Assembly (NCBI GenBank): GCA_039919015.1
Contig: JBDSGK010000017.1
Coordinates: 17,380 to 81,379, forward strand
Source of the DNA: Ferruginibacter sp.
GTDB lineage: Bacteria > Bacteroidota > Bacteroidia > Chitinophagales > Chitinophagaceae
DNA length: 64,000 nt
Direction of reading: 5' to 3'
Part shown: in pieces, positions 1-64,000 of the stretch
How the letters are laid out: each line of letters begins with the position of its first letter
Position numbering within the stretch: the first letter of the stretch is position 1
Notes under the pieces: generated by a model
The model's database searches: none
The model's input: the letters and a program-made list of their open reading frames with translations, nothing else
Told to the model about the DNA's origin: nothing
Made by a program: the position numbers and the translations under genes

Positions 1-166
1 GTTCGTTCTTTTTCAAAGAACCCCGAAGGGGAGGGAAACGAAGAAGATTAATGTGAAGAATTAAGCGAAGAATGAAAAAAGTATTTAAATAATAAACTGT
101 CAACTTCCAGTTCCCTCTCCATAGGAGAGAGCCTGTCCCGATTTTTCGGGAGGTTGGGGTGAGGCC
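1..166. repeat. REPIN-like element, family B (CCCTCTCC..GGAGAGGG..GGGGTGAGG type), left end cut by the window edge
   Basis: Left arm CCCCGAAGGGGAGGGA (21-36). Right arm CCCTCTCCATAGGAGAGAG-[CCTGTCCCGATTTTTCGGGA]-GGTTGGGGTGAGG (about 113-165). Same architecture as 39816-40016. Confidence 0.7.
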
Positions 167-202
167 TTAAATAAATTATCCATTATTAAATTATCCATTG
201 TT

Positions 203-1162
203 ATGGTATTAGTTTTTTTAGATCAATCAGAAGGACACATCAAAAAATCAAGTTTTGAAGCAGCAAGCTACGGGGCTAAAGTGGCTGAACTTTTAGGCAC
301 AACAGCAGAAGCCATTGTATTAGGTAACGTTGCTGATGACCTGGCAAGTTTGGGCAACTACGGAATTAAAAAACTGCACACGGTAAAAAATGATGCACTT
401 GATCATGTAGATGCACAGGTGTTCACCAAAATAATTGCAGATGCAGCAAAAGCTGTTGATGCAAAAGTTATCATCTTCTCCAATAATTTTAACGGGAAAG
501 CCATTGCCCCACGTTTAAGTGTAAGGCTTAAAGCCGGGCTCGTTTCAGGTGCTGTTGCACTACCTGATTTAAGCAACGGATTTACAGTTAAGAAAAATGT
601 TTTCAGTGGTAAGGCATTTGCCCATGTTAGCATTTCTACGGATATTAAGATCATTTCCCTTAATCCAAATTCATACAGTATTACAGTTACTGCTGCAACT
701 GCAGAAGTTGCAGAATTTGCGGCAACAGTTGATGCAGCAAAAGTGCAGGTTACAGCTACTGATAAAGTGGTTGGCGAAATCCCATTGAGTGAGGCTGAAA
801 TTGTGGTTAGTGGCGGCCGCGGATTAAAAGGCCCCGAAAACTGGGCCCTGGTTACTGATCTTGCAAAATTATTGGGTGCAGCTACAGCCTGCAGCCGCCC
901 GGTTGCCGACAGCGACTGGCGTCCGCATCATGAGCATGTAGGCCAGACCGGTCTTGCCATTGCTCCCAATTTATATTTTGCCATTGGTATTTCTGGTGCT
1001 ATCCAGCATCTTGCCGGTGTGAACAGGAGTAAAGTGATCGTGGTTATTAATAAAGATCCGGAGGCCCCTTTCTTTAAAGCAGCTGATTATGGTATTGTAG
1101 GCGATGCATTTGAAGTAATGCCTAAGATCATTGAGGCAGTGAAGAAATTAAAGCACGCTTAA
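203..1162 (+). CDS. etfA: Electron transfer flavoprotein alpha subunit
   Basis: Motifs VVSGGRG, SRPVAD, QVGQTG-like HVGQTG, YFAIGISGAIQHLAG and INKDPEAP. Confidence 0.95.
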   Translation: MVLVFLDQSEGHIKKSSFEAASYGAKVAELLGTTAEAIVLGNVADDLASLGNYGIKKLHTVKNDALDHVDAQVFTKIIADAAKAVDAKVIIFSNNFNGKAIAPRLSVRLKAGLVSGAVALPDLSNGFTVKKNVFSGKAFAHVSISTDIKIISLNPNSYSITVTAATAEVAEFAATVDAAKVQVTATDKVVGEIPLSEAEIVVSGGRGLKGPENWALVTDLAKLLGAATACSRPVADSDWRPHHEHVGQTGLAIAPNLYFAIGISGAIQHLAGVNRSKVIVVINKDPEAPFFKAADYGIVGDAFEVMPKIIEAVKKLKHA

Positions 1163-1195
1163 ATTATTACATAATAAACAGACGGAATTATAATT

Positions 1196-1230
1196 AAAGT
1201 CTTTCAACTTAGTTTTGAAAGGCTTTTATT
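1196..1230 (+). terminator. Intrinsic terminator after etfA
   Basis: Stem AAAGTCTTTCAA / TTGAAAGGCTTT followed by a T-rich tail. Confidence 0.6.
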
Positions 1231-1231
1231 T

Positions 1232-1239
1232 TATATTTG
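1232..1239 (+). promoter_or_regulatory. Bacteroidota -7 promoter box (TAnnTTTG) upstream of the DUF151 gene
   Basis: TATATTTG at 1232-1239; a second copy at 1330-1337. Confidence 0.4.
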
Positions 1240-1383
1240 CTGCTTATACCATCTTTATTTATAAAGTGATCTGAAGGATTACGGTAAATATTAAATGGTA
1301 TAATACCGACACAAAAGCTGATCGCCTATTATATTTGTAGTCGGTATTTAACTGGAATAAAATTTTGTAACAGGAACCCGGGT

Positions 1384-1968
1384 ATGAAAAAAATAGAACT
1401 GGAAATTGTGGCCTTATCGCACAGCATTACACAAACCCACTCCTATGCGGTTGTGTTGGGAGAAATAAACGGCTTGCGTCGGCTGCCCATTGTTATTGGC
1501 GGATTTGAAGCACAAGCCATTGCCGTGGCACTGGAACGCATGAGTCCGAGCCGGCCCCTTACCCACGACCTGATGAAGAATTTTATGATGGCATTTAATG
1601 TAGAATTACATGAAGTGGTGATCAATGATCTGCAGGAAGGCATTTTTTACAGCAAACTGGTTTGCAGTTCGGCCAATGATACAGTGGAAATTGATTCCCG
1701 CACTTCTGATGCATTGGCACTGGCTGTAAGGTTTGGTTGTCCCATTTATACGTATGATACCATTTTAGACCAGGCTGGTATCTTAATGGAAGACGATGGA
1801 AAAACAAAGTCTGCAACTCCCGTAACCACCGAAACAGGCGGCAGTGATGACCTGAAAGCCCTATCATTAGAGGAATTGGAGGGATTACTTGCTGAGGTTT
1901 TAGATCATGAAGATTATATCAGGGCCATCGCTATACGGGATGAGATAAAAAGCCGAAAGAATCGCTGA
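1384..1968 (+). CDS. Bifunctional nuclease family protein (DUF151) with C-terminal UVR-like motif
   Basis: LPIVIGGFEAQAIA, RPLTHDL and IDSRTSDALALAVR motifs; C-terminal EDYIRAIAIRDEI. Confidence 0.9.
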   Translation: MKKIELEIVALSHSITQTHSYAVVLGEINGLRRLPIVIGGFEAQAIAVALERMSPSRPLTHDLMKNFMMAFNVELHEVVINDLQEGIFYSKLVCSSANDTVEIDSRTSDALALAVRFGCPIYTYDTILDQAGILMEDDGKTKSATPVTTETGGSDDLKALSLEELEGLLAEVLDHEDYIRAIAIRDEIKSRKNR

Positions 1969-2042
1969 TTAGAGGATTCTTTGATTGCGCAGATGCTGTT
2001 ACACAATAAAAAATCATTAATCATTTTTAATCAGCGTAATCT

Positions 2043-2867
2043 GTGATAGTTTTCCCCAATTGTAAAATAAATCTTGGCTTACAAATTCTTGGTAAAAGAG
2101 ATGATGGTTTTCATAACCTGGAGACTGTATTTTACCCGGTTCCTTTTAAAGATGCACTAGAATTAATTCCAAATAAAAATAATGCAGTAGAATTTACCGG
2201 AACTGGACTGGCAATTGATGGTAAATCCGAAGATAATCTTTGTGTTAAAGCATATCATTTATTAAAAAAAGATCACCCTCAACTCCCTGCTGTAAAAATA
2301 CATTTACACAAAACTATACCCCTGGGCGCCGGCCTGGGCGGTGGTTCTGCCGATGCTGCTTGTATGCTGAACTTACTGAATGATAAGTTTGATTTAAAAC
2401 TCTCAACAGCTCAATTACAAAACTATGCCCTCCAACTTGGCAGTGATGCTCCTTTTTTTATCATAAACAAACCCTGTTTCGCAACGGGGCGTGGAGAAAT
2501 GCTGGAAGAAGTAGCAGTGGATCTGTCTATGTACAAAATTAAATTGATCAATCCGGGGATCCACATAAGTACCGGCTGGGCATTTGCACAACGGCCTGAC
2601 GGCTTTGAGCCGTCTGACCGTTCTAACCTCAAAGAGATCATTCATCAGCCAATAGAAACCTGGAAAGCTGATCTGAAAAATGATTTTGAGAAGCCGGTAT
2701 TTGATGCTCACCCGGAGATACAAATGATCAAAGAATCTTTATACCAACAGGGCGCCGTCTATGCATCTATGAGCGGAAGCGGCAGTACTGTCTACGGAAT
2801 TTTTAATAATAAAATCAACACATCATCGTTTAAAGACAAGAACTATTTCATCAAGATCATAAATTAG
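2043..2867 (+). CDS. ispE: 4-diphosphocytidyl-2-C-methyl-D-erythritol kinase
   Basis: KINLGL, GFHNLET, IPLGAGLGGGSADAA, LGSDAPFF and SMSGSGSTVYG GHMP-kinase motifs; GTG start. Confidence 0.95.
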   Translation: MIVFPNCKINLGLQILGKRDDGFHNLETVFYPVPFKDALELIPNKNNAVEFTGTGLAIDGKSEDNLCVKAYHLLKKDHPQLPAVKIHLHKTIPLGAGLGGGSADAACMLNLLNDKFDLKLSTAQLQNYALQLGSDAPFFIINKPCFATGRGEMLEEVAVDLSMYKIKLINPGIHISTGWAFAQRPDGFEPSDRSNLKEIIHQPIETWKADLKNDFEKPVFDAHPEIQMIKESLYQQGAVYASMSGSGSTVYGIFNNKINTSSFKDKNYFIKIIN

Positions 2868-2964
2868 TTTATCTTGCGCAAAAATTAATACATCATTAAT
2901 ACGCTGTTAAACATATCATCTTTCCTCTACAGTAACCTCGACCTGCTCAATCATCGAGGATAAA

Positions 2965-2993
2965 GCCCCACCTGGCCTCCCCGAAGGGGAGGA
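2965..2993. repeat. Solitary family B REP hairpin
   Basis: GCCCCACCTGGCCTCCCCGAAGGGGAGGA; the core CCCCGAAGGGGAGG is shared with 21-34. Confidence 0.6.
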
Positions 2994-3032
2994 ACTACCG
3001 AATTTTATTTATTCTATTAAAAAATTCATATA

Positions 3033-4268
3033 ATGAATTCAACTATTTCCATATCTGCCAACACACAACAATATTTAGACCTGGAAGAAAAACATGGTGC
3101 ACACAATTATCATCCGTTGCCGGTTGTATTGAACCGCGGCGAAGGCGTTTTTTTATATGATGTAGATGGCAAACGCTACTATGATTTTTTAAGCGGCTAT
3201 TCAGCCGTTAACCAGGGCCACTGCCATCCAAAGATCATTGCTGCATTAATTGAACAGGCACAAAAGTTAACCCTTACCTCACGTGCATTCCACAGCAATG
3301 TATTGGGCGAATATGAAAAGTTTATAACGGAATATTTTGGGTATAATAAAGTGTTACCGGTGAACTCTGGTGTGGAAGCTGTAGAAACCGCCATCAAACT
3401 TTCCCGCAAATGGGCTTACGAAGTAAAAGGTATTGCTGCAGACCAGGCAAAGATCATTGTATGTGATGGCAATTTTCATGGCAGAACGGTCAATGTCATT
3501 TCTTTCAGCAGCGATCCTACTGCAAAAAATAATTACGGCCCTTTTGTTGCCGGATACGAATCAATACCATACAATGATTTACCCGCTTTAGAAACAGCTT
3601 TCCAGGACAGGAATGTTGCTGCATTTTTATTTGAACCGATACAGGGAGAAGCGGGTGTTGTTGTACCCGATGAAGGATATTTTAAAGGCATCCGTGATCT
3701 TTGTAATGAGTATCATGTTTTAATGGTTGCCGATGAGATACAGAGCGGGCTTGCTCGCACAGGAAAAATGCTGGCTTGTGATCATGAGAACGTGAGGCCC
3801 GATATCCTGATACTGGGTAAGGCCCTGAGCGGCGGTGTATTACCGGTGAGTGCTGTGCTGTGCGATGATGAGATCATGTTGACCATTAAACCAGGTGAAC
3901 ATGGAAGTACTTACGGTGGTAACCCATTAGCATGCGCTGTAGCCATTGCTGCCTTACAGGCTTTAAAAGCCGAGAATATGGCTGCAAATGCAGAGACCAT
4001 GGGTGAAATGTTGCGCAGTGAATTGAAAAAACTGAACTCCCCATTTATATCCATAATAAGAGGCAGGGGATTATTAAATGCAATAGTTATTAAACATTCA
4101 AATCCTGATGCAGCATGGGAATTATGTTTGCTGATGAAAGAAAATGGTTTGCTGGCAAAGCCAACACATGGCGATAAGATACGCTTTGCCCCTCCCCTTG
4201 TTATTACTAAAGAACAGGTAATGGAATGTGTGGGTATAATTGATACAAGTTTGAAGCAGCTTGCATAA
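3033..4268 (+). CDS. rocD: Ornithine--oxo-acid transaminase (class III PLP aminotransferase)
   Basis: [48 protein letters not shown] and GKALSGG (PLP Lys). Confidence 0.95.
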
Positions 4269-4356
4269 ATGCATGACGAAACTCAGCTGTTGAGATAATA
4301 TTCACCGGTTTTCTTTTGGTTTGTAAAACCGTATCTTAGTTTTTCAAATACAATTT

Positions 4357-5067
4357 ATGGATACGCATCTTCATCATGACCACATTGAATCGCATTTAAA
4401 AAGTTCCGACCTGTTAAGAGACGTGGTTATTGGCATGAGTGATGGCTTAACGGTTCCCTTTGCATTGGCTGCAGGTTTAAGTGGTGCGGTAGATCAAAGC
4501 AGCATCATTGTGATCGCCGGCATTGCGGAAGTTGCGGCCGGCAGTATTGCTATGGGACTGGGTGGTTACCTGGCCGGCAAAACAGAACAGGATCATTATA
4601 CAAGTGAAGTGAAAAGAGAATATGATGAAGTGGAAAACCTGCGCCACAGGGAAATAGAAGAAACAAAAGAATTCTTTGCCAATATCGGCCTGAGTCCTGC
4701 ATTACAGGAACAGGCCACAGCAGAAATTTCGCAGGATAAGGACCGTTGGGTTGAATTTATGATGAAGTATGAACTGGGCCTGGATAAACCCGATCCCAGG
4801 CGTGCTACCAAAAGCGCATTGAATATCGGCCTCTCTTATATCGCCGGCGGCATCATCCCTTTAAGCCCATATTTTTTTATTGATGATTCAACAGAGGCTT
4901 TAAAAATATCTGTTATTGCCACGTTGATCTGCCTTTTTGTTTTTGGATTTTTTAAAAGCAAAATGACGGGCATCAACCCGGTTTGGGGTGCATTAAAAGT
5001 TACTTTGATCGGCGCTGTGGCTGCAGCTGCTGCATTTGGTGTAGCCAAATTATTTGAAGCGCATTGA
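4357..5067 (+). CDS. VIT1/CCC1 family iron/manganese transporter
   Basis: LRDVVIGMSDGLTVPFAL, AGSIAMGLGGYLA and MMKYELGL motifs; His-rich N-terminus. Confidence 0.9.
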   Translation: MDTHLHHDHIESHLKSSDLLRDVVIGMSDGLTVPFALAAGLSGAVDQSSIIVIAGIAEVAAGSIAMGLGGYLAGKTEQDHYTSEVKREYDEVENLRHREIEETKEFFANIGLSPALQEQATAEISQDKDRWVEFMMKYELGLDKPDPRRATKSALNIGLSYIAGGIIPLSPYFFIDDSTEALKISVIATLICLFVFGFFKSKMTGINPVWGALKVTLIGAVAAAAAFGVAKLFEAH

Positions 5068-5078
5068 GCCGGGATATT

Positions 5079-6254
5079 TTAAAAAATATTTTCTAAATAC
5101 TTATATCCCGAACCCGTATTCAGCAATAATATATTTTCATCACGGTCTATAAACCCTTGCATTACCAGTTTTAATAACCCGGCCCAAACTGCCCCACCTT
5201 CCGGTGCAACCAGTATCCCTTCTGAACCTGCGATCTCTTTTACTCCTGAAATCATTTCCTGTTCTGTAACTGATAAGGCAGATCCTGACGATTCCAATAA
5301 TGTTTCCATGATCAGGTCTTCTCCAAAAGGATTTGGTACCGCCAATCCATTTGCAACAGATGCCGCTCCTTTATAGTGTGAAGCATTTTGATGTAAGCCT
5401 TTCCATGAATAAACAATGGGTTGGCAATTTTCAGCCTGCACTGCGATCATCCTGGGGAGTCTGTTTTCTATCCAACCCATGGCGATCATTTCTTTAAAAG
5501 CTTTCCAGATAGCGATCAAGCCGGTTCCTCCGCCCGTTGGATATACAATTACGTCGGGCAATTGCCAATTATACTGCTCTGCTATTTCATATCCCAATGT
5601 CTTTTTCCCTTCAAGCCGGAACGGTTCTTTTAAAGTGGACATATCAAAAACATCTTGCTGCTGCTGCATGGTCTTCGCCAGTTTTCCACAATCACTGATC
5701 AGGCCTTCTACCAGGATCACACGTGCACCGTACAACTCACACTCCTGCTGAAATATTTTGGGCGTATGCCTGGGCATTATTACAGTGGCTTCAATACCCG
5801 CCTTTGCGCAATAAGCGCTCAACGCACCGCCCGCATTGCCTGCTGTAGGAACGATGCAGGATTGTATATCCATTTCTTTTGCCTTTGAAACAGCAACACT
5901 TAATCCCCTTGCTTTAAAACTTCCGGTTGGATTTAGTGATTCATCTTTTAAAAAAAGTTGAGGCAAAGCATATTTTTTTCCCAAATTATGTAAGGGCAGA
6001 ACTGGCGTCATTCCTTCTCCCAGGCTGATCTTATTTTTTTTATTGAATACCGGCAACATCGCATGATAGCGCCACATGGTATTATCATGCCTGTCTATAT
6101 GCATTTTAGAAAATCCGGCATCAAAGCCATATTTCGCAGTTAAAGGTTTATTACAGCAGATTGAAAATGTATGTATTTGTTGAGGATCATATTCCTGTCC
6201 GCATTTTGAACACTGCAGACCCTGAAACAAAGAATAGCATTCTAAAGTTAACAT
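5079..6254 (-). CDS. thrC: Threonine synthase-like PLP enzyme (fold type II)
   Basis: SLGEGMTP, KDESLNPTGSFKARG, TAGNAG, EGKKTLGYE and YPTGGGTG motifs; N-terminal CxxC. Exact substrate uncertain. Confidence 0.8.
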   Translation of the reverse strand: MLTLECYSLFQGLQCSKCGQEYDPQQIHTFSICCNKPLTAKYGFDAGFSKMHIDRHDNTMWRYHAMLPVFNKKNKISLGEGMTPVLPLHNLGKKYALPQLFLKDESLNPTGSFKARGLSVAVSKAKEMDIQSCIVPTAGNAGGALSAYCAKAGIEATVIMPRHTPKIFQQECELYGARVILVEGLISDCGKLAKTMQQQQDVFDMSTLKEPFRLEGKKTLGYEIAEQYNWQLPDVIVYPTGGGTGLIAIWKAFKEMIAMGWIENRLPRMIAVQAENCQPIVYSWKGLHQNASHYKGAASVANGLAVPNPFGEDLIMETLLESSGSALSVTEQEMISGVKEIAGSEGILVAPEGGAVWAGLLKLVMQGFIDRDENILLLNTGSGYKYLENIF

Positions 6255-6319
6255 AGCGTTGGTTTAAAAATCAAAGCTATCATTATGTGTTTGCTTTTTT
6301 TGGTTCAATAAGTGATGGC

Positions 6320-7228
6320 TTATAACAATTGATTATAGTGGGCAATGGCCATCTTGATGAACAGGTTATTCATTTTATCGTTACCATTCCCCTGTCGTTG
6401 TACAAAATAAAATTCCCTGGAGATGTGGAGGCCGGGGATATTGAGCCTTACCAGTTCTTTTGAATGCAACTGTTTGGCAACAGATCGTAAAGGCAGGAAC
6501 CCGATACAGGTATCATCGAGCAAAAAATTCTTTAATGCTTCTGTTCCACCTAAAATGATCCTGGTTTCCAGGTCAGCTAACCTGATATTATGTTTAAGCA
6601 GCCCCTCAGTTACTGCAGCCAGTGTTCCGGATCCTCGCTCCCGTAAAGCCACATCCATCATTTTTAATTCCTGTACATTTATTTTGCGCTTCTTTGCCAA
6701 ATGGCTTTTTGCAGAACATACCGGAACCACTTCATCCTTTAAAAAGAATTTATAACTCACTGAAGTGATCTTATTTTTTCCTTCAATAATGCCCAGGTCT
6801 ATTTCCTGCTCCATTAGCGCTTTGAGTATATTTTCGGAATTGCGGTTAACCAATCGCAAACTTATATGAGGATAAGCCTTGTGAAAAGCAGATAGAATGC
6901 CGGGCATTACATATAATGCCACGGTTGTGCTGGCTCCAACCACTAATGAACCTTTGGCCTGTTGCTTATTTTTTACTACAGAAATATCAAATTCAAGCGT
7001 GCGCTGAATTTTCCTTGCGTTGCCGATATGTTCATATAAGATCGCTCCTTCTTTGGTAAGTAAGATAGAATTGCCTTTACGCTCAAACAAGTTGATATTA
7101 TACTGCTGCTCCAGGTTCTTTATATGTTTGCTGATGGCTGGCTGGCTTATAAACAATAGCTCCGCTGCTTTGGAAAAACTTAAGTTCCGGGCTACTTCAA
7201 AAAATACGATATGATTAAAACTCAGCAT
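6320..7228 (-). CDS. LysR family transcriptional regulator (CysL/YeiE-like)
   Basis: N-terminal HTH SFSKAAELLFISQPAISKHIKNLE; substrate domain with REXGSGT and LGGTEALK. Start overlaps the CDF stop (TAATG). Confidence 0.9.
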   Translation of the reverse strand: MLSFNHIVFFEVARNLSFSKAAELLFISQPAISKHIKNLEQQYNINLFERKGNSILLTKEGAILYEHIGNARKIQRTLEFDISVVKNKQQAKGSLVVGASTTVALYVMPGILSAFHKAYPHISLRLVNRNSENILKALMEQEIDLGIIEGKNKITSVSYKFFLKDEVVPVCSAKSHLAKKRKINVQELKMMDVALRERGSGTLAAVTEGLLKHNIRLADLETRIILGGTEALKNFLLDDTCIGFLPLRSVAKQLHSKELVRLNIPGLHISREFYFVQRQGNGNDKMNNLFIKMAIAHYNQLL

Positions 7229-8241
7229 TAAAATTTGTTCTTGTCTTTTTCAGTAATTAAAAGCCTGTGTTTATTATTGCTGGAAATATTCTCCATTGTC
7301 CACTCCACTTTTCTTTCAAATGGATGTTGACGTACCCTACACTCAAACTTTGAACATATGCTGCATGAAAATTCCAGGCATCCATCTGAATGAACAAAGA
7401 GTTCAACAGATTCGCCAAATTCATTTTTAACCAGGGTAGATAAAGCATCAATTTCATTATGCGCCTCATGTACATTTAAATACCAGGGCACTGTAAGGTG
7501 ACAATCCAGGTGAATGGTGCTGCCGTACTTAATGATACGTAGGTTATGCAGATCAATCCAGTTCACCCTGCGGTTTGCATTCAGCATCTCCACCATTTTT
7601 TTCAGGAGTTTTGTATCAGCTTCATCCATGATGCCTGCCAAAGATGATCTTAAAATTTTATAGCCGGTGAAAATGATGAATAATGCAAACAATATGGCTA
7701 TGGCACTGTCGAGCCAGGCAATGCCGGTAATCAATATCACTACGAGCCCTACAACAATGCCCATGGTGGACCAGGTATCCGTTTGCAGGTGCTTACCGGT
7801 CGATATCAATGCCAGTGAATTATTTTTCTTCCCGGTTTTAATACATACCGAACCCGCAAAATAATTGATGATCCCGGTTATGGCTACCAGGATGATACCA
7901 TAGTCAAGTTTTTTTATATCATGTGGATGAACCAGGTTATTAAAAGCTTCATATATTATGATAACCCCCGCAAGGGAAATCAATGTTCCTTCCATGGCAG
8001 CAGAAATAAATTCAGCCTTACCATGCCCATAGGGATGGTCTTTGTCACGGGGCTTGGCAGAAACATACAAGCTGTAAACACCAATAAATCCCGCAACCAC
8101 ATTCACAATACTTTCAAACGCATCGGTAAGTATCGCTACAGAGCCGGTGAGATACCAGGCAATCGTTTTAGCTATTAAAAGCAAAACAGATAATGCGGTG
8201 ATCCTTTTCTGGATCTTTAAATTATAAAGTGCGTTTTGCAA
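7228..8241 (-). CDS. Cation diffusion facilitator family transporter
   Basis: SVAILTDAFES, DKDHPYGHGKAE and HLQTD motifs; C-terminal Cys-rich tail CLEFSCSICSKFECRVR. Confidence 0.9.
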   Translation of the reverse strand: MQNALYNLKIQKRITALSVLLLIAKTIAWYLTGSVAILTDAFESIVNVVAGFIGVYSLYVSAKPRDKDHPYGHGKAEFISAAMEGTLISLAGVIIIYEAFNNLVHPHDIKKLDYGIILVAITGIINYFAGSVCIKTGKKNNSLALISTGKHLQTDTWSTMGIVVGLVVILITGIAWLDSAIAILFALFIIFTGYKILRSSLAGIMDEADTKLLKKMVEMLNANRRVNWIDLHNLRIIKYGSTIHLDCHLTVPWYLNVHEAHNEIDALSTLVKNEFGESVELFVHSDGCLEFSCSICSKFECRVRQHPFERKVEWTMENISSNNKHRLLITEKDKNKF

Positions 8242-8294
8242 TACAAAATGGTTGAGTGCAAAGATACGAACCAGCGCTGTTCCGGCGTGATTAA

Positions 8295-9644
8295 CTAAGC
8301 GTTGATCAAAATTCGTTTATGGGGATTAGCTTCGGCAAATGAATAAATATTATTGCGGATATAATCATTATCTGCATAAGGATGGAGGAAATGCTTCAGT
8401 TCTTCAGAAGATGCAATGGGAAAGGACTTGGGCAAATATCCCATACCCCAAAAACAGCCCCGTTCAACCAGCAAACATAATTTTTCTGTTGCTGTGATCC
8501 CTTCATCCACCAAAACAAAACTGGGCAGGTTCGCAGATAAAGCGTCGAGCGCCCTTTTTATTTTTGAATTATAAATGGCCGGGGGTTCGAGGGCCTCATC
8601 CTCCGTTTGCGTAAACGGTGTTTTATCAATAAAACAAAGCTTTGCATTCAGGTCAAATTCTTCCTGCATTTTTTTTAGCAATACCAACCCTTCATTCAAT
8701 AAACTGAAGTTGTATAAATGCGGCAGGTTCTTTTTCTTCTTATCAATGGCCAGTCGGATATATCCCCGGTTATCTTCAAAAGAATACAATGCGAATTTTA
8801 TCAATGGTTGCTTCTGGCTCTTATTGTAACGGGGCCATAATCTTTTTATTTCCGTACTTTCCAGCACAATGGCTTCCAGCTCAGTTGCGCATTGTTTGTA
8901 AGAGACCTTATAAATGTTCCGGATAAAATTTTGTCTTTTCAGATCAGGATCATTGTGTGTAAAGTGGCTGCTCACCCTTTTTTTAAGATTGATGGCTTTG
9001 CCAACATAAATGACCTTGTCTTTATTGTTATGAAAATAATAAACCCCGGGTTTGGCAGGCAGTTTATCAATCACTTCTTTATCAAGGTTAAGCGGCAGCC
9101 AATGTTCGGCCGAGGTCCGTTTAAGCATCTGGTCAATATGCGTTTGGGCACCATTGGCCAGCATATGTTCAAACAGCTTTACCGTTGCTTTTGCATCTCC
9201 GCCGGCACGGTGCCTGTTCTCAATATGTATTTGCAAAGAGCGGCAAAGATTGCCTAGGCTATAGGATTGCAGGCCCGGAAAAACTCTTCTTCCCAACCTT
9301 ACCGTGCATAATTTTTTTGCGGTCAGATCATAGCCCGATCGTTTGAACTGGTGTTTTAAAAAAGAGTAATCAAAGTTTACATTGTGGGCAATAAAAATAT
9401 TTTCATTCAGGATATCAAACAGCACGTCTGCTATTTCATCAAATACGGGTGCATCCGCCACCATGGCATTATCAATGCCGGTAAGTGAAGTAATGAATTT
9501 TGGAATGAGTTGCTGCGGGTTGATTAAAGTTTCAAAATGTTTGACCACCCTTTCTCCATCATGAACAAATATAGATATCTCGGTAATACCATTGGCAGAT
9601 GCGTGGCCACCGGTTGTTTCAATATCTACAATTGCGTAATTCAT
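8295..9644 (-). CDS. DnaQ-like 3'-5' exonuclease fused to a GIY-YIG (UvrC/Cho-type) nuclease domain
   Basis: Exo motifs VDIETTG, AHNVNFD and HRAGGDA; GIY-YIG PGVYYFH...VIYVGKAINLKKRVSSHF. Confidence 0.9.
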   Translation of the reverse strand: MNYAIVDIETTGGHASANGITEISIFVHDGERVVKHFETLINPQQLIPKFITSLTGIDNAMVADAPVFDEIADVLFDILNENIFIAHNVNFDYSFLKHQFKRSGYDLTAKKLCTVRLGRRVFPGLQSYSLGNLCRSLQIHIENRHRAGGDAKATVKLFEHMLANGAQTHIDQMLKRTSAEHWLPLNLDKEVIDKLPAKPGVYYFHNNKDKVIYVGKAINLKKRVSSHFTHNDPDLKRQNFIRNIYKVSYKQCATELEAIVLESTEIKRLWPRYNKSQKQPLIKFALYSFEDNRGYIRLAIDKKKKNLPHLYNFSLLNEGLVLLKKMQEEFDLNAKLCFIDKTPFTQTEDEALEPPAIYNSKIKRALDALSANLPSFVLVDEGITATEKLCLLVERGCFWGMGYLPKSFPIASSEELKHFLHPYADNDYIRNNIYSFAEANPHKRILINA

Positions 9645-9732
9645 CGGGCATCGAAAATACTGATTTGTTCAGTCAATAAATATTTTTTCTGCAGGCATTA
9701 ATGCTGCAAATTTGTTAAACAATAATTCAGCT

Positions 9733-10062
9733 ATGGAAATTAAACCATTCCCCTTTCAAACACTTGACTGGACAGGCATTGAACCTGAACTGCACCAGGG
9801 AACAACAGGAACCTCCTCCTGGAAGATCTTTAAAATGGGAGATATCAGGGTACGTATGGTAGAACATTCGGCCAATTATAGTGCCGACCATTGGTGTGAT
9901 AAGGGACATATTATTTATTGTATTGCCGGGCAAATGATAACAAAGCTGCAGGATGGCCGTGAATTTACTTTATCTGCGGGCATGACCTATCATGTTGGCG
10001 ACAACAGCGATGCCCATAGCAGCAGGTCAGAACTTGGCTGTAGTTTATTTATTGTTGATTAA
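9733..10062 (+). CDS. DHCW-motif cupin-fold protein
   Basis: YSADHWCDKGH motif and cupin-like LSAGMTYHVGD. ATG at 9733 preferred over the ORF-track 9712. Confidence 0.8.
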   Translation: MEIKPFPFQTLDWTGIEPELHQGTTGTSSWKIFKMGDIRVRMVEHSANYSADHWCDKGHIIYCIAGQMITKLQDGREFTLSAGMTYHVGDNSDAHSSRSELGCSLFIVD

Positions 10063-10735
10063 GTTGCTCGTCTTCCTCATCATGTGTGAACTTATGCACG
10101 GCGTCTTTGTGAAGTAGCATTTTAACAGCCTGTATCAAAGCCGTTAAAGCGAAGATGCCACCAATAACCCAATTGAGGTATTGCTGGCTGTTCCCTATTC
10201 TTTCTACCAACCATTTACCGCCGAATATAAAAACACAGTTTCCTAATAAAGTTCCGATGCCAATACCTAAAATATAAATATTGTACTGCAATTTTACCGG
10301 TTCCAGTATCTTTTTTGTAAATAGAACAGTACTCCACCCAAACCAGAATGGGATCTGTACGGGGTTGATGGCGCACATGAACATCCCCAGTAAAAAGCGA
10401 TGCATGGTAGTTTGTAGTATCACATTTTTACTATCGCCTCCTTCTTTGGTGGCTGCAATAAAACTACCCACTGCCAGGGCAATGATGATGAGGAGCGTGA
10501 TCCATTCCATTACCTTCATCAGTTTCTCCTGCTTACGTATCCAGTCTACACCAATTAAGGAAACACGCACATAGATCATTTCAACCAGTAAAGATCCAAG
10601 AGAAAATTCCATGGCATGAGTAATGCTTTCCTGTATGCCGATCTGCATGGCAGCCACATTAAGCGTACCCAAAGGTAAAGAGCCCAGGAAACTGATCAGT
10701 AAGCCCCAACAAAAAATGCGTAACAATTTCGGCAT
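10049..10735 (-). CDS. LysE family translocator
   Basis: GLLISFLGSLPLGTLNVA N-terminal LysE motif; multiple TM helices; INPVQIPFW. Confidence 0.8.
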   Translation of the reverse strand: MPKLLRIFCWGLLISFLGSLPLGTLNVAAMQIGIQESITHAMEFSLGSLLVEMIYVRVSLIGVDWIRKQEKLMKVMEWITLLIIIALAVGSFIAATKEGGDSKNVILQTTMHRFLLGMFMCAINPVQIPFWFGWSTVLFTKKILEPVKLQYNIYILGIGIGTLLGNCVFIFGGKWLVERIGNSQQYLNWVIGGIFALTALIQAVKMLLHKDAVHKFTHDEEDEQLNQQ

Positions 10736-10809
10736 CGGACAAAGATAGTGAGCATGGCTATATCCTACAAAGTTTGAAGAGTCAGAAATCGATCGGTTTA
10801 AAAAAAAGC

Positions 10810-10907
10810 TGTCAGCCTGAGCCTGCCTTTGTTAGCCGACAGGCTTGTGGGCGGATTATGGAATAGCAAACCCTCTTCGACAATCCCTCTAGCCATCGGG
10901 ACTGACA
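10810..10907. repeat. REPIN-like element, family A (TGTCAGCCTGAGC..TTCGACAA..CTGACA), with nested inserts in both arms
   Basis: TGTCAGCCTGAGCCTG-[CCTTTGTTAGCCGACAGGC]... and CTTCGACAA-[TCCCTCTAGCCATCGGGA]-CTGACA. Confidence 0.65.
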
Positions 10908-10961
10908 TTCATTTGATTTATTTTTGAAACTGAAACACTACCGGGAGCTGTTACAAATTAC

Positions 10962-11504
10962 CTACTTCGCAAAAACAGCCAGGGACACGGTTAAATTATC
11001 CGACAAGGAGACACTGCTTCCACCTACACCAAAATTCCTCCTGTTGATGCTGAATTCACCGTCGAAAACATAACCTCCGTTTTTGGGTGTGGCACCAAAG
11101 CCGAATTCAACGGGCCTGGTAACGCCCTTAATGGTTAATTGACCAAATACATAGAATCGGCCGGCAACAGATGACCGGGTGATCTTTGTGCTTTTAAAAT
11201 GGATCGTTTTATGAGTGGCTACATCAAAATATTCGGCCTTCTTTAAATGCCCGTCCCTGGAGCTGTTATCCGTATCAATGGTAGCAGCATCAACAGTTAT
11301 ATCAAAAGAAGAAGTTGAAAATTTTTCAGGGTCGAATTTTATAGTGCCTTTTAGACCGCTGAAATCTCCCCCTGTTTTGAAACCAAAATTCTTAATTGTA
11401 AAATGAACTTTGCTGCCATCACCCACTGGTGTAAGACTGGCCTGGCCAATTACCAGGTTTGAAAGGATCAAAAAAACTAGGAATAAGCCGGATATTTTTT
11501 TCAT
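10962..11504 (-). CDS. YceI family (polyisoprenoid-binding) periplasmic protein
   Basis: Signal peptide; IDAATIDTDNSSRDGHLK, GQLTIKGVTRPV and INRRNFGVG. Confidence 0.9.
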   Translation of the reverse strand: MKKISGLFLVFLILSNLVIGQASLTPVGDGSKVHFTIKNFGFKTGGDFSGLKGTIKFDPEKFSTSSFDITVDAATIDTDNSSRDGHLKKAEYFDVATHKTIHFKSTKITRSSVAGRFYVFGQLTIKGVTRPVEFGFGATPKNGGYVFDGEFSINRRNFGVGGSSVSLSDNLTVSLAVFAK

Positions 11505-11534
11505 GAACTGAAATTAATTAAAATCTTTCTTTTA

Positions 11535-12272
11535 TCATTTTAAATTATAAGTCACCCCCATTGCAATACCGGTCATTTTTTTTCTGAACCGGTCATTCTT
11601 ATCTCCACCAGGAGTAGTCTGCACTTTTGAATCCGTTGTGTATTCAGCAAAGAGGAATTGAAAACCTAATTTAACTCCCCAAGAATCATTCCACTTATAC
11701 CTGGCAAACAACTCGCTGTTGAGGGATCCCTGATCATTATCGCTAATTAACAAAAGATTAAAGGGTGTTGGTTTAGCGGTTACCGGGATACCGGTTGCAA
11801 AATTATTTCCGTAATAAATGCCGGTTTGTTTTTTGCCAAAACTAAAACCAATGGCGTCAATGGTTATTCCGGCCGAAAACCTTTTACTGAAATTATATCC
11901 AACATTCAATGATAAATTCAATGAATTGATCTGCGCTTTGGGAAAGAGTACAGAATCTATGTTCGCATCAATATCGTCTGCAAAAAGTACGGATGGACCG
12001 GTTTTTCCACTGGTTAATTTTGCGGGTGCCGTTCTGAAATAAAGGTTGCTTCCAAAGTAACTGGTAAATCTTGCTCCGAGGCCGAGCTCAATTTTTTGAC
12101 GCTTTCCCAATTTCCAATTGTAAACATATGCAAGTGAACCCGTACCCTGTGAAGAACCTATACCGGCGGTAAATTCTGCAAAATTATCTACTGCCGTAAG
12201 TTTTTTTTGTTGAGCGCTTACGCTACCCGAAAGCAACAAGTAATATAAAACAGATAAAATGATTTTATTCAT
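11535..12272 (-). CDS. Hypothetical outer-membrane beta-barrel protein
   Basis: Signal peptide; alternating amphipathic beta-strands (LAYVYNW, LSLNVGYNF, VKLGFQF); C-terminal GVTYNLK. Confidence 0.6.
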   Translation of the reverse strand: MNKIILSVLYYLLLSGSVSAQQKKLTAVDNFAEFTAGIGSSQGTGSLAYVYNWKLGKRQKIELGLGARFTSYFGSNLYFRTAPAKLTSGKTGPSVLFADDIDANIDSVLFPKAQINSLNLSLNVGYNFSKRFSAGITIDAIGFSFGKKQTGIYYGNNFATGIPVTAKPTPFNLLLISDNDQGSLNSELFARYKWNDSWGVKLGFQFLFAEYTTDSKVQTTPGGDKNDRFRKKMTGIAMGVTYNLK

Positions 12273-12296
12273 GATTGTTTTTTTTATATTATTAAT

Positions 12297-12746
12297 TTAT
12301 CGCAATTCAGTATATCCAAACTGTATCCTAAAACGGGCACACCAGATAAGTACGTATTTGTAATTGGCAATATCAGGTTCGCCCGGTAATTCATAATTAA
12401 ATGTGCCACTGGTGTATTTCATAAACCCCAGGTCGGTATATTCAGTTGGTGGAGAAGCGTGGCTGCCGATAGTCTTGGAAAAATACACATGTACGTCGGG
12501 TCCGTTATTCGAATTGAAATTTTTAAATACCAGGTAATATCTCATTCCCAGCTTTTCTACAGTTACATCCCCCCTTGCCCGGTCACCTGATTCTCCGCCA
12601 ATTAAGACACCACTGTATAATACCTGGATTTGTGTAGTATCTCCAGGCGGAACAATAATTTCATTGCCGTTTGAAGGGATCTTATCTTTTTTGCAACTAA
12701 ACATAAACAAACATGCTACAAACAATAAACTTGATACTGTTTTCAT
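12297..12746 (-). CDS. DM13 domain lipoprotein
   Basis: Lipobox FMFSC; NGPDVHVYFS and YKYVLIWCARF DM13 motifs. Confidence 0.85.
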   Translation of the reverse strand: MKTVSSLLFVACLFMFSCKKDKIPSNGNEIIVPPGDTTQIQVLYSGVLIGGESGDRARGDVTVEKLGMRYYLVFKNFNSNNGPDVHVYFSKTIGSHASPPTEYTDLGFMKYTSGTFNYELPGEPDIANYKYVLIWCARFRIQFGYTELR

Positions 12747-12913
12747 AATATTACATTTTAGAGATACAAATTAAGTAACCCAACCAAAAGCAATTGTCAG
12801 TTAACTGACAATTGCGTGTTTTTAACAAACCTTATCTATTCTACTTACGTAAATATTTCGTGAAGATTTAAACAGTAATGAATTAGATTGTATTTTTAAA
12901 TAAATAAGATTTT

Positions 12914-13774
12914 CTGATAAAACCATCCACCATACAACTCTTACGTTTTCATTTTTCTTTCTTCCTGATGCCGGTTTACTGGTTTGCATTAAGCCAGACA
13001 GCTGCAATACATGTATCCCATGCCATTTTGGTTTTTTTTATCCTGCACATACTGGTTTACCCTGCCAGCAACGGTTACAACAGTTATATGGACAGGGATA
13101 CAGACAGTATTGGTGGTATTCAAAATCCTAAGCAACCTACCAAACAGTTATTCTACGCAACCATTCTGCTTGACCTGGTGTCTATTAGCATTAGTTATTT
13201 TCTTGGTCTTTATTTTTTGTTGGGCATTATTGCCTACATACTGGCATCAAGAGCATATAGTTACAGGGGCATTCGGTTAAAAAAATACCCGGTCATTGGT
13301 TACCTGACCGTTATTATTTTCCAGGGTGGCTTAACTTTTTTTTTAGTGGTGCATGGAAGCAGCAGTGAAAAAATTACTGAAGTGCCGTTAATAGGCATGT
13401 TGACGGCCAGTTTACTAATCGGGGGCTTTTATCCGTTAACACAGATATACCAGCATAAACAGGATGCAGCAGACGGGGTAATATCCATCAGCAGCATGTT
13501 GGGTTACAATGGCACTTTTATATTTACCGGCATTGTCTATTTATTCGCCATGTGCAGTCTCGGTTTTTACCTGATCGGAAATGCACAGCAATACAACTTT
13601 TTTATCATTCAGGTGTTTTTCATTCCGATACTGGCATATTTTTTATGGTGGTTTAAAAAAGTATGGGCCGATACAGGCGCAGCCAATTTTAAAAATACCA
13701 TGCGCATGAATATGCTGGCTTCTTTTTGTAGCAATTGTGCGTTTATAACATTATTAATACTGGAAAAATATTGA
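12914..13774 (+). CDS. UbiA family prenyltransferase
   Basis: First Asp motif NGYNSYMDRDTDS, second YQHKQDAADG; about 8 TM helices. The frame is open upstream of ATG 12968 to a stop at 12905-12907; probable CTG start at 12914. Confidence 0.85.
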   Translation: MIKPSTIQLLRFHFSFFLMPVYWFALSQTAAIHVSHAILVFFILHILVYPASNGYNSYMDRDTDSIGGIQNPKQPTKQLFYATILLDLVSISISYFLGLYFLLGIIAYILASRAYSYRGIRLKKYPVIGYLTVIIFQGGLTFFLVVHGSSSEKITEVPLIGMLTASLLIGGFYPLTQIYQHKQDAADGVISISSMLGYNGTFIFTGIVYLFAMCSLGFYLIGNAQQYNFFIIQVFFIPILAYFLWWFKKVWADTGAANFKNTMRMNMLASFCSNCAFITLLILEKY

Positions 13775-14865
13775 GCAAGATCATTTCTATAGCAACTGAA
13801 GTCCCTTCAAACAAACATGAGCAACATGCGATCTGTGATTTTGCCGATGCCATTTACAGCACGGATGAAACAGAGAGCCGTAAATTAAAATTCCTGTACA
13901 GGCACTGTGGAATTACAACCCGTTATTCAGTAATTCCCGATTATGGTTTACCTCCTGCCGAACGGCAGTTCTATTCAACGGCTCCCAACCTGGAGCCCTT
14001 TCCAGCTATGGAGAAAAGGATGGAGTGGTATGCAGATCATGCAGCCCCACTTTCCATCAAAGCCATTCAAAAATGCATAGCAGGTAAGATCAGCAATACA
14101 GAGATCACACACCTGATCACCGTAAGTTGTACAGGCATGAGCGCCCCCGGGCTCGATCTTGAGATCATGGAAAAGATGGGTCTGATGAGGAATGTATTCC
14201 GCACTTCCGTCAATTTCATGGGTTGTTATGCTGCCATACATGCCCTTAAACTGGCTGATGCCATTTGTAAATCTGCTGATGCGGCAAACGTGATCATTGT
14301 ATGCACGGAATTTTGTACCCTGCATTTTCAAAAAGAGATCTCATTAGATAATATTACGGCTACCCTTTTATTTGCTGATGGATGTGCTGCTGTTTTAATG
14401 CAACCGGACCGGTCAGCATCAAAAGGGATCAGCATCAAAAGCTTTTTCTCTGATGTGGCTTTTAAGGGTAAATCTGATATGTCGTGGAAGATCGCTTCTA
14501 CCGGTTTTTTAATGACACTTTCAGGTTATGTACCCGACCTGTTAAAGGAAGATTTTGATGGATTAGTGACCAAAGCTTTGGAACACGCCGGATTAAGTAA
14601 AGATGAAATAACCCACTGGTGCATTCACCCCGGTGGCAAAAAGATACTTGAAGCTATTGAAAAGGGTATATCCCTGCCAGCAGAAAGCCTGCATTATTCA
14701 TATGAAGTACTGAATGATTATGGCAATATGAGTTCGGCTACCATCCTGTTCGTGTTAAAGAAAATGTTAGATGAACTTACTGAAACATCCAAACCCGCCA
14801 GGATATTTGGAGCTGCTTTTGGCCCGGGACTAACCATGGAAACTTTTACTGCTTCCTATGATTAA
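13771..14865 (+). CDS. Type III polyketide synthase (chalcone/alkylresorcinol synthase family)
   Basis: Cys-His-Asn triad: FMGCYAA, WCIHPGG, YGNMSS; LFADG and FGPGLT. TTG start at 13771 overlaps the UbiA TGA. Confidence 0.95.
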   Translation: MSKIISIATEVPSNKHEQHAICDFADAIYSTDETESRKLKFLYRHCGITTRYSVIPDYGLPPAERQFYSTAPNLEPFPAMEKRMEWYADHAAPLSIKAIQKCIAGKISNTEITHLITVSCTGMSAPGLDLEIMEKMGLMRNVFRTSVNFMGCYAAIHALKLADAICKSADAANVIIVCTEFCTLHFQKEISLDNITATLLFADGCAAVLMQPDRSASKGISIKSFFSDVAFKGKSDMSWKIASTGFLMTLSGYVPDLLKEDFDGLVTKALEHAGLSKDEITHWCIHPGGKKILEAIEKGISLPAESLHYSYEVLNDYGNMSSATILFVLKKMLDELTETSKPARIFGAAFGPGLTMETFTASYD

Positions 14866-15565
14866 TCTGAGCAACAGATCATACAAAAAAGAACTGCTTG
14901 ACCAGAATGATATTCCTTTTGCTGACATTCGGCAAAACATGAAGGAACTCAATACCATCAACAAATGGCTTGGGGGACACAACATAACCATTGCAGGGCT
15001 TCAGTCGCTGATCACACACGAGGCTACCCATAAGCCGATATGCATTTGTGAGATCGGTTGTGGCGGTGGTGATAACTTAAAAGCCATCAGCAATTACTGC
15101 ATCAGTAAAAAAATCCCGGTTCATTTTATTGGCATTGATATCAAGCAGGAATGCATTGACTTTGCCAAACAGCAATATCCTGATCTGAATTCAACCTGGA
15201 TCACGAGTGATTATCAACAGGCCGATTTTGATGAACACAAGCCTGATATCATTTTTTCTTCTCTTTTCTGCCATCATTTTACAGAAGTTCAATTGGTAAC
15301 CATGCTGCAATGGATGAGCAATAATTCGTGTACCGGCTTTTTTATTAATGACCTGCAACGTCACCCGCTGGCCTATTACAGCATTAAATGGATTACAAAG
15401 TTTTTTTCCGGATCATACCTGGTAAAAAATGATGCACCGCTTTCTGTTGCCCGGGGATTTGTAAAAGAAGAATGGACCAGGCTCTTTAAAACCGCGGGTA
15501 TTAATAATTTTTCTATCAAATGGAAATGGGCTTTCCGTTATTTGATAACTTGCAGGAATGACTGA
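14858..15565 (+). CDS. Class I SAM-dependent methyltransferase
   Basis: ICEIGCGGGD SAM-binding motif, SSLFCHHF and INDLQRH; ATG overlaps the PKS stop. Confidence 0.9.
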   Translation: MINLSNRSYKKELLDQNDIPFADIRQNMKELNTINKWLGGHNITIAGLQSLITHEATHKPICICEIGCGGGDNLKAISNYCISKKIPVHFIGIDIKQECIDFAKQQYPDLNSTWITSDYQQADFDEHKPDIIFSSLFCHHFTEVQLVTMLQWMSNNSCTGFFINDLQRHPLAYYSIKWITKFFSGSYLVKNDAPLSVARGFVKEEWTRLFKTAGINNFSIKWKWAFRYLITCRND

Positions 15566-16697
15566 CGGGGTAAAATATGATACCTGTATCATTGGAGGCG
15601 GATTAGCCGGCCTGGCATTATCCATTCAGCTGGCAAAGCTGGGTCACAAGATTGCATTATTCGAAAAAGAACAATACCCCTTTCATAAAGTTTGTGGCGA
15701 GTACATCAGTCTCGAAAGCTGGGATTTTATAGAAGGTCTTGGTTTACCCCTACATGAAATGCAATTACCGATCATTTCCAATTTAATTGTAACCGCTCCC
15801 AATGGAAACCAGCTACAGCAAGCCTTACCGCTGGGCGGTTTTGGTATAAGCCGTTATAAACTGGATGCTGCATTAAAAGAAATTGCCCTGGCGAATAGCG
15901 TAACCCTGTTTGAGCATTGTAAGGTAAACGGAGTTACATTCTTTAACAATGAATTTCATGTACAAACCACGCAGGGAGAATTTTACAGCAAGCTGTGTTG
16001 TGGCAGTTTTGGCAAGAGAAGTAACCTTGATGTAAAATGGAACAGGCCCTTTGTCTATCAAAAACCAAACAAACTCAACAACTATATCGGCGTAAAATAT
16101 CATATCAAAACAAATTTCCCGGCCAATACCATTGCCCTGCATAATTTTAAGAACGGGTACTGCGGCATCTCAAAGATCGAAGCCGATAAATATTGTCTTT
16201 GTTATCTCACCAATGCCGAAAACCTGAAGGCGAGTAATAATTCCATTGAAAAGATGGAGGAAAATATCCTGAAACAAAATCCCCACCTTAAAAAGATTTT
16301 TGAGAACTGTGAAATGCTGTATGAATCGCCTGTAACCATTTCTCAAATATCTTTCGACAAGAAAGCGCAGGTACAGGATCATGTATTGTTGATGGGAGAT
16401 GCAGCAGGTATGATCACACCACTTTGCGGCAATGGTATGAGCATGGCTTTACATGGGAGTAAGATCGCAGCAGGTTATATTCAACAGTTCTTTTCCGGTA
16501 AAATAACAAGGGCTGAAATGGAATCAGGTTATACACAACAATGGAGATCATTATTTAGTAATAGATTACGAACAGGCAGGTGGATACAATCTATGTTTGG
16601 CAAGGTGTGGGCCACCAATTTTTTTGTTGGCTTAATGAAAAAACTTCCTGCACTTACCAAAGTATTAATTAAACAAACACACGGAAAGCCATTTTAA
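15558..16697 (+). CDS. NAD(P)/FAD-dependent oxidoreductase (geranylgeranyl reductase / flavoprotein monooxygenase-like)
   Basis: IIGGGLAG, HKVCGEYIS and MGDAAGMITPLCGNGMSMA; ATG overlaps the methyltransferase stop. Confidence 0.9.
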   Translation: MTDGVKYDTCIIGGGLAGLALSIQLAKLGHKIALFEKEQYPFHKVCGEYISLESWDFIEGLGLPLHEMQLPIISNLIVTAPNGNQLQQALPLGGFGISRYKLDAALKEIALANSVTLFEHCKVNGVTFFNNEFHVQTTQGEFYSKLCCGSFGKRSNLDVKWNRPFVYQKPNKLNNYIGVKYHIKTNFPANTIALHNFKNGYCGISKIEADKYCLCYLTNAENLKASNNSIEKMEENILKQNPHLKKIFENCEMLYESPVTISQISFDKKAQVQDHVLLMGDAAGMITPLCGNGMSMALHGSKIAAGYIQQFFSGKITRAEMESGYTQQWRSLFSNRLRTGRWIQSMFGKVWATNFFVGLMKKLPALTKVLIKQTHGKPF

Positions 16698-16746
16698 TTT
16701 TTATCTCATCGGAATTTTAAATCGCAGGTTGTCTAATCAAAAAGGT

Positions 16747-16825
16747 TGTCAGTCTGAGCTTGTCGAAGACAGATTGAGGATGAAGATCCCTTTACATAAC
16801 CGCCTTCGACAAGCTCAGGCTGACA
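16747..16825. repeat. REPIN-like element, family A
   Basis: Inverted 22-mers TGTCAGTCTGAGCTTGTCGAAG (16747-16768) and CTTCGACAAGCTCAGGCTGACA (16804-16825), 21/22 complementary, between convergent genes. Confidence 0.85.
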
Positions 16826-16836
16826 GTACAATTATT

Positions 16837-17883
16837 TTAGATCTTTTCATCAGCTTCCCTGATCAATTTAAAATGAGCCTTGATCGATGCCAGGAATTTC
16901 CTTCCTTTTTGAAAAGGCCAGGGTTTTATTCCCTGTTTGCTGTTGTAGGTACAGATCCGGTATAAGGCTTTCCAATGCTTTAATATTTCGTTGTAAGCGC
17001 CAGCCAAAGTATAGCCTGTATCATAAAAATGATTGGGCTCTGCACCGCAACCATTGTATTCAAGTATGGTAAAGTTCTTCCCCTTCTTCAGGTCTTCTAC
17101 GTTCGTGCACATGATATCGTAGCGTCCATAAAAAAAATCATTGATGTTGTGACTGATCTCATCAAAAATACTTACCAGCTTATCATCAATATGTTCTTTC
17201 AGGTCAATAAAATGAGCTCCACGGTTGTGATTGGCCGCATAACTCAGCATGTATTTTTCTCCCGCCGGAATAATTTGATGTAGTTGGTCTTTATGCTTGC
17301 TGAACATTTCGCCAATTCGCTTTTGAGCCTTTGGATGCTGTCGGATCAGTTCTTCAAGCGTTTCTTTTCCATTGCCGGTAACCTGCAAAGGTATCTTATG
17401 CAAAAAACCGGTTACCGTACCTTTTTCCTCCTGCGGATGCCGGATATAAAAAACACTTACTTCCATCGGGTAACTGACCAGCGCCTGCACAATGTATTCA
17501 ACAGGTATTTTAGCATGATAATTTTGTAATTCTTCTTCGGTATCAATTTTCCGGAATAAGATCCCCTGGCACCCAACTTCGGGTTTTACAATGAAGGGAT
17601 ATGTTATGCCGCTTTTTTCCAGGTTAGTTCTTACCGTATCAAAATCCTGTTGGGGCAAAACATTAAACGTAGTGGGGTATAAATGCCCAGGCAACAGGTC
17701 ATACATTTCTTTTTTGGGCTCCCCGTCCATTCCACCAAAAGTGATCTTTGGATTGCTGGGTGTAAAGAACCAGACAGAGCCTGATCTCAACATATACCAA
17801 CCCCAAATCGGCGCAATTGGTGCATAGAGCAATTTAAAAGGCCAGGCTTCCCAGTTTGTAATTCGGTTAAAGATATTTTTCAT
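16837..17883 (-). CDS. ATP-grasp protein (D-Ala-D-Ala ligase-like), function unknown
   Basis: YPFIVKPEVGCQG, YIVQALV, YGRYDI and ILEYNGCGAEPNH. ATG at 17883 preferred. Confidence 0.7.
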   Translation of the reverse strand: MKNIFNRITNWEAWPFKLLYAPIAPIWGWYMLRSGSVWFFTPSNPKITFGGMDGEPKKEMYDLLPGHLYPTTFNVLPQQDFDTVRTNLEKSGITYPFIVKPEVGCQGILFRKIDTEEELQNYHAKIPVEYIVQALVSYPMEVSVFYIRHPQEEKGTVTGFLHKIPLQVTGNGKETLEELIRQHPKAQKRIGEMFSKHKDQLHQIIPAGEKYMLSYAANHNRGAHFIDLKEHIDDKLVSIFDEISHNINDFFYGRYDIMCTNVEDLKKGKNFTILEYNGCGAEPNHFYDTGYTLAGAYNEILKHWKALYRICTYNSKQGIKPWPFQKGRKFLASIKAHFKLIREADEKI

Positions 17884-17932
17884 CGGTTGAGTTGGCACGA
17901 AGATATTTAAAATGTAACTGTAATCACACAAA

Positions 17933-17952
17933 CCTGCCTGCCGGTAGGCAGG
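17933..17952. repeat. Short palindromic mini-element CCTGCCTGCCGGTAGGCAGG
   Basis: 20-nt hairpin CCTGCCT-GCCGGT-AGGCAGG. Confidence 0.6.
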
Positions 17953-18014
17953 GCCGCTAAGTACACAAAGAAAAAAAAATATACGCTCCGCGGATAGTGC
18001 ATCAGTTTAGAAGT

Positions 18015-18099
18015 TGTCAGCCTGAGCCTGTCGAAGGCGGTGTAATTAAATAATCTCACCATCTTGATTCAACCCGTCTTCGACAAGCTCAGACAGACA
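18015..18099. repeat. REPIN-like element, family A
   Basis: TGTCAGCCTGAGCCTGTCGAAGGCGG ... CCGTCTTCGACAAGCTCAGACAGACA inverted arms. Confidence 0.8.
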
Positions 18100-18224
18100 G
18101 AATAATTTAGCTGACATTCTTTCGATGGTTCCTTCCGAGTCTTTGTAGGGAAATAAAACCGAATGGCTTATTTTTGCTAAGCACAATTGCTTTTATATTA
18201 ATTTACCTGGATAAATTTTACATT

Positions 18225-19007
18225 ATGCACGTTCCTACAATGGCAGAGATGATGGCAAAGGGCGAAAGTCCCGAAGTTTTATTTTGGGTAGGCTGCGCCG
18301 GGAGCTTTGATCAGCGGGCACAAAAAATAACCAGGGCATTTGTAACCATACTCAACAAAGTCGGCATCAAATACGCCATCCTGGGCAAAGAAGAAATGTG
18401 TACCGGCGACCCGGCAAGGCGTGCCGGCAATGAATTCATGTTCCAGATGATGGCATATCAAAATATCCAGGTACTGAATGGGTATGGTATCAAAAAGATC
18501 GTGACTGCCTGCCCGCATTGTTTTAATACCATCAAAAATGAATACCCGGTATTGGGAGGCACTTATGAAGTGATACATCATGCAACATTTTTACAGCAAC
18601 TCATTGATGAAGGCAGGATAAAAATGACGGAAGGCGGAACATTCAAAGGCAAAAAGATCACTTACCACGACAGTTGTTACCTGGGCCGTGCCAATGGTAT
18701 TTATGAAGCGCCAAGAAAGGTCCTGGAAGCCCTGGATGTTTCGCTGGTAGAAATGAAACGCTGTCGCAGCAATGGCCTTTGCTGTGGTGCAGGTGGTGCA
18801 CAAATGTGGAAAGAAGAAGAGAAAGGAACTACCCGTATCAATTTAGAACGTAGCCATGAAGCCCTGGAAACCGGCGCCAGCGTTATTGCAGCAGCTTGCC
18901 CCTTCTGCAATACCATGATGACGGATGGTGTAAAGAACAGTAATAAAGAAGATGAAGTGCAGGTGCTGGATATTGCGGAGCTGGTGGCTATGTCAATGAA
19001 GAATTAA
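18225..19007 (+). CDS. CCG-domain (Fe-S)-binding protein (GlpC/HdrB-like)
   Basis: WVGCAG, EMCTGD, TACPHC, YHDSCYLGR, GLCCGAGG and ACPFC. ATG at 18225 preferred. Confidence 0.9.
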   Translation: MHVPTMAEMMAKGESPEVLFWVGCAGSFDQRAQKITRAFVTILNKVGIKYAILGKEEMCTGDPARRAGNEFMFQMMAYQNIQVLNGYGIKKIVTACPHCFNTIKNEYPVLGGTYEVIHHATFLQQLIDEGRIKMTEGGTFKGKKITYHDSCYLGRANGIYEAPRKVLEALDVSLVEMKRCRSNGLCCGAGGAQMWKEEEKGTTRINLERSHEALETGASVIAAACPFCNTMMTDGVKNSNKEDEVQVLDIAELVAMSMKN

Positions 19008-19030
19008 GAATTAAAAATGAAGAATTAAAA

Positions 19031-19546
19031 ATGGAACTCGATTTTACAGAACATATACCTGCAGATTTTAACGATAACTCCCGTGTGTGGATCTACCAAA
19101 GTAGCCGTTTATTTTTTATCAGCGAAGCATTGGAAATGGAAGACATGCTGAATGAATTTGCTGCCAACTGGCAAAGCCATGGCGCCCCGGTAAAAGGATT
19201 TGCCAATTTATTTTTCGGGAGGTTCATGGTGTTGATGGCAGATGAAACAGCAACAGGCGTGAGTGGGTGCAGTACGGATAGCTCTGTACGCCTGATCAAA
19301 TCCATTGAAGAGAAATTTAAAGTAGAACTTTTCGACAGGCAAACACTTGCCTTTGTGGTAAAAGATAAAATTGAACTGCTGCCGCTTAATCAACTGGATT
19401 ATGCCGTTGAAAATAATTTTATTGATGGAGATACCTTGTATTTCAACAATACCGTACTGAGTAAAAAAGAAATGGTTGATAAATGGATCATCCCGGTGAA
19501 AGAAAGCTGGCTGGCAAAACGATTGACCTTTGCTGAAAAAAAATGA
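19031..19546 (+). CDS. Conserved Bacteroidota hypothetical protein
   Basis: SRVWIYQS, WQSHG, SGCSTDSS and YFNNTV pattern recalled from a conserved Bacteroidota family. Confidence 0.65.
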   Translation: MELDFTEHIPADFNDNSRVWIYQSSRLFFISEALEMEDMLNEFAANWQSHGAPVKGFANLFFGRFMVLMADETATGVSGCSTDSSVRLIKSIEEKFKVELFDRQTLAFVVKDKIELLPLNQLDYAVENNFIDGDTLYFNNTVLSKKEMVDKWIIPVKESWLAKRLTFAEKK

Positions 19547-19570
19547 TCAATTCAAATAAAACTTTTGTTT

Positions 19571-19651
19571 TGTCATGCTGAGGAACGAAGCATCTCAGTA
19601 AAACATAAACCTGCTAATCAAGCATGAGATGCTTCGTTCCTCAGCATGACA
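19571..19651. repeat. REPIN-like element (family A variant) with perfect 26-bp inverted repeats
   Basis: TGTCATGCTGAGGAACGAAGCATCTC (19571-19596) and its exact reverse complement at 19626-19651. Confidence 0.9.
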
Positions 19652-19695
19652 GTATTCAGGAAGTTCAATAATGATAATCAATACAAGGGTGCCCC

Positions 19696-19727
19696 CACTC
19701 ACTACTCACGACTCACTACTCACGACT
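19696..19727. repeat. 7-bp short tandem repeat (ACTCACT/ACTCACG)
   Basis: ACTCACT ACTCACG ACTCACT ACTCACG ACT, just past the end of the TonB receptor gene. Confidence 0.8.
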
Positions 19728-19730
19728 ATT

Positions 19731-22151
19731 TTATTTCTTAAGCTCCTTCTTCAATAACTCCAGCTTAGTATTCTTTTTCATTTTCTTACTGAAGACATAA
19801 CTCAATGCGATCCGGTAGTTACGGGTATTGGTTGTACTAAAACTTTCGAGGCTGAAATTAGAGCCATACGTAAAATTCTTATTCTGCTGCTGGCGAAAAG
19901 GATCGATCACATTGAGCGTAACCACAAATTTTTTGGAAAAGAATTTCCGCTGCACACCGACATTCATGCTTAGTGTATTTCTTACCGTTCCCTGCGGATT
20001 TGCAAAACGGTTAAAAGTAAAACTGGCATTGCCATTCACCAGGTCAGAGAATTGGTAGCTGCCATTCAATGTTGAATAGAATGAACCCCCGTTACGGAAA
20101 TACCTCACCGTTCGGTCGTACTGGCTGTACACATTGTACGTATATCCAAAACTCAGGTTGGCTTTTGCTTTTTTACTCAGTGTATAACCACCCCAGGCAC
20201 TGGCCTCGTACTCTTTACGCCCGCTGATATTTTGCCAGGTGGTAAAGGTTTTTCCGTCGGGTTGTAAAGTTCTTATTGAACTGTAAATATCCTGCAGGGC
20301 ATTATATCCAACTGAGGCGTTCACATTGAATTGCTTATTCCATTTGCCGAAAATGAGATCAAAATTATCGGCAAAATAAGGCTGCAAATAGGGATTGCCC
20401 GAACGGGTATTGTAAGGATCAGCATAATCTGTGCTTGGGTTTAGCTCATTCAACCGGGGCCTTTGTATGGTTCTTTTATAACTCAGCGTAACACTCACAT
20501 CATTCTTCCATTTTTTCATCAGGGTAAAAAATGGCAAAGCAGACCAGTAATTATTTGCATAGTGGTTACTGCTGTTTACAATATCGAAATTGGTTTGTGT
20601 GTGTTCAGTTTGTACACCCGCGTTGATATAAAAATCAGGTACAATGTCATAACGAAGCCCAGCCCGTAATCCAACTATGGTTTGATGAAAAATAAAATCA
20701 TTGCTCAACAGGTCATTCTTCACAAAGACATTTTCCGGTTTTTTCATGAACTCCGTATTCAGCACATTGTGGGTATTGTACCGGTTATATTGTGTTCCTA
20801 AGTTCAGTGATATTTTTTTCTTTACAGGTTTATCATAATTGATCCTGAAACTGATGTTGTGATTTTTGCTGGAGGTATTCTGTTGCTGGGTAGAATCGAT
20901 ACCGGTTAAGGAGTTATCAGGGTTAAGGTATTCCTGGAAAAAATTCCGCCCATTATTGCCTGCATTAAAATTGAAGCCGGAAATAAATTTCAAAACTTCC
21001 TTTGGGTCCTTTCCTTTAAAGGTATAAGTAAAGTTGAAATTCGGATTCCAGCTTTCATTGTCTGTGCCGGTGATCCGGTTGCTCAGTTTATAAACCTGCT
21101 GGTTCCTGTCGAGGTTAGTATATGTTGTTGCATTTTCACTGGCGCTGTTATTACTGTTGTATTGCGCTGTAAAATTGATACTGTGTTTTTTGTTCAGCTC
21201 ATAATCCAAACTTAACCTGGTATTGGGTCTGCGGTTATTATTACTGTTTGCTCCAACCGTATTGAAATAGTTAACAGAATCAACATACCTATTTTGCCGG
21301 TTGCTGTAACTGTTGCTTTCATATTGGTTGTACCCAAAGCCGGCAGAAAAATTAAGCACGAATTTATTTTTACGGTAGGTCATATTCCCGCTGATGCCTG
21401 CTTCTCCCCTTGTACCATAGTTTACATTGATCCTTCCATTAAACCCAACCTTGCCTTTTTTTGTTACGATATTGATCACGCCTCCTCTTTCATTGGCATA
21501 TTGTGGCGGCGGTGTGGTCATCACTTCTATCCTTTCGATCATACTGCCCGGCATACTCTCCAGCAGGTCCTGCAATTGTTTCGAATCCAGCTCAACAGGT
21601 TTATCATCGATCAGGATCTTCACTTCTTTTCCACGCAATAACAATTTTCCGTCATTATCTACATTCACCAATGGCGTTTGTTTTAATAATTCCGTGGTTG
21701 TTGCCCCCGAACTTAAAGCCGACTCCCCTGTATTAAAAATGATCTTGCCATCCTTATTTTCGATCAGGGGCTTCTCGGCATAGATCACTACTTCGGTCAG
21801 CAGGGCCGAATTTTTATTAAGGCGGATATCATTCAGGTCAAAATCAAATCTTTCCTGCCTGAGATGAATACTGTCGATCACCATGTTGTTATAACCCGTC
21901 ATACTGATCTGTAATCGGTAATAGCCAAAAGGAAGTTTATCAAAGATGAATTCTCCATTATTAAGGCTGGATTCAGTTCTTGTGTACAAACTGTCTGAAA
22001 GGCTGGATAAAGAGATAGTTGCACCCGAAACCGCTTTGCTGTTATCTGCATCAATGATGGTACCTATCACCAACCCTGGAAAAGGATTTGTGTTTTGTGC
22101 AGAAACAGAGGCTGAAAAAAACAATAAAAGGTAAAAGAATGTATATCTCAA
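19731..22151 (-). CDS. TonB-dependent receptor-like outer membrane beta-barrel protein with CarboxypepD_reg-like N-domain
   Basis: Signal peptide; LTEVVIYAEKPLIENKDGK, plug LLKQTPLVNVD, IERIEVMTTPP and GGVINIVTKK; GNPYLQP; C-terminal ALSYVF. Confidence 0.85.
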   Translation of the reverse strand: MRYTFFYLLLFFSASVSAQNTNPFPGLVIGTIIDADNSKAVSGATISLSSLSDSLYTRTESSLNNGEFIFDKLPFGYYRLQISMTGYNNMVIDSIHLRQERFDFDLNDIRLNKNSALLTEVVIYAEKPLIENKDGKIIFNTGESALSSGATTTELLKQTPLVNVDNDGKLLLRGKEVKILIDDKPVELDSKQLQDLLESMPGSMIERIEVMTTPPPQYANERGGVINIVTKKGKVGFNGRINVNYGTRGEAGISGNMTYRKNKFVLNFSAGFGYNQYESNSYSNRQNRYVDSVNYFNTVGANSNNNRRPNTRLSLDYELNKKHSINFTAQYNSNNSASENATTYTNLDRNQQVYKLSNRITGTDNESWNPNFNFTYTFKGKDPKEVLKFISGFNFNAGNNGRNFFQEYLNPDNSLTGIDSTQQQNTSSKNHNISFRINYDKPVKKKISLNLGTQYNRYNTHNVLNTEFMKKPENVFVKNDLLSNDFIFHQTIVGLRAGLRYDIVPDFYINAGVQTEHTQTNFDIVNSSNHYANNYWSALPFFTLMKKWKNDVSVTLSYKRTIQRPRLNELNPSTDYADPYNTRSGNPYLQPYFADNFDLIFGKWNKQFNVNASVGYNALQDIYSSIRTLQPDGKTFTTWQNISGRKEYEASAWGGYTLSKKAKANLSFGYTYNVYSQYDRTVRYFRNGGSFYSTLNGSYQFSDLVNGNASFTFNRFANPQGTVRNTLSMNVGVQRKFFSKKFVVTLNVIDPFRQQQNKNFTYGSNFSLESFSTTNTRNYRIALSYVFSKKMKKNTKLELLKKELKK

Positions 22152-22292
22152 GTAAGGTTGAATTAATAAAAAGCAAAATTAATAAATACTGCTATGCTAA
22201 ATTATTATTTTATATAATTACCACATTGTAATTTTCTTTAACAACTGGCATGGTTTTTACAAGCTGTGGTTAATAATATGCTCACATTCTAC

Positions 22293-24845
22293 ATGCTACG
22301 ATATAGACTGCCCCTAATAGCTTTTGTATTGCTATGCTCCTTTGGGCAAATTAATACCCTTACAGCCCAAACAAACAAACCTGGGCCAACAATAATAGTG
22401 GTTGCAGGTAAACAATATTATACCGGTAATTTCCACCAGAAACTTTGGGGAAAGCATTACAGGAAAGAATGGAACACGCCTGTAAGTTTTAGCGTAGTGA
22501 TGCTGGATACCCTGGCAGGAGGTTTAACACCCTATGAAGCCGGTGGAGGAAGACAAAGTAAATCACTGCGTTTAAAAGATGTTAATGGAAAAGAATATGT
22601 ACTTCGCAGCATTGACAAAACTTTTGGAAGGGCGCTACCTGAAATAGTACAGGGAAGCTTCATTGAAAAGATAGCAGATGACCAGGTTTCCATTGGCCAT
22701 CCATATTCGGCGGTCACCATCGCTCCTATGGCCGAAGCGGCTAAAATACTACATACAGAACCGGTGATCATCTATATCCCCAAGCAGGCCAGGCTGGGTG
22801 AGTTCAATGAGAAATATGGAGATGATCTTTACCTTTTTGAGCAAAGGCCTGACGGTAACTGGGAGAATGCTGCTAACATGGGCAATTCCACCAACATTAT
22901 CAGTACAGAAAAATTAATGGAGAAATTAGACAAGGATAATGATAACCAGGTTGACCAAAAATTATATGTCCGTTCCCGAATTTTTGATATTTTCATTGGC
23001 GACTGGGGACGCCATGAAGACCAATGGAGATGGGCTTCTCATAAAGACGATGACAAAACAATATTTAAACCTATTCCCCGTGACCGTGATCAAAGCTATA
23101 CAAAATTTGATGGCTTCTTGCTGGGGTTGGTAAAGCCTGGGCGTTTTCAAAGTTTTGGAACAGACATTAAAAATATCAATACATTTAATTTTCCTGCCCG
23201 CCACCTCGACCGCAGGATGGCCAATGAAGTAACGATGGAACAATGGGTATCACAGGCAAAGGAATTACAGCAATTGTTGACTGATGCAGTCATTGAATCA
23301 TCCGTAAAACAATTGCCTGCAGAAACATTTTCCATTTCAGGAAATGAGATCATCAGTAAATTAAGATCAAGAAGAGATCACCTGCAGGAATATGCCCGTA
23401 CTTATTATCTTTTCCTGGCAAAGGAAGTGGATATTACCGGCTCCATGGATAATGAAATGTTTGAGGTAAAAAGATCGAATGACGGATCAACAGCAGTTAA
23501 TATTTTTAAGATAACGAATGAAGGAAAAATAAAAAATAAGCCTTTTTATTCAAGAACATTTTATAGTAATGAGACGAGTGAAATAAGGTTGTATGGTTTG
23601 GGCGCCGCAGATAAATACGATGTTTCGGGTGCTGCTGATAAAGCCATTACCGTAAGGTTGATCGGTGGACCTGATAAGGATGAATACAAAGATGCATCAA
23701 CCGGATCATCGGGTAAGATCCATATTTACGATAACCCCGGCAATAACATTGTTGCGGGAAGAAAAACAAAACAGCATATTGAAAACGGCACCGCCATCAA
23801 CGCATATAAATACGATAATTTCATTTATAATAAAAAAGGGATCAAACCGGTTCTTTTCTACAGCAATGAAGATCATATTTTTGCAGGCCTTCAGTATGGC
23901 ATTAAAACTTATGGCTGGAGAAAAAATCCTTTTGCAACTGAGCAAAAGTTAAATGCAAAATATTCTTTTACAGAAAAAGGGCTCAGCGCTACATATGAAG
24001 GCAAATTTGTGGGAGCTGTAAAAAAATGGGACCTTGACCTATACGCCAACTACGACCAGGTAAGATGGTACAATTATTATGGGCTCGGTAATGAAACTGA
24101 AAATCTGAAACTCGAGCGTGAAAAGAACAGGCTACGAACCAAAGAAATAATGGGCATGATGGGATTGAGCAGGAACATCGGCAGGCACCATAAGATTAGC
24201 TTTGCCGGTTTTTACCAAACGGTACAAATAAAAAATGATACTGTTTTTGTTAAGGGGCTGCTGCCGGCATCTACTGAATTGTACAGCAACCAGCAGTTTG
24301 CCGGTGCAGAATTTGAATACAGTTTTATTTCAGTTAATGATTCTTTATTGCCCACCAAAGGTTTTGGTTTTGCTACCAACATCAGCTATACCGATAATTT
24401 AAAGAACAACAATAATTTCATCCGCTATTCCGGATCGGCACAGGTATTGGTTCCATTCACTAAAACATTGGGAATCGTAATGAGGGCAGGTGCTGCTACC
24501 CTATCCGGCAGTCCTGAGTTTTACCAATATAATACTATCGGTGGCGGAAAAACATTGCGTGGCTATCGCCGTACAAGATTCTTTGGTAAGACCTCGGCCT
24601 ATAGTCAGAATGAACTTCGGTGGATAAAGAACGTAAGGTCATACCTCTATAATGGCAAATTCGGGCTGTTGGCCACGTATGACATTGGCCGTGTGTGGAT
24701 GCCCGGTGAAAAATCCAATAGCTGGCACAGCGGTGTTGGCGGAGGTATCATACTGGTGCCATACAACGCTATCTCTGTATCTGCAGGCTATGCGGTATCA
24801 AAAGAAGGAGGAAATATATTTTTCCGCATGCTGAAGGTCCTCTGA
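22293..24845 (+). CDS. Omp85/BamA-TamA-type beta-barrel protein with N-terminal kinase-like domain
   Basis: C-terminal barrel with LRGYRRTRFFG and YDIGRVW, and a near-terminal Phe. N-domain has GGGRQSKSLRL, YVLRSIDK, IGDWGRHEDQW and PIPRDRDQ. ATG 22293 gives a signal peptide (ORF track starts at 22266). Confidence 0.75.
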   Translation: MLRYRLPLIAFVLLCSFGQINTLTAQTNKPGPTIIVVAGKQYYTGNFHQKLWGKHYRKEWNTPVSFSVVMLDTLAGGLTPYEAGGGRQSKSLRLKDVNGKEYVLRSIDKTFGRALPEIVQGSFIEKIADDQVSIGHPYSAVTIAPMAEAAKILHTEPVIIYIPKQARLGEFNEKYGDDLYLFEQRPDGNWENAANMGNSTNIISTEKLMEKLDKDNDNQVDQKLYVRSRIFDIFIGDWGRHEDQWRWASHKDDDKTIFKPIPRDRDQSYTKFDGFLLGLVKPGRFQSFGTDIKNINTFNFPARHLDRRMANEVTMEQWVSQAKELQQLLTDAVIESSVKQLPAETFSISGNEIISKLRSRRDHLQEYARTYYLFLAKEVDITGSMDNEMFEVKRSNDGSTAVNIFKITNEGKIKNKPFYSRTFYSNETSEIRLYGLGAADKYDVSGAADKAITVRLIGGPDKDEYKDASTGSSGKIHIYDNPGNNIVAGRKTKQHIENGTAINAYKYDNFIYNKKGIKPVLFYSNEDHIFAGLQYGIKTYGWRKNPFATEQKLNAKYSFTEKGLSATYEGKFVGAVKKWDLDLYANYDQVRWYNYYGLGNETENLKLEREKNRLRTKEIMGMMGLSRNIGRHHKISFAGFYQTVQIKNDTVFVKGLLPASTELYSNQQFAGAEFEYSFISVNDSLLPTKGFGFATNISYTDNLKNNNNFIRYSGSAQVLVPFTKTLGIVMRAGAATLSGSPEFYQYNTIGGGKTLRGYRRTRFFGKTSAYSQNELRWIKNVRSYLYNGKFGLLATYDIGRVWMPGEKSNSWHSGVGGGIILVPYNAISVSAGYAVSKEGGNIFFRMLKVL

Positions 24846-24951
24846 TCCAACATATTACTTGTTAATCCCACAAACATGCTAATACCACTTAAATAATATC
24901 TTTTTTGCTATTGAAGCAACTGTTTTATTTTTATGCCTTAAAATTCTGTAC

Positions 24952-27027
24952 ATGAAAAAAAACTTTTCTTCTCTTGCATTTTTGAGCATTATTTTATGTA
25001 GCCCGGTCTTATTATCTGCCCAATCAGAAAATTCGTTAACTGCCGGCACCTCAGATACTAAAAAATCAACTACTAAAAAATTCATTGATCCTGCCAATAT
25101 GGATCTTTCTGTAAATCCCGGTGATAATTTTTACCTGTATGCCAATGGCAACTGGTTAAAAAAAACACCCATACCCGGCTCTAAAACCCGTTGGGGAAGC
25201 GGTGATGTATTGGCAGAAGAAAGCTCCAAAGCCCTTAAAACTTTACTTGAAGAAGCGGCAAAATCACCCGGCAGCAATAGTTTAATGAAACGTGTTGGTG
25301 ATTATTATACCAGCGGCATGGATAGCACAGCCATTGAAAGATTAGGGTATAAACCCATTAAGCCTTACCTGGATGCTATAACGGCACTCAGCAGCAAGGC
25401 AGAAGTTTTAAAACAAATGAACTACCTGCGTTCACAGTCAATAAGTTCGCCCTTATACCGTATTGGTGTTGGGCAGGATTCAAAAGACGTAACAAAATAT
25501 ATTATCAGCATCAGCCAGGGTGGCACCACTTTACCCGACCGGGATTATTATTTAAAAGATGATGCCCGCAGCCAGAAAATAAGAACAGATTACATCCAGT
25601 ATATGGTTACATTATTCACCCTTTGCGGGGAAGACATGGTAAGATCTATGGCCAATGCTGTGACCATTATGCAATTGGAAACCTCACTGGCACAGGCACA
25701 ATTGAGCCGTGTTGACATGCGTGAGCCTGAAAAATTATATAATAAGTTTTCGGTTAACGGTTTAAGCGCTAAAACACCAAACCTTAACTGGCAAAGCATT
25801 TTAACACAGTTAGGTTATAAAACAAAACCGGACAGTTTAATTGTTACCAATCCGAGGTTCATGCTGTACATAGATTCCATGTTAAGCAAAGTTCCTTTGG
25901 ATGACTGGAAAGTTTATTTAAAGTGGGGCGTAATGAAAGATGCAGCTCCTTATCTCAGCAGTGAATTTGTAAATGCAAATTTTAAATACAATCAATCCCT
26001 TACCGGTCAAAAAGAACCAACACCCCGTTGGCAACGTATGAGTGGTTTGGTTGACCGGCAGTTGGGTGAGTTGTTGGGACAGTTATATGTAGATAAATAT
26101 TTTGACCAGGCCTCCAAAGCCAGCATGCTGGTACTGGTAAATAACCTCCAAACCACTTTTGAGAGTCGCATCAATAAATTAGACTGGATGAGTGCTGAGA
26201 CCAAAAGAAGCGGATTAATTAAACTGCATGCTTTTACCAAAAAGATCGCTTTTCCTGATACCTGGAAAAATTATGATGGGCTTGAGATTAAAAAAGATGA
26301 TTTCCTGGGAAACATTCGTCGCAGCAATCAATGGCAATACCAGGATAATATTAACAGGCTGGGTAAGCCCATTGATAAAACCGAATGGGCAATGACCCCT
26401 CCTACTGTAAATGCGTATTACAGTCCACAGAAAAATGAAATCGTTTTTCCTGCCGCCATATTGCGTTCTCCTTTCTTTGATTTTGAGGCAGATGATGCCA
26501 TTAATTATGGGGGCATTGGTGCGGTGATAGGCCATGAGATGACCCATGGTTTTGATGACCAGGGCCGCCAATATGATGCAGATGGAAACCTGCAAGACTG
26601 GTGGACCAAATCTGATGCGGATGAATTTAAAAAGCGTGCTGACGAAGTTGTTCAGCAATATAATAGTTACACCGTTTTAGATACGATACACGTTAATGGC
26701 AAACTTACACTGGGAGAAAATCTTGCCGACCTTGGCGGTTTGAGCATTGCGTACGAAGCTTTTAAAAATACCAACCAGGGCAAACGCAATGACATGATAG
26801 ATGGCTTTACACCCGATCAGCGTTTCTTCCTTAACTGGGCGCAGGTATGGCGTAATAATATTTTACCCGATGCTGCTGCACAAAGAATTTTAACCGACAA
26901 TCACTCACCGGGTATGTACCGTGCAAACGGCCCGCTTATTAATATGGATGCTTTTTACAAAGCCTTTGATGTGAAGCCCGGAGATAAAATGTACAAAGCG
27001 CCTGAACTAAGGACCAGGATCTGGTAA
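24952..27027 (+). CDS. M13 family metallopeptidase (neprilysin/PepO-like)
   Basis: VNAYY, HEMTH zinc motif, GENLADLGG and DNHSPGMYRANG; signal peptide. Confidence 0.95.
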   Translation: MKKNFSSLAFLSIILCSPVLLSAQSENSLTAGTSDTKKSTTKKFIDPANMDLSVNPGDNFYLYANGNWLKKTPIPGSKTRWGSGDVLAEESSKALKTLLEEAAKSPGSNSLMKRVGDYYTSGMDSTAIERLGYKPIKPYLDAITALSSKAEVLKQMNYLRSQSISSPLYRIGVGQDSKDVTKYIISISQGGTTLPDRDYYLKDDARSQKIRTDYIQYMVTLFTLCGEDMVRSMANAVTIMQLETSLAQAQLSRVDMREPEKLYNKFSVNGLSAKTPNLNWQSILTQLGYKTKPDSLIVTNPRFMLYIDSMLSKVPLDDWKVYLKWGVMKDAAPYLSSEFVNANFKYNQSLTGQKEPTPRWQRMSGLVDRQLGELLGQLYVDKYFDQASKASMLVLVNNLQTTFESRINKLDWMSAETKRSGLIKLHAFTKKIAFPDTWKNYDGLEIKKDDFLGNIRRSNQWQYQDNINRLGKPIDKTEWAMTPPTVNAYYSPQKNEIVFPAAILRSPFFDFEADDAINYGGIGAVIGHEMTHGFDDQGRQYDADGNLQDWWTKSDADEFKKRADEVVQQYNSYTVLDTIHVNGKLTLGENLADLGGLSIAYEAFKNTNQGKRNDMIDGFTPDQRFFLNWAQVWRNNILPDAAAQRILTDNHSPGMYRANGPLINMDAFYKAFDVKPGDKMYKAPELRTRIW

Positions 27028-27050
27028 GCTTATTTTTATTGAACTTATTG

Positions 27051-27083
27051 ACCGGGATGCTTTGAAAGGCATCCCGGTTTTTT
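27051..27083 (+). terminator. Intrinsic terminator after the M13 peptidase gene
   Basis: ACCGGGATGC-TTTGAAAG-GCATCCCGGT followed by TTTTT. Confidence 0.85.
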
Positions 27084-27168
27084 GTTATATTGTGGTGGAG
27101 GATAAGGAGGTACAGTTTTCCGTTGATGACAACCAGGAAAATGTGCCGGGTATTGCGTAGGTGCAAAT

Positions 27169-27612
27169 GTTAGACGCAAGTCAACCACCCTACATTATTA
27201 TGAAAATGTTAAGAATAATTATACCTTCATTTATACTCATTGGCTGTTATAATAAGCAAAGAAATGTTTATGATGAAAATAATTATACACTTATAAAAGT
27301 TGACACAGACAACAATATTATTTTTAGAAGGACATTTATAAATAAATATGATACATCAATGAAGCTGCAAATTAGCTATTGGGATAATGGAAATATTTTA
27401 GTGAAAGGGTTTTTGCACAGTGGTAAATTGGATGGAAAAATTGAGATGTATCAGATGGATGGGAGTTTAATGGAAATTGATTCATTTAGTAATGGAATAA
27501 AAGTTTATTCAAAAAGTTACGTTGAGAAAGACACTACTACTAAAATATTCAGGAATGGTAAATTAGAACCTTTTACCAGTTTTGACTCTTTGAACTAACA
27601 CCTGCGCCTAAC
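27169..27612 (+). mobile_element. Integron-cassette-like unit 1 (MORN-like lipoprotein)
   Basis: 5' end GTTAGACGCAAGT (27169-27181; GTTRRRY) and 3' end ACCTGCGCCTAAC (27600-27612; RYYYAAC), 11/13 complementary, tightly enclosing one AT-rich ORF. Confidence 0.5.
27200..27598 (+). CDS. Hypothetical lipoprotein with MORN-like (YwqK-type) repeats
   Basis: Lipobox ILIGC; YWDNGNILVKG..LDGKIEMYQMDGSL..F.NG repeat pattern. ATG 27200 preferred. Confidence 0.6.
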   Translation: MKMLRIIIPSFILIGCYNKQRNVYDENNYTLIKVDTDNNIIFRRTFINKYDTSMKLQISYWDNGNILVKGFLHSGKLDGKIEMYQMDGSLMEIDSFSNGIKVYSKSYVEKDTTTKIFRNGKLEPFTSFDSLN

Positions 27613-27741
27613 ATAGGTTCCTATGGATATATAGACCTTAGAGATATTGAAATAAGAGTATAAATTTCTTTTGAAAGCAAGGAGCAAACAAGATTTACAT
27701 GATCGGTTGGCGAGGACAATAACCGGTAAAAAAAACCAATA

Positions 27742-27880
27742 TCGCCTGCGGGCTACGCAAAGAGTGCCGCAGGCTGGTTTTGCAATCACAATAAAATGCC
27801 GTTCCTTTAATAAGCAGCATTGCAGGGCAGACACAGCAACAAATACCCGAGCTGCGGCAAGCCCCGGGCTTCAGCTATAA
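27742..27880 (+). repeat. Degenerate attC-like hairpin
   Basis: Left arm CGCCTGCGG..TGCCGCAG (27765-27772) pairs with CTGCGGCA (27852-27859); ends in GCTATAA (27874-27880), a degenerate core-like site. Confidence 0.45.
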
Positions 27881-27897
27881 TTGTAAAATCTTTTAGT

Positions 27898-28359
27898 ATG
27901 AGATATTGCCTCATTTTGTTTATTACACTTACTCATTATTTAAGTGTTGCGCAATCGACAAAAATAATTGTTCCTACTAAACCTTCCAGTGCACTTGAAA
28001 AAATACTAATTCAGGAAATGTATGATTTCTCAAATGCCTGGGGCCTGAGTGATACAGCAACTCTAAGTAAATTATTGGCTCCTGAGTATAGGCACAGTGA
28101 TGTCTTTGGTGAAATTCAACACAGAAATGAATGGTTAATTTTTGCTGCAAAGAAAAGAGATATAGCTAACCTGGAAATTAATGACATAGAAATTTTAATG
28201 TACTATGATAATATGGCTGTTATTACAGGTAAAATGACCTATTTATTTGGAACGGAAAAGATCAAACAAGACCTACGTTTTACACAAATCTTTGGAATTT
28301 ATAATGGGAAATGGAAAAGGGCTGCGTTCCAGGGAACTTATATTAAAAACGTAAAATGA
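27898..28359 (+). CDS. Nuclear transport factor 2 family / DUF4440 exported protein
   Basis: Signal peptide; LSKLLAPEY, NMAVITG and RFTQIFGIYNGKWK SnoaL/NTF2 pattern. ATG 27898 preferred. Confidence 0.8.
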   Translation: MRYCLILFITLTHYLSVAQSTKIIVPTKPSSALEKILIQEMYDFSNAWGLSDTATLSKLLAPEYRHSDVFGEIQHRNEWLIFAAKKRDIANLEINDIEILMYYDNMAVITGKMTYLFGTEKIKQDLRFTQIFGIYNGKWKRAAFQGTYIKNVK

Positions 28360-28439
28360 AGTTCCAATGACTATAACTAACACGAACTGTTTTATAAACA
28401 AAATTAATTTCGCTGTAAAATAGTTTTGAAATCCCCCCA

Positions 28440-28505
28440 CTGGCAAGTGTTCAGCGCAGCGGGTCACTTGTGCCGACTAATATTCCCGGATTGTATCCGG
28501 GGTTT
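28440..28505. repeat. Two small GC-rich hairpins between convergent genes
   Basis: GGCAAGTG..CACTTGTGCC and CCCGGAT-TGT-ATCCGGG. Confidence 0.4.
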
Positions 28506-28552
28506 AAAAAACGTAAGTATATTTTCGATACAAGAAGTCGTAACAATGAATA

Positions 28553-29587
28553 CTATTTAACCTTACTACAATCGATCGGTTTATCATCTTTAGTCGTGGT
28601 CCAGGCAACGGCAAGTGGAGCATAAGTTCCTCCGCCCGAATAAACCTGTCGAAGCGTTACATAGCCGACATAACATTTACCCCCGCTTTTATAGGCCATC
28701 CATATATGGGGGTTGAAATATTTATACTTGGGAATACCGATATCATCTTTAGCGATTGACCAGTACGCTCCGTTATAGGTTTCTGCAACCCATTTGATGA
28801 TCTGCCTGTCGGGCAGGTCTCTTTTCAGTATGGAAGCTATTTTGGCGCTGGTTGCACCGGGATCTGTCAGTTTACCGGGGTTTGAAAACACCGCTGGCAT
28901 TTTATCATAGCGAAATGCATTCGCCAGGGCGAGGTCGGATCCCACTTCTGCATTCTTTTTGATCCTTGCATAATCATCTTCTTTGAACTTAAAATCGAAT
29001 TCACCTTCAATTTTTGGCCATTTTTCCTCGTCCTGGTAAGAACCATAGGTGTTCTTTGTCTCCATAAAAATTTTAATACTCACATTATAATTTCCATCGG
29101 GTAATTTTTCATAGCCAATTCCGGAAGACAAAGGAAAATGTCCCAGGCCTGCAACAAAATCATCCAGCAGTGAATACACCGTTGTTGCTTTTGGCCCCTC
29201 CGGCAAAAGGTCGAAGTTGAATGCATTGCTGTTCTTGAAATCGTCACTAAGCAGGCTGTAGTATTTGCTATAATGTATCACATAGTCGTCTCCGCCAGCT
29301 TTTTTGATAGAGATACTCATCTGTAGATATTGCAGGCCCTTATTTTCATCGCTGAGCTTGAAAGCTTCTTTGATCGTTCCTGAAGTCAGCTCTAATCTTC
29401 CATAAATATATTCAGAAGAGGTAAAACTTTTTTTACTGTTGGCATTGGAATTTGTAAAGGGCTGGTTGGAAAAATACATGGTACCCTCTACTGCTGTTCC
29501 GGACAGGTTATTCTTTAACTTATCATTTTTTGCAACTCCTACGATGCTGACCAATAAGAAGCCAGTTATAAAAAGGAAATTCTTCAT
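28553..29587 (-). CDS. Hypothetical exported protein
   Basis: 344-aa ORF with Sec signal peptide; no family recognised. Confidence 0.7.
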   Translation of the reverse strand: MKNFLFITGFLLVSIVGVAKNDKLKNNLSGTAVEGTMYFSNQPFTNSNANSKKSFTSSEYIYGRLELTSGTIKEAFKLSDENKGLQYLQMSISIKKAGGDDYVIHYSKYYSLLSDDFKNSNAFNFDLLPEGPKATTVYSLLDDFVAGLGHFPLSSGIGYEKLPDGNYNVSIKIFMETKNTYGSYQDEEKWPKIEGEFDFKFKEDDYARIKKNAEVGSDLALANAFRYDKMPAVFSNPGKLTDPGATSAKIASILKRDLPDRQIIKWVAETYNGAYWSIAKDDIGIPKYKYFNPHIWMAYKSGGKCYVGYVTLRQVYSGGGTYAPLAVAWTTTKDDKPIDCSKVK

Positions 29588-29735
29588 GCCATTAAGTTTT
29601 ATTGTGAATAGTCATTTGAAGATACAGAAATTTTATTTTTTTATAATGATTCGCTGAATATTACTGAAAATAAAATGAAAGATGTTTCCGAAGGTTAGTG
29701 TCCTTGCTGTCATGGCCCACTCTTACAATACAAAG

Positions 29736-30863
29736 CTATGATTTACTGTCTTCAGCTACTTTCTCAGCAGCAGCTGCCCTATTTCTTTTCCTGGTCCAGA
29801 TCTCTCCTTTATGGCGGGTTGGAATTTCATCGCCTAACAATTTACCCCAGGGTTTCATTTCAGGTAAGCGGTCAAATATTATTTTTAATATCGCTAAAAA
29901 AGGAATGGAGAGGAACATACCGGATATACCCCACAAAGCCCCGCCCAAAAGCACGATCACAATGGAAAAGAATGCATTGATCTTTACCCTTGAGGAAACC
30001 AAAAAAGGCACCAGGAAATTATTATCTATGAACTGGATCAAACTATACGAAGCAATGATCGCTACAGGAGTTGTAAAACCATCCTTGGTCACCGCAGCGA
30101 TCAGCACGGGTAAAGCAATGGCAACAATGCCGCCAATATAGGGAAGCATATTCAGCAATGCGCCGATCACACCAAGTAAAATGGCGTACTCAACACCACA
30201 AAGCAATAGTGCAATAGAATTAAGTATGGCTACTACAAATGCTTCCAGCAGTAAACCCACCATATAACGCTGAATGGCGGTTTTCGTTTCGCCTAATATA
30301 GCAGAGACCTTATCTGAATTTTTTTCTGCAAAAATCTCATGAAGAAAATTGATCATGAGCGTTTTATAATACAGCAACAGGAAAACGTAGATGGGCACCA
30401 GCACAAAAAAGCCAATTATACCAAAAGCACTTCCAAGTGTTTTCCCCAACAATGCCTGGCTTCCTGATGTGGTATCATTGATCATCTGCTGTTGCTTTTT
30501 CAATGATAATTTAAAATTATTGGCGAGCCAGTCCTGTATGTCTTTAAAATGTTCATTGAATTTCACTTTTAATTGCGGCAGGTTATCCCCGAAATTCATC
30601 AGTTGAGACGAAATAAAATATAAGATGCCGGCAACGCACACGATAGCCAATGTTAATGCAATGGAAATGGCCAGTACTTTTTTTACTCCCTTTTGTTGTA
30701 ATTTATTTACAAGCGGGTTCAATAGAATCGCAATAATGAAAGAAAAGGCGATCGGCGCTAATATGTCGCTTAAATTAAACAGCGCATGGCTTATCAATAC
30801 AAGGCCCAGAATAATAACCGTACTCTTGAAGTAGAATGGATACTGCTTTGAAGATGTTATCAT
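29736..30863 (-). CDS. AI-2E family transporter
   Basis: PIAFSFIIAILLNP, LNMLPYIG, QFIDNNFLVP and LWGISGMFLSIP. ATG 30863 preferred. Confidence 0.9.
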   Translation of the reverse strand: MITSSKQYPFYFKSTVIILGLVLISHALFNLSDILAPIAFSFIIAILLNPLVNKLQQKGVKKVLAISIALTLAIVCVAGILYFISSQLMNFGDNLPQLKVKFNEHFKDIQDWLANNFKLSLKKQQQMINDTTSGSQALLGKTLGSAFGIIGFFVLVPIYVFLLLYYKTLMINFLHEIFAEKNSDKVSAILGETKTAIQRYMVGLLLEAFVVAILNSIALLLCGVEYAILLGVIGALLNMLPYIGGIVAIALPVLIAAVTKDGFTTPVAIIASYSLIQFIDNNFLVPFLVSSRVKINAFFSIVIVLLGGALWGISGMFLSIPFLAILKIIFDRLPEMKPWGKLLGDEIPTRHKGEIWTRKRNRAAAAEKVAEDSKS

Positions 30864-30890
30864 ATCATATTTATATTTAACCAACCATTA

Positions 30891-30923
30891 AAAAAGCCTG
30901 TACAAGATATGCACAGGCTTTCA
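30891..30923 (-). terminator. Intrinsic terminator on the minus strand
   Basis: Minus strand reads GAAAGCCTGTG..TACAGGCTTTTTT. Confidence 0.65.
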
Positions 30924-30945
30924 CATTGCTTTGAAATAGGCCGTT

Positions 30946-31407
30946 TTATTTTTCCTCAGTGTTCACCTTCTTCACAAAACTGTAATTATTATTGGTGAAG
31001 CTAAAATGAAAGATGCGGTTATAATCCTTACTAAAATGTTCGTCATTATCGGTACCAACAATATTGCTGATCACATTAAAAGCTTCCGTCCTGAAGCAGA
31101 GTAAAACATTTTGCCTGCCACTCATTTCGCTGTTAATATTTTCAAACATTTTACTTAAATGCGTTTTATCAAACTCGCTCTTAATACCCTTGGTTCCCCT
31201 GATGGTACTGCGGCAACGGTTATAAGGGTCAGAGGTTTTTATATCAATGGATTGATAGAAAATGTGATCAAAATAAATGTCTTTAAAATAGTTATCCAGG
31301 AATAATCCAAAATCGATCCCCTCTTTTGATAAGTGCAGGTAATCGGGTTTATTTTTTTCCTCGATCAACATTTTACCATGGCGAACGATGTACAGGTTAT
31401 TGCTCAT
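30946..31407 (-). CDS. Divergent histidine-phosphatase-like protein
   Basis: N-terminal YIVRHG motif, LSKEG and NVLLC; AT-rich. ATG 31407 preferred. Confidence 0.5.
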   Translation of the reverse strand: MSNNLYIVRHGKMLIEEKNKPDYLHLSKEGIDFGLFLDNYFKDIYFDHIFYQSIDIKTSDPYNRCRSTIRGTKGIKSEFDKTHLSKMFENINSEMSGRQNVLLCFRTEAFNVISNIVGTDNDEHFSKDYNRIFHFSFTNNNYSFVKKVNTEEK

Positions 31408-31670
31408 AAATTGATAGCTGCATTTGATTCTTCTGTATTCCAAAAAACAGAACAGGAAGGAAATAAAAGATAAACAGTCAGTAAAATTAAGCTATTAAAT
31501 ATAAAAACGCCGGAATACATTGGTAACAGTAATGTTTCTGCTTGAAAAAAGTTGTCAGGCTTGACATTCGCTTTAAATTAAGTTGATTCAGACGGAGGCA
31601 CTACATTAAGTGTAGACCACTTCTCAAATAAAACCTTCTGCCATCCTGTCACAATCTCCCGGCTTTTAAC

Positions 31671-31678
31671 TATCTTTG
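31671..31678 (+). promoter_or_regulatory. Bacteroidota -7 promoter box for the miaB operon
   Basis: TATCTTTG, 23 nt upstream of ATG 31701. Confidence 0.6.
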
Positions 31679-31700
31679 CCCTCTTAAAAAATTGGCGTTG

Positions 31701-33203
31701 ATGCTGGACCTGGTTACAAGTAAACAACATGACGAATCAAGGCAAGGAGAAGCATTTGCCCCCTTTGTAAGCGATATAAATACTTTCAAAAAGCATTTTT
31801 ATATTGAAAGCTATGGTTGTGCCATGAACTTTGCCGACAGTGAGGTAGTGGCATCTATTTTACTTGAAAATGGTTTTGGCGCCACAAACAATTACCGCGA
31901 AGCCGATCTCATCTTTATAAACACCTGTTCGATCCGGGAAAAAGCCGAAACCACGGTAAGAAAAAGACTCACCGAATTCAGAAGCATAAAAAAAGAAAGG
32001 CCGGGCCTTTTAGTAGGTGTGTTGGGCTGTATGGCCGAGCGCTTAAAAGCTAAATTCATTGAAGAAGAGAAACTGGTTGATATCGTTGTTGGACCCGATT
32101 CCTACCGCAGTTTACCAGGACTGATAGAAGGAGCTGAAACCGGGCAAAAAGGCGTGAATGTGTTATTGAGTCGTGATGAGACCTATGCCGATATTGCTCC
32201 CATCCGCTTGAACAGTAATGGTGTTACTGCATTTGTAAGCATCATGCGTGGCTGCAACAATATGTGTTCATTTTGTGTGGTACCTTTTACAAGAGGAAGA
32301 GAGCGTAGCCGTGATGCTGCATCCATCATCAACGAATGCAAAACTTTATTTGAAGATGGTTACCGGGAAGTAACACTGTTGGGACAAAATGTGGACAGTT
32401 ATTACCAAGCCCCCCCGACCCCCCAAGGGGGGAGTCTGGAAGACTCAGCGAATTCAGAACAACCTTTGAATTTGCTGACTGCTAAGAACCCCCCTTCGGG
32501 GGGCAGGGGGGCCGTGACTTTCGCTTTGCTCCTTGAAAAAGTTGCGTTGATCTCTCCCCTGCTGCGTGTACGTTTTTCAACTTCCCATCCAAAAGATATT
32601 ACAGACGATGTGTTGCATACCATCGTGAAATACGAGAACATCTGCAACTATATTCACCTGCCTGTACAAAGCGGCAGCAGCCGTGTTTTACAGATGATGA
32701 ACCGCACCTATAGCCGGGAATGGTATATCGCCAAAGTGAACCGCATTAGGGAACTGATCCCCGATTGCGGCGTATCAACAGATATGATCACGGGTTTTTG
32801 TACAGAAACAGAAGAAGATCACCGGCAATCATTGAGCCTGATGGAGTATTGCAAATATGACCTTGCCTACATGTACTTTTATTCCGAAAGGCCAGGAACC
32901 CTGGCTGCCAGGAGATTTGAAGATGATGTTCCGCTGGAAGTGAAAAAGAGAAGGTTGCAGGAAATGGTTGACCTCTATCGTGGCCACTCTTTACAAGCCA
33001 TGCAAAAAGAAGTTGGAAAAACACGTAAAGTGCTGATTGAAGGGCCGTCCAAAAAAAGCGATAACGATCTGTTTGGCAGAACGGATCAAAATAAAGTAGT
33101 GGTGTTTGCAAAAGGCAATTTGAGACCTGGAGAATATGTAACTGTCAAAATAGACAAATGCACAGCTGGCACATTAATTGGCAGCATAGCGGAAAAGATC
33201 TAA
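31701..33203 (+). CDS. miaB: tRNA-2-methylthio-N6-dimethylallyladenosine synthase MiaB, with an in-frame repeat insertion
   Basis: YGCAMN, NTCSIRE and GCMAER (UPF0004); radical SAM CNNMCSFC; RFSTSHPKD; C-terminal TRAM domain. Confidence 0.97.
   Translation: MLDLVTSKQHDESRQGEAFAPFVSDINTFKKHFYIESYGCAMNFADSEVVASILLENGFGATNNYREADLIFINTCSIREKAETTVRKRLTEFRSIKKERPGLLVGVLGCMAERLKAKFIEEEKLVDIVVGPDSYRSLPGLIEGAETGQKGVNVLLSRDETYADIAPIRLNSNGVTAFVSIMRGCNNMCSFCVVPFTRGRERSRDAASIINECKTLFEDGYREVTLLGQNVDSYYQAPPTPQGGSLEDSANSEQPLNLLTAKNPPSGGRGAVTFALLLEKVALISPLLRVRFSTSHPKDITDDVLHTIVKYENICNYIHLPVQSGSSRVLQMMNRTYSREWYIAKVNRIRELIPDCGVSTDMITGFCTETEEDHRQSLSLMEYCKYDLAYMYFYSERPGTLAARRFEDDVPLEVKKRRLQEMVDLYRGHSLQAMQKEVGKTRKVLIEGPSKKSDNDLFGRTDQNKVVVFAKGNLRPGEYVTVKIDKCTAGTLIGSIAEKI
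32409..32512. repeat. GC-rich REPIN-like element inside the miaB reading frame
   Basis: Inverted 24-mers 32409-32432 and 32489-32512 (21/24 complementary), each itself a hairpin; translated as APPTPQGG...NPPSGGRGA. Confidence 0.85.
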
Positions 33204-33223
33204 TAATATTTTTAATTTAAATT

Positions 33224-33245
33224 CTCCCTTCAGGGGGTTAGGGGG
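33224..33245. repeat. Solitary REP related to the miaB insert
   Basis: CTCCCTTCAGGGGGTTAGGGGG, resembling CCCCCCTTCGGGGGGCAGGGGGG, directly before ATG 33247. Confidence 0.6.
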
Positions 33246-33246
33246 T

Positions 33247-34488
33247 ATGGAACTACAATCAATAAAAAATCGTTTCGGAATCATCGGAAATTCCTCCGGG
33301 CTAAACCATGCTTTAAATATAGCGGTACAGGTAGCCAATACCGATCTGAGTGTGCTCATCAATGGCGAAAGCGGTGTGGGTAAAGAAGTATTCTCACAGA
33401 TCATTCATGCATTAAGCGCCAGGAAACACAATCCTTTTATTGCCGTTAACTGCGGTGCCATCCCCGAAGGAACCATTGATTCGGAATTATTTGGCCACGA
33501 AAAAGGTTCTTTCACCGGGGCAGTTGACAGTCGCAAAGGTTATTTTGAGACCGTCAATGGCGGTACTATCTTTTTAGATGAGATCGGTGAATTACCATTA
33601 GGCACACAGGCCCGTTTATTACGTGTGCTTGAAGCAGGCGAATACATACGGGTAGGAAGCAGTAAAGTACAAAAAACAGATGTGCGGGTCATCGCTGCAA
33701 CCAATAAAGAGCTGATCGAATATACCCAGACCAACAGGTTCAGGGAAGATCTGTATTATCGTTTAAATACCGTACCCATCAGGGTTCCGGCATTAAGAGA
33801 AAGAAAGGAAGACATTTATTTATTGTTCCGGAAATTTGTAACTGATTTTTCTGACCGCTACAAAGGCACACCCGTACAACTGGATGAGGGGGCAAAAGAT
33901 GTGTTAATTAACTACCCCTGGCCCGGCAATGTGCGTGAATTGAAGAATATTGCAGAACAGATCTCGGTGCTCAGCCAGGATAAGACGATCAATGCAACTA
34001 CCATGAAGAGTTTTTTGCCCGAACACAATTATTCACGCCTGCCGGTTTTGGCAGGTGGTGCAGGTTCGGTGAGCCAGTCGGAGTTTGCCAATGAAAGAGA
34101 GATACTGTATAAACTTTTCTTCGACATGAAAAAAGATGTGAACGAGCTGAAGAAAATGTTCTTCGATCTTTTACAAAATCCGAACATCGCCCAGTTCGCA
34201 GAATCCCGTGGGCATGCACCCCTGTATACTGACCAGCCTTTTACAGAGTTGAATAACAACCCTTCAAATGCGTCTTCATCAAAACCTGTTTTTTTACAAC
34301 ACCATGCAGATGGTATAGACCAGCATGAAGATGTGGAAGAATCACTGAGCATTGTTGACAAAGAAAAAGAACTTATCATAAAAGCATTAAAGAAGCATAA
34401 GGGAAAACGTAAAGATGCTTCGCTCGACCTGGGTATAAGTGAAAGAACACTGTACCGTAAATTAAAAGAGTATGATATTGAAGAATAA
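33247..34488 (+). CDS. Sigma-54-interacting AAA+ transcriptional regulator (Fis family), no sensor domain
   Basis: GESGVGKE, GSFTGA, FLDEIGE, RVIAATN, FREDLYYRL and WPGNVREL; C-terminal HTH LGISERTLYRKLK. Confidence 0.92.
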   Translation: MELQSIKNRFGIIGNSSGLNHALNIAVQVANTDLSVLINGESGVGKEVFSQIIHALSARKHNPFIAVNCGAIPEGTIDSELFGHEKGSFTGAVDSRKGYFETVNGGTIFLDEIGELPLGTQARLLRVLEAGEYIRVGSSKVQKTDVRVIAATNKELIEYTQTNRFREDLYYRLNTVPIRVPALRERKEDIYLLFRKFVTDFSDRYKGTPVQLDEGAKDVLINYPWPGNVRELKNIAEQISVLSQDKTINATTMKSFLPEHNYSRLPVLAGGAGSVSQSEFANEREILYKLFFDMKKDVNELKKMFFDLLQNPNIAQFAESRGHAPLYTDQPFTELNNNPSNASSSKPVFLQHHADGIDQHEDVEESLSIVDKEKELIIKALKKHKGKRKDASLDLGISERTLYRKLKEYDIEE

Positions 34489-35047
34489 ATCAGTTGGCAG
34501 CCGGCAGTTGACAGTTGGCAGTTGGCAAAGTGCAACAGGAAAGAGAATATTTTTGTTTGCTTATTGCCTGTTGCTTATTGCCTGTTTCAACTTCGCTACC
34601 TGCAAATATGGTTTTAAAGATGTTAGTTTGCCTGCCGAAGTAAAAACCTTCAGGGTAAATTATTTTGAGAACAAAGCTGATTACAAGAACCCGCAACTAA
34701 GCCCGCAACTTACTGAAAAACTAAAACAAAAAATAATCAGCACAACCAGGCTACAGCAAACCAATGGGGATGATGCCCATTATGATATCAGTGGTTTTGT
34801 TTCACAATATTTCACCAGCACCACAGGTATCACCAATAACAACACCAGCCTCAACCGTTTGACAGCTACCTTTCACCTGGTATTTAAAAATACACTGGAT
34901 GAAACAAAGAATTTTGAAGCTGATGTAACGTATAGTATTGACTTTGATGCTAACCTAAGCCTGTCGCAGGTTGAACAATCAAAAGGCGATGAGATATCCA
35001 AAAATTTAACCGACGCTATTTTTAATAAGATCTTTTCTAATTGGTAA
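34472..35047 (+). CDS. lptE: LPS assembly lipoprotein LptE family protein (exact start uncertain)
   Basis: FATC-KYGF lipobox-like site, KTFRVNYFEN and IFNKIFSNW; sits in the miaB-secG neighbourhood. Confidence 0.75.
   Translation: MILKNKSVGSRQLTVGSWQSATGKRIFLFAYCLLLIACFNFATCKYGFKDVSLPAEVKTFRVNYFENKADYKNPQLSPQLTEKLKQKIISTTRLQQTNGDDAHYDISGFVSQYFTSTTGITNNNTSLNRLTATFHLVFKNTLDETKNFEADVTYSIDFDANLSLSQVEQSKGDEISKNLTDAIFNKIFSNW
34490..34583. repeat. 7-bp tandem repeats (CAGTTGG/CAGTTGA and TTGCTTA/TTGCCTG)
   Basis: CAGTTGGCAGCCGGCAGTTGACAGTTGGCAGTTGG and TTGCTTATTGCCTG x2, at the 5' end of lptE. Confidence 0.75.
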
Positions 35048-35062
35048 AGTAAGATTTGTATC

Positions 35063-35866
35063 ATGCAGCACAACACAACCATTTTTGAATCACTGTTTGA
35101 CAGGAATTTTTCTGAACCGGAGAGTGAAAACTTTTTGAAAGAACTGACAGCAAAGCATCCCTATTTTTCTCCTGCCCAATATTTTCTTTTACAAAAGACT
35201 GAAGCAAATACTGAGCTCTTTGAAAAACAGGTGCTGAAAACGAATATATTTTTCAATAACCCACATTGGTTAAATTTTCAACTGCATCGCTCTTATACAC
35301 CCGGTACTACCCTACCAGTTCCGGTGGAGGAAGAGATCATTGCTCCGCTCGAAATAAAAGTAATGGAGCATACACCTGAACGGGCTGCTGATCTGCCGGA
35401 TGATACTGATGCTGCAGAAGAAGCAGTTATGGAAACAGAGATCGAGCCCATGAAAATAGAATTGAAAATGCCGGAGCAGAAAACGAACCTGGATGAAGCC
35501 TTGCTTTTTGAACCCATGCATGTGGTGGATTATTTCGCATCGCAGGGTATTAAATTATCTGATGAGGTACAAACAGCAGATAAACTGGGCAAACAGCTAA
35601 AAAGTTTTACCGAATGGCTTAAAACCATGAAAAAAGTACATGTGCCGGATGAGGCCGAAAAGGCCGTTGAAACTGATGGGAGCATACAAACCCTGGCCGA
35701 AAAAAGCAATACCGAAGCTGAGGTATTAACCGAATCTATGGCAGAGGTATTTGCCAGGCAGGGTAAACCTGGCAAAGCCAGTGAAGTGTACCAAAAATTA
35801 AGTTTGCTCAATCCTGCCAAAAGCACTTACTTTGCAGCCAAAATAGAAAACTTAAAAGGAATATAA
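35063..35866 (+). CDS. Conserved hypothetical protein with C-terminal TPR-like motif
   Basis: HPYFSPAQ; ESMAEVFARQG..A.EVYQKLSLLNPAKSTYFA. Confidence 0.7.
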   Translation: MQHNTTIFESLFDRNFSEPESENFLKELTAKHPYFSPAQYFLLQKTEANTELFEKQVLKTNIFFNNPHWLNFQLHRSYTPGTTLPVPVEEEIIAPLEIKVMEHTPERAADLPDDTDAAEEAVMETEIEPMKIELKMPEQKTNLDEALLFEPMHVVDYFASQGIKLSDEVQTADKLGKQLKSFTEWLKTMKKVHVPDEAEKAVETDGSIQTLAEKSNTEAEVLTESMAEVFARQGKPGKASEVYQKLSLLNPAKSTYFAAKIENLKGI

Positions 35867-35867
35867 T

Positions 35868-36212
35868 ATGTTAGTTTTATTTGGAATTTTAGTGATTATT
35901 GCATCTGTGATCTTAGGAATGATCGTATTGATACAGAACCCAAAAGGCGGTGGTTTATCCAGCAGCTTTGGCGGCTTTGGCAACCAGATCATGGGTGTTA
36001 AACAAACAACCGACGTACTTGAAAAAGGTACCTGGTTATTTGCGGCCATTGTTGGTATTCTTTGTATCATTTCCCCGGCTTTTATTCCAAAAGAAGGCAC
36101 GGGTACTGCTCCTAATAAAAATTTAATGGAAGACGTGAACTCAAAATTACCTGCACCGGCAACACCGGCTAACACAGCTACACCTGCCGTAATTGATACC
36201 AACAAAAAATAA
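35868..36212 (+). CDS. secG: Preprotein translocase subunit SecG
   Basis: VLIQNPKGGGLSSSFGG..MGVKQTTDVLEKGTW. Confidence 0.95.
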   Translation: MLVLFGILVIIASVILGMIVLIQNPKGGGLSSSFGGFGNQIMGVKQTTDVLEKGTWLFAAIVGILCIISPAFIPKEGTGTAPNKNLMEDVNSKLPAPATPANTATPAVIDTNKK

Positions 36213-36232
36213 TATTTTGCAATTTTTTATTG

Positions 36233-36261
36233 AACCCCGTCGCTAACCGACGGGGTTTTTT
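36233..36261 (+). terminator. Intrinsic terminator after secG
   Basis: AACCCCGTCG-CTAAC-CGACGGGGTT followed by TTTT. Confidence 0.85.
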
Positions 36262-36278
36262 GTTTTACTTTGCTTACC

Positions 36279-37292
36279 ATGAAGAGAAAAATAATTTTAG
36301 GGATCCTCATCATCATATGTTTAGTTGGAGGATATGCTGCCTGGCAGGTTTTTGGCCCAACGGTTTCTGCACCGGAAAGCAAATATTTTTATATCAGAAC
36401 AGGATCGGATTATAGTGATGTAAAACAGTCCCTGGTCGATCAGAAGATCATTGGTAATACTTTTTTCTTCGACATCGTATCCAAACAATTAAAATACCCT
36501 GGAAAAGTTAAGCCGGGCCGTTACCAGGTAAAAAAAGGCACCAGTGTTCTGAGCTTACTACGAATGTTGCGTTCGGGTAACCAGTCGGCCGTACAACTCG
36601 TCATCAATAAATTAAGATTAAAAGAAGACCTGGCTAAAAAAATTGCAGCCAACTTTGAATGTGATTCTGCGGCTGTTATGAAGGTTTTAACCGACCCGGA
36701 GATCTTGCGTAAATATGATGTAGATAATAATACACTGATGACAATTGTTATTCCAAATACCTATAGCATTTTCTGGAATACACCTGCCGAAAAGATCATT
36801 GATAAATTACATACTGAAAAAGAAAAATTCTGGAATGCAGAGCGGCTGGCAAAAGCAAAAGCCATGAACCTTACCCGGGAACAGGTGTACAGCATGGCCA
36901 GCATTGTAGAAGAAGAGACCAATAAGGAAGCAGACAAAGGAAAGATCGCAAGTGTATACCTGAACCGTATCTCAACGGGCATGAAGCTGCAGGCCGACCC
37001 CACCGTAAAATTTGCCATGAAGAATTTTGCACTGACCAGGATAAGGCAGGGGCACCTGGCCTATGATTCACCGTTCAATACATACCAGCATGCGGGCTTA
37101 CCACCGGGACCGATTTGTACCCCATCAGTTAAAACCATCGATGCCGTTTTAAATGCACCTCAAACCAATTATATTTATTTTGTAGCAAGGCCCGATTGGT
37201 CGGGCTTATCAAACTTTGCCCAGTCATATACTGAACACCTGGTAAACGCTCAGAACTACCAGCACTTCCTGGATAGTGTCAACATCAGGTAA
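36279..37292 (+). CDS. mltG: Endolytic transglycosylase MltG
   Basis: N-terminal TM helix; MASIVEEET, SVYLNRI..MKLQADPT, SPFNTY..GLPPGPI and YIYFVA. Confidence 0.95.
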   Translation: MKRKIILGILIIICLVGGYAAWQVFGPTVSAPESKYFYIRTGSDYSDVKQSLVDQKIIGNTFFFDIVSKQLKYPGKVKPGRYQVKKGTSVLSLLRMLRSGNQSAVQLVINKLRLKEDLAKKIAANFECDSAAVMKVLTDPEILRKYDVDNNTLMTIVIPNTYSIFWNTPAEKIIDKLHTEKEKFWNAERLAKAKAMNLTREQVYSMASIVEEETNKEADKGKIASVYLNRISTGMKLQADPTVKFAMKNFALTRIRQGHLAYDSPFNTYQHAGLPPGPICTPSVKTIDAVLNAPQTNYIYFVARPDWSGLSNFAQSYTEHLVNAQNYQHFLDSVNIR

Positions 37293-37353
37293 ACGGGCAG
37301 GCCCCTTCAAGCCCTGCCATTAAAATGTTTAATTGCTATATTGCATATCATTC

Positions 37354-38328
37354 ATGATAAAGCTAGAACGAAAGATCATCAACAGCCTTCCTGTTGCTTT
37401 TATACTAAATAAGAGCAAACATTGGCATTTTCCTGGTTTTGAGGGAGTTCCTGTATATGATGTGGTTCGATTTTTTTACAGGCAACTTAAAACCGTGGGC
37501 TTAACTGAACGGGCTTCGGCTGTGGCTTATAATTTCATTATGGCTATCCCGCCATCTTTTTTATTCCTGTTCACACTGGTTCCCAATCTGCCATTTATAA
37601 AAAAACGTGACATATTAAAACAGCTCACGCTCATCATAAAAGATATTATTCCGGCTGAAGGATATAACAGGGATATTATCCGCTTTATTGAGAATACTTT
37701 TTTTGGAACTGCTGTGTATGGCCTCTTATCCTTTGGTTTATTAACTGCATTCTACTTCGCTTCCAATGCCATGATGGGCATCATGCGTTCCTTTAACAGG
37801 AATTATGAAGGCTTCGAAAAAAGAAAATGGATAAAAAAACGATGGGTTGCCATACGGCTGACCGTTTTAATTTTCGGCCTGGTCATGGGTTGTATAATTT
37901 TATTAATTACACAGGGCGCAGTTTTAAAATGGCTTGGCATGGGCAGTAAATTCTGGATCGCTTTTATCTTTTACATACGCTGGATATTTATCATTGCATT
38001 AATCTTTTATTCCATAGCCTTTATTTACAAATATGCCCCGGCTGTTCAAAAAAAATGGAAGCTGAATTCACCCGGCGCTATACTGGCTACCTCCTTATGC
38101 ATCCTGGCTTCACTTGGGTTTTCCTATTTTGTCAACAATTTTGGAAAGTACAATGCACTATATGGTTCCATCGGCACCGTAATGGTCTTAATGGCACTTA
38201 TATACATCAATTCCCTGGTATTACTCATCGGTTTTGAGTTGAATGTAAGCATCAAAACACTGAGGTCTGCCGCCATTAACCGTGATGCAAAAGAAAAAGC
38301 CCTTGAAGCTGAACAAAAAACTACATGA
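37354..38328 (+). CDS. YihY/virulence factor BrkB family membrane protein
   Basis: ASAVAYNFIMAIPP, YNALYGSIGTVMVLM and LLIGFELN. Confidence 0.9.
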   Translation: MIKLERKIINSLPVAFILNKSKHWHFPGFEGVPVYDVVRFFYRQLKTVGLTERASAVAYNFIMAIPPSFLFLFTLVPNLPFIKKRDILKQLTLIIKDIIPAEGYNRDIIRFIENTFFGTAVYGLLSFGLLTAFYFASNAMMGIMRSFNRNYEGFEKRKWIKKRWVAIRLTVLIFGLVMGCIILLITQGAVLKWLGMGSKFWIAFIFYIRWIFIIALIFYSIAFIYKYAPAVQKKWKLNSPGAILATSLCILASLGFSYFVNNFGKYNALYGSIGTVMVLMALIYINSLVLLIGFELNVSIKTLRSAAINRDAKEKALEAEQKTT

Positions 38329-38378
38329 GCGGTTATCATACCACCACTCAATTCCATAACTTTAAGAAAAATACAACC

Positions 38379-38984
38379 ATGAAAAAAATACTGTTTGGCT
38401 TTATAGCCCTTGCTTCGCTTGCAACGATCGCATTTACCGTTGGCGATCCTTTACAGATCGGGAGCAACATGCCCAAGGCCGATCTTAAAATGCAGGATAT
38501 TTCCGGTAAGAATATTGCCATGCAGGATGCCAAAAAAGAAAATGGCGTAATGGTGATGTTCAGTTGCAATACCTGCCCTTATGTAGTAAAGAACCAGGAA
38601 CGCACTTTAGCCATCAGTAAATTTGCCTCAGAAAATAAAGTAGGGGTGATCATCTTAAACAGCAATGAAGCTTTACGTGGAGATGATGACAGCTACAGCG
38701 CCATGCAGGCTTATGGCAAAGACCAGGGATACAAATGGAATTATGTGGTTGATAAGAACCATGAAGTAGCCGATGCTTTTGGTGCCAACCGTACACCCGA
38801 GTGCTTTTTATTTGATAAGAACCTGAAGCTGGTTTATCATGGTGCTATCGACGATAGCCCATCTGATGTTACAGCCATCAAACGCATTCATTTGCAGGAA
38901 GCCATTAAAGAAATGGTTACAGGTAAAGAGATCAGTGTTAAAGAAAGCCGTAGTGTGGGATGTACGATTAAGAGGAATAAATAA
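38379..38984 (+). CDS. Exported thioredoxin-like (AhpC/TSA-type redoxin) protein
   Basis: MFSCNTCPYV, AFGANRTPECF, YHGAIDD and SVGCTIK; signal peptide from ATG 38379. Confidence 0.9.
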   Translation: MKKILFGFIALASLATIAFTVGDPLQIGSNMPKADLKMQDISGKNIAMQDAKKENGVMVMFSCNTCPYVVKNQERTLAISKFASENKVGVIILNSNEALRGDDDSYSAMQAYGKDQGYKWNYVVDKNHEVADAFGANRTPECFLFDKNLKLVYHGAIDDSPSDVTAIKRIHLQEAIKEMVTGKEISVKESRSVGCTIKRNK

Positions 38985-39063
38985 GTTTAAAATGTTTAGG
39001 AAGTTTAGGAAGTTTAGGGGGTTTAGAAGGTTTAGGAAGTTTAGAGGGTTTAGGGGGTTTAGA
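38983..39063. repeat. 9-bp tandem repeat (consensus RRGTTTAGR) x9
   Basis: AAGTTTAAA ATGTTTAGG AAGTTTAGG AAGTTTAGG GGGTTTAGA AGGTTTAGG AAGTTTAGA GGGTTTAGG GGGTTTAGA. Confidence 0.9.
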
Positions 39064-39219
39064 TGAGATAAAGATTATTTAAAGACATTTATAAATAAGA
39101 TCAGTTTGCCTGGAATTGGTAAACTGATTTTTTATTTACACCTGTACCTGCACCGCCCGCAGCGGAGGCGAAAACAATAAATTAAAAAGGGGCGTGTATA
39201 AATTAAATAGCAAAAATTA

Positions 39220-39765
39220 TTATTTCGGTTCCTGCAGATCTATATCGATAGAATGATCACGTAAACTCGCTTTGCTGTACCCTCCTATCGCTTCTTTCAA
39301 AGCCTTTTCAAAATCTGCAGCACTCATCTGGTCTTCTGTAAATTTTCTATACCCGGTATTGTTGTTTACAATAATGGTTGCCGGAATAGCGCCACTCCAT
39401 TTTGGATCGATCATCGGGCAAAAATGATCGGCATTGGTTTCGTTGAGCCAGGCATGGTTGGTATTGTATTTATTCTTTTTTATAAACGCGGGCAGTCTAA
39501 CAGGCAAATAAGAAGGCAGGTCGAGGCTGACCAGCAGCAGTTTTACTTTCTGCTTTTTGTATTTTTCCACTAACCTGATAAAGTCAGGTATCTCTTCATT
39601 ACAGGGTTTACAAAATGTTGCCCAGAAACTAACTACATACACCGTATCATTTTTAGCCGAAAAGGAATTTACCACATCTTCGATCTTCCATCTGGCAATA
39701 GTTTGGGCATTGGCAGCTGTAAAAAAAGCAAACAACGCTAACACAAAAAGTAGTTTTTTAATCAT
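39220..39765 (-). CDS. TlpA-like disulfide reductase
   Basis: VSFWATFCKPCNEEIP and WSGAIPAT; signal peptide. Confidence 0.9.
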   Translation of the reverse strand: MIKKLLFVLALFAFFTAANAQTIARWKIEDVVNSFSAKNDTVYVVSFWATFCKPCNEEIPDFIRLVEKYKKQKVKLLLVSLDLPSYLPVRLPAFIKKNKYNTNHAWLNETNADHFCPMIDPKWSGAIPATIIVNNNTGYRKFTEDQMSAADFEKALKEAIGGYSKASLRDHSIDIDLQEPK

Positions 39766-39815
39766 TCTCAAAAATACACAGAAAACCCGAAGCCCGCCGG
39801 CACAAAACGTTAAAA

Positions 39816-40016
39816 CCTCATCCCAAGAGCTATCGCTCGTTCCTTTGCAGGAACTCCTTGAGGAGAGGGCACTGGAAGATCAAAGCGATGTTGCCCAAAA
39901 ACTTACATCTTTTACCATTGCTGAAAGATCGTTAATGATGATGTGGCAGGTAAAATGTTTGGATAAGTTCAATGCTCCGCCCCTTCTCTTTCGGAGAAGG
40001 GGCAAGGGGGATGAGG
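39816..40016. repeat. REPIN-like element, family B, with nested insert in the left arm
   Basis: CCTCATCCC-[AAGAGCTATCGCTCGTTCCTTTGCAGGAA]-CTCCTTGAGGAGAGGGC ... GCCCCTTCTCTTTCGGAGAAGGGGCAAGGGGGATGAGG. Confidence 0.75.
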
Positions 40017-40053
40017 CCTTAAATTAGCTTTTGGCTAATCCCCCCTTTCAGGT

Positions 40054-40061
40054 TAAATTTG
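40054..40061 (+). promoter_or_regulatory. Bacteroidota -7 promoter box for lpdA
   Basis: TAAATTTG upstream of ATG 40125. Confidence 0.5.
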
Positions 40062-40124
40062 CATCCTGCCAACCATTGAAGGCAGCCCAATTCTTAATTT
40101 TTAATTCTTAATTTTTAATTCAAA

Positions 40125-41516
40125 ATGGCATACGACGTAATAGTACTTGGAAGCGGCCCCGGAGGTTATCCTGCAGCGATAAGGGCAAGTCAGCTTGGCA
40201 AAAAAGTGGCAATTGTAGAACGGGAAAGCCTCGGCGGTATTTGCCTGAACTGGGGATGTATTCCCACCAAAGCATTATTAAAAAGCGCCCAGGTATATGA
40301 ATATGCGAAACATGCAAACAGTTATGGCATTAGTGTAGAGAATCCAACAGCGAATTTTGGCGGCGTGATCACCCGCAGCCGCGGTGTGGCCGATAAAATG
40401 AGCAAGGGTATCCAGTTCCTGATGAAGAAGAATAAGATCGATGTGATCATGGGCAACGGCAAACTGATAGCCGCCAATAAAATGGAAGTAACAGCAGCCG
40501 ATGGCAGCAAACAAATTGTAGAAGCAAAAAATATCATTCTTGCTACAGGCGGCAGGGCACGTGAATTACCAACCATGCCTATTGACGGTAAAAAAATTGT
40601 GGGTTACCGTGAAGCCATGGTGTTACCCAATCAACCCAAGAGCATGATCGTTTGTGGAAGTGGTGCTATCGGTAGTGAGTTTGCCTATTTCTACAACAGC
40701 ATGGGTACCAAAGTAACCATGGTTGAGTTCATGCCAAGATTGGTACCTGTTGAAGATGAAGACATCAGCAAAGAACTGGAAAAGAATTTTAAAAAGCAGG
40801 GCATGACGATCATGACCAGCAGTGAAGTTCTCAGTGTTGATACAAGTGGTGAAGGTGTTAAGGCAAAAGTCAAAAATCAAAACGGCGAAGAAGTATTCCT
40901 GGAAGCTGATATTTTGTTAAGTGCTGTTGGTGTTGTTGCCAATATTGAGAACATGGGACTGGAAGCACTGGGTATTAAAACTGAAAAAGGAAAGATCATT
41001 GTAGATGCAAACGGGCAGACCAATGTACCCGGTATTTATGCCATTGGTGATTGTACACCCGGACAGGCACTTGCACACGTTGCCAGCAAAGAAGGTATCA
41101 ATGCTGCTGAGCATTTAAGCGGCCACCACCCCGAGCCCATGGATTATAACAATATACCAGGCTGTACTTATTGCAGTCCGGAAATTGCCAGCGTTGGCTA
41201 CACCGAAAAAGCGGCCAAAGATGCAGGCTATGAAATTAAGGTTGGTAAGTTCCCGTTTGTCGCCAGTGGCAAGGCAGTAGCTGCGGGTGCCACCGAAGGT
41301 TTTGTAAAAGTTATTTATGACGCCAAGTACGGCGAATTTTTAGGATGCCATATCATTGGCGCAGGTGTAACAGATATGATCGCTGAAGCTGTTGTTGCCC
41401 GTAAACTGGAAACCACTGCTCATGAAATATTAAATGCAGTACACCCTCACCCTACCATGAGCGAAGCTTTGAAAGAAGCTACTGCTGTGGCTTACGGCGA
41501 GGCTACGGATATTTAA
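40125..41516 (+). CDS. lpdA: Dihydrolipoyl dehydrogenase
   Basis: GSGPGGY, GGICLNWGCIPTK redox disulfide, GSGAIG and HPHPTMSE. Confidence 0.97.
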   Translation: MAYDVIVLGSGPGGYPAAIRASQLGKKVAIVERESLGGICLNWGCIPTKALLKSAQVYEYAKHANSYGISVENPTANFGGVITRSRGVADKMSKGIQFLMKKNKIDVIMGNGKLIAANKMEVTAADGSKQIVEAKNIILATGGRARELPTMPIDGKKIVGYREAMVLPNQPKSMIVCGSGAIGSEFAYFYNSMGTKVTMVEFMPRLVPVEDEDISKELEKNFKKQGMTIMTSSEVLSVDTSGEGVKAKVKNQNGEEVFLEADILLSAVGVVANIENMGLEALGIKTEKGKIIVDANGQTNVPGIYAIGDCTPGQALAHVASKEGINAAEHLSGHHPEPMDYNNIPGCTYCSPEIASVGYTEKAAKDAGYEIKVGKFPFVASGKAVAAGATEGFVKVIYDAKYGEFLGCHIIGAGVTDMIAEAVVARKLETTAHEILNAVHPHPTMSEALKEATAVAYGEATDI

Positions 41517-41524
41517 AAACACAA

Positions 41525-41550
41525 TGTCATGGTGAGCCTGTCGAACCATG
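41525..41550. repeat. Solitary family A REP
   Basis: TGTCATGGTGAGCCTGTCGAACCATG. Confidence 0.7.
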
Positions 41551-41580
41551 ATTTATTAAACAGAAATCCCACCAATATTT

Positions 41581-41609
41581 AATCCCATTTAACGATGGGA
41601 TTTTTTTAT
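41581..41609 (+). terminator. Intrinsic terminator, copy 1 of an identical 29-bp pair
   Basis: AATCCCAT-TTAACG-ATGGGATT-TTTTTAT. Confidence 0.8.
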
Positions 41610-41750
41610 TCCCGCCAAATCACCTCAAATAAATAAGGTGAAAACACGCTATTACACCCTTCGTATACAAATTATGTTTGCATAACTATACCGTAACCGG
41701 CAGTATTACTTAGTAACGCAATTTTAAAACAAACCTTAAACTAAAACATC

Positions 41751-42278
41751 ATGAAAAATTTTGAAATCGGAAGGCTTTTTGAAAATTTACTTAAACGAGT
41801 TGAGATGCTGGAAAACAACTCCGGCGGGGATGGCCGTGAAGAAGAAACTGAAATAACCGAGGATGGCGACATCGTGGAATTTGTACCGGAGAGTATGGAA
41901 AAAATTGAGAACGGGGTTGTTGTCGTCATTGCTGCTTCTGAAGTTCCTCCCAAAATTTTCTTAACAGGAGGTAAAAGAACTGGTAGGGATGAAAGGGGTC
42001 GCTGGGGCCGGTATAGTGGTACTGTTTGGTTACAGGATAATGTAGGAAGAAAACTGAAATGGTTCTATATAGAAACAGGATCGGATAATATATGTAACTT
42101 GAAATATCCGAAATATGCTTCCGGAAGATCAGCACACTACGAAGCAAGAAATACACATATCTGTACTTATGGCTGGAGAGGTATGTGGAGGCCGGGCCAG
42201 GGAGGGGCATCAAGCTGGGGCAGGTTTGTGGATGAGAATGGGAATGGATGGCAGGCAAGGTGGAGTGCCGGTTGCTGA
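41751..42278 (+). CDS. Orphan hypothetical protein (acidic N-half, Gly/Trp/Arg-rich C-half)
   Basis: 175-aa ORF; TATGTTTG -7 box at 41673-41680 and its own terminator. Confidence 0.7.
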   Translation: MKNFEIGRLFENLLKRVEMLENNSGGDGREEETEITEDGDIVEFVPESMEKIENGVVVVIAASEVPPKIFLTGGKRTGRDERGRWGRYSGTVWLQDNVGRKLKWFYIETGSDNICNLKYPKYASGRSAHYEARNTHICTYGWRGMWRPGQGGASSWGRFVDENGNGWQARWSAGC

Positions 42279-42339
42279 TGGCTAAGTTCAGGAAAGAATT
42301 AGAAAACGTACAACAGAATTGATCACCAACGATAAAGTA

Positions 42340-42368
42340 AATCCCATTTAACGATGGGATTTTTTTAT
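42340..42368 (+). terminator. Intrinsic terminator, copy 2 (identical to 41581-41609)
   Basis: AATCCCATTTAACGATGGGATTTTTTTAT. Confidence 0.8.
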
Positions 42369-42421
42369 GTGTTAATATCAGCAAGGATATTTAAGATGTA
42401 TAAAAGGTTTGTATATTTAGT

Positions 42422-43276
42422 GTTATATGCCATTGTAAAAGCACTCTTCAATTTTGAAAATTATTTCAATATCTGATACTCACGGCAAACATAAAGACTT
42501 GATACTTCCTCCGGGAGATACTATAATTCATGCAGGTGATATTAGCATGAAAGGCGAATTATCTGAAATCCTCAATTTCTTTGAATGGTTTACCAGTCTA
42601 AATTATAAATTCAAAATCCTAATCGCTGGCAATCATGACTTCTATTTTGAACGAGAATCAGATCAAACTATCAAAGGTATTATTCCAAATGGCATCATAT
42701 ATCTAAATGATAATGGAATCACGCTTGAACACGTCAAATTTTGGGGTTCACCTATTACTCCATGGTTTTTCAATTGGGCTTTTAATAGACATAGGGGAGA
42801 ACCAATACAAAGACATTGGGACTTAATTCCAAACGATACAGATGTTCTAATTACACATGGTCCAATTTTTCGAACGCTTGATACTACAAAAGATGGTCAA
42901 CATGTTGGTTGCAAAGACCTCTTTAACAAAGTCCATGAAATTAAACCGCAAGCTCATATTTGTGGGCACATTCACGAAGCTTATGGCATGGTAGAGATAT
43001 CCGGAACTAAATTCATCAATGCGAGTGTCGTAAATGAGAAATATAACTTAGTTAACACTCCTATCGTTTTCGAAATCAATTAGTCAGGTCAAACAACGGA
43101 TATAACAGTTAATTGGCGCAATAGCGGTTGGACTTTAAATTTTCAGCATTAACTCATCATTGTCTTTGGTCAGCAGTTGACCGTTAATTAGAAGTTTTTT
43201 CTTAGTTTCATATTCATAAACTAAACCGGCATTGCAACCAGGCGGACGGAATAGTAATACCGCTAATTCGCCAATT
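42422..43276 (+). mobile_element. Integron-cassette-like unit (metallophosphoesterase) with attC-like hairpin
   Basis: 5' GTTATATGCCATT (42422-42434) complements 3' AACGGATATAAC (43095-43106; 1 mismatch, 1 gap). Inverted arms AATTGGCGCAATAGCGG (43111-43127) and CCGCTAATTCGCCAATT (43260-43276), 15/17. Confidence 0.5.
42454..43083 (+). CDS. Metallophosphoesterase (MPPED/239FB-like calcineurin fold)
   Basis: SDTHG, IHAGDI, IAGNHD, LITHGP and ICGHIHE; TTG start; AT-rich. Confidence 0.9.
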   Translation: MKIISISDTHGKHKDLILPPGDTIIHAGDISMKGELSEILNFFEWFTSLNYKFKILIAGNHDFYFERESDQTIKGIIPNGIIYLNDNGITLEHVKFWGSPITPWFFNWAFNRHRGEPIQRHWDLIPNDTDVLITHGPIFRTLDTTKDGQHVGCKDLFNKVHEIKPQAHICGHIHEAYGMVEISGTKFINASVVNEKYNLVNTPIVFEIN

Positions 43277-43308
43277 CATATTTCTAACTAATTTTATTAA
43301 TCAACCCA

Positions 43309-44148
43309 ATGACTAAATATTTAATAATAACAATAGCCTTCTTAATCTTCATTGGTATTCATGATTCAACATGCCAGACCTATAGCAAAGAAACCATACT
43401 CATAACCACCCCTTATGGAAACATGAAGCTGAAACTCTTCAATGAAACCCCACTCCACCGTGATAATTTTATCAGCCTGGTCAAACAGGGTTTCTATGAC
43501 AGCCTGCTTTTTCACCGGGTGATCAACCGTTTTATGATACAGGGAGGAGACCCTGATAGTAAGTCAGCAAACGACACTGTAGCTTTAGGTAATGGTGATG
43601 TTGATTATTGGATCCCTCCTGAATTTAACCGAAAGCTGTATCACAAAAAAGGTATGCTGGCAGCAGCAAGGGAAGGTGATGATATCAATCCGGGTAAAGA
43701 ATCATCCGGCTCTCAGTTTTATATCGTTATGGGGAAAACCTTTGATTCGGCCGCTTTACAAAAAATTGAGCTACGGGTAAATAAGACACTAATACAAAAG
43801 ATCAACTATAATGTTGCTTTCAGTGGTAAAAGTGCAGCACTCAAAAAATATTACACACGACTTTCACTCGAAGAAAAAACGGATAGTTTAAAAATTGTAA
43901 GCCGGCAATTGGTGGATCCCGTCTCCATTGAGCGTTATAAAAAAACACGGCATTTTACTTTTACAGCCGAACAAAAGAAAACCTATGCTACATTAGGAGG
44001 AACCCCGCATTTGGATACGGACTATACGATCTTTGGCGAGATCATTGAGGGACTTGAGGTAATTGATAAAATTGCAGCCATTAAAACGGATAAGAATGAC
44101 AGGCCAAAAGAAAATGTAAGGATGAAAATTTCGATCATTAAAGAATAA
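43309..44148 (+). CDS. Cyclophilin-type peptidylprolyl isomerase (exported)
   Basis: TPLHRDNF, FHRVINRFMIQGGD, SSGSQFYIV, GGTPHLD and YTIFGEI. Confidence 0.92.
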   Translation: MTKYLIITIAFLIFIGIHDSTCQTYSKETILITTPYGNMKLKLFNETPLHRDNFISLVKQGFYDSLLFHRVINRFMIQGGDPDSKSANDTVALGNGDVDYWIPPEFNRKLYHKKGMLAAAREGDDINPGKESSGSQFYIVMGKTFDSAALQKIELRVNKTLIQKINYNVAFSGKSAALKKYYTRLSLEEKTDSLKIVSRQLVDPVSIERYKKTRHFTFTAEQKKTYATLGGTPHLDTDYTIFGEIIEGLEVIDKIAAIKTDKNDRPKENVRMKISIIKE

Positions 44149-44211
44149 AAATAATTGTTGCAGGAACTATGACTTTCAAATTAAATTAAGTACAACCAAA
44201 ACTATACAACT

Positions 44212-44466
44212 ATGGTAAATCTTGCTGACATTAATAACCTGTTTACTGAAAGCGATAAAATAAAACATCTTGTGAAATACCTGGAAGATGTTGAAACACG
44301 TTTAAAAAAACAGGAAGAAACGATCAGCTCCCTGACAGCCTCCCAGGAAATCATGAACAACAGGTTAAACAGCCAGCAGGAGCATTTAGGCTCTCATGAC
44401 CTGCACCTCGAATCCCATGACAAGCATTTGCATTCACATGACCAGCGATTGGATATGCGTAAATAG
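44212..44466 (+). CDS. Small coiled-coil protein with His-rich heptad repeats
   Basis: 84 aa; C-terminal HLGSHDL HLESHDK HLHSHDQ RLDMRK. Confidence 0.65.
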   Translation: MVNLADINNLFTESDKIKHLVKYLEDVETRLKKQEETISSLTASQEIMNNRLNSQQEHLGSHDLHLESHDKHLHSHDQRLDMRK

Positions 44467-44588
44467 TGCTTTCCAGTAACCGGCATAATCCATTTGGATA
44501 AGAAGAACAACCGGGTTTTATCTTTATATTTAAGTCAGAACCCTGCGGTTTTTATTCTTCAATTCTAAACCAACCAAAATTTTATATC

Positions 44589-45722
44589 ATGCAGGTAAGA
44601 TATTTTTTAATAGCACTTGCTTTTTGCATAGCCGGCTGTGGCGGTAACAGCACTAAACAAACAACTGCCGGCACTGCTGATACGCTTGCCGATGGAACGG
44701 TCGTTCAGCGTAATACAGAAGAACAACGTAATACAGAAGACCAATCAAATGGTTTTTGGGAAAAATTAGTGATGGTAGAAATTAAAGATCGAAATGGAGC
44801 CATAGCAGCCATCAGGCCCTTCCCTTCCTCCTGGAAGATCGGTAATTCACTCACCACAGGCCCCTATGGCATCAGTATAAAGAGCTTCCCGTTACGGACC
44901 TTTATGGATAATTATAATCCTTCCTTGCAACAGTCATACATACAAAGCGGCCAGCAATTACGCAGTATGCCCGGGGTGGAGCAGTTGATACAGGAAGATT
45001 TTGTGCCATGGGCCCGGGACCAGGGTATGGAGTTGGTGAACTATTTCGAAATTCCTGAAATATCAAAAATGGATAAATGGTACAGTGAAAGTTTATTTGC
45101 CGCCATGCCAGCCCGGTCGGATGTTGCGGCTTTTGGTATCAACTGGAAAAGAAATGATGGCACCCCCTACTTCCAGATATTGCACCTGACTGTAAAAACA
45201 AGCAATACCATGCAAAACTGGTCTTATTATGTTGACGGACTGGAAGCCGATGCAGATCATATGGAAACAGCCAAAAAGCAATTGATCTTTGGCCTTGCCA
45301 ATACCCGTTACAACCTTGAACCCATCATGGCTTTCAACAAAGAAGAAGCGCAACGCTGTAACCAAAGCTGGGCTGCATTCAACCAGCGCATGGCACAGAA
45401 CCAGGCCAACTTTGAAGCACAGCAACGGGCTTTTGTAAACAGAAGTGAAGCTGTAAATGATGCGATCATGAGTGGCTATAGGGCACGCAATGCAGCGAGC
45501 GACAGGAACCAGGAGAATACGATTGACGGCATTTACGAACGCACGAATGTGCAGAATACCGAAACAGGGGAACAGTATAAAGTATCTGCGGGTGCTAACC
45601 AATATTGGATGAATAACAATGGCGAATATATCAGTACCAGGATTAACGACTATAATCCCAATTTAGACCAGAACATGAACGAACAAAAATGGCAGCAGTT
45701 GAAAGAGATCAAAAAGAACTAA
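44589..45722 (+). CDS. Hypothetical lipoprotein
   Basis: Lipobox IAGC; Gln/Asn-rich helical segment; 18-bp tandem duplication at 44709-44744. Confidence 0.75.
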   Translation: MQVRYFLIALAFCIAGCGGNSTKQTTAGTADTLADGTVVQRNTEEQRNTEDQSNGFWEKLVMVEIKDRNGAIAAIRPFPSSWKIGNSLTTGPYGISIKSFPLRTFMDNYNPSLQQSYIQSGQQLRSMPGVEQLIQEDFVPWARDQGMELVNYFEIPEISKMDKWYSESLFAAMPARSDVAAFGINWKRNDGTPYFQILHLTVKTSNTMQNWSYYVDGLEADADHMETAKKQLIFGLANTRYNLEPIMAFNKEEAQRCNQSWAAFNQRMAQNQANFEAQQRAFVNRSEAVNDAIMSGYRARNAASDRNQENTIDGIYERTNVQNTETGEQYKVSAGANQYWMNNNGEYISTRINDYNPNLDQNMNEQKWQQLKEIKKN

Positions 45723-45933
45723 ACAACCCTGGAATTATTGATAATTGTGATTTTTATAAAAGCAGTGTTTCACTCGCAGTAATACAATAATGCTTTACGA
45801 TATGGTTTACCCTGTTTAAATGAAATTATTTTACAATAAGAGCTTATCCAAATGGATCATTAATTTTCATTTTTTTCTTTTGTTATTTCAATATCTTTAC
45901 TGGGTATATTTTAAACCAAAATAAAACTGCGAT

Positions 45934-46398
45934 ATGAAAAAAATGATTTTTCTCCTGCTGACATTATTTACCCTGCAGGGATTTTCCCAGGAAGTAAGTA
46001 AGCAATATGACAGGATCGGTAAATTCAATAAAGGGGTAGCCCTGGTTTGGAAAAATGGCAAAGTTGGCCTGATCAAACAAAACGGTAAAGAAATAGCCAG
46101 TCCTGAATACGATAAGATCGGATCTTTTGGCAATGATGCACTTGCTTACACCACAAAAGAAGGTAAGATCGGGGTGATCAATACGGAAGGAAAAGTAATT
46201 GTTGAGAACCTGTATGAATCCATTGCACCGTATAAAGGATCGTATGCAATTACAAAAAAAGACGGACTTTACGGAATGATCAACAAACAGGGCAAAGTGG
46301 TCATTGAAAATAAATACGAAAAAATAAAAGTGGGCAGGTACGGAGATATCAGGGCAACTAAGGAAGGCCAGGAAATAATGCTGGATATAAAGGACTGA
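45934..46398 (+). CDS. WG-repeat-containing exported protein
   Basis: Repeats GKVGLIKQNGKEI..PEYD, GKIGVINTEGKVI..NLYE and GLYGMINKQGKVV..NKYE. Confidence 0.85.
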   Translation: MKKMIFLLLTLFTLQGFSQEVSKQYDRIGKFNKGVALVWKNGKVGLIKQNGKEIASPEYDKIGSFGNDALAYTTKEGKIGVINTEGKVIVENLYESIAPYKGSYAITKKDGLYGMINKQGKVVIENKYEKIKVGRYGDIRATKEGQEIMLDIKD

Positions 46399-46422
46399 TA
46401 GCGTATTTTATAAACTAAGTAA

Positions 46423-46498
46423 AAAGTCAAAATTCAAAATTCAAAAAAGGGCCTTCACTTGAGGTGCTTTTGGCTTTTGACTTTTGACTTTTGAATTT
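46423..46498. repeat. Inverted pair of 7-bp tandem repeats (TCAAAAG/TCAAAAT versus CTTTTGA)
   Basis: AAAGTCAAAATTCAAAATTCAAAA ... TTTTGGCTTTTGACTTTTGACTTTTGAATTT; can fold into a long hairpin. A similar pair lies at 57750-57826. Confidence 0.65.
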
Positions 46499-46528
46499 GT
46501 ACTATTTAACCCGGTTTGAATTTGCATT

Positions 46529-46981
46529 ATGACTTTTTTTAACAGAACCTCATCAGTTAATCCGGACTTTCAGTATCTCGTTGCCTTACTCGACGAAGAC
46601 CTGGAGAAAAGGGACGGCGATGAACATTCCTTTTATGCAGCATTTAATACCACCGAAAACATCCGGCATGCAATTGTTTGTTATGTTGATGATAAACCCA
46701 TTGGCTGCGGCGCATTTAAAGTTTACGACCCGGGAAAAGTTGAAATAAAAAGAATGTATATATTACCGCTGTACAGGGGGCATGGGATGGGCCTTGGTAT
46801 TTTAAAAGAACTCGAATTATGGGCTTCCGAATTAAACTTTCCGGAATGTATCCTGGAAACGGGTAAAAATAATCCGGAAGCGATCAGGTTGTATCAAAAA
46901 GCCGGGTATACCATCATCAAAAATTATGGACAATACGAAAATGTGGAGAACAGCGTATGTATGACAAAGGCCATTCTGTAA
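46529..46981 (+). CDS. GNAT family N-acetyltransferase
   Basis: IGCGAF, VEIKRMY, YRGHGMG, LETG and AIRLYQKAGY. Confidence 0.9.
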   Translation: MTFFNRTSSVNPDFQYLVALLDEDLEKRDGDEHSFYAAFNTTENIRHAIVCYVDDKPIGCGAFKVYDPGKVEIKRMYILPLYRGHGMGLGILKELELWASELNFPECILETGKNNPEAIRLYQKAGYTIIKNYGQYENVENSVCMTKAIL

Positions 46982-47019
46982 AATAATGACTGTACGGGCA
47001 ATGTCTCAGTAAAAAAAGC

Positions 47020-47100
47020 TGTCAGTCCTGGTAGCTATCGGGATTGCCGAAGCCGGTATTTTTCTATGGTAACCCGCCTTGTACAAGCTCAAGGCTGGCA
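47020..47100. repeat. REPIN-like element, family A, with nested TCCnGnTAGCTATCGGGA insert
   Basis: TGTCAG-[TCCTGGTAGCTATCGGGA]-TTGCCGAAGC ... CCGCCTTGTACAAGCTCAAGGCTGGCA. Confidence 0.65.
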
Positions 47101-47238
47101 ATCTTCTGATATGATGAATTATGCAAACTGAAACACTACTATCGAAAAAACATTCCACTACAAAATGCAAAAGGAAACGATACCTTAGATATGCAATTCG
47201 CTGAATATCTCATTACAGTACACATAATATTTTAATAA

Positions 47239-48414
47239 ATGGCATCATTTAACAGGAGAAATTTTTTAAGAACTTCGGGCATAAGCATATTACCTGCGCT
47301 TATTCCTTTCGCATCGGTTTTAGCAAGGGGTACACATACAAAACAATCCTCCCCTCCTGGTTCAACCATTATAAAATTCTTTGGTGATGGTGAAACCTTT
47401 GAACCGGGGGAATATCTTACAGAATTGCAGCATGCGCATGCGGCCACGGCCATTATAAGAGACAGGTATGGATCAGGGGGTGTGGTGGAGGCTTTGGAAA
47501 AAAAATTTGCGGAATTAACCGGCAAAGAAAAGTCAATTTTTATGCCCACCGGTACCATGGCCAACCAGTTGGCTATTGCTGTATTGAGTGGTGAGAATAC
47601 CAAGATCTTTGTACAGGATACCAGCCATGTGTACAGGGATGAAGCTGATGCAGCCCAGTCTGTTTTTAATAAAAGGCTGATGCCGCTGGCAAAGAACGAA
47701 ACTTATTTTACTGCTCAGCAATTACAGAACGCGATTGAAAATTTAGGCAATGAAGAGGTTTTTAGATCAGGTGTTGGTGCAGTATCCATAGAAAGCCCGG
47801 TAAGACGGACCGATGGCCGGGCAGTGCCACTTGATGAGATCATTAAGATCAGCAGCTACTGCCGCAAGAATAAGATCGGCCTGCATCTTGATGGGGCAAG
47901 GATCTTTATGGCATCGGCCTGGACAGGCACACCCGTAAAAGAATATGCTTCCCATTTTGATACGGTTTATATCTCCCTGTATAAATATTTTGGTGCCGGG
48001 GCGGGGGCTGTGCTTAGCGGACCTGCAGCAGTAATTGATAAAATGGGGCACCTTATGAAGATACATGGTGGCGCCATGTACAGCAACTGGACCAATGCAA
48101 CCATGGCGCTTCACCGGTTGGAAGGATTTGAAACCCGTTTACAAAATGCAGTAAAAGCTTCCAATGAGATCTTCAGTGCCTTAAATAAACTACCGGGTAT
48201 CCAGGTAAAAGCGCTTGACGGGGGCACTAATATCTACAACATGGAATTGGCAAAAGAGATTGATGGTAAAAAAATGCAGTCCACACTGAATAAAGATTTC
48301 AATATAAGAATGCCGCGGCCGAATGATAGAAATCAAACACAATTAACCGTAAATGAAACACTGCTTTACCAACCTGCAGATTATGTTATAAATGCATTTA
48401 AAAAAAGTATTTAA
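47239..48414 (+). CDS. Low-specificity threonine aldolase family PLP enzyme with Tat signal
   Basis: NRRNFL twin-arginine motif; FMPTGTMANQLA, LHLDGARI and YISLYKYFGA (PLP Lys). Confidence 0.85.
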   Translation: MASFNRRNFLRTSGISILPALIPFASVLARGTHTKQSSPPGSTIIKFFGDGETFEPGEYLTELQHAHAATAIIRDRYGSGGVVEALEKKFAELTGKEKSIFMPTGTMANQLAIAVLSGENTKIFVQDTSHVYRDEADAAQSVFNKRLMPLAKNETYFTAQQLQNAIENLGNEEVFRSGVGAVSIESPVRRTDGRAVPLDEIIKISSYCRKNKIGLHLDGARIFMASAWTGTPVKEYASHFDTVYISLYKYFGAGAGAVLSGPAAVIDKMGHLMKIHGGAMYSNWTNATMALHRLEGFETRLQNAVKASNEIFSALNKLPGIQVKALDGGTNIYNMELAKEIDGKKMQSTLNKDFNIRMPRPNDRNQTQLTVNETLLYQPADYVINAFKKSI

Positions 48415-48870
48415 ATGAACCGGGAGATATCCTTGAAAATTATTTTAGAAAACCCGCCTGCAGGTGTTGACTTTGGTATTCAAAAAGGCAGTGGCAATAA
48501 ATACGAAACCATATTAAAACAAAAGTCAGGGACGGGCGAGCTGCAATTTGAATTTGCCATCACTGTGAAGCAGGGGAAAGATGGTTCGCCGGATTTTTCA
48601 GGCGCAATAGTACAAGGCCCTCCGGGTAGCCGTTTCATCTATATTGATATTGGTACTTATGCAGGCGTAGCTGATTCATTATGGGGCCGCAGGTTAAAAA
48701 TACCACTAAGAGGAATTACAACTGATAGCATCACTAAATTACACAATGACCCGACATTGAACCTGGAAACAAAAGTGCCCGGTTCAGGAAAAGATGGCAG
48801 CCCAAATTGTGCAACTGTAAAACCATTCAGCGGATGGTATGTATCTGCAAAGAATACCAGGAAAAACTAA
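48415..48870 (+). CDS. DUF5990-like protein
   Basis: DFSGAIVQGPPGSRFIYI, WGRRLKIPL and DGSPNCATVKP; starts immediately after the upstream stop. Confidence 0.7.
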   Translation: MNREISLKIILENPPAGVDFGIQKGSGNKYETILKQKSGTGELQFEFAITVKQGKDGSPDFSGAIVQGPPGSRFIYIDIGTYAGVADSLWGRRLKIPLRGITTDSITKLHNDPTLNLETKVPGSGKDGSPNCATVKPFSGWYVSAKNTRKN

Positions 48871-48927
48871 ATGCACACGATCTCCTTTTAATAAATTATT
48901 CTTCCTTTCTTTGGTAAAACTTAGTTC

Positions 48928-49770
48928 ATGCGGATCGCTATTGTTACCAATACACTTGCCGGCAGCGGAAAAGCAGTTAAGCTGGCAGCTAAAATTCAAA
49001 GCATCCTAAACAACAGGAAGATAGCCTGCAGCATAATTACAGAAAAAGAATGGGATGGACGGGTCTATGATTTTGACCAGGCCTGGATCGTGGGTGGTGA
49101 TGGTACCCTTAATTATTTTGTTAATCAATATAATGATATAAAAACACCGCTTTGCATTTTTAACGGTGGCACCGGCAATGATTTTTATGCATTGCTGTAT
49201 GGTAAAATAACTGTGGAAGACCAGGTCGGCCTGGTACTACGTTCATCTCCAAAACCAATTGATGCCGGTATATGTAATGACCGGTATTTTTTAAATGGCG
49301 CAGGCATTGGCTTTGATGGTGCCGTTGCAAAAGGATTGCAGGGCGTGAATAAATGGGGCGGCAAAACCTCTTTCATGATCTCTATCTTAAAACATATTTT
49401 CTTTTACAAGGAGCAACACTATTCAATTGCATCTGCAGAAAAAACCATTGAAGGGAAATTGATGATGATCAGTGTAGCCAATGGCTCCCGCTATGGCGGT
49501 GGTTTTTTTGTGGCCCCGTTGGCAAAACCCGGTGATGGTTTATTGGATGTGAACCTGGTAAAACCCCTCTCCGCTTTTAAAAGACTGAAATATTTACCTG
49601 TTATAGAAAAAGGAAAACACCTCGGACTTCCTTTTAATGATCATTACAATACCCGTAAGATAACCATCAAAAGTGACCTGCCTATCCAGTGTCATTTGGA
49701 TGGTGAATACCTGGAAAGCAAGGAATTAACTATAGAAATATTGCCGTCACATTTTAATTTTATATATTAA
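48928..49770 (+). CDS. Diacylglycerol/lipid kinase family protein (YegS-like)
   Basis: VTNTLAGSG, VGGDGTLN, GGTGNDF, YFLNGAGIGFDG, NGSRYGGG and HLDGE. Confidence 0.92.
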   Translation: MRIAIVTNTLAGSGKAVKLAAKIQSILNNRKIACSIITEKEWDGRVYDFDQAWIVGGDGTLNYFVNQYNDIKTPLCIFNGGTGNDFYALLYGKITVEDQVGLVLRSSPKPIDAGICNDRYFLNGAGIGFDGAVAKGLQGVNKWGGKTSFMISILKHIFFYKEQHYSIASAEKTIEGKLMMISVANGSRYGGGFFVAPLAKPGDGLLDVNLVKPLSAFKRLKYLPVIEKGKHLGLPFNDHYNTRKITIKSDLPIQCHLDGEYLESKELTIEILPSHFNFIY

Positions 49771-49789
49771 CTGTATATCAATAATTAAC

Positions 49790-50764
49790 ATGAGGAAAAT
49801 AATTGTTTGGATATTTCTTTTTGCATTGCATTCCTGTGCCGGTAATACGGACACTAAAAATACTATTGTTGCAAATACTGATACTGTTAACCGGGTAACC
49901 GGTATTTCATTGATTGTATTAGGCACCATCCAGGATGCAGGATCGCCTCAAATTGGTTGTACAAAAGATTGTTGTAAAGGATTGTTTGGGCAACCCGATA
50001 AAAACAGGAAAGTTGTTTCGCTTGGCATTATTGACCCGGCAGGAAAGAAAAAATTCATCCTTGAAGCAACACCCGATATTGCAGTACAGGCCAGGATATT
50101 AAATGACCATGCTTCTTTTGGGGGCCATGATATCCCAGATGGGATTTTTATAACCCATGCACATATCGGGCATTATAGCGGACTGATGTACCTGGGTAAA
50201 GAAGCCATGAATACCGACAGTGTACCGGTGTATACGATGCCCAGGTTGAAAGCTTTCCTTGAACAAAACGGGCCCTGGAGCCAGCTCATCAAGAACAGGA
50301 ATATCGTTGTTAAAGAAATGCATAACCGGCAGGAGATACAGTTAACCCCCGCACTTACTATCATTCCTTTTACCGTTCCCCACCGTGATGAATTTTCTGA
50401 AACTGTTGGATACCGCATCATCGGCCCTAATAAAAAAGTATTATTCATCCCTGACATTGATAAATGGGAAAAATGGGGTACAAAAATTATTGAAGCGATC
50501 TCAAAAGTGGATTATGCATTTATTGATGCCACTTTTTATGATGCAGCAGAGATCAATAACCGGGATATTTCAACTATACCTCATCCTTTTGTTATAGAAA
50601 GCATGAAACTTTTTGAAGAGCTCCCATCAGTTGAAAAGAAGAAGATCTATTTTATTCATTTTAATCATACCAACCCCCTCATCAACAAAAATTCAAAGCA
50701 GGCTCAACTCGTTTTAAAAAGCGGGTTTAATATCGCTTCTATCAACGATACTATAAAATTATGA
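49790..50764 (+). CDS. PqqB-like MBL-fold metallohydrolase, probable lipoprotein
   Basis: LGTIQDAGSPQIGC..DCC, ITHAHIGHYSG, VPHRDE, FIPDID, IDATFY and IHFNHTNP; LHSC lipobox. Confidence 0.85.
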   Translation: MRKIIVWIFLFALHSCAGNTDTKNTIVANTDTVNRVTGISLIVLGTIQDAGSPQIGCTKDCCKGLFGQPDKNRKVVSLGIIDPAGKKKFILEATPDIAVQARILNDHASFGGHDIPDGIFITHAHIGHYSGLMYLGKEAMNTDSVPVYTMPRLKAFLEQNGPWSQLIKNRNIVVKEMHNRQEIQLTPALTIIPFTVPHRDEFSETVGYRIIGPNKKVLFIPDIDKWEKWGTKIIEAISKVDYAFIDATFYDAAEINNRDISTIPHPFVIESMKLFEELPSVEKKKIYFIHFNHTNPLINKNSKQAQLVLKSGFNIASINDTIKL

Positions 50765-50870
50765 TATTGTGCCGGCCTTACTTTACTATTAGCATATATG
50801 TTTTAAATAGGTATCTTTAAACCATAACCGGACAACATAGTTTAGACCCTGAAAATCCTGTCAATTAAAA

Positions 50871-53750
50871 ATGGCCACTACAAAAAATATAGCATCTAAC
50901 GGCGAGGAAGGATTACTGTATCGCTCACTGATTGAACAAACATCAGATACTGTCTGTATTACTGATGCTTCTTTAAAATTCATCGAAATAAATCGCAATG
51001 GCTGCCGGATGTTGGGGTACTCCAAGGAAGAAATTTTACAACTTTCCTTAACAGATTTTCTGTTTGAAGAAGACCTAGTAACAAAGCCGTTACTAATTGA
51101 TGATCTCATGTTGGGTAAACTGGTGAGCAATGAACGCAGGATTAAAAGGAAAGACGGAACAGCGATAGAAGTAGAATTGAACGGAAAGATGATCGAAGGC
51201 GGCAGGTTTATGTACTTTGGCCGTGATATCACGGAAAGGAAAAAAGCGCAAAAAGAATTAGAGGCTGCCTATATTGAAAAGAACAATATCCTGGAGAGCA
51301 TTACAGATGGTTTTTTTGCAGTGGATAACAATTCGACAGTAACCTATTGGAATAAAAGAGCAGAGGTTCTGCTTAATGCAAAAAGAGAGGATGTAATTGG
51401 CAAAAATCTTCACGAGATGTTTGCCAGGCCCGGCTCTATGGCGTTTTATGATAATTATCAAAAAGCCACGAGGGAAAATACCACGGTGCATTTCGAAGCG
51501 TTTTCTGAGCGGAGCCAAAAATGGTTTGCAGTAAGTGCTTTTGCTTCTGCCAACGGGTTGTCGGTGTATTTTAAAGATGTTACCCACCGGAAGGTCGCCC
51601 AGGAAAAAATAAAAGAAAGTGAATTACGATACCGTTCGCTTGTAGAACAGGCAACTGATGCCATTTGTATAACAGATGCTTCCATGAAGATCATTGAGAT
51701 CAACCCCTGTGCCTGCCAGATGCTGGGATATTCAAAAGAGGAATTTTTAGACCTGACCATAGCAGACCTTTTTGTTGCGGATGATTTTAAAGCCAACCCT
51801 TTAAAACTGGAAGAATTAAGGTCAGGAAAAGTTGTGAGTAATGAAAGAAGGTTTAAAAGAAAAAACGGCACACTGATAGAAACGGAAATAAATGCTAAAA
51901 TACTTGACGATGGCAGGTTTGTAGTTTTTGCACGTGACATTACAGAAAGGAAAAAGGCAGAGATACTTTTGCAGGAAAGCAATGAACGTTTTAACCTGGT
52001 GAGCAAGGCTACCAGTGATATGGTATGGGATTGGGACTTAGTAACAGGTATAGTTTACAGGAACAAAGAAGGCTGGAAAAAAATATTTGGAACGGATATA
52101 CCGGAAACAGAAACTGGTACAAAAGAGGAATGGGATAGCAGGGTACATCCAGAGGACCGGTATAAAGTGGAAATGGTAAGAGATGAAATATATAATTTAG
52201 GCAATAGTTTTTTTGAGGTACAATGCAGGATGCTGCGTGATGATGGCAGTTATGTTTATATTCATGATAAGGGCAATATTATTCGTAATGAGTATGGAAA
52301 GCCGGTGAGGCTGATAGGCGCAACACAGGATATTACCGAGAGAAAAGAAGCTGAATTACAGGTTGCGAAGAGCGAATTGCGTTTCAGGTCACTTATACAA
52401 AATGGCTCCGACCTTACGAATATACTGGATGAAAAAGGTTATTACCTGTATACGAGTCCCGCTGCTGTAAGGATATTGGGATATGAGCCCGAAGAACTTG
52501 TAGGAAAAAATTCCTTTGCGTTCATACACCCGGATGATATCAATTCAATAAAGGAACGTTTATCAATAAAGGGAAACGAAAAATTTCGTGAACTCAGTGC
52601 CTTCCGTTTTAAAAATGCAAAAGGTGAATGGAGATGGCTGGAAAGCAGGGTCACGGATATGACTGATAACCCGGAAATACGGGGTTATGTATTCAACTCA
52701 CGGGATGTAACAGAAAGGAAAAAAGCTGAGGATGAAATAAAAAAACTATCCGTTATTGCACGTGAAACGGTGAATGCTGTAGTGATAACCGATCCGGAAG
52801 GCAAGATAGTTTGGGTAAACGAGGCCTTTACCCGTATCACAGAATTTAATGTAGAGGAAGTGCTTGGTAAAAAACCCGGCGATTTTTTACAAGGTGAAGA
52901 AACAAGCCCTGGTGCTGTTCAATTCATGCGTGCAGAAATGAAAAAATCAGAACCATTTGAATGTGACATCATTAATTATTCCAGATCCGGTAGAAAATAC
53001 TGGATCCGTATCCAGTGCCAGCCACAGTTTGATGAAAGCGGAAAACTGTTGCATTTTTTTGCCATCCAGACTGATATCACTGATAAAATATTCCTGGAGC
53101 GTGAGTTGGAAAATGAGCGACGTTTAAAACAGCAGGAAATTACCGAAGCAGTGATCAGTGCCCAGGAAAAAGAACGGCAGCAACTGGGAAGCGAATTACA
53201 TGATAATATAATCCAGATACTGGCAGGATCACGGTTGTACCTTGGTCTTGCAGAAAAAGAATTAAAGCTTGAACATGCTTATTTGAGGGAAACGGATAAA
53301 CTCATCAATAGAGCTGTTACAGAAATAAGGAACCTCTCACATGCATTGATACCGCCATCTTTGAATGAATCAGAACTTATCGGGGCAATTGAAAGTATAG
53401 TAAAAGTTACTCAGCAAACCAGTGGAATTGTAATAAGCCTGCAGGCAAAAGAAATGGATGAAAGCAATCTAAGCGACAAACTGAAGCTTTGCATATACAG
53501 GATCATACAGGAGCAGTTCAATAATATTTTGAAACATGCTGCTGCCCAAAATGTTATTGTATTGTTGATACAGGATAATGAAAAAACCTTATTGAGTATA
53601 AAAGATGATGGAATAGGTTTTAATACCGCTAAAAAATCCCAGGGTGTGGGACTGTTGAATATAAAAACAAGGGCCTCATTGTTTAACGGCGAACTTACGA
53701 TCATTTCTTCTCCGGGGAATGGCTGCGAATTGAGGGTGTTGTTTAATTGA
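50871..53750 (+). CDS. Cytoplasmic multi-PAS sensor histidine kinase (HisKA_3)
   Basis: Six PAS/PAC units ending DITERKK-like; ERQQLGSELHD phospho-His; QEQFNNILKHA, DDGIGF and GVGLLNI. No TM segments; no adjacent response regulator. Confidence 0.92.
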   Translation: MATTKNIASNGEEGLLYRSLIEQTSDTVCITDASLKFIEINRNGCRMLGYSKEEILQLSLTDFLFEEDLVTKPLLIDDLMLGKLVSNERRIKRKDGTAIEVELNGKMIEGGRFMYFGRDITERKKAQKELEAAYIEKNNILESITDGFFAVDNNSTVTYWNKRAEVLLNAKREDVIGKNLHEMFARPGSMAFYDNYQKATRENTTVHFEAFSERSQKWFAVSAFASANGLSVYFKDVTHRKVAQEKIKESELRYRSLVEQATDAICITDASMKIIEINPCACQMLGYSKEEFLDLTIADLFVADDFKANPLKLEELRSGKVVSNERRFKRKNGTLIETEINAKILDDGRFVVFARDITERKKAEILLQESNERFNLVSKATSDMVWDWDLVTGIVYRNKEGWKKIFGTDIPETETGTKEEWDSRVHPEDRYKVEMVRDEIYNLGNSFFEVQCRMLRDDGSYVYIHDKGNIIRNEYGKPVRLIGATQDITERKEAELQVAKSELRFRSLIQNGSDLTNILDEKGYYLYTSPAAVRILGYEPEELVGKNSFAFIHPDDINSIKERLSIKGNEKFRELSAFRFKNAKGEWRWLESRVTDMTDNPEIRGYVFNSRDVTERKKAEDEIKKLSVIARETVNAVVITDPEGKIVWVNEAFTRITEFNVEEVLGKKPGDFLQGEETSPGAVQFMRAEMKKSEPFECDIINYSRSGRKYWIRIQCQPQFDESGKLLHFFAIQTDITDKIFLERELENERRLKQQEITEAVISAQEKERQQLGSELHDNIIQILAGSRLYLGLAEKELKLEHAYLRETDKLINRAVTEIRNLSHALIPPSLNESELIGAIESIVKVTQQTSGIVISLQAKEMDESNLSDKLKLCIYRIIQEQFNNILKHAAAQNVIVLLIQDNEKTLLSIKDDGIGFNTAKKSQGVGLLNIKTRASLFNGELTIISSPGNGCELRVLFN

Positions 53751-53807
53751 TATTTTTTATTCAGAAAGAACCCCGATCCCGGATTTTAACCGCGCAATTT
53801 ATTTTGC

Positions 53808-55421
53808 TTATTTATTTGCATCATCAACGATTTTCCTTGTATGAACACGAACAGCATTTGCCTGTAGCAGGTATTTGTGGCTTAAAGCCGTTTGTTTATA
53901 AGCTGTAAACAATTCCCTGTTTAATATTTCCTTTACCTGCATGTGTGATAACATATATCTTTTGGGTAAATTAAATCTTGCAACTACATCACTCTCACCA
54001 AAAAATTGATCTTTTACATTTATTGTTCCATTAACGGCAGGTAAAAAATAATTAGCCCGCCGCTTTTCGACAGGAATATCATACCCGTTCACAAGCCAAA
54101 AATCCCCAATGGCTTCCTTGGCTAATTGTACAAGTGCTGTAACTGAGTTGGGCTCTTTTTTTATACGGTCAGCATGTACAACAACAATGTTCCTGTTAAA
54201 GCTGCAGTTCTTATTTTGTATATAAGGGAAATAATCATCCATCTTCGGCTTAGGCAACATAATGATAATATTATCAGTTATATTGACAGGTCGGGAAAAA
54301 TCTGAACTTACAATAGCCCTGGTTCCTGAGTAAATAATGTTCTTATTGATCTCTTGTACAATTGGTCCGGTATATCCCTGGTCAGCAATATCAACCTGTA
54401 TGTTACCGAATATGATGGAATTTGAAATAGTAGAATTTAAACTGTACATGCCCACTCCATTGAGCAGTTGTGAATATCCCCCGGCAGCATCAGATATAAA
54501 ACAGGAATCAATAACTACTTTCTCAGATTGTAATGTGGTAACGATCTGGAATCCATTGTTTCCTCTCAGGTTACAATTCCTGATCAGCACATTGCTGAGC
54601 TTACCAGAGCCAAATTCATTCTCAATATCAATACCTGCACCGGGAGCATGCCAACCATAGCCCCCGGTTATTCCGGTAGAATCAAAAGAAGAATTTAAGA
54701 CCCTGATATTTCTGCCTTTTACGATACTCAATCCCTGCCTGGCATTCTTATATGAATTGCATTTGTTTATCAGGATATTTTCTCCACTACTTCTGATCAA
54801 AATACCATCTGCAGCAAAATGGTGCGTGGTGATGTTTTGCAAAACTATATTACTGCTGATATCAGTTGGTGCCTCATCAGAAATGAATACGCCATAGTTC
54901 TCCCCCTCCACCACACCCGCCTGTTTCCGCATCTTATCAACTTCCCCATACAGCGTAAGGTCTTTTAACAAAACATTTTTACAATTCATTAATTTAAAAG
55001 GGCAAACCGTATTATTGTAAGCATAAAAATAAGGAAGACCGGCAGCCTGGTAGTCCCTTTTCCTTGTGAACTTTCCATTAAGCCTTATCACCGCATTGTT
55101 ACCAACAACAGTTAAATTATTGCAATTCTTAAAAATGATATCGGCGGCTGTATAGCGGTTATTTTTTTCGGCGGTCTTATAAGCTGCAATATAATACCTG
55201 CCTGCAGGAATGTTTAATTGCCCGCCGCCTGCTTTGGATATGGTTTCTGCAGCTTTTGCAAAAGCAAGATAATTATCAGTTTTATCATCAGCCACTGCTT
55301 TAAAATCTTTTACAAGATCATAAACCTTTGTTTTTTGTGAGAATGCAGGCTGCTGCTTAGTAATTAAAAATGTGCAAAGGAAAACGGGTAATAAATAAAA
55401 AACGGGTTTGCTGCTGATCAT
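53808..55421 (-). CDS. Exported right-handed parallel beta-helix protein (pectate lyase 3-like N-terminus)
   Basis: DFKAVADDKTDNYLAF..A, LNIPAGRY; repeated I.I.N motifs, RQGLSI and GIDIE. Confidence 0.75.
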   Translation of the reverse strand: MISSKPVFYLLPVFLCTFLITKQQPAFSQKTKVYDLVKDFKAVADDKTDNYLAFAKAAETISKAGGGQLNIPAGRYYIAAYKTAEKNNRYTAADIIFKNCNNLTVVGNNAVIRLNGKFTRKRDYQAAGLPYFYAYNNTVCPFKLMNCKNVLLKDLTLYGEVDKMRKQAGVVEGENYGVFISDEAPTDISSNIVLQNITTHHFAADGILIRSSGENILINKCNSYKNARQGLSIVKGRNIRVLNSSFDSTGITGGYGWHAPGAGIDIENEFGSGKLSNVLIRNCNLRGNNGFQIVTTLQSEKVVIDSCFISDAAGGYSQLLNGVGMYSLNSTISNSIIFGNIQVDIADQGYTGPIVQEINKNIIYSGTRAIVSSDFSRPVNITDNIIIMLPKPKMDDYFPYIQNKNCSFNRNIVVVHADRIKKEPNSVTALVQLAKEAIGDFWLVNGYDIPVEKRRANYFLPAVNGTINVKDQFFGESDVVARFNLPKRYMLSHMQVKEILNRELFTAYKQTALSHKYLLQANAVRVHTRKIVDDANK

Positions 55422-55453
55422 ATTGGGTAAAATTTAAATTACCGGTGCAATTA

Positions 55454-55915
55454 TCATGCTGAAACCTTCTTCAATAACATCATCTGACCCAAATGATAAG
55501 CATCGTGCTGTAGGCAACCCATCATCAGTTCGTAAAAACTTTGTTCTTTTTTAGGAGAGGGTTTATCCAGGTTATCCGGGTTAAAATGCTGAATGGCATT
55601 ACGCAACAAATGATAAGCAGCCTCAAAATCATGCAATGCCTGTCTCCAGCTGGCTTCGTTACAATCACCTGGTAAAAGAAAATTCTGGAATGGCGGAGGG
55701 TTATTGGTGCCGGTTAAACGGTTTACGACCAATGTGCGCCAATAGGTAATGTGTGCTACCAGTTGCCAGGTGTTGTTGGTATTACCCGAAATATCCTGCA
55801 GGGCTTTATCGGGCCCTACCCCATGTAACACTTCTTTAAAATTATTACCTATCCAGCAGTCGCCATGTTGCAGATCGGCAAACAGTTTTAATATGCGGTT
55901 AATTTCATTAGCCAT
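55454..55915 (-). CDS. DinB family protein
   Basis: NNTWQLVAHITYWR and LQHDAYHLGQ. Confidence 0.88.
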   Translation of the reverse strand: MANEINRILKLFADLQHGDCWIGNNFKEVLHGVGPDKALQDISGNTNNTWQLVAHITYWRTLVVNRLTGTNNPPPFQNFLLPGDCNEASWRQALHDFEAAYHLLRNAIQHFNPDNLDKPSPKKEQSFYELMMGCLQHDAYHLGQMMLLKKVSA

Positions 55916-56072
55916 ATTTTTGTGCTGCGGTTAATGGTTGATGGTTAATAGTTAATGGAAGGAACCTCACAAATTTACGTATCAATCTGTAAAAATCAAA
56001 TGGGATTCTGCATTATCTTAAACTCAAAACAAATAACGATTAACTTATAACAGATAACAATTAACTTACAAT

Positions 56073-57719
56073 ATGGACTTAGAATTCAACAAGAATGAAG
56101 ATGCATTGAAAATGGCCTGGAGCCAGGTTAAGCAGCACCTGGAAAAGATCTATGAGGGCGGCGGAAAAAAATCGGCCGCCAAACAAAAGGAACGGAATAA
56201 ATTAACTGCCCGTGAGCGTATCAATTATTTATGCGATGCAGATAAACCATTTGTTGAGATCGGCGCTTTTGCGGGTTTTGATATGTACCCCGAAGAAGGT
56301 GGCTGCCCTGCCGGCGGAACAGTAAGCGGTATTGGTTATGTAAGCGGCAGGCAAGCCGTGATCGTTGCCAATGACCAGACCGTAAAAGCAGGCGCCTGGT
56401 TTCCTATTACCGGGAAGAAAAATTTAAGGATGCAGGAGATCGCCATGGAAAATAATTTACCCATCATCTACCTCGTCGACAGTGCGGGTGTTTTTCTACC
56501 GATGCAGGATGAGATATTCCCGGATAAGGAACATTTTGGCCGCATCTTCCGCAACAATGCAAAAATGAGTGCTATGGGTATAACGCAGATCGCCGCGGTA
56601 ATGGGCGCCTGCGTTGCAGGTGGTGCTTACCTGCCCATAATGAGTGATGAAACATTAATGGTAGAAGGCAATGGTTCTATTTACCTGGCAGGTCCCTACC
56701 TGGTTAAAGCAGCCATTGGTGAAGATATTGATAGTGAGACATTAGGTGGCGCTGATACACATAATTCCATCAGCGGTATTGCTGATTATAAATTCAAAAC
56801 TGAAGAAGCATGCCTGGACCAGGTGAAAAAGATCATGAATAAACTGGGGCATCATAAAAAAGCCGGGTTCGACAGGATAACTTCCACCCCACCTTTAAAA
56901 AATAATGGCGAAGTATATGGTATCATGAGTGCAGGCAACAGCAAGCCTTATGATATGGTTGACCTGATCAATTGCATTGCTGATACAGATTCGACTTCGC
57001 TCACTACCAGCTTTGACCAATTCAAACAAGACTATGGTAAAACCATTGTATGCGGTTATGGCCGTGTGGATGGCTGGGCAGTTGGTTTTGTTGCCAACCA
57101 GCGACTGATCGTAAAAAATAAAAAAGGCGAAATGCAACTGGGCGGTGTTATTTATAACGACAGTGCCGATAAAGCCGCCAGGTTCATCATGAACTGCAAT
57201 CAAAAAAGGATACCACTTGTTTTTTTACAGGATGTAACGGGCTTTATGGTAGGCAGCAGAAGTGAACATACCGGCATAATAAAAGACGGGGCCAAACTGG
57301 TAAATGCAGTTGCCAATTCCGTGGTTCCAAAGATCACCATCATTGTTGGCAACTCTTATGGTGCCGGTAATTATGCCATGTGTGGCAAAGCATACGATCC
57401 CCTATTTATTTATGCCTGGCCTACAGCAAAAATTGCTGTAATGGGTGGTGAACAGGCTGCCAAGACCATGCTTCAAATTCAGGTAGCCACTTTAAAGAAT
57501 AAAGGAGAAGTGATCACGCCTGAATTGGAACAGGAGTTACTGACCAAACTCATTGACCGTTACAATTCGCAAACCACACCATACTATGCCGGTGCCAGGC
57601 TTTGGATAGATGCGATCATTGACCCGGCCGATACCAGGAAAATGATATCGGAAGGCATTGCAGCAGCAGATCATAACCCGGATATTGCAGAGTTTAAAAC
57701 GGGGGTATTCCAGGTATAG
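56073..57719 (+). CDS. Acyl-CoA carboxylase beta subunit (methylcrotonyl/propionyl-CoA carboxyltransferase)
   Basis: KLTARERI, VANDQTVKAG, VDSAGVFL, GACVAGGAY, LQDVTGFMVG and VMGGEQAA. Confidence 0.93.
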   Translation: MDLEFNKNEDALKMAWSQVKQHLEKIYEGGGKKSAAKQKERNKLTARERINYLCDADKPFVEIGAFAGFDMYPEEGGCPAGGTVSGIGYVSGRQAVIVANDQTVKAGAWFPITGKKNLRMQEIAMENNLPIIYLVDSAGVFLPMQDEIFPDKEHFGRIFRNNAKMSAMGITQIAAVMGACVAGGAYLPIMSDETLMVEGNGSIYLAGPYLVKAAIGEDIDSETLGGADTHNSISGIADYKFKTEEACLDQVKKIMNKLGHHKKAGFDRITSTPPLKNNGEVYGIMSAGNSKPYDMVDLINCIADTDSTSLTTSFDQFKQDYGKTIVCGYGRVDGWAVGFVANQRLIVKNKKGEMQLGGVIYNDSADKAARFIMNCNQKRIPLVFLQDVTGFMVGSRSEHTGIIKDGAKLVNAVANSVVPKITIIVGNSYGAGNYAMCGKAYDPLFIYAWPTAKIAVMGGEQAAKTMLQIQVATLKNKGEVITPELEQELLTKLIDRYNSQTTPYYAGARLWIDAIIDPADTRKMISEGIAAADHNPDIAEFKTGVFQV

Positions 57720-57974
57720 ATGTTATTTCGACGAAAGGAAAGATCTATATCAATTCAAAAGTAAAAATTAAAAAATACTTATTGCTGCAGTCTTTTGACT
57801 TTTGCCTTTTTACTTTTGACTTTTTTAGCCGATGATGTTTTGTTTGTCAAAAAAACAATAAATGTTTAACCTGGATGAATAGAAACTGAAATAGGCTAAA
57901 CAAACTGTTTTATTTTTTATTTTTCCTAAACCTTTAATTAATTGTTGTGTTGTAAAGAAAAACTAAAAACATTT

Positions 57975-58529
57975 ATGCAAAACAAATTCTTATCATTAGC
58001 AGCCATTGCCGGGTTCGGCATCATGGCATTAACTGCCTGCAACAGCGGCGAGACCACAACAGCAGAAACGACATCAGTCGATACTGTAAAAGAAGTAATG
58101 GCACCGCCAGCAGCTCCAAAGGACATAGTGGATGTAGCAATTGGTTCTACTGATCATACTACATTGGTTGCCGCAGTAACCGCAGCAGGTCTTGTTGAAA
58201 CATTAAAAGGCGCAGGCCCTTTTACCGTATTTGCTCCTACCAATGCAGCGTTTGCAGCATTGCCTGCAGGAACAGTTGAAGGATTATTAAAACCCGAAAG
58301 CAAGGATGCGCTTACAAAGATACTAACCTACCATGTAGTTGCAGGTGCAGTAAAGGCAGCAGATCTAAAAGATGGTCAGAAAGTAAAAACACTACAAGGT
58401 GAAGAGCTGACAGTTTCTATTAAGGATGGCAAAGTGATGATAAACGGTGCTCATGTTACTGCCGCAGATCTTACCGGATCAAATGGAGTGGTGCATGTAA
58501 TTGATGCGGTATTGATGCCGAAAAAATAA
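57975..58529 (+). CDS. Fasciclin domain lipoprotein
   Basis: Lipobox LTAC; [20 protein letters not shown] and [13 protein letters not shown]. Confidence 0.93.
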
Positions 58530-58556
58530 TTTTTGTTTGTTTAATTATTATAAATG

Positions 58557-58593
58557 AAAGGGAATCAGTTAAACTGATTCCCTTTATTTTTTT
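58557..58593 (+). terminator. Intrinsic terminator after the fasciclin gene
   Basis: AAAGGGAATCAG-TTAAA-CTGATTCCCTTT followed by a T tail. Confidence 0.85.
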
Positions 58594-58689
58594 AGTCAGG
58601 CTGTGTACAAAATATATTGCAACAAAAATGCATCCTGGTTGTTATTACCATATCTACCTGCCTAACAAATTCATTTTAAACAACCCAGT

Positions 58690-58872
58690 ATGACAAAAAA
58701 ATTATCAACCGCTGATGTGCTTTTATTACTCGCTGCATTTCTTTCCCTCATCTTTTCAGAAATTTTGTGGTTTAAAGGCGAAGAGCATGCTGCCATTTTT
58801 ATTGGCCTTTGGGTTCCTTCCATACTTGGCTTTGCTGTATTTTTTAAACTCGTAAACATGCCAAAAAAATGA
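58690..58872 (+). CDS. Small two-TM membrane protein
   Basis: 60 aa; AIFIGLWVPSIL hydrophobic motif. Confidence 0.7.
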   Translation: MTKKLSTADVLLLLAAFLSLIFSEILWFKGEEHAAIFIGLWVPSILGFAVFFKLVNMPKK

Positions 58873-58961
58873 TCAAAATAATTCCCTATTTTGCCGGGCT
58901 GATCACACTACTTTTCAGTGTTGGTATGTTTTTAGCAATAAAAACCAAAGAGAAAAATTGA
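58869..58961 (+). CDS. Putative 30-aa single-TM small protein (below the ORF-track cutoff)
   Basis: MIKIIPYFAGLITLLFSVGMFLAIKTKEKN; ATG overlaps the upstream TGA and its TGA overlaps the tspO TTG. Confidence 0.5.
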   Translation: MIKIIPYFAGLITLLFSVGMFLAIKTKEKN

Positions 58962-59428
58962 AATCGCTGGTTTTAAAAATATTTATTTGCGTATTGATTT
59001 GTCTGGCACTGGGCTTGTTGAGCGGCTTCAGCACTGTTGAATCCATTAGCAATTGGTACCGGTTCATCAACAAACCGGTATGGAATCCACCCAACTGGGT
59101 TTTTGGCCCGGTCTGGACCTTGCTTTACATAATGATGGGAATTTCCCTTGCGCTGGTATGGCATACAAACCATCAAAACAAAAAACGGGCAGTTACATTT
59201 TTTGTCATTCAGTTTGTGCTTAATATCGCCTGGTCATTCATTTTTTTTAACCTCCACGCCATCGGATGGGCATTTGCGGAAATAATAATCATGCTTACTT
59301 TAATTGCGATTACCATGGCTGCATTTTACAAGATCAGCAAACCTGCGGCCTGGCTGATGCTTCCCTACCTAATCTGGGTCTCATTTGCAACTATATTGAA
59401 TGGCAGCATATGGTATCTGAATTCCTGA
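58958..59428 (+). CDS. tspO: TspO/MBR family tryptophan-rich sensory protein
   Basis: WY..INKPVWNPPNWVFGPVWTLLY, LNIAWSFIFF and LPYLIWVSFATILN. Confidence 0.95.
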   Translation: MKSLVLKIFICVLICLALGLLSGFSTVESISNWYRFINKPVWNPPNWVFGPVWTLLYIMMGISLALVWHTNHQNKKRAVTFFVIQFVLNIAWSFIFFNLHAIGWAFAEIIIMLTLIAITMAAFYKISKPAAWLMLPYLIWVSFATILNGSIWYLNS

Positions 59429-59523
59429 CGGTCGATTTATAGTCTTGTTTTTTGCAATCGTTAAAAACAATCGATATAACAAACATTCTTCCTCTCAATT
59501 TGTTATTCATAAAACTACTTATC

Positions 59524-59814
59524 ATGACAAATGAGATAAAACGAAATTTCAACAACCATGGTTATCTTACCATTGAAGCATTGGATGATTTGAAAGAAAA
59601 AGGTTACAGGTATTTACAGGTTCAGGGTTTTACTTTAGATCATCACCCCGAATACATAGAACCTAATTATTTGATGTTGGTGCCAAAAAAGTCTCTGGCT
59701 AACAACAAAAGTGAGATGGATATATATGCTGACATATCCGGTGAAACCATCATCAACTGGGCAAAAAGAGGCGATGACGAAAGCCTTCATGTTTTTCTTG
59801 CTAATGCTGAATAA
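59524..59814 (+). CDS. Hypothetical protein
   Basis: ORF-track frame; ATG 59524 preferred; no family recognised. Confidence 0.5.
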   Translation: MTNEIKRNFNNHGYLTIEALDDLKEKGYRYLQVQGFTLDHHPEYIEPNYLMLVPKKSLANNKSEMDIYADISGETIINWAKRGDDESLHVFLANAE

Positions 59815-59875
59815 AGCGGACTTGTGCCGTAACATTTAATAATTAACTATGAACTTGCAGAATTAATATTTTATC

Positions 59876-60577
59876 ATGAAAAATATTGTTATTGCCGGTG
59901 CCGGAAAAGGTATTGGATTAAGAACCGCAGAACTTCTGCAAAATCAATATCATTTATTTACAATTTCCCGAACCGATACACATCCATTGTCAGCGGTAAA
60001 GAGCAGGTTTTACCAAATTGATCTTTCAAAAGACAGCCTTGATCCGTTGAACGATTTACCCGAATCTGTTGACGGATTGGTTTACTGCCCCGGTTCAATA
60101 AACTTAAAACCGTTTAACAGGTTGAGCCCACAGGATTTTTTAAATGACTTTAATCAAAATGTTTTGGGAGCTGTAACGCTTATTCAAAAACTGCTGCCTA
60201 ATCTGAAAAAAACAAACAGCTCAAGTATTGTATTGTTCAGTACAGTTGCAGCAAAACTGGGGATGCCTTTTCATGCATCTGTTGCCACTGCAAAAGCTGC
60301 AATTGAAGGACTGGCAAAAAGCCTGGCAGCTGAATTTGCGGCATCCAAGATCAGGGTGAATGTAATTGCACCATCACTTACTGATACGCCACTTGCCGGA
60401 TCATTATTAAATACTGATGAAAAAAAAGAAGCTTCTGCCAAAAGGCATCCATTGCAGCGGATTGGCAGTACCGGGGACATGGCAAAGCTCGTTTCGTTTC
60501 TATTAAGCGATGACAGCAGTTGGATTACCGGGCAAGTGATTGGTGTTGACGGTGGCATGGGAAGTTTGAAAACATAG
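59876..60577 (+). CDS. Short-chain dehydrogenase/reductase
   Basis: IAGAGKGIG, PGSINL, HASVATAKAAIEG and IRVNVIAPS. Confidence 0.92.
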   Translation: MKNIVIAGAGKGIGLRTAELLQNQYHLFTISRTDTHPLSAVKSRFYQIDLSKDSLDPLNDLPESVDGLVYCPGSINLKPFNRLSPQDFLNDFNQNVLGAVTLIQKLLPNLKKTNSSSIVLFSTVAAKLGMPFHASVATAKAAIEGLAKSLAAEFAASKIRVNVIAPSLTDTPLAGSLLNTDEKKEASAKRHPLQRIGSTGDMAKLVSFLLSDDSSWITGQVIGVDGGMGSLKT

Positions 60578-60671
60578 TTCAAAGTACAGCCGGTTTTCTT
60601 TCACAAATTATATAATCTTATTTTTTCTTCCCTAATCCAAAACTTAACTTGCACTCAAATATTCTTATCAT

Positions 60672-61142
60672 TTGAGTGTAATTCATATTTATACTGATGG
60701 TTCATCCCGTGGAAACCCTGGCCCCGGGGGCTTTGGCGTTATCCTCATGTACAATAAGCATCGCAAAGAGATCTCAAAAGGATTTCGTCATACTACTAAT
60801 AATCGTATGGAATTGTTAGCCGTTATCACGGGGGTGGAAGCCATTACCAAAAAAGAATTACCGGTAATTGTTTATTCTGATAGCCAGTACGTGGTAAGGG
60901 CCATTGAAGAAGGTTGGTTAAAGACATGGATAAAAAACAATTTCAAAGGAGGTAAAAAAAACAAGGACCTCTGGACAAGATACTATCAGCTCTCCCAAAA
61001 AATAAATGTGAAATTAAAATGGGTTAAGGGCCATGCCGATAATCCTTTTAATAACCGCTGTGATGAACTGGCTACAACTGCTGCCGATGGAAAGAACCTG
61101 GCAGTTGATGAGGGTTATGAAGAAGCTCAGTTGTTGTTATAA
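60672..61142 (+). CDS. rnhA: Ribonuclease HI
   Basis: YTDGSSRGNPGPGG, TTNNRMEL, SDSQYV, KNKDLW and WVKGHA..NNRCDELA; TTG start. Confidence 0.96.
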   Translation: MSVIHIYTDGSSRGNPGPGGFGVILMYNKHRKEISKGFRHTTNNRMELLAVITGVEAITKKELPVIVYSDSQYVVRAIEEGWLKTWIKNNFKGGKKNKDLWTRYYQLSQKINVKLKWVKGHADNPFNNRCDELATTAADGKNLAVDEGYEEAQLLL

Positions 61143-61172
61143 AAAACACCCGCCAAAAATATTTTAATAAAC

Positions 61173-61730
61173 TTAAGCAGTTGCTTTTTTGTTGAACGCA
61201 AAGTTTTGAACCAGGTAATAAGTGCCAAACAAAACGCCACTATAAATCAGGTCAACAATAACAGCTTTCCCTAGGAATGGCACCCCTGCAACAAGACTTT
61301 TAATATATCCATCGAAATTCTGAGGATACAGATGATAAACAGGATTATCAAAAACAAAGAAGGCCGAGTTCGATAAAAAGAAGAACAATAAAGAAGATCC
61401 AACAGAATAACCTGCTACCGTCAACACATGTATCTTTTTCATGCTGAAAGCAATGAAAGTGATCAGGGCTAAGATACAGTATCCAACCAGCTGACCCCAA
61501 CCCCAGAAACCAGGGGCTGTAGTAAAGAGTTCAAACAAAACATCTGCCAGGAACATAGCTAATAAAGGCATTGCAAAAGCCAGCCTTTTATCTTTTATAA
61601 TAGCTCCGGAAAAAATGGCCATAGCAAGTATGGAACTGTAATTATAAGGATACATGAATACCCGGCTTAATGCTGCCAGGATGATCAATAAGGCTGCTAT
61701 AATTAATGTAGATCTGTTTTGTTTGTTCAT
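61173..61730 (-). CDS. DUF6580-like putative transporter membrane protein
   Basis: LAALSR..YNYS..LAMAIFSG, SSLLFFFLSN and Y.AGVPF; 5-6 TM helices. Confidence 0.7.
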   Translation of the reverse strand: MNKQNRSTLIIAALLIILAALSRVFMYPYNYSSILAMAIFSGAIIKDKRLAFAMPLLAMFLADVLFELFTTAPGFWGWGQLVGYCILALITFIAFSMKKIHVLTVAGYSVGSSLLFFFLSNSAFFVFDNPVYHLYPQNFDGYIKSLVAGVPFLGKAVIVDLIYSGVLFGTYYLVQNFAFNKKATA

Positions 61731-61832
61731 TTTTTAATGTGCTTTGTGCAAAAATAAGCAATAATAGGTTTTCAATAAGCATTTTATATGGGCAATTGTC
61801 CTCATCCTGTTAATTACCTATTGTACTTTTTT

Positions 61833-61965
61833 GAGTGAGTCACCCCCAAAAGGGTGGCTCACTCCTGAATGCAGTGGCGGGCAAGACTTTGTTAAAACAA
61901 TTGATATTGGGATATGGCATTGTATTTATATGCGGAGTGAGCCACCCTATCGGGGTGACTCACTC
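61833..61965. repeat. REPIN-like element, family C
   Basis: GAGTGAGTCACCCCCAAAAGGGTGGCTCACTCC (61833-61865) and inverted GGAGTGAGCCACCCTATCGGGGTGACTCACTC (61934-61965); each arm is a bulged hairpin. Confidence 0.85.
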
Positions 61966-61987
61966 ATAAAATATTAACTTTGAAACT

Positions 61988-62344
61988 ATGGCACAGCACA
62001 ACCTTACGGGTAATAAAGGCGAAGGCCTGGCAGCGAAATACCTTTCAGAAAAAGGCTATATCATCCTGCACCAAAACTGGCGCCACTCCCATTGGGAAGT
62101 GGATATCATTGCCGAAAAAGAGGGTATCCTGCATTTTATTGAAGTAAAAACAAGGCTTACAAAAAAGTTTGGCCATCCCGAAGACGGGGTTGACAACAAG
62201 AAAATTCAAAACCTGATCAATGCAGCTGAAGAATATCTTTACCTGCAGCCTCAATGGATAAGGATCCAGTTCAATATACTTTCTATAACCATATTGCAAG
62301 GGGAACCCGTGGAGTATTTTTTAATCGAAGATGTATATTTATAA
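61988..62344 (+). CDS. YraN/UPF0102 family PD-(D/E)xK nuclease-like protein
   Basis: GNKGEGLAAKYL..KGY.IL..NWR..EVDIIA..LHFIEVKTR. Confidence 0.92.
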   Translation: MAQHNLTGNKGEGLAAKYLSEKGYIILHQNWRHSHWEVDIIAEKEGILHFIEVKTRLTKKFGHPEDGVDNKKIQNLINAAEEYLYLQPQWIRIQFNILSITILQGEPVEYFLIEDVYL

Positions 62345-62351
62345 TGGATGA

Positions 62352-62852
62352 TCAGGCTTTACTTAATGCCTCCATTTTTTCAACAAGCCTGTAAGTAGCC
62401 GGGCAGTATTCAATGTTTTGCTTATGCACATGCATATAGGTTGTCATTCTCTTTTTGCTCAGGTGCGGAAATCCCGAACAGTCCGTTGGGCGTATCTCGT
62501 AGATAGAACATTTATTATCCTGTAAATTTAAAAACTGGCAGGGCTCGGTCTTATTTAAAATATCCCCGATCCTGTCCTTTCTCAACCACTGTTTGGTAAA
62601 GGCTTCAGGCGTTTGGTTAAAATGTTTTGATATCCGGTTGATATCAGTTTTTGTAAATGTAGGACTCATCGTTTTACAACAGTTGGCACAGCTGAGACAA
62701 TCCACTTCTTTCCAAACTTCGATCTCTACTGAAGCAGCCAGCTTATCAAGTCCCTTGGGTGTTTTCTTCTCTAATTTGGTCAGAAAACTTTTCAGTCTTT
62801 TTTTATTAAACCTTACTTTCTGTTTAAACGAACGAAAATTAACTGCCAGCAT
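62352..62852 (-). CDS. YkgJ/UPF0153 family Cys-cluster protein
   Basis: CLSCANCC, PCQFL, CSIYEIRPTDC.GFPH and YCP. Confidence 0.88.
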   Translation of the reverse strand: MLAVNFRSFKQKVRFNKKRLKSFLTKLEKKTPKGLDKLAASVEIEVWKEVDCLSCANCCKTMSPTFTKTDINRISKHFNQTPEAFTKQWLRKDRIGDILNKTEPCQFLNLQDNKCSIYEIRPTDCSGFPHLSKKRMTTYMHVHKQNIEYCPATYRLVEKMEALSKA

Positions 62853-62945
62853 ATTGTATATTGATAACTAATAACGAAATTCGGTTGCTAAAATAGGATA
62901 TAATTAGTTCTGAGCAACCATCTTAGTTTTTAAAAATGTGTAGGC

Positions 62946-63848
62946 ATGATGTGGGAACCTTATAAAAAAGGATTTAAAGCCTGGCTTCAATTGGAAAAAT
63001 CATTAGCGGCTAACTCCGTTGAGGCTTACCTGCGTGATATTGATAAGCTGACAGATTATTTACAGGCCACTAAAAAAATGATCACCCCGCAGGAACTGGA
63101 ACTGAAAGATCTGGAAAAATTCATACAATGGGTTAGCGAACTGGGGATGACGGTTGCTTCTCAGTCGAGGATCATTTCGGGTTTGCGGAGTTTTTATACC
63201 TATTGTATCATTGAACAGATCGTAACCGTAAACCCAACTGCTTTACTGGAAACGCCCAAACAAAAAAGAAGCCTGCCCGATACCCTGAGCTTTGAAGAGA
63301 TCGAAAGCATTATTGCACAGGTTGACCTCAGCAAGCCCGAAGGGGGCCGTAATAAAGCCATCCTTGAAACCCTGTACAGCTGCGGATTACGGGTGAGTGA
63401 ACTGGTAAACCTGCGCATCAGTTGTTTGTTTTTGGATGTAGGCTTTATAAGGGTGATCGGCAAGGGTGATAAAGAAAGATTAGTACCTATTGGCAGTGCA
63501 GCCATTAAATACATCAACCTGTATAAAAATGAGATAAGGGTACACATGAATATAAAGCCGGGGCAGGAAGATTTTCTTTTTTTGAACCGGAGGGGAAGTA
63601 AACTCAGCCGGGTAATGATCTTTATTATGTTGAAGGAACTGGCTGCAAGCGCAGGGATCCTAAAAAACATTTCACCACATACTTTCCGGCATTCATTTGC
63701 TACACACCTGGTTGAGGGCGGTGCCGACCTGAGGGCCGTGCAGGAAATGCTGGGGCATGAAAGCATTACCACCACTGAAATTTATACACATCTTGACAGG
63801 GAATATTTGAGAAATACATTACACCAGTTTCACCCGGCGTTTAAATAA
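62946..63848 (+). CDS. xerD: Site-specific tyrosine recombinase XerD
   Basis: GLRVSEL (R), GKGDKER (K), HTFRHSFATHL (HxxR), LGH and TEIY (Y); no IntI-type insertion. Confidence 0.93.
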   Translation: MMWEPYKKGFKAWLQLEKSLAANSVEAYLRDIDKLTDYLQATKKMITPQELELKDLEKFIQWVSELGMTVASQSRIISGLRSFYTYCIIEQIVTVNPTALLETPKQKRSLPDTLSFEEIESIIAQVDLSKPEGGRNKAILETLYSCGLRVSELVNLRISCLFLDVGFIRVIGKGDKERLVPIGSAAIKYINLYKNEIRVHMNIKPGQEDFLFLNRRGSKLSRVMIFIMLKELAASAGILKNISPHTFRHSFATHLVEGGADLRAVQEMLGHESITTTEIYTHLDREYLRNTLHQFHPAFK

Positions 63849-63857
63849 GTGCCGCTC

Positions 63858-64000
63858 TTAGGTGTCAGGCCACTACTGGTACTCCTTGAATTTAAAAACT
63901 GTTTTATAAACTAATACTACTTAAAATTAAAATCTAATGGCAGTGGCCAGACACCTATACCGGGATCAGGTCATTTAGCAGTCAGGCCACTACTGGTACT
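63858..64000. repeat. Alternating direct/inverted repeat cluster, truncated by the window end
   Basis: GTCAGGCCACTACTGGTACT exact at 63864-63883 and 63981-64000; inverted partial copy AGTGGCCAGACACCTA at 63942-63957. Confidence 0.8.

Follow-up and report, generated by a model that had tools for sequence, protein, structure and literature searches.

A probable stranded cassette of an integron-like gene-capture system downstream of pepO in Ferruginibacter sp. (Chitinophagaceae)

Integrons serve as the standard example of gene capture in bacteria. The defining trait of their integrase is an insertion with which the enzyme recognizes the folded attC site. Classical attC sites are 57-141 nt long. 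In IntegronFinder surveys the Bacteroidetes contributed a single complete integron, that of Salinibacter, and these systems proved almost absent from Bacteroidota (PMC9024848). Integrons with an 'inverted' integrase use a true IntI with the additional domain and attC sites of standard length, both of which are unlike the system described here. The pdif sites of Acinetobacter plasmids measure 28 bp, are double-strand sites and alternate in their orientation.

The DNA analysed here, called the window, is a stretch of 64,000 nucleotides of Ferruginibacter sp., a representative of the Chitinophagaceae. Its positions 27169-27880 are best explained as one single-gene cassette of a Chitinophagaceae integron-like gene-capture system, followed by an NTF2-like gene as a second, site-less cassette. 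This reading is likely, and it is inferred from sequence alone; no experiment or read data show circles, excision or integration. No earlier description of a Chitinophagaceae system of this kind was found in the literature searched. The family itself is large and occurs in soil and freshwater.

The locus lies behind pepO, which encodes an M13 peptidase and ends in a terminator hairpin composed of an inverted repeat and a T run (27051-27084, + strand). This terminator is the last feature common to relatives ahead of a lineage-specific insert, and in the genome comparison the homology to G022, G001, G024, G006 and G012 stops past their pepO terminators. Synteny was anchored on pepO, a conserved 165-aa gene and miaB; a 344-aa neighbour was dropped as an anchor, as it is not conserved in relatives. 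The pepO terminator of G022 adjoins the 165-aa gene and miaB, while the window carries 3.9 kb extra at this point, including two GC-normal genes on the opposite strand that are not cassettes. Neither cassette gene of the window is present downstream of pepO in the closest relative. The GC content along the locus is 0.26-0.33 in the first ORF and 0.31-0.33 in the second, against 0.42-0.45 in pepO. As part of the best explanation, the window copies have probably been stranded in a variable spot between pepO and the conserved neighbour gene.

The first unit opens with an R'-type core, GTTAGACGCAAGT (27169-27181, + strand), which is homologous to GTTGGGCGCAAGC and GTTGGCTGCAAGC, the 5' ends of the cassettes with lipoprotein homologues in loci L112-L115. 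The ancestral crossover is inferred to have been at or within the GTT of this core. Behind it a 132-aa AT-rich lipoprotein of unknown function is encoded (27200-27598, + strand), whose start, MKMLRIIIPSFILIGC, was recognized by inspection as a lipoprotein signal. No Pfam or NCBIfam match was obtained for this product. A large protein database contained eight homologues, one of them named YwqK-type antitoxin by its source, and the homologues with 70% and 55% identity are cassettes with intact elements at their flanks (L112-L115). The recombination site of the unit is opened by an R''-type core, ACCTGCGCCTAAC (27600-27612, + strand), which can be aligned to the invariant ..AACA.. with which the family members begin. 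Both cores are complementary at 11 of 13 positions, the 5' end matching 27600-27609 at 8 of the 10 variable positions, and a repeat search extended the same inverted pair to 24 nt at 75% complementarity.

The decayed attC-like site (27600-27869, + strand) could be delimited by nhmmer matches and the family alignment. Measured to 27880 it comprises 281 nt, versus 204-219 nt in intact copies, with a 5' arm broken up by insertions. It was matched by the subfamily profile of its own genome with an E-value of 6e-42 and by the family profile with 4e-8 over 27778-27867, and both of its ends align to the family consensus. Positions 27735-27881 match two copies located beside a recombinase gene on contig C250 of the same genome (E 1e-15). 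A local hairpin, GCCTGCGG...CCGCAGGC (27744-27774, + strand), is an insertion common only to these two copies and ties the window copy to the genome's own array subfamily. GGCAGAC (27826-27832, + strand) is the sole intact one of the three GGC(N0-2)GAC repeats of the family, and a relaxed second copy of this type, GGCGAGGAC, is found at 27709-27717. The 3' (L'-type) arm of the inner stem, CCCGAGCTGCGGCAAGCCCC (27846-27865, + strand), occupies alignment columns 255-271; its partners in the family are columns 69-84, and in the window this 5' partner is not recognizable any more. The site ends in a degenerate junction, a C followed by TTCAGCTATAATTG (27869-27883, + strand), where the family has CGTT and where cassette 2 starts. 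The change from CGTT to CTTC, the disrupted 5' stem arm and the loss of two of the three internal repeats indicate that the window copies are probably immobile now. Unit 1 thus meets the family definition by its profile match, its 8/10 complementarity and its GC content, but as a decayed copy; it is likely to be a clear cassette with a decayed site.

The second unit (27870-28381) is likely, within the same explanation, to be a cassette gene that has lost its own recombination site, of which nothing is detectable. It encodes a 153-aa secreted NTF2-like protein (27898-28359, + strand) with a DUF4440/SnoaL match (Pfam PF14534, DUF4440). Seventy homologues with up to 92% identity are present in the large protein database, mostly on short metagenome contigs. 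Five of these contigs show four different neighbourhoods, and on two of them the gene is located directly 3' of an element. In L106 the homologue directly follows an intact element, with CGTT followed by AGCAGTAATT at the junction, while the corresponding junction in L104 reads CTTTCGCTGTAAATG. Homologues of the two window proteins were found only in this database and not among the collected arrays. A possible R''-type remnant, CAATGACTATAACTAAC (28365-28381, + strand), lies behind the gene and no element follows it; none was detected in 28382-28552, even by nhmmer --max. This putative remnant agrees at 13 of 14 positions with the reverse complement of the inferred ancestral 5' end GTTAGCTATAATTG, which requires a 3-nt indel, the actual form being CTTCAGCTATAATTG.

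Most of what the first-pass annotation had described at this locus could be confirmed. The complementary ends (11/13) enclosing an AT-rich lipoprotein ORF held, except that the second motif begins 1 nt, and not 2 nt, past the TAA stop (27596-27598). The AT-rich character of both ORFs, the NTF2-like nature of the second one and the motif AATGACTATAAC at 28366-28377 held as well, as supported by the GC values and the DUF4440/SnoaL match. The attC-like hairpin proposed at 27742-27880 held only partly, since it is only the 3' part of the 281-nt decayed element. The proposed decayed mini-array held with the refinement that for unit 2 no separate site could be detected. The absence of an integron integrase from the window was also confirmed; the only Xer-like gene there (62997-63794) encodes a protein 27% identical to the array recombinase.

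Only one element is detectable at 27600-27880, and the next in the window is 15 kb off, at 43113. The criterion for a CALIN, at least two sites within 4 kb without an integrase nearby, is therefore not met, as a single stranded site is accompanied by a site-less cassette gene. The element at 43113 belongs to a second, separate solo cassette (42423-43290, + strand), identified by nhmmer (E 1e-10) and by its sequence. This cassette starts with the R' core GTTATATGCC at 42423 and carries a metallophosphoesterase gene (42454-43083; Pfam Metallophos), followed by the R'' core GGATATAAC at 43101 and a decayed element at 43113-43274. No clear attI-like site or upstream element was found in the left flank of the window locus, and the cassettes may have arrived there either by insertion at a secondary site or by rearrangement of an array, both of which are possible.

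Profile searches revealed at least 24 copies of the element at 12 loci of this genome. Intact copies are about 205 nt long (204-219 nt) and run from an RYYYAAC-like core to the GTT junction, with an R'' core (NNNNNNYAAC), a 14-bp stem, a loop containing three repeats and a CGTT that never varies. The arms of the inner stem are about 170 nt apart. In the family alignment 96.8% of the stem cells are paired, compared to 70% after shuffling and 30-48% when the arms are slid; compensatory changes occur in 10 of the 14 pairs, and 105 cells are changed on both sides versus 37.8 +/- 3.8. Exactly three co-oriented GGC(N0-2)GAC motifs, at about 33, 85 and 153 nt, are present in 29 of 33 intact elements, which carry none on the other strand (0.11 expected by shuffling). 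The R''-L''...L'-R' layout, the ..YAAC and GTT.. cores and the covarying inner stem are attC-like traits, but the length and the conserved loop repeats are not. Single-strand folds of the window element (z -0.73) and of an intact element (z +0.73) are not unusually stable, and the minimum free energy fold of neither chooses the long-range stem, so that the case for a hairpin rests on covariation alone. The consensus fold gave the same stem from both strands, with -39.1 for the bottom and -35.9 for the top strand, a difference that is not decisive. Use of the site as a folded single strand is probable by analogy with attC only.

The organization of the arrays was determined at 38 loci with a recombinase homologue and at least 2.5 kb of downstream sequence. 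Co-oriented elements directly follow the recombinase in 33 of them, and in total 160 elements were counted downstream on the same strand, one on the opposite strand and two upstream. Spacing within the arrays is mostly 0.7-1 kb, and the cassette genes are low in GC. In 33 of 57 adjacent pairs, the 5' end of the cassette complements the first bases of the element at its own 3' end at 8 or more of the 10 variable positions, in comparison to 19 of 1118 mismatched control pairs (1.7%). By this complementarity the footprint of a circular intermediate, a 5' end derived from the cassette's own site, is present. CGTT is invariant at the cassette junctions of the family. About 105-150 nt past the recombinase stop an attI-like junction is found, reading ...TATTTTTGA, also given as ...AAACTTTCGCnTATTTnTGA, directly before GTT. 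It is conserved in 23 of 66 loci and on C250, while a second sequence type occurs in other loci. An attI site next to the integrase is thereby present by sequence, its function as attI being inferred. The base before GTT is A at the attI-like junctions versus C elsewhere, and the exchange can accordingly be located at or within GTT. The link between recombinase and arrays is based on position only.

A first rival explanation combines a chance inverted repeat with an intergenic repeat of a common REP- or MITE-like kind that has nothing to do with gene mobility. The low stability of the folds is in its favour, as is the abundance of comparable inverted repeats in this AT-rich stretch, and ORF flanks paired at random reach 8 of the 10 variable positions in about 0.1% of cases. 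The inverted repeat alone is weak evidence; it is the homology of the window element to the C250 copies, with ends that fit the family consensus, that raises the locus above chance. A naive genome-wide scan for paired ends also showed little enrichment (9 ORFs versus 5 in the control at >=8/10). Against this explanation, the complementarity is cassette-specific and family-wide, the elements are co-oriented and almost all downstream of one recombinase family between unrelated accessory genes, and homologues of the window genes travel together with such elements. It is considered very unlikely.

As a second alternative, the element of about 205 nt could be a structured RNA (3' UTR, terminator or small RNA) travelling with accessory genes, the arrays being formed by homologous recombination between repeats. 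Its location at the 3' end of co-oriented genes, its strongly covarying stem and the identical consensus stem on both strands would fit. However, an RNA cannot account for DNA before each gene that complements the DNA after it, it leaves the invariant CGTT and the attI-like junction beside the recombinase unexplained, and no Rfam match supports it: a scan of 26900-28700 at E <= 1 returned noise only. Homologous recombination between repeats would not yield cassette-specific ends either. This alternative is also very unlikely.

The only recombinase of the array family in this genome is encoded on C250, beside an array, and appears to be interrupted by a frameshift that falls in an A-rich linker (region C250:700-860). 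Intact members of the family are tyrosine recombinases of about 400 aa with Xer/IntI-like core and catalytic domains (PF00589 present), invariant catalytic residues across the family alignment and an extra N-terminal domain of about 90 aa. A fold search with this domain gave no match (best E 0.18); a lambda Int-like arm-binding fold is neither supported nor excluded. The enzyme was found in 78 of 201 sampled Chitinophagaceae species (about 39%). Among its cultured carriers are Terrimonas sp. NS-102, Ginsengibacter hankyongi BR5-29, Pinibacter soli MAH-24 and Flavisolibacter longurius BT320 (loci L031, L040, L051, L087). Its best sequence-profile match is NF040815 (191 bits), and it scores about equally on Xer and IntI models. 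The closest solved structure is the integron integrase VchIntIA, followed by XerA. When aligned to VchIntIA, the query has its residues 181-206 opposite IntI residues 181-246, about 40 residues being missing, and the IntI model TIGR02249 was matched with 176 bits (cut-off 265), leaving model positions 180-239 unmatched. The IntI insertion is likewise absent in all 56 homologues scanned, so that an integrase criterion of the IntegronFinder type, PF00589 with the additional intI_Cterm domain near patch III, is not met. A role in Xer/dif dimer resolution, with a single short dif site near the terminus and no link to accessory-gene arrays, was considered for the recombinase and rejected, as it heads cassette arrays and two other Xer-like genes of the genome could fill the housekeeping role. 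Besides IntI, XerA and XerC/D, 'intermediate' recombinases have been noted (PMC4889954).

A canonical integron remnant (CALIN), with ordinary attC sites and a true IntI elsewhere in the genome, would be consistent with the attC-like cores and layout and with VchIntIA as the closest structure. Against it, no protein in the 90%-complete genome reaches the IntI cut-off, the array-linked enzyme lacks much of IntI's defining insertion, and the sites are longer than classical attC. This reading is very unlikely and already largely refuted; the cassette reading is supported, but a canonical integron is not, because the recombinase has no IntI insertion. Another possibility would be Xer-dependent modules like those of Acinetobacter plasmid pdif, run by housekeeping XerC/XerD. 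The similar scores of the linked recombinase on Xer and IntI models and the two further Xer-like genes are in line with it, but the sites found here measure about 205 nt, are predicted to form hairpins, lie in direct orientation and have cores that are split and specific to each cassette, and a dedicated recombinase with an extra domain heads the arrays. It is very unlikely as well.

The dispersed cassette-capture system predicted by the first-pass annotation is thus borne out by the element copies in the genome and the family-wide complementary ends. Its suggestion of a recombinase elsewhere in the genome held with the gene on C250, while the IntI option failed: no canonical IntI scored above the cut-off in the 90%-complete genome and the enzyme found is Xer-like or Xer/IntI-like without the insertion. 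A comparison of the pepO locus with relatives, proposed as a check, showed that the genes are absent there and that G022 represents an empty site. Genome-wide paired ends, another proposed check, were only weakly enriched, with 5 ORFs versus 0 in the control at the stricter threshold of >=9/10, and the scan missed even the window ORF owing to the choice of start codon. Such a scan is too blunt, and it is the whole-element profile that reveals the system.

In the favoured cassette-system explanation, the recombinase of the intact system is situated upstream of the array on the same strand, with the attI-like junction about 125 nt past its stop. Behind this junction follow the cassettes; each consists of an AT-rich gene or gene group that looks promoterless and ends in a site of about 205 nt. 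The recombinase is predicted to cut at or within GTT, and when two sites recombine, a cassette would be freed as a circle in which the 5' end is rejoined to its own site, and this inferred mechanism would give every cassette its complementary ends. The circle may then be inserted again, either at the attI-like site or, in rare cases, at a secondary GTT.

A bolder reading, towards which the evidence leans slightly, is that of an undescribed family-wide gene-capture platform of Chitinophagaceae parallel to integrons. Here an Xer-like enzyme without IntI insertion, equipped with a new N-terminal domain, would recombine folded sites of about 205 nt with three arm-type repeats, the candidate target of this domain, and cassettes would escape to secondary sites, such as the two in the window. 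If this is true, either the IntI insertion is dispensable for integron-type cassette recombination or cassette capture evolved twice. Confirmation would widen the definition of integron-like systems, would mean that the standard tools (IntI profile and attC model) overlook a whole lineage, and would provide a test case for hairpin-site recognition without the IntI domain as well as access to a large reservoir of Bacteroidota cassette genes. The two orphan AT-rich genes of the window would be explained as stranded cassettes.

Compared to known systems, the Chitinophagaceae arrays show most similarity to sedentary chromosomal integrons (Vibrio superintegron) and CALINs (PMC4889954). In both, a tyrosine recombinase heads co-oriented, mostly single-gene, AT-rich and promoterless-looking cassettes; a site that is, or here is inferred to be, an imperfect hairpin follows the R''-L''...L'-R' logic, and its GTT crossover triplet is conserved; each cassette is complementary at its 5' end to its own site, and an attI-like junction lies beside the recombinase. 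Sites within one array are also alike, and further cassettes without an integrase are scattered over the rest of the genome. The differences include the missing IntI insertion and an N-terminal domain without structural match, the longer sites with three internal direct repeats, a recombinase on the cassette strand, and a host clade in which integron surveys recorded nothing. Integrons with 'inverted' integrase of Treponema, Chlorobi and Planctomycetes (PMC3607928) share the recombinase pointing along the array and the chromosomal, sedentary nature of the arrays. XerA-type recombinases of archaea and bacteria (PDB 4a8e, 5hxy) give the array enzyme its best sequence-profile match and align with it end to end without an IntI insertion, but XerA acts at a short dif site to resolve chromosome dimers, is not linked to arrays and has no extra N-terminal domain. 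The pdif modules are likewise small accessory-gene modules bounded by sites for Xer-like recombinases; however, they have neither a hairpin site nor a split cassette-specific core, and no array headed by a dedicated recombinase.

The first-pass annotation had placed two tandem integron-cassette-like units, with no integron integrase in the window, directly downstream of the M13 peptidase gene (pepO). The positions of its motifs held: GTTAGACGCAAGT at the 5' end of the lipoprotein unit (27169-27181) and ACCTGCGCCTAAC 3' of the lipoprotein ORF (27600-27612) are 11/13 complementary, and a repeat search extended the match to 24 nt at 75%. Between both motifs lies a 132-aa ORF (27200-27598) with a lipoprotein-type N-terminus and a GC content of 0.26-0.33, versus 0.42-0.45 for pepO. 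The next ORF (27898-28359; GC ~0.32) is NTF2-like according to a DUF4440 match. On its own, the 27169/27600 inverted repeat is weak evidence for a cassette, since comparable repeats are frequent in the surrounding AT-rich stretch and about 0.1% of ORF flanks paired at random reach an equal score.

The pepO locus was compared in same-genus genomes carrying a pepO orthologue (70-83% amino acid identity). In one of these (G022), the pepO terminator is followed directly by a conserved 165-aa gene and miaB, with nothing between. Two others (G006 and G012) have one gene each at this spot, differing between the two, and the remaining two (G001 and G024) have other pepO neighbours. The window carries a 3.9-kb insert here (within 27028-30945), consisting of the two cassette genes and two GC-normal genes on the opposite strand. 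Of the four genes in this gap, one encodes an AI-2E family transporter and another a 344-aa protein, whose tandem paralogues lie on another contig (C182). The gap between pepO and the 165-aa gene/miaB is a variable hot spot, in which the cassette genes are lineage-specific. They could have arrived by secondary-site insertion or as an array fragment; these routes are not distinguished.

The window's own assembly (3.99 Mb, 294 contigs, GC 0.40) was searched with positions 27100-28560 as query. Two copies of 27735-27881, 74% identical, were found, both on a 5-kb contig (C250) which also carries the genome's top match to the integron-integrase model. Along this contig, a tyrosine recombinase gene is followed after ~125 nt by the junction ...CTATTTTTGA/GTTAGCGGC and then by a run of units, each ending with a long conserved element that closes in ...GCCCCGG(A/T)CGTT. 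The ORFs between these elements are small, AT-rich and lipoprotein-like. Profiles built from these element copies placed at least 24 copies of the element at 12 loci of the genome, typically 3' of a co-oriented gene with a GC content of 0.30-0.38 and several at contig ends. A 435-nt cassette with a 68-aa hydrophobic ORF is present in three ~92% identical copies on C250 (1808-2243, 4326-4760 and 4761-5052), one directly behind the attI-like junction and two in the final pair of visible slots, a placement that duplication through excision and re-entry might explain.

The C250 recombinase (448-1679) is split by a change of frame into ORFs of 116 and 283 aa; the break falls in an A-rich linker, where nine consecutive A occur near 750. 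Because 70 of 80 relatives have a single open frame across both parts (full-length homologues are mostly ~390-420 aa), the split copy may reflect pseudogenisation, slippage or an error of assembly. A partial duplicate of its N-terminus (35 residues) lies upstream (C250:230-334), and no second copy of this recombinase family is present in the assembly. The catalytic part contains PF00589 together with a SAM-like N-domain of the kind typically found in IntI and Xer, and no catalytic residue varies across the family alignment. The protein scores under every curated cut-off (XerA 191 vs 220, IntI 176 vs 265; XerC 154 and XerD 146), as do the 56 homologues scanned. Alignment to VchIntIA (PDB 2a3v) matches on either side of the IntI-specific insertion, where 26 residues replace the 66 found in IntI; by sequence alignment, the IntI-defining domain is missing from the array recombinase. 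An AlphaFold model (pLDDT 83.5) gave VchIntIA as top structural match (E 8.5e-15), followed by XerA, while the structure search returned no significant neighbour for an extra N-terminal domain (~90 aa, pLDDT ~90). The window itself encodes an Xer-like tyrosine recombinase (62997-63794; open frame of 304 aa), merely 27% identical to the array recombinase and with no elements nearby, which is probably a housekeeping XerC or XerD.

At least 295 recombinase homologues were found in records labelled Ferruginibacter, Terrimonas, Ginsengibacter, Flavisolibacter, Pinibacter and other Chitinophagaceae, and the organism is therefore a Chitinophagaceae MAG near Ferruginibacter. In a sample of the family, the recombinase is present in 78 of 201 species and 62 of 151 genera, usually once per genome. 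With a full-length element profile, co-oriented elements were detected downstream of the recombinase at 33 of the 38 homologue loci having at least 2.5 kb of downstream sequence, and any upstream element at only 2 of 71 recombinase loci. In total, 160 same-strand elements were counted downstream, against one on the opposite strand and two upstream. Arrays reach nine elements per 8 kb, with elements of 204-219 nt and cassettes of 435-2638 nt, mostly 0.7-1 kb.

In integrons, the site core is split upon integration, leaving one half at each cassette end. At one recombinase locus in a relative (L048), an element's CGTT is followed by bases reverse-complementary to those before the ..AAC opening the next element, and this partner is the 3' element of the same cassette. 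Complementarity at 8 or more of 10 variable positions was observed for 33/57 adjacent element pairs, against 19/1118 (1.7%) mismatched control pairs; the window pair (27169 vs 27600) also has 8/10. At the junctions of first cassettes, GTT is preceded by A, which comes from the attI-like side, instead of the C of the element side, while the bases after GTT are those of the cassette, and strand exchange is therefore expected at or within GTT, as inferred from sequence alone. The attI-like junctions in relatives lie ~100-150 nt past the stop codon of the recombinase gene and are of two sequence types. The first, ...GCGAAAGTTT..AAACTTTCGCnTATTTnTGA/GTT, includes an inverted repeat; the second, GTAGCGTATATTAGCGTAAATACAnAC/GTT, is paired with GTTGTATTTGCGCTAC, which opens the spacer. 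The left flank in the window, GGGTATTGCGTAGGTGCAAAT/GTT (27148-27171), bears a loose likeness to the second type.

RNAalifold analysis of reconstituted sites gave, on either strand, an outer stem of the R'' and R' cores and an inner stem with arms ~170 nt apart. The inner stem was evaluated on linear elements chosen solely by their outer cores, which makes the test independent of selection. Pairing was seen in 96.8% of cells, compared with 70% after shuffling and 30-48% with the partner slid; compensatory double changes occurred at 10/14 pairs, both sides had changed in 105 cells versus 37.8 +/- 3.8, and the covariation score was 0.63 versus 0.16. Folding energies of single sequences were not out of the ordinary, so the hairpin structure rests on covariation. 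The element loop holds exactly three co-oriented GGC(N0-2)GAC motifs in 29 of 33 elements (shuffling expectation 0.11), at fixed positions of ~33, 85 and 153 nt in the alignment of intact elements, and none on the opposite strand of the 33. An accessory domain or protein could bind these motifs, a suggestion drawn from sequence only.

By alignment to intact elements, three features are still present in the window site (27600-27880): the R'' core, the third repeat and the 3' arm. The site has ~70 surplus nucleotides, a 5' arm that can no longer be recognised and CTTC in place of the family CGTT. Its ~31-nt hairpin insertion is common only to the C250 copies, which ties it to the genome's own array subfamily. 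A 70%-identical lipoprotein homologue lies 3' of an intact element (L112) or of an attI-like junction (L114), with an element on its own 3' side, and for a 55%-identical one (L115) the cassette ends match at 13/14 positions; the lipoprotein homologues are genuine cassettes. For the NTF2-like gene, 70 close homologues were found, mainly on short contigs. One lies immediately 3' of an intact element with the canonical junction CGTT/AGCAGTAATT (L106) and one 3' of a partial element with a mutated junction (L104); further contexts are L102, whose neighbourhood is common to L103 and L107, and L105. Homology between these contexts stops ~10 nt past the stop codon, and no element was detected by profile downstream of the gene in the window or in any of them. 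The second unit is therefore a cassette gene lacking the site it once had. The sequence CAATGACTATAACTAAC at 28365-28381 is possibly a remnant of its R'' core, a match that requires an indel. Many metagenome contigs carry the NTF2-like gene at 80-92% identity; those read fell into four neighbourhoods, and homology reaches ~16-30 nt 5' of the start codon, unusually tight for a site-less gene. A second solo cassette (42423-43290) carries a metallophosphoesterase gene (42454-43083; GC 0.35), a decayed element (43113-43274; nhmmer E 1e-10) and complementary ends GTTATATGCC (42423) and GGATATAAC (43101), with a cyclophilin gene closely downstream.

These results confirm what the first-pass annotation had observed and support its cassette interpretation with refinements: the window holds stranded, decayed cassettes of an integron-like system with a non-IntI recombinase. 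In the mechanism inferred, and not shown, cassettes would be excised as circles and enter at the attI-like site, the substrate would be a folded single strand, and the N-terminal domain may bind the internal repeats. No prior description of this system was found in the open-access literature searched; subscription journals were outside its scope, so one is not excluded. According to IntegronFinder 2.0, the sole complete integron of Bacteroidetes is in Salinibacter (PMC9024848). The integron definition needs PF00589 together with intI_Cterm (PMC4889954), and the Chitinophagaceae recombinase, lacking the IntI insertion, fails membership on this defining feature; Smyshlyaev et al. described the insertion as 'not fully conserved' in the integron-like recombinase subgroup (PMC8138268). 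Classical attC sites are also shorter than the Chitinophagaceae elements. The cassette-specific complementary ends known as a footprint of integron cassettes are found in the Chitinophagaceae arrays as well, and the system follows the logic of a sedentary chromosomal integron, including dispersed cassettes without an integrase.

Follow-up and report, generated by a model that had tools for sequence, protein, structure and literature searches.

To our knowledge, selfish palindromes that lie in frame within genes have essentially one textbook example, the Rickettsia palindromic elements (RPEs). RPEs are palindromes of ~100–150 bp found in frame in many unrelated housekeeping genes (Ogata et al. 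2000; see the review PMC10969869), where they are translated as extra loops at fold-compatible sites and are partly shared, partly lineage-specific among close species (PMC10969869). A further point of comparison is the class II intrastrand triplex (ITxF), defined by C-G-G blocks with stems of ≥6 nt and loops of 1–6 nt (PMC4666352). The TMECO consensus, CCCTCNCCC N3–6 GGGNGAGGG N3 GGGNGAGGG, has 9-nt mixed stems, and TMECO repeats were reported to be always intergenic and linked to no mobile element (Holder et al. 2015, PMC4666352).

Here we describe an in-frame palindrome in the MiaB gene of a Ferruginibacter MAG, a fragmented assembly of 294 contigs that is 90% complete. It lies in a window of 64,000 nucleotides, by which we mean the whole stretch of DNA analysed. 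Its position, its 24-nt arms (21/24, or 88%, complementary) and its in-frame status agree in full with the original prediction (Table 1), and the encoded peptide reads APPTPQGGSLEDSANSEQPLNLLTAKNPPSGGRGA. The region 32400–32520 folds as a single long hairpin of −71.1 kcal/mol, against a mean of −42.0 (s.d. 3.8) for shuffled sequences (z −7.6), and 0/200 shuffles folded as well. Searching the window for CCCCCN4GGGGGN3GGGGG with up to two mismatches recovered both MiaB arms and the related solitary arm that had been predicted downstream, and nothing else (6 overlapping matches, 0.03 expected by chance). Comparison with empty MiaB alleles showed that the element replaces 27 nt (WVDEQKDER) and is thus not a simple insertion. 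An Rfam search at E values up to 1 returned no RNA family for the element, one chance snoRNA match aside.

Table 1 Coordinates of the palindrome, its host gene and the adjoining downstream features
Feature	Coordinates	Strand	Description
104-bp miniature palindromic element	32409..32512	+	In frame, ~35 residues (APPTPQGG...PPSGGRGA)
Left terminal arm	32409..32432	-	Motif CCCCCCTTGGGGGGTCGGGGGGGC; coding strand reads APPTPQGG
Central sub-palindrome	32445..32478	.	TCAGCGAATTCA ... TGAATTTGCTGA; read as SANSEQPLNLL; seen in fold
Right terminal arm	32489..32512	+	CCCCCCTTCGGGGGGCAGGGGGGC; read as (N)PPSGGRGA
MiaB gene, host of the element	31692..33203	+	503-aa ORF; Pfam UPF0004, Radical_SAM, TRAM
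Solitary '5C' arm	33224..33245	+	CTCCCTTCAGGGGGTTAGGGGG; one base ahead of the ATG of the following gene
Sigma-54-dependent activator gene, downstream	33247..34488	+	Sigma54_activat and HTH_8 on the orthologue; start abuts the solitary arm

MiaB, the tRNA ms2i6A37 methylthiotransferase, is an essential tRNA-modifying enzyme. The host ORF matches Bacteroides uniformis MiaB (PDB 7MJV) at E = 9e-154, all three domains were found, and the catalytic cysteines (three N-terminal plus CxxxCxxC) do not vary across 52 aligned relatives. The MiaB motifs are indeed all intact. The insert is flanked by GQNVDSYY and VTFALLLE; opposite it 7MJV offers 3 residues, leaving query residues 243–273 unaligned. Comparison with orthologues, as proposed with the original prediction, showed that most congeners and 51 protein clusters lack the insert, that its length (30–53 aa) and arm subtype vary freely among filled clusters, and that it lies in a length-variable loop. 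An AlphaFold model built on 52 close relatives is consistent with the anticipated loop in that insert residues have pLDDT <50 and no secondary structure, within a model that is itself poor (mean pLDDT 57). In the protein the insert probably forms a disordered surface loop, rich in Pro and Gly, that joins a β strand of the radical-SAM barrel to the helix after it. MiaB carrying the insert remains under purifying selection, and conservation of the frame suggests that the 104 nt are translated.

A genome-wide search for copies embedded in coding sequence supports the 104-bp element being one member of a repeat family. The MAG holds 88 arms and a shuffled genome none. Arms of the MiaB subtype ('6C') lie within open frames in 23/28 cases, compared with 9/35 for '5C' and 8/25 for '4C' arms, and 6C arms are stop-free in 5.86/6 frames. 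More than 20 unrelated housekeeping genes carry arms, in keeping with the RPE-like behaviour that had been predicted; hosts include CarB, a SpoU methylase, iPGM, urocanase, PaaA, RecQ, two UvrA paralogues, AspRS, Pol I, A2M, UvrD, IleRS and MetRS, and a second methylthiotransferase carries arms at the same loop as MiaB. Eleven arm pairs, the MiaB pair included, are spaced 80–220 bp apart, always in minus-then-plus order. Set against close relatives, iPGM and CarB appear to have gained 42-nt solo arms cleanly. Comparisons of filled and empty alleles of MiaB, iPGM, CarB and urocanase revealed no target-site duplication, and no common target motif was found across insertion sites.

The composition of the arms, C6-TT(C)-G6-N1–2-G6–7 in the MiaB type, falls within the class II C-G-G definition, and at the level of sequence the arms fit the BoxC/PIT 'class II intrastrand triplex' architecture. 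They share with BoxC/PIT/TMECO repeats the order of C-block, loop, G-block, short loop and G-block, some inverted pairs of two subtypes, the TTA second loop (in 5C arms) and a tie to local genomic variability. Their 6–7-nt homopolymer stems depart from the TMECO consensus; the arm peptides of a LeuRS cassette (TPNPSPKERGT ... SPLLWRGVGGEV) imply mixed C/T and G/A runs nearer to TMECO, as judged from the peptides alone. Unlike TMECO repeats, the arms described here are mostly intragenic and bound a putative nuclease cassette.

That cassette spans 470–584 nt and comprises two GC-rich TIRs, each laid out as C-run, spacer, C-run, loop and G-run, around a DUF559 domain of ~105 residues. Its terminal 24 nt are near-identical to the MiaB arms, so that the miniature and the ORF-bearing element have TIRs in common: GCCCCCCCGCCCCCCAAGGGGGGA, the left TIR of full-length cassettes, and the left MiaB arm are near-identical, and the right arm is identical to the right TIR, as it is to genome arms in CarB, upstream of MurG and at other loci. 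Genes that contain a cassette in frame include MetRS, MetH, LeuRS and urocanase, and the long arm doublets of genomes G012, G001, G045 and G042 proved to be in-frame cassettes in MetRS and MetH. We identified 481 DUF559-bearing protein clusters (476–1515 aa), and in nearly all of 120 listed fusion proteins the domain is bordered by AP(P/L)xPxGG ... PP(L/S)GGxGA. No DUF559 domain lies between the MiaB arms, only the ends and subterminal sequence being present; the MiaB element is therefore classed as a non-autonomous derivative and not as a full member of the cassette family.

We know of no assigned role for DUF559, a very large family. The cassette domain matches PDB 3HRL (1e-21) and, at 0.019, the catalytic domain of I-Bth0305I (3R3P); across 129 copies, FRRQH, E.DG..H and RF.N stay near-invariant. 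These matches point to a putative Vsr-fold, PD-(D/E)XK endonuclease, and Vsr, DUF559 and 3R3P have been placed in one group (PMC3424549). No intein family or Hint domain occurs in arm-carrying genes or among the precomputed Pfam domains of cassette-bearing proteins. We considered and rejected a phage or plasmid vector for the cassettes, as phage and plasmid collections hold only distant DUF559 homologues (≤45% identity). Literature searches on Ferruginibacter palindromic elements and on DUF559 turned up no account of this arrangement, and an in-frame DUF559 cassette family of Bacteroidota housekeeping genes appears to be undescribed.

Two orthologous sites preserve a decay series from full cassette through internal deletion to solo arm. 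In the spacer after MiaB, G012 carries a free-standing DUF559 ORF between a left and a right arm, the latter directly adjoining the same start codon, that of the downstream gene. Of these arms G011 retains only the left and G000 and G001 only the right; in more distant congeners both are missing. The solitary arm after MiaB in our window is the relic right end of this intergenic cassette. In MetH, G011 and G012 hold the full cassette, and G000 keeps the last 32 DUF559 residues between its arms.

Among MiaB relatives, drawn from independent assemblies and clustered at 90% protein identity, 66 clusters are filled, 51 empty and 2 short. Filled and empty states are interspersed on the tree, well-supported branches force at least 12 changes of insert state, and near-identical alleles differ in insert presence. 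In three near-identical filled/empty pairs, the 100 nt after the insert contain 17, 28 and 15 substitutions, compared with 0–13 in each other 100-nt bin, and the flanking residues FALLLE or FAMLME follow the insert state. This pile-up looks like gene conversion; compensatory protein evolution, instead of co-conversion, could be a partial cause of the flank differences.

Taken as a whole, these data are best explained, with a probability of about 70%, by the 104-bp palindrome being a non-autonomous miniature of an in-frame mobile cassette family. Full cassettes would enter loops and linkers of housekeeping genes as neither intron nor intein and be translated within the host protein; they would be tolerated because their repeats are stop-free and, in the usual frame, encode Pro-Pro...Gly-Gly linkers. 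The MiaB copy would consist of a cassette's two ends and subterminal sequence, and homologous recombination between related lineages of Ferruginibacter would exchange filled and empty alleles, co-converting short flanks in a homing-like manner. DUF559 may be the nuclease that starts conversion events and drives spread, the arms may provide both its recognition structure and portable homology, and the MiaB loop presumably has no function of its own. A nuclease alone is insufficient to explain entry into new sites. We further propose, at somewhat less than even odds, that DUF559 endonucleases are the engines of an undescribed mobile element, a ~0.45-kb cassette that enters genes in frame and spreads by nuclease-triggered gene conversion with its arms as portable homology, and that BoxC/PIT repeats, together with the RPE-like palindromes in coding sequences of several phyla, descend from it without the nuclease.

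Causality could also run in reverse, with arms of BoxC/PIT type spreading by an unknown route, DUF559 homing into arm pairs as a secondary invader, and the MiaB palindrome never having held a nuclease gene. A miniature that is palindromic through its centre is not what one would predict from a simple deletion inside an asymmetric ORF; this symmetry, the absence of any DUF559 remnant there, the clean solo-arm gains and the E. coli BoxC/TMECO repeats reported without a mobile-element link (PMC4666352) all sit comfortably with such a course. So does the lack of a full cassette in the MiaB loop among the best 120 MiaB matches; full-length cassettes with 6C-type arms were also absent from the MAG and its closest relative, G040, which weighs against the cassette reading. 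Both decay series, however, lead from a full cassette to a remnant, the MetH remnant retains DUF559 residues between its arms, and arms nearly always accompany DUF559, in 120/120 of the listed fusion proteins, which together make the reversed order unlikely. Retention of the insert as a domesticated loop or regulatory mRNA hairpin, with the peptide or the RNA stem modulating the activity or expression of MiaB, is quite improbable. The insert is widespread, and G000, G040, G046 and P0021 all keep the hairpin (z −7.6 to −9.5), whose central stem stays paired through a compensatory A/T to T/A exchange when compared with G040; yet decay of the hairpin is seen in P0025 (z −1.0) and, in part, in G001, and the same element occupies unrelated genes throughout the MAG. 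The original prediction had taken the palindrome for a domesticated selfish repeat, a view left unsupported by its presence or absence in near-identical alleles, its wide variation in sequence and its decay in some lineages.

The same prediction had called the element REPIN-like, and mobilization of a REPIN by a RAYT (REP-associated tyrosine transposase) would account for the inverted doublets, their spacing and constant order; Y1_Tnp genes are also more numerous in carrier than in non-carrier genomes. The name fails because each of the five strong Y1_Tnp genes in this genome has REPs of a different type on its flanks, CCCCGTAGGGGCGATATG and GCCCTTTCAGGGC among them, and because the MiaB-type arm subfamily is mostly intragenic. 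No RAYT gene flanked by MiaB-type arms was found in the 90%-complete MAG, whose PF01797 genes lie at C31, C217, C144, C174 and C1, and the arms have no GTAG or CGTC tag beside the hairpin; we therefore rejected REPIN/RAYT identity as highly improbable. Least probable, to a negligible degree, is an assembly artefact, or a message that loses the segment to splicing or to ribosomal bypass. Although GC homopolymers and palindromes are difficult to assemble and the MAG is fragmented, the same insert at the same position in 66 distinct clusters from independent assemblies argues against an artefact. The host frame is open on both sides of most 6C arms, which removal would not require, and the absence of an Rfam match likewise speaks against removal.

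Under the preferred reading of a miniature from a mobile cassette family, the likeness to RPEs, as in-frame translated palindromes in unrelated housekeeping genes, is one of behaviour only. The present elements belong to another phylum, their arms are homopolymeric C/G runs encoding Pro/Gly, the MiaB site bears a co-conversion signature, and the DUF559 cassette is an ORF-bearing relative with the same ends, whereas PMC10969869 names no autonomous RPE partner. Similarity to REP/REPIN-RAYT systems and classical MITEs lies in short inverted doublets, solo units, non-autonomous copies that outnumber ORF-bearing ones and lineage specificity within the genus; as in MITEs, TIRs are common to a longer ORF-bearing element. 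Unlike these systems, the family shows no RAYT or DDE transposase and no target-site duplication, and its copies are mostly intragenic and in frame. Inteins and homing genes, including the Vsr-like (EDxHD) I-Bth0305I family (PMC2677866, PMC3239194), resemble it in their in-frame residence in conserved housekeeping genes, a sporadic distribution relative to the host-gene tree, co-conversion-like flank substitutions (here a peak beside the insert in 3/3 near-identical pairs) and a nuclease of the Vsr/DUF559 clade. The cassettes differ from them in having no Hint or splicing domain and no intron, with the insert staying in the mature protein, and in their many target sites, structured GC-rich terminal repeats and abundant nuclease-less miniatures.

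These elements constitute a second large case of in-frame selfish palindromes, now in free-living Bacteroidota, together with a candidate parent element, a putative nuclease cassette that resides unspliced in essential enzymes. If correct, our proposal would explain in testable form where BoxC/PIT repeats come from and would give the DUF559 family a candidate role. It would also supply a natural catalogue of the places where conserved enzymes permit insertions and Pro/Gly linkers. Among carriers, Flavobacterium micromati is cultured and tractable; its MetH contains two DUF559 cassettes.

The methylthiotransferase gene miaB reads straight through an imperfect palindrome whose two 24-nt arms show 88% complementarity (table below). 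The original prediction had placed an inverted repeat in frame between GQNVDSYY and VTFALLLE, with MiaB motifs intact and a related solitary arm downstream, and each of these points was borne out. The 503-aa reading frame stays open across the element, which encodes APPTPQGGSLEDSANSEQPLNLLTAKNPPSGGRGA; the UPF0004, Radical_SAM and TRAM domains are present, and the six cluster cysteines are invariant in an alignment of 52 MiaB relatives. The palindrome is predicted to fold as one hairpin, at -71.1 kcal/mol and z = -7.6, matched in stability by none of 200 shuffles. Alignment with Bacteroides uniformis MiaB (PDB 7MJV; E = 9e-154) splits into two blocks; between them, where a beta strand leads into the next helix, query residues 243-273 face a gap of 3 residues. 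AlphaFold leaves residues 230-271 unstructured (pLDDT <50) in a model that is poor overall (mean pLDDT 57). Conservation of frame indicates that the loop is probably translated.

Coordinates of the MiaB element and related features (window positions, or contig:position in the same genome)
Feature	Position	Remark
Palindrome	32409-32512	within MiaB
MiaB reading frame	31692..33203	
Third copy of the arm motif	33224-33245	1 base upstream of the next gene's ATG
4C/5C arms just before a start codon (examples)	33224-33247 (window); C220:16895; C9:15716; C95:17885; C160:847	
Paralogous methylthiotransferase	C253:2243-3562	UPF0004 + radical SAM; reverse arm RPPAPQGG after GINLGDF
Sole MetRS gene	C276:11215-13884	locus L222; interrupted into ORFs 716-2335 (539 aa) and 2366-3385 (339 aa) of that locus

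The genome is a 3.99-Mb metagenome-assembled genome of 40% GC whose relatives are labelled Ferruginibacter or Chitinophagaceae. Its MiaB loop measures 147 nt versus 66 nt in most congeners, and an insert occupies the corresponding position in G040, G046 and G001, its closest relatives. Among the 120 best MiaB relatives in the protein collection, 66 clusters have an insert of 30-53 residues, 51 have a conserved 12-residue loop, (Y/H)W(V/I)DEQK(D/E)xxVT, and two have short forms. Because the filled allele lacks WVDEQKDER, the element substitutes for 27 nt and is not a plain addition to the length-variable loop named in the original prediction. In the relative G012, the MiaB loop (L003) holds a different in-frame repeat of 35 residues, non-palindromic and of low complexity (TTDDGQPTT / ACAGACGACGG-type), which also occurs at two places in its MetRS (L220), where other species have arms or cassettes. 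The paralogous methylthiotransferase carries its arm in a loop homologous to that of the MiaB insert, which suggests a shared permissive or preferred position.

A regular-expression search for the arm (C-run, loop, G-run, spacer, G-run) returned 88 matches in the genome, against zero in its shuffled version. With at least 35 open codons required on each side, arms of the MiaB subtype (6C) lay inside open frames in 23 of 28 cases, as against 9/35 for 5C and 8/25 for 4C arms; the mean number of stop-free frames out of six was 5.86, 4.49 and 4.52, respectively. The hosts are ordinary housekeeping genes, for metabolism (CarB, iPGM, urocanase, PaaA/C, enoyl-CoA hydratase and multicopper oxidase), DNA repair and replication (RecQ, two UvrA paralogues, DNA polymerase I and UvrD) and translation-related functions (AspRS, IleRS, MetRS, a SpoU methylase and a TrmA-like methylase), together with alpha-2-macroglobulin and the second methylthiotransferase. 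Insert sites fall in loops or between Pfam domains; forward arms mostly translate as (D/E)S(E/K)N-PP(L/S/W)GG(G/R)GA and reverse arms as APPxP(Q/K)GG. Arms of the 4C and 5C types very often end 0-12 nt upstream of a start codon. Within the genus, 12 of 37 genomes contain the exact pattern; none of the 24 other genera sampled from the order does. In the species collection it is found mostly in Ferruginibacter and Chitinophagaceae, and beyond them in Paludibacter, Prolixibacteraceae, Draconibacterium, Aequorivita, Flavobacterium and a few others. At 118 loci of that collection, 76 of 140 arms were flanked on each side by 60 or more open codons, about equal to random positions (358/585), indicating that the repeats do not avoid coding sequence.

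In relatives, three long doublets, with arms 450-560 nt apart and in frame in MetRS (G012, G045) or MetH (G042), encode a DUF559 (PF04480) nuclease domain between the arms. These full-length cassettes span 470-584 nt. Their ends, GCCCCCCCGCCCCCCAAGGGGGGA ... TCCCCCCTTGGGGGGCGGGGGGGC, are almost identical to the MiaB arms, and the subterminal sequence is partly similar. A census of 11 congeners found PF04480 31 times, mostly within open frames 800-1300 codons long: LeuRS in several congeners (two without 6C arms), MetRS (two sites), MetH, acetyl-CoA synthetase and an IcmF-like protein, with N-terminal fusions to ArgB and other proteins and only a few free-standing copies. Such N-terminal reading frames continue through an arm of the 4C or 5C type straight into ArgB, PabA-like and nucleotidyltransferase genes. 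In the protein collection, a search restricted to whole proteins of 476-1515 aa found 481 DUF559 clusters, with hosts including MetRS, MetH, homocysteine methyltransferase, urocanase, adenine deaminase, CinA/PncC and IspG, and one cluster from cultured Flavobacterium micromati; the same Pro/Gly arm peptides flank nearly all copies among the 120 matches listed. MetH clusters P0121-P0131 (1168-1209 aa, F. micromati included) carry two cassettes at different sites, and other proteins (for example, P0167, P0171 and P0202) have tandem or nested arms. The domain matches PDB 3HRL (1e-21) and the catalytic domain of the homing endonuclease I-Bth0305I (3R3P; 0.019), and FRRQH, E.DG..H and RF.N are near-invariant across 129 copies. 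Vsr, DUF559 and 3R3P belong to one PD-(D/E)XK clade (Steczkiewicz et al., PMC3424549). DUF559 may drive the spread of the family. Our literature search, incomplete in coverage, found no paper describing this arrangement.

Two sites show decay series. At the MetH site, G011 and G012 have the full cassette, and our genome retains only the last 32 DUF559 residues between degenerate arms. In the spacer 3' of MiaB, G012 shows all three parts: its left arm overlaps the MiaB stop, a free-standing DUF559 reading frame of 131 aa follows, and the right arm abuts the ATG of the next gene. Of the two arms, G011 retains the left, our genome and G001 only the right (in our genome the arm at 33224-33245), and more distant congeners neither. 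Solo units measure 42 nt: that of iPGM is present in our genome as well as G040 and absent from G001, G046 and G007, and the CarB right arm is filled in ours, decayed in G001 and empty in G040, G046 and G007. The direction from cassette to miniature is seen at only two loci; alternatively, a nuclease gene may never have been present in the MiaB miniature, which would then be a landing pad. The sole MetRS gene of our genome has a TAA inside its in-frame cassette (YVE*HRSNP), which is intact in G040; this could mean that the essential enzyme is split, that the consensus is wrong or that cassette decay can break the host gene. The RecQ linker (C82 in our genome) bears three different arm-derived inserts in three close species (ours, G040 and G001), and the left-arm subtype of the MiaB insert is common to ours and G001 but not the closer G040; these patterns suggest that arms are replaced, or converted between copies.

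We built a tree of 119 MiaB proteins, masking the loop; filled and empty alleles are mixed across it, requiring a minimum of 27 changes, at least 12 of them forced by well-supported branches. We compared three near-identical filled/empty pairs as DNA in 100-nt bins. Substitutions in the bins after and before the insert numbered 17 and 10 (P0012/P0072; other bins 0-6), 28 and 6 (P0021/P0074; 0-13) and 15 and 11 (P0025/P0090; 0-9), and many were synonymous. Filled alleles have the flank residues FA-L-L-L-E in 73% and 86% of cases, empty ones in only 4% and 18%. Such clustering is expected from gene conversion with co-converted flanks, not from transposition, and from these sequences we read the pattern as probable homing-like allele exchange; ordinary recombination or compensatory change could also have produced it. 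Our genome, G040, G046 and P0021 retain the hairpin (z from -7.6 to -9.5), and its central stem shows a compensatory change, but its decay in P0025 (z = -1.0) and, partly, G001 counts against strong selection on structure.

The proposed likeness to Rickettsia palindromic elements stands, as MiaB-type elements behave in the same way; those elements are still the outstanding case according to a 2024 review (PMC10969869). The arm architecture also fits the class II C-G-G intrastrand triplex definition of BoxC/PIT/TMECO but departs from the specific TMECO consensus, and in E. coli K-12 those repeats were reported to be always intergenic, with no link to mobile elements (PMC4666352). Domain annotation detected no intein domain in arm-carrying genes or cassette-bearing proteins. 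Vsr-like homing endonucleases are known from introns, inteins and 'fractured genes' (PMC2677866) but, unlike the DUF559 elements here, not as read-through in-frame cassettes. The predicted REPIN-like identity had to be dropped: the five intact-looking Y1 (RAYT-like) transposase genes of the genome (contigs C31, C217, C144, C174 and C1) are each flanked by their own, different REP type. These sets form REP/RAYT systems of their own, distinct from the DUF559-type family that shares the genome; the type around the C174 gene is GTAG-tagged CCCCGTAGGGGCGATATG.

Follow-up and report, generated by a model that had tools for sequence, protein, structure and literature searches.

The locus downstream of lpdA

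The window analysed here is a stretch of 64,000 nt from Ferruginibacter sp. (GCA_039919015.1, JBDSGK010000017.1:17380-81379), and all coordinates are counted from its first letter. The features on which the following account depends all lie on the plus strand:

41581-41609, plus: intrinsic terminator of lpdA, copy 1 (context; from a terminator scan), an exact 29-nt duplicate of 42340-42368
41751-42278, plus: orphan ORF of 175 aa (orf175), between the two terminator copies and outside the cassette
42340-42368, plus: second terminator copy, separated by 37 nt from the landing sequence that follows; stem 42339-42362 followed by a T run
42406-42421, plus: attI-like landing sequence GGTTTGTATATTTAGT, directly left of the crossover GTT
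42422-42453, plus: 5' end of the cassette (R' box GTTATATGCCATT and 5' UTR), homologous to the cassette 5' ends of loci L043, L083, L079, and L072
42454-43083, plus: cargo ORF of the cassette, 209 aa with a TTG start, a calcineurin-like metallophosphoesterase (MPPED2-like, PADLOC family PDC-S10)
43089-43300, plus: folded recombination site of ~205 nt (212 bases by covariance model R1), its R' end decayed
43095-43106, plus: R'' box AACGGATATAAC, 11 nt past the stop codon and ending in the family-invariant AAC
43111-43128, plus: left arm of the terminal stem, pairing with 43259-43276 and lying in the covarying helix of the family
43259-43276, plus: right arm of the terminal stem, pairing with 43111-43128
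43277-43295, plus: position of the lost R' box, where CATATTTCTAACTAATTTT replaces CCCTGtACGTTrGCtGcAAT; the model alignment has three gap positions here and lacks the G of the invariant CGTT

The gene order yihY-thioredoxin-TlpA-lpdA is conserved as far as the stop codon of lpdA; beyond this point the locus differs in every relative examined. The terminator downstream of lpdA is homologous in the relatives G047 and G070. The initial annotation had placed an intrinsic terminator just upstream of the unit, and a stem with a T run is indeed seen there (42339-42368), representing an exact 29-nt copy of the lpdA terminator. The two copies bracket a 759-nt segment that carries orf175 (41581-42368). 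The bases right after copy 1 resemble those that follow the terminator in G070, and because of this resemblance copy 1 is probably the ancestral one. The duplication around orf175 looks like the result of a single-crossover integration of a circle bearing one terminator copy. The orf175 product has no match in Pfam, NCBIfam, or PADLOC and no homolog among 300 genomes of the family.

To the right of the cassette lies the gene for a 279-aa cyclophilin-type PPIase (43309-44148). Of 120 genomes sampled in the genus, only three carry an ortholog, and its neighbourhood differs in each; these loci include L027 and L049, and in G082 the gene lies within an insert of ~7.5 kb whose bordering genes are adjacent to each other in the window's own genome (contig C40). 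Two more ORFs, orf84 and orf377 (44212-45722), separate the PPIase gene from a WG-repeat gene. They are absent in the closest relative on the PPIase side (G044, locus L038), where the PPIase, WG, and GNAT genes are contiguous, and on this comparison they constitute a further indel of the same variable stretch. Because orf175 is an orphan among the 300 family genomes and the PPIase gene lies elsewhere in relatives, the empty site that the initial annotation had proposed to look for is not obtainable in relatives.

The phosphoesterase gene and its product

The ORF at the centre of the unit had been described as an AT-rich metallophosphoesterase gene, a description that holds in both respects: the product matches Pfam Metallophos with an E value of 2e-11 (families PF00149 and PF12850), and the GC content of the ORF is 0.31-0.37 versus 0.42-0.44 in the flanking genes. 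In the translation, the metallophosphoesterase motifs DxH, GDxxD, GNH[DE], H, and GHxH are all kept, as SDTHG, AGDIS, GNHD, THGP, and GHIHE, respectively. The nearest solved structure is that of MPPED2 (PDB 3rl4, E 1e-46), and the PADLOC profile PDC-S10 covers residues 1-208, which is the full length of the protein (E 2.5e-92). The PDC-S10 family is a candidate for phage defence (PMC13573597). Judged by its motifs and profile matches, the protein is an intact MPPED2-like enzyme of this candidate family, for which the hydrolysis of cyclic or linear nucleotides would be the most plausible activity.

The gene is present in 3 of 24 sampled Ferruginibacter genomes, as a single gene with a different context each time, and at the lpdA locus it is absent from every other genome searched. 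Vertical inheritance at this locus across the family, which the initial annotation had set against its own proposal, is thus not the pattern found. The annotation had also asked whether the best homologs lie in unrelated contexts with similar flanks. The unrelated contexts are there, since each homolog within the genus is a single gene in a differing housekeeping context; similar flanks are missing within the genus, where none are shared, and are found instead in the cassettes at L043, on a metagenome contig, and at L083.

In a tree of 85 homologs, the phosphoesterase of the window falls within a supported 13-member clade in which cassette-type copies and PolX-linked chromosomal copies are mixed; its closest relative in this tree is 75% identical. 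Some homologs occupy a conserved PolX-phosphoesterase context, and about 75 of 80 homologs (species representatives) have no site of the type described below in their vicinity. From the mixed clade and the small number of homologs with a nearby site, it appears that the family switches between a resident and a cassette state.

The folded site downstream of the phosphoesterase gene

The long imperfect hairpin reported downstream of the ORF is present, with arms at 43111-43128 and 43259-43276 that pair at 16 of 18 positions and are 130 nt apart. Folding of the bottom strand, which had been suggested as a check, gives a result that is moderately better than shuffled sequences (z -2.4, with 3 of 200 shuffles as good). 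By BLAST against its own genome the intergenic/hairpin region is unique, and plain sequence similarity misses the site family to which it belongs; likewise, the flank motifs at the two ends of the unit are found at no second cassette-like end in the 64-kb window, where there is neither enrichment nor a second pair. Because the motifs do not recur in the window and the hairpin is unique by BLAST, the significance of the hairpin rests only on comparison with a repeat family. Taken by itself, the uniqueness of the flank motifs within the window would agree with a hairpin that is a mere long terminator or a chance palindrome, flanked by chance matches, and so would the fold of the top-strand RNA, which is no better than that of shuffles (z -0.8).

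The family comparison removes this reading. Weak DNA hits within the genus to parts of 43084-43308 include one that pointed to G072:C63, which carries seven small ORFs in the same orientation, with a repeat of ~205 nt behind each (sites of 201-207 nt). A first HMM, made from six ~205-nt repeats of this array in another genome, matches the window element with an E value of 1.6e-5 and also detects full-length copies in the window's own genome; a second-round HMM (nhmmer) matches 43112-43275 with an E value of 3.9e-11. Covariance model R1, which is built on 14 sites, none of them from the window, and has 222 model positions, matches 43089-43300 over positions 1-222 with 66 bits (E 1e-14, or 7e-13 for the whole genome). 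By score, this is the ninth of 16 R1 hits in the window's own genome. These full-length HMM and covariance-model matches to a family defined on other genomes, together with the box-level homology between the window and other cassettes, refute the idea of a long terminator or chance palindrome, to which we give practically no credence. The only other R1 hit in the 64-kb window is at unit 1 (27778-27847, 19 bits). The proposal that the present unit is a third cassette and belongs with units 1 and 2 to one system is supported, in that it contains a full-length member of the site family and that its homology to other cassettes starts at GTT.

Intact family members score 150-207 bits with R1, compared with 66 for the site in the window. 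The right-hand GTT core at the far end had been noted as lost: no GTT follows the right arm, and the model alignment has a gap there. At this end the R1 alignment sets CAUAU and UUCUAAC, with three gap positions between them, opposite CCcUGuACGUUaGcuG, and the invariant CGTT is missing. Because the far GTT of its own site is lost, the cassette is probably fixed in place, with excision presumably no longer possible. The CTAAC at the lost R' position was also considered as an inverted box left by an inversion; this was rejected, given that an inversion between sites would regenerate a normal site.

A family of 205-nt sites in Ferruginibacter

Sites of this family are found in 92 of 101 Ferruginibacter genomes and form arrays tens of kb long, as in G063 and G106; no Rfam family matches the ~205-nt repeats. 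Each cassette site is an imperfect palindrome of 205 nt whose terminal stem is closed by a left-hand AAC and a right-hand GTT, and neither of these triplets ever varies. Within the terminal stem, compensatory changes are seen in 12 of 15 pairs and 92% of the cells are paired; no shuffled or slid control comes close.

The family also holds many scattered single copies. This, and the lack of a repeat near most phosphoesterase homologs, would fit a situation in which the phosphoesterase gene is an ordinary resident and the 205-nt element a MITE- or REP-like repeat that was inserted independently and has no role in gene movement; the clade that mixes cassette-type and PolX-linked copies points the same way. 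However, the orientation of the sites is not independent of the genes, as would be expected for REP or MITE elements: for 24 of 31 sites, a co-oriented ORF ends no more than 80 nt upstream, whereas the mirror arrangement is seen for 2 of 31, a polarity that argues against an element of the MITE/REP type. The sites moreover occur in co-oriented arrays headed by a tyrosine recombinase. The initial annotation had itself named a terminator or REP unlinked to cassette ends as an alternative, and the hairpin family is instead strictly associated with the 3' ends of ORFs in the same orientation and with arrays headed by a recombinase. The presence of the phosphoesterase gene at the lpdA locus in no relative also speaks against a resident gene, as does the homology between independent phosphoesterase copies, which extends over the 5' UTR, the ORF, and the R'' flank and ends at GTT. 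Together, these observations make an independent repeat beside a resident gene very unlikely.

The ends of the cassette

The left and right flank motifs are as described initially: GTTATATGCCATT at 42422-42434, 19 nt ahead of the start codon, and AACGGATATAAC at 43095-43106. The R' motif has 43 occurrences in 8 Mb, corresponding to a chance rate of 4.6e-4 per 85 nt, and 2 of these are at known site ends.

The cassette boundaries are defined by comparison with other phosphoesterase cassettes. A metagenomic phosphoesterase that is 70% identical at the amino acid level (P0006) lies within a cassette array on L043, and the GTT at position 42422 marks precisely where its DNA homology with the window sets in. 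Writing the boundary as a slash, the junction reads CGCAAATACACAC/GTTATAGGCCATTGTAAAAAGACTC in L043 (at greater length, GTTATAGGCCATTGTAAAAAGACTCTACGATTTTGAAA) and TTGTATATTTAGT/GTTATATGCCATTGTAAAAGCACTC in the window (at greater length, GTTATATGCCATTGTAAAAGCACTCTTCAATTTTGAAA); left of the GTT, L043 has the right arm of the preceding site. After the stop codon, the R'' flank AACAACGG(CC)TATAAC is common to both and terminates with the invariant AAC. In the alignment, AACGGATATAAC is matched by AAAACAACGGCCTATAAC in the L043 cassette, and its final AAC corresponds to the AAC column that never varies in the site family. The phosphoesterase of L083 (63% amino acid identity) has the same 5' end, located after a site arm, such that the sequence left of its GTT/ATT again belongs to the preceding site, and L079 and L072 share the 5' UTR of the phosphoesterase cassette with the window. 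Homology between phosphoesterase cassettes thus begins at GTT, matching a G/TT boundary. Given this DNA homology with other cassettes at both flanks, the flank motifs can be taken as genuine boxes, the left one being the GTT-side remnant of R' and the right one the AAC-side R''.

The L072 copy (JAEUSO010000139.1, a Candidatus Kapaibacterium MAG) encodes a 68%-identical phosphoesterase behind the cassette-type 5' UTR GTCATAAGCTATTGTAAAG in the genome of another family, and in the tree it is the sister of the array-borne L043 copy. Because of this UTR in another family and the sister placement to L043, the L072 copy suggests that the cassette may have been transferred across families.

A proposed landing sequence and the position after lpdA

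The sequence that lies directly left of the GTT in the window, GGTTTGTATATTTAGT, has the same motif as the junction GGTTCGTATATTTAAGT/GTTAGC, which is found in G063 110 nt after the stop codon of an array-linked recombinase gene. When aligned with this junction beside the recombinase gene, the left flank in the window agrees at 15 of its 16 positions if a single gap of 1 nt is allowed. Variants of the recombinase-proximal junction are GCGCATATTTATGA/GTTAGC in G059 and CGCCTATTTTTGA/GTTAGC on contig C250 of the window's own genome, and the GTT-ending motif is located 110-430 nt past the recombinase stop codon. On three other contigs of the same genome (C15, C268, and C82), single cassettes are headed by GTATATTTATGA or GTATATTCATGA left of the GTT. 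A strict regular expression for the landing sequence has 11 matches in the genome, and 4 of them (including the window) have a site within 1.5 kb downstream, versus a background of 0.5%. (It should be noted that this enrichment is partly circular, since the short, AT-rich motif had been picked out upstream of known cassettes to begin with; the match to the G063 recombinase junction is independent.) Independent support is limited to a match of the expression at one of five further recombinase loci and to the junctions of G022 and G070 described below. A related pattern, TATTYWYGAGTTRK, has 12 matches in G106 versus 6 for the reversed control, and the counting of landing sites in G106 by this pattern was dropped as too unspecific.

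Junctions of this type are also present at the same position in relatives. After the lpdA terminator, G022 has AAAACTTTCGCCTATTTTTGA/GTT, 21 nt that are identical to the junction after the C250 recombinase, and this junction heads two cassettes, with ORFs of 229 aa and 624 aa, both of which have an intact site. In G070, the junction downstream of lpdA is CATTCGCCTATTTACGA/GTT and heads a cassette of 713 aa. In G047, GCGCCAATACAAAC/GTTGTACGCCATT precedes the first gene after lpdA, and this genome is probably a third relative with such a junction. The cargo at the post-lpdA junction is therefore a 229-aa and a 624-aa gene in G022, a 713-aa gene in G070, and the phosphoesterase gene in the window's genome (G000). 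Since junctions downstream of lpdA head different genes in relatives, the position, as compared across these genomes, is a shared docking junction that is loaded with different cargo in this subclade. Sites detectable by HMM occur downstream of lpdA in just 3 of 26 genomes and are absent there in 23 others of the genus; the docking position is therefore clade-limited, and the notion of a genus-wide hotspot was rejected. A preference of the cassettes for post-terminator positions, which the initial annotation had considered, is better explained by the short attI-like landing sequence, which in this case happens to lie after the lpdA terminator.

Could the likeness of the left flank to recombinase-proximal junctions be due to chance? 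The motif is short and AT-rich, and the related G106 pattern is just twice as frequent as its reversed control; the site of the window is decayed and has lost its right end; and the neighbourhood is rearranged, with the PPIase gene, orf84/orf377, and orf175 all varying among relatives. Against this stand the near-complete agreement with the G063 junction, which ends at the very GTT where the homology between cassettes starts, and the clear junctions that head other cassettes after lpdA in G022 and G070. On balance, we consider a chance likeness improbable.

Directly behind the PolX gene of the window's own genome (C266:2295-2311), there is also a junction of the landing type, AGGATATTTATGA/GTTAGC. 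The post-PolX spot is occupied by a phosphoesterase gene in L031, L032, and L044 and by a 465-aa gene in the window's own genome (C266). In addition, a GC-rich palindrome, CCTGCCTGCCGGCAGGCAGG, recurs in spacers, namely in the post-lpdA regions of G022 (L050) and G070 (L030) and near position 3900 of contig C171 of the window's genome; it probably represents a REPIN-like family.

The array-linked recombinase

A tyrosine recombinase of ~405 aa is encoded upstream of the sites, and co-oriented with them, in G063, G071, G088, G106, G016, G059, and on contig C250 of the window's own genome; in 6 of 7 genomes, arrays lie just downstream of this co-oriented, Xer-like gene. These loci show the layout of the system, which consists of the 405-aa recombinase gene, followed on the same strand by an attI-like junction (...TATTTnnnn/GTT) and then by the cassette arrays. 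The recombinase reaches none of the cut-offs for XerA, XerC, XerD, or IntI. On the IntI model TIGR02249, the C250 protein matches positions 4-179 and 240-315 only, and so is without the IntI-specific insertion at 180-239; the G059 protein reaches 173 bits, in two stretches, versus a cut-off of 265. No protein in the window's genome is above the TIGR02249 cut-off. The recombinase has an additional N-terminal domain of ~115 aa.

The array-type recombinase gene of the window's genome thus lies on a contig other than that of the phosphoesterase cassette. There (C250:448-1679) the coding sequence falls into two ORFs in different frames, one of 116 aa for the N-terminal part and one of 283 aa for the catalytic part; the gene may be a disrupted pseudogene, or the assembly may contain an error here. 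Within the window, a 304-aa Xer-type gene is present ~20 kb downstream of the cassette (62997-63794). Its product is 31% identical to the array-type recombinase, is below all curated cut-offs, and is probably the housekeeping XerC or XerD. In G063 (C4, ~1623.4-1623.5 kb, minus strand; L152), the stretch from the recombinase stop codon to the docking junction contains AAAGGCGACAT as three direct repeats, which recall the integrase-binding direct repeats of attI1.

A model for the phosphoesterase cassette

Taken together, these comparisons argue with good confidence that 42422-43300 is a single mobile cassette, made up of one ORF and one folded site of ~205 nt, which belongs to an integron-like gene-capture system of Ferruginibacter (Chitinophagaceae). 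In the proposed mechanism, the recombinase would join a circular cassette to the junction at G/TT; strand specificity and the exact crossover point are adopted here by analogy with integrons. The phosphoesterase cassette would have docked at a copy of the junction that lacks a recombinase gene and is positioned immediately downstream of the lpdA terminator. Later, the cassette's own site would have lost its GTT end by decay, and excision would thereby have been prevented. Because the site in the window is without its right-hand GTT and scores well below intact members, the insertion is not reconstructable from both junctions.

The phosphoesterase unit exposes two new elements of the system, the attI-like landing sequence and the conserved docking position downstream of lpdA, and suggests that cassettes are parked at several dedicated chromosomal landing sites and not in one array alone. 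A wider reading, which we put forward tentatively and hold to be somewhat short of probable, is that of a distributed integron in Ferruginibacter, in which landing copies of ~20 bp without a recombinase are kept at fixed housekeeping positions and are loaded in trans by one Xer-like recombinase. If this is true, the same landing site holds different cassettes across species, with the phosphoesterase gene here, others in G022 and G070, and probably another in G047. The -7 promoter box of Bacteroidota is TAnnTTTG, and because the landing sequence ...TATTTnnnn/GTT resembles this box, it might also drive the first cassette.

Integrons are the textbook gene-capture device of bacteria and are defined by a special integrase; they are regarded as nearly absent from Bacteroidota. 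The start of cassette homology at GTT and the shared docking junction provide evidence at the level of the boundaries for a parallel system that is run by a plain Xer-like recombinase. This bears on the evolution of integrases from Xer recombinases and on where abundant bacteria of soil and freshwater keep their accessory genes, candidates for phage defence among them.

Comparison with known systems

Integrons consist of IntI, attI, and attC, and include sedentary chromosomal integrons and CALINs (Cury et al. 2016, PMC4889954; IntegronFinder 2.0, PMC9024848). Among the Bacteroidetes, IntegronFinder 2.0 lists only In0 elements, which have an integrase gene without cassettes, and one complete integron, in Salinibacter (PMC9024848). 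We found no description in the literature of cassette arrays in Ferruginibacter or Chitinophagaceae. The Ferruginibacter system resembles integrons in its promoterless single-ORF cassettes, each of which ends in an imperfect palindrome bordered by AAC (left) and GTT (right); in the conservation of site structure while sequence varies, as for attC (a property of the family, with the window's site having R'' and the stem, and R' lost); in its co-oriented arrays of ORF plus site, which lie beside a tyrosine recombinase and begin with a short docking site that is not a palindrome; and in the G/TT boundary of the cassettes.

The differences concern the recombinase and the length of the sites. The Ferruginibacter recombinase is Xer-like, falls below the IntI cut-offs without the insertion that marks the IntI clade, and carries the extra N-terminal domain of ~115 aa. 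It is also co-oriented with the array, whereas in classical integrons intI is divergent from it. Typical attC sites are about 57-141 nt long, and the Ferruginibacter sites, at ~205 nt, are beyond this usual length and have conserved internal motifs (GGAC and TTCATCATCA).

SALINs are single attC sites without an integron integrase, and their cassettes are inserted at attG, which is unlike attI (Loot et al., bioRxiv 10.1101/2022.09.11.507474). As in SALINs, the phosphoesterase unit is an isolated one-site cassette far from an integrase or array and is read as a chromosomal insertion outside the main platform. Its target, however, is not an unrelated attG; instead, it resembles the docking junction next to the recombinase. 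In addition, the same position carries other cassettes in relatives, and the families of both the recombinase and the sites are different.

The pdif modules of Acinetobacter plasmids are similar in that gene modules are moved by Xer-type recombinases. These modules depend on XerC/XerD and are flanked, in inverted orientation, by 28-bp dif-like double-stranded sites. Ferruginibacter, in contrast, has one palindromic site of 205 nt per ORF, in direct orientation, and assembles its cassettes in long arrays.
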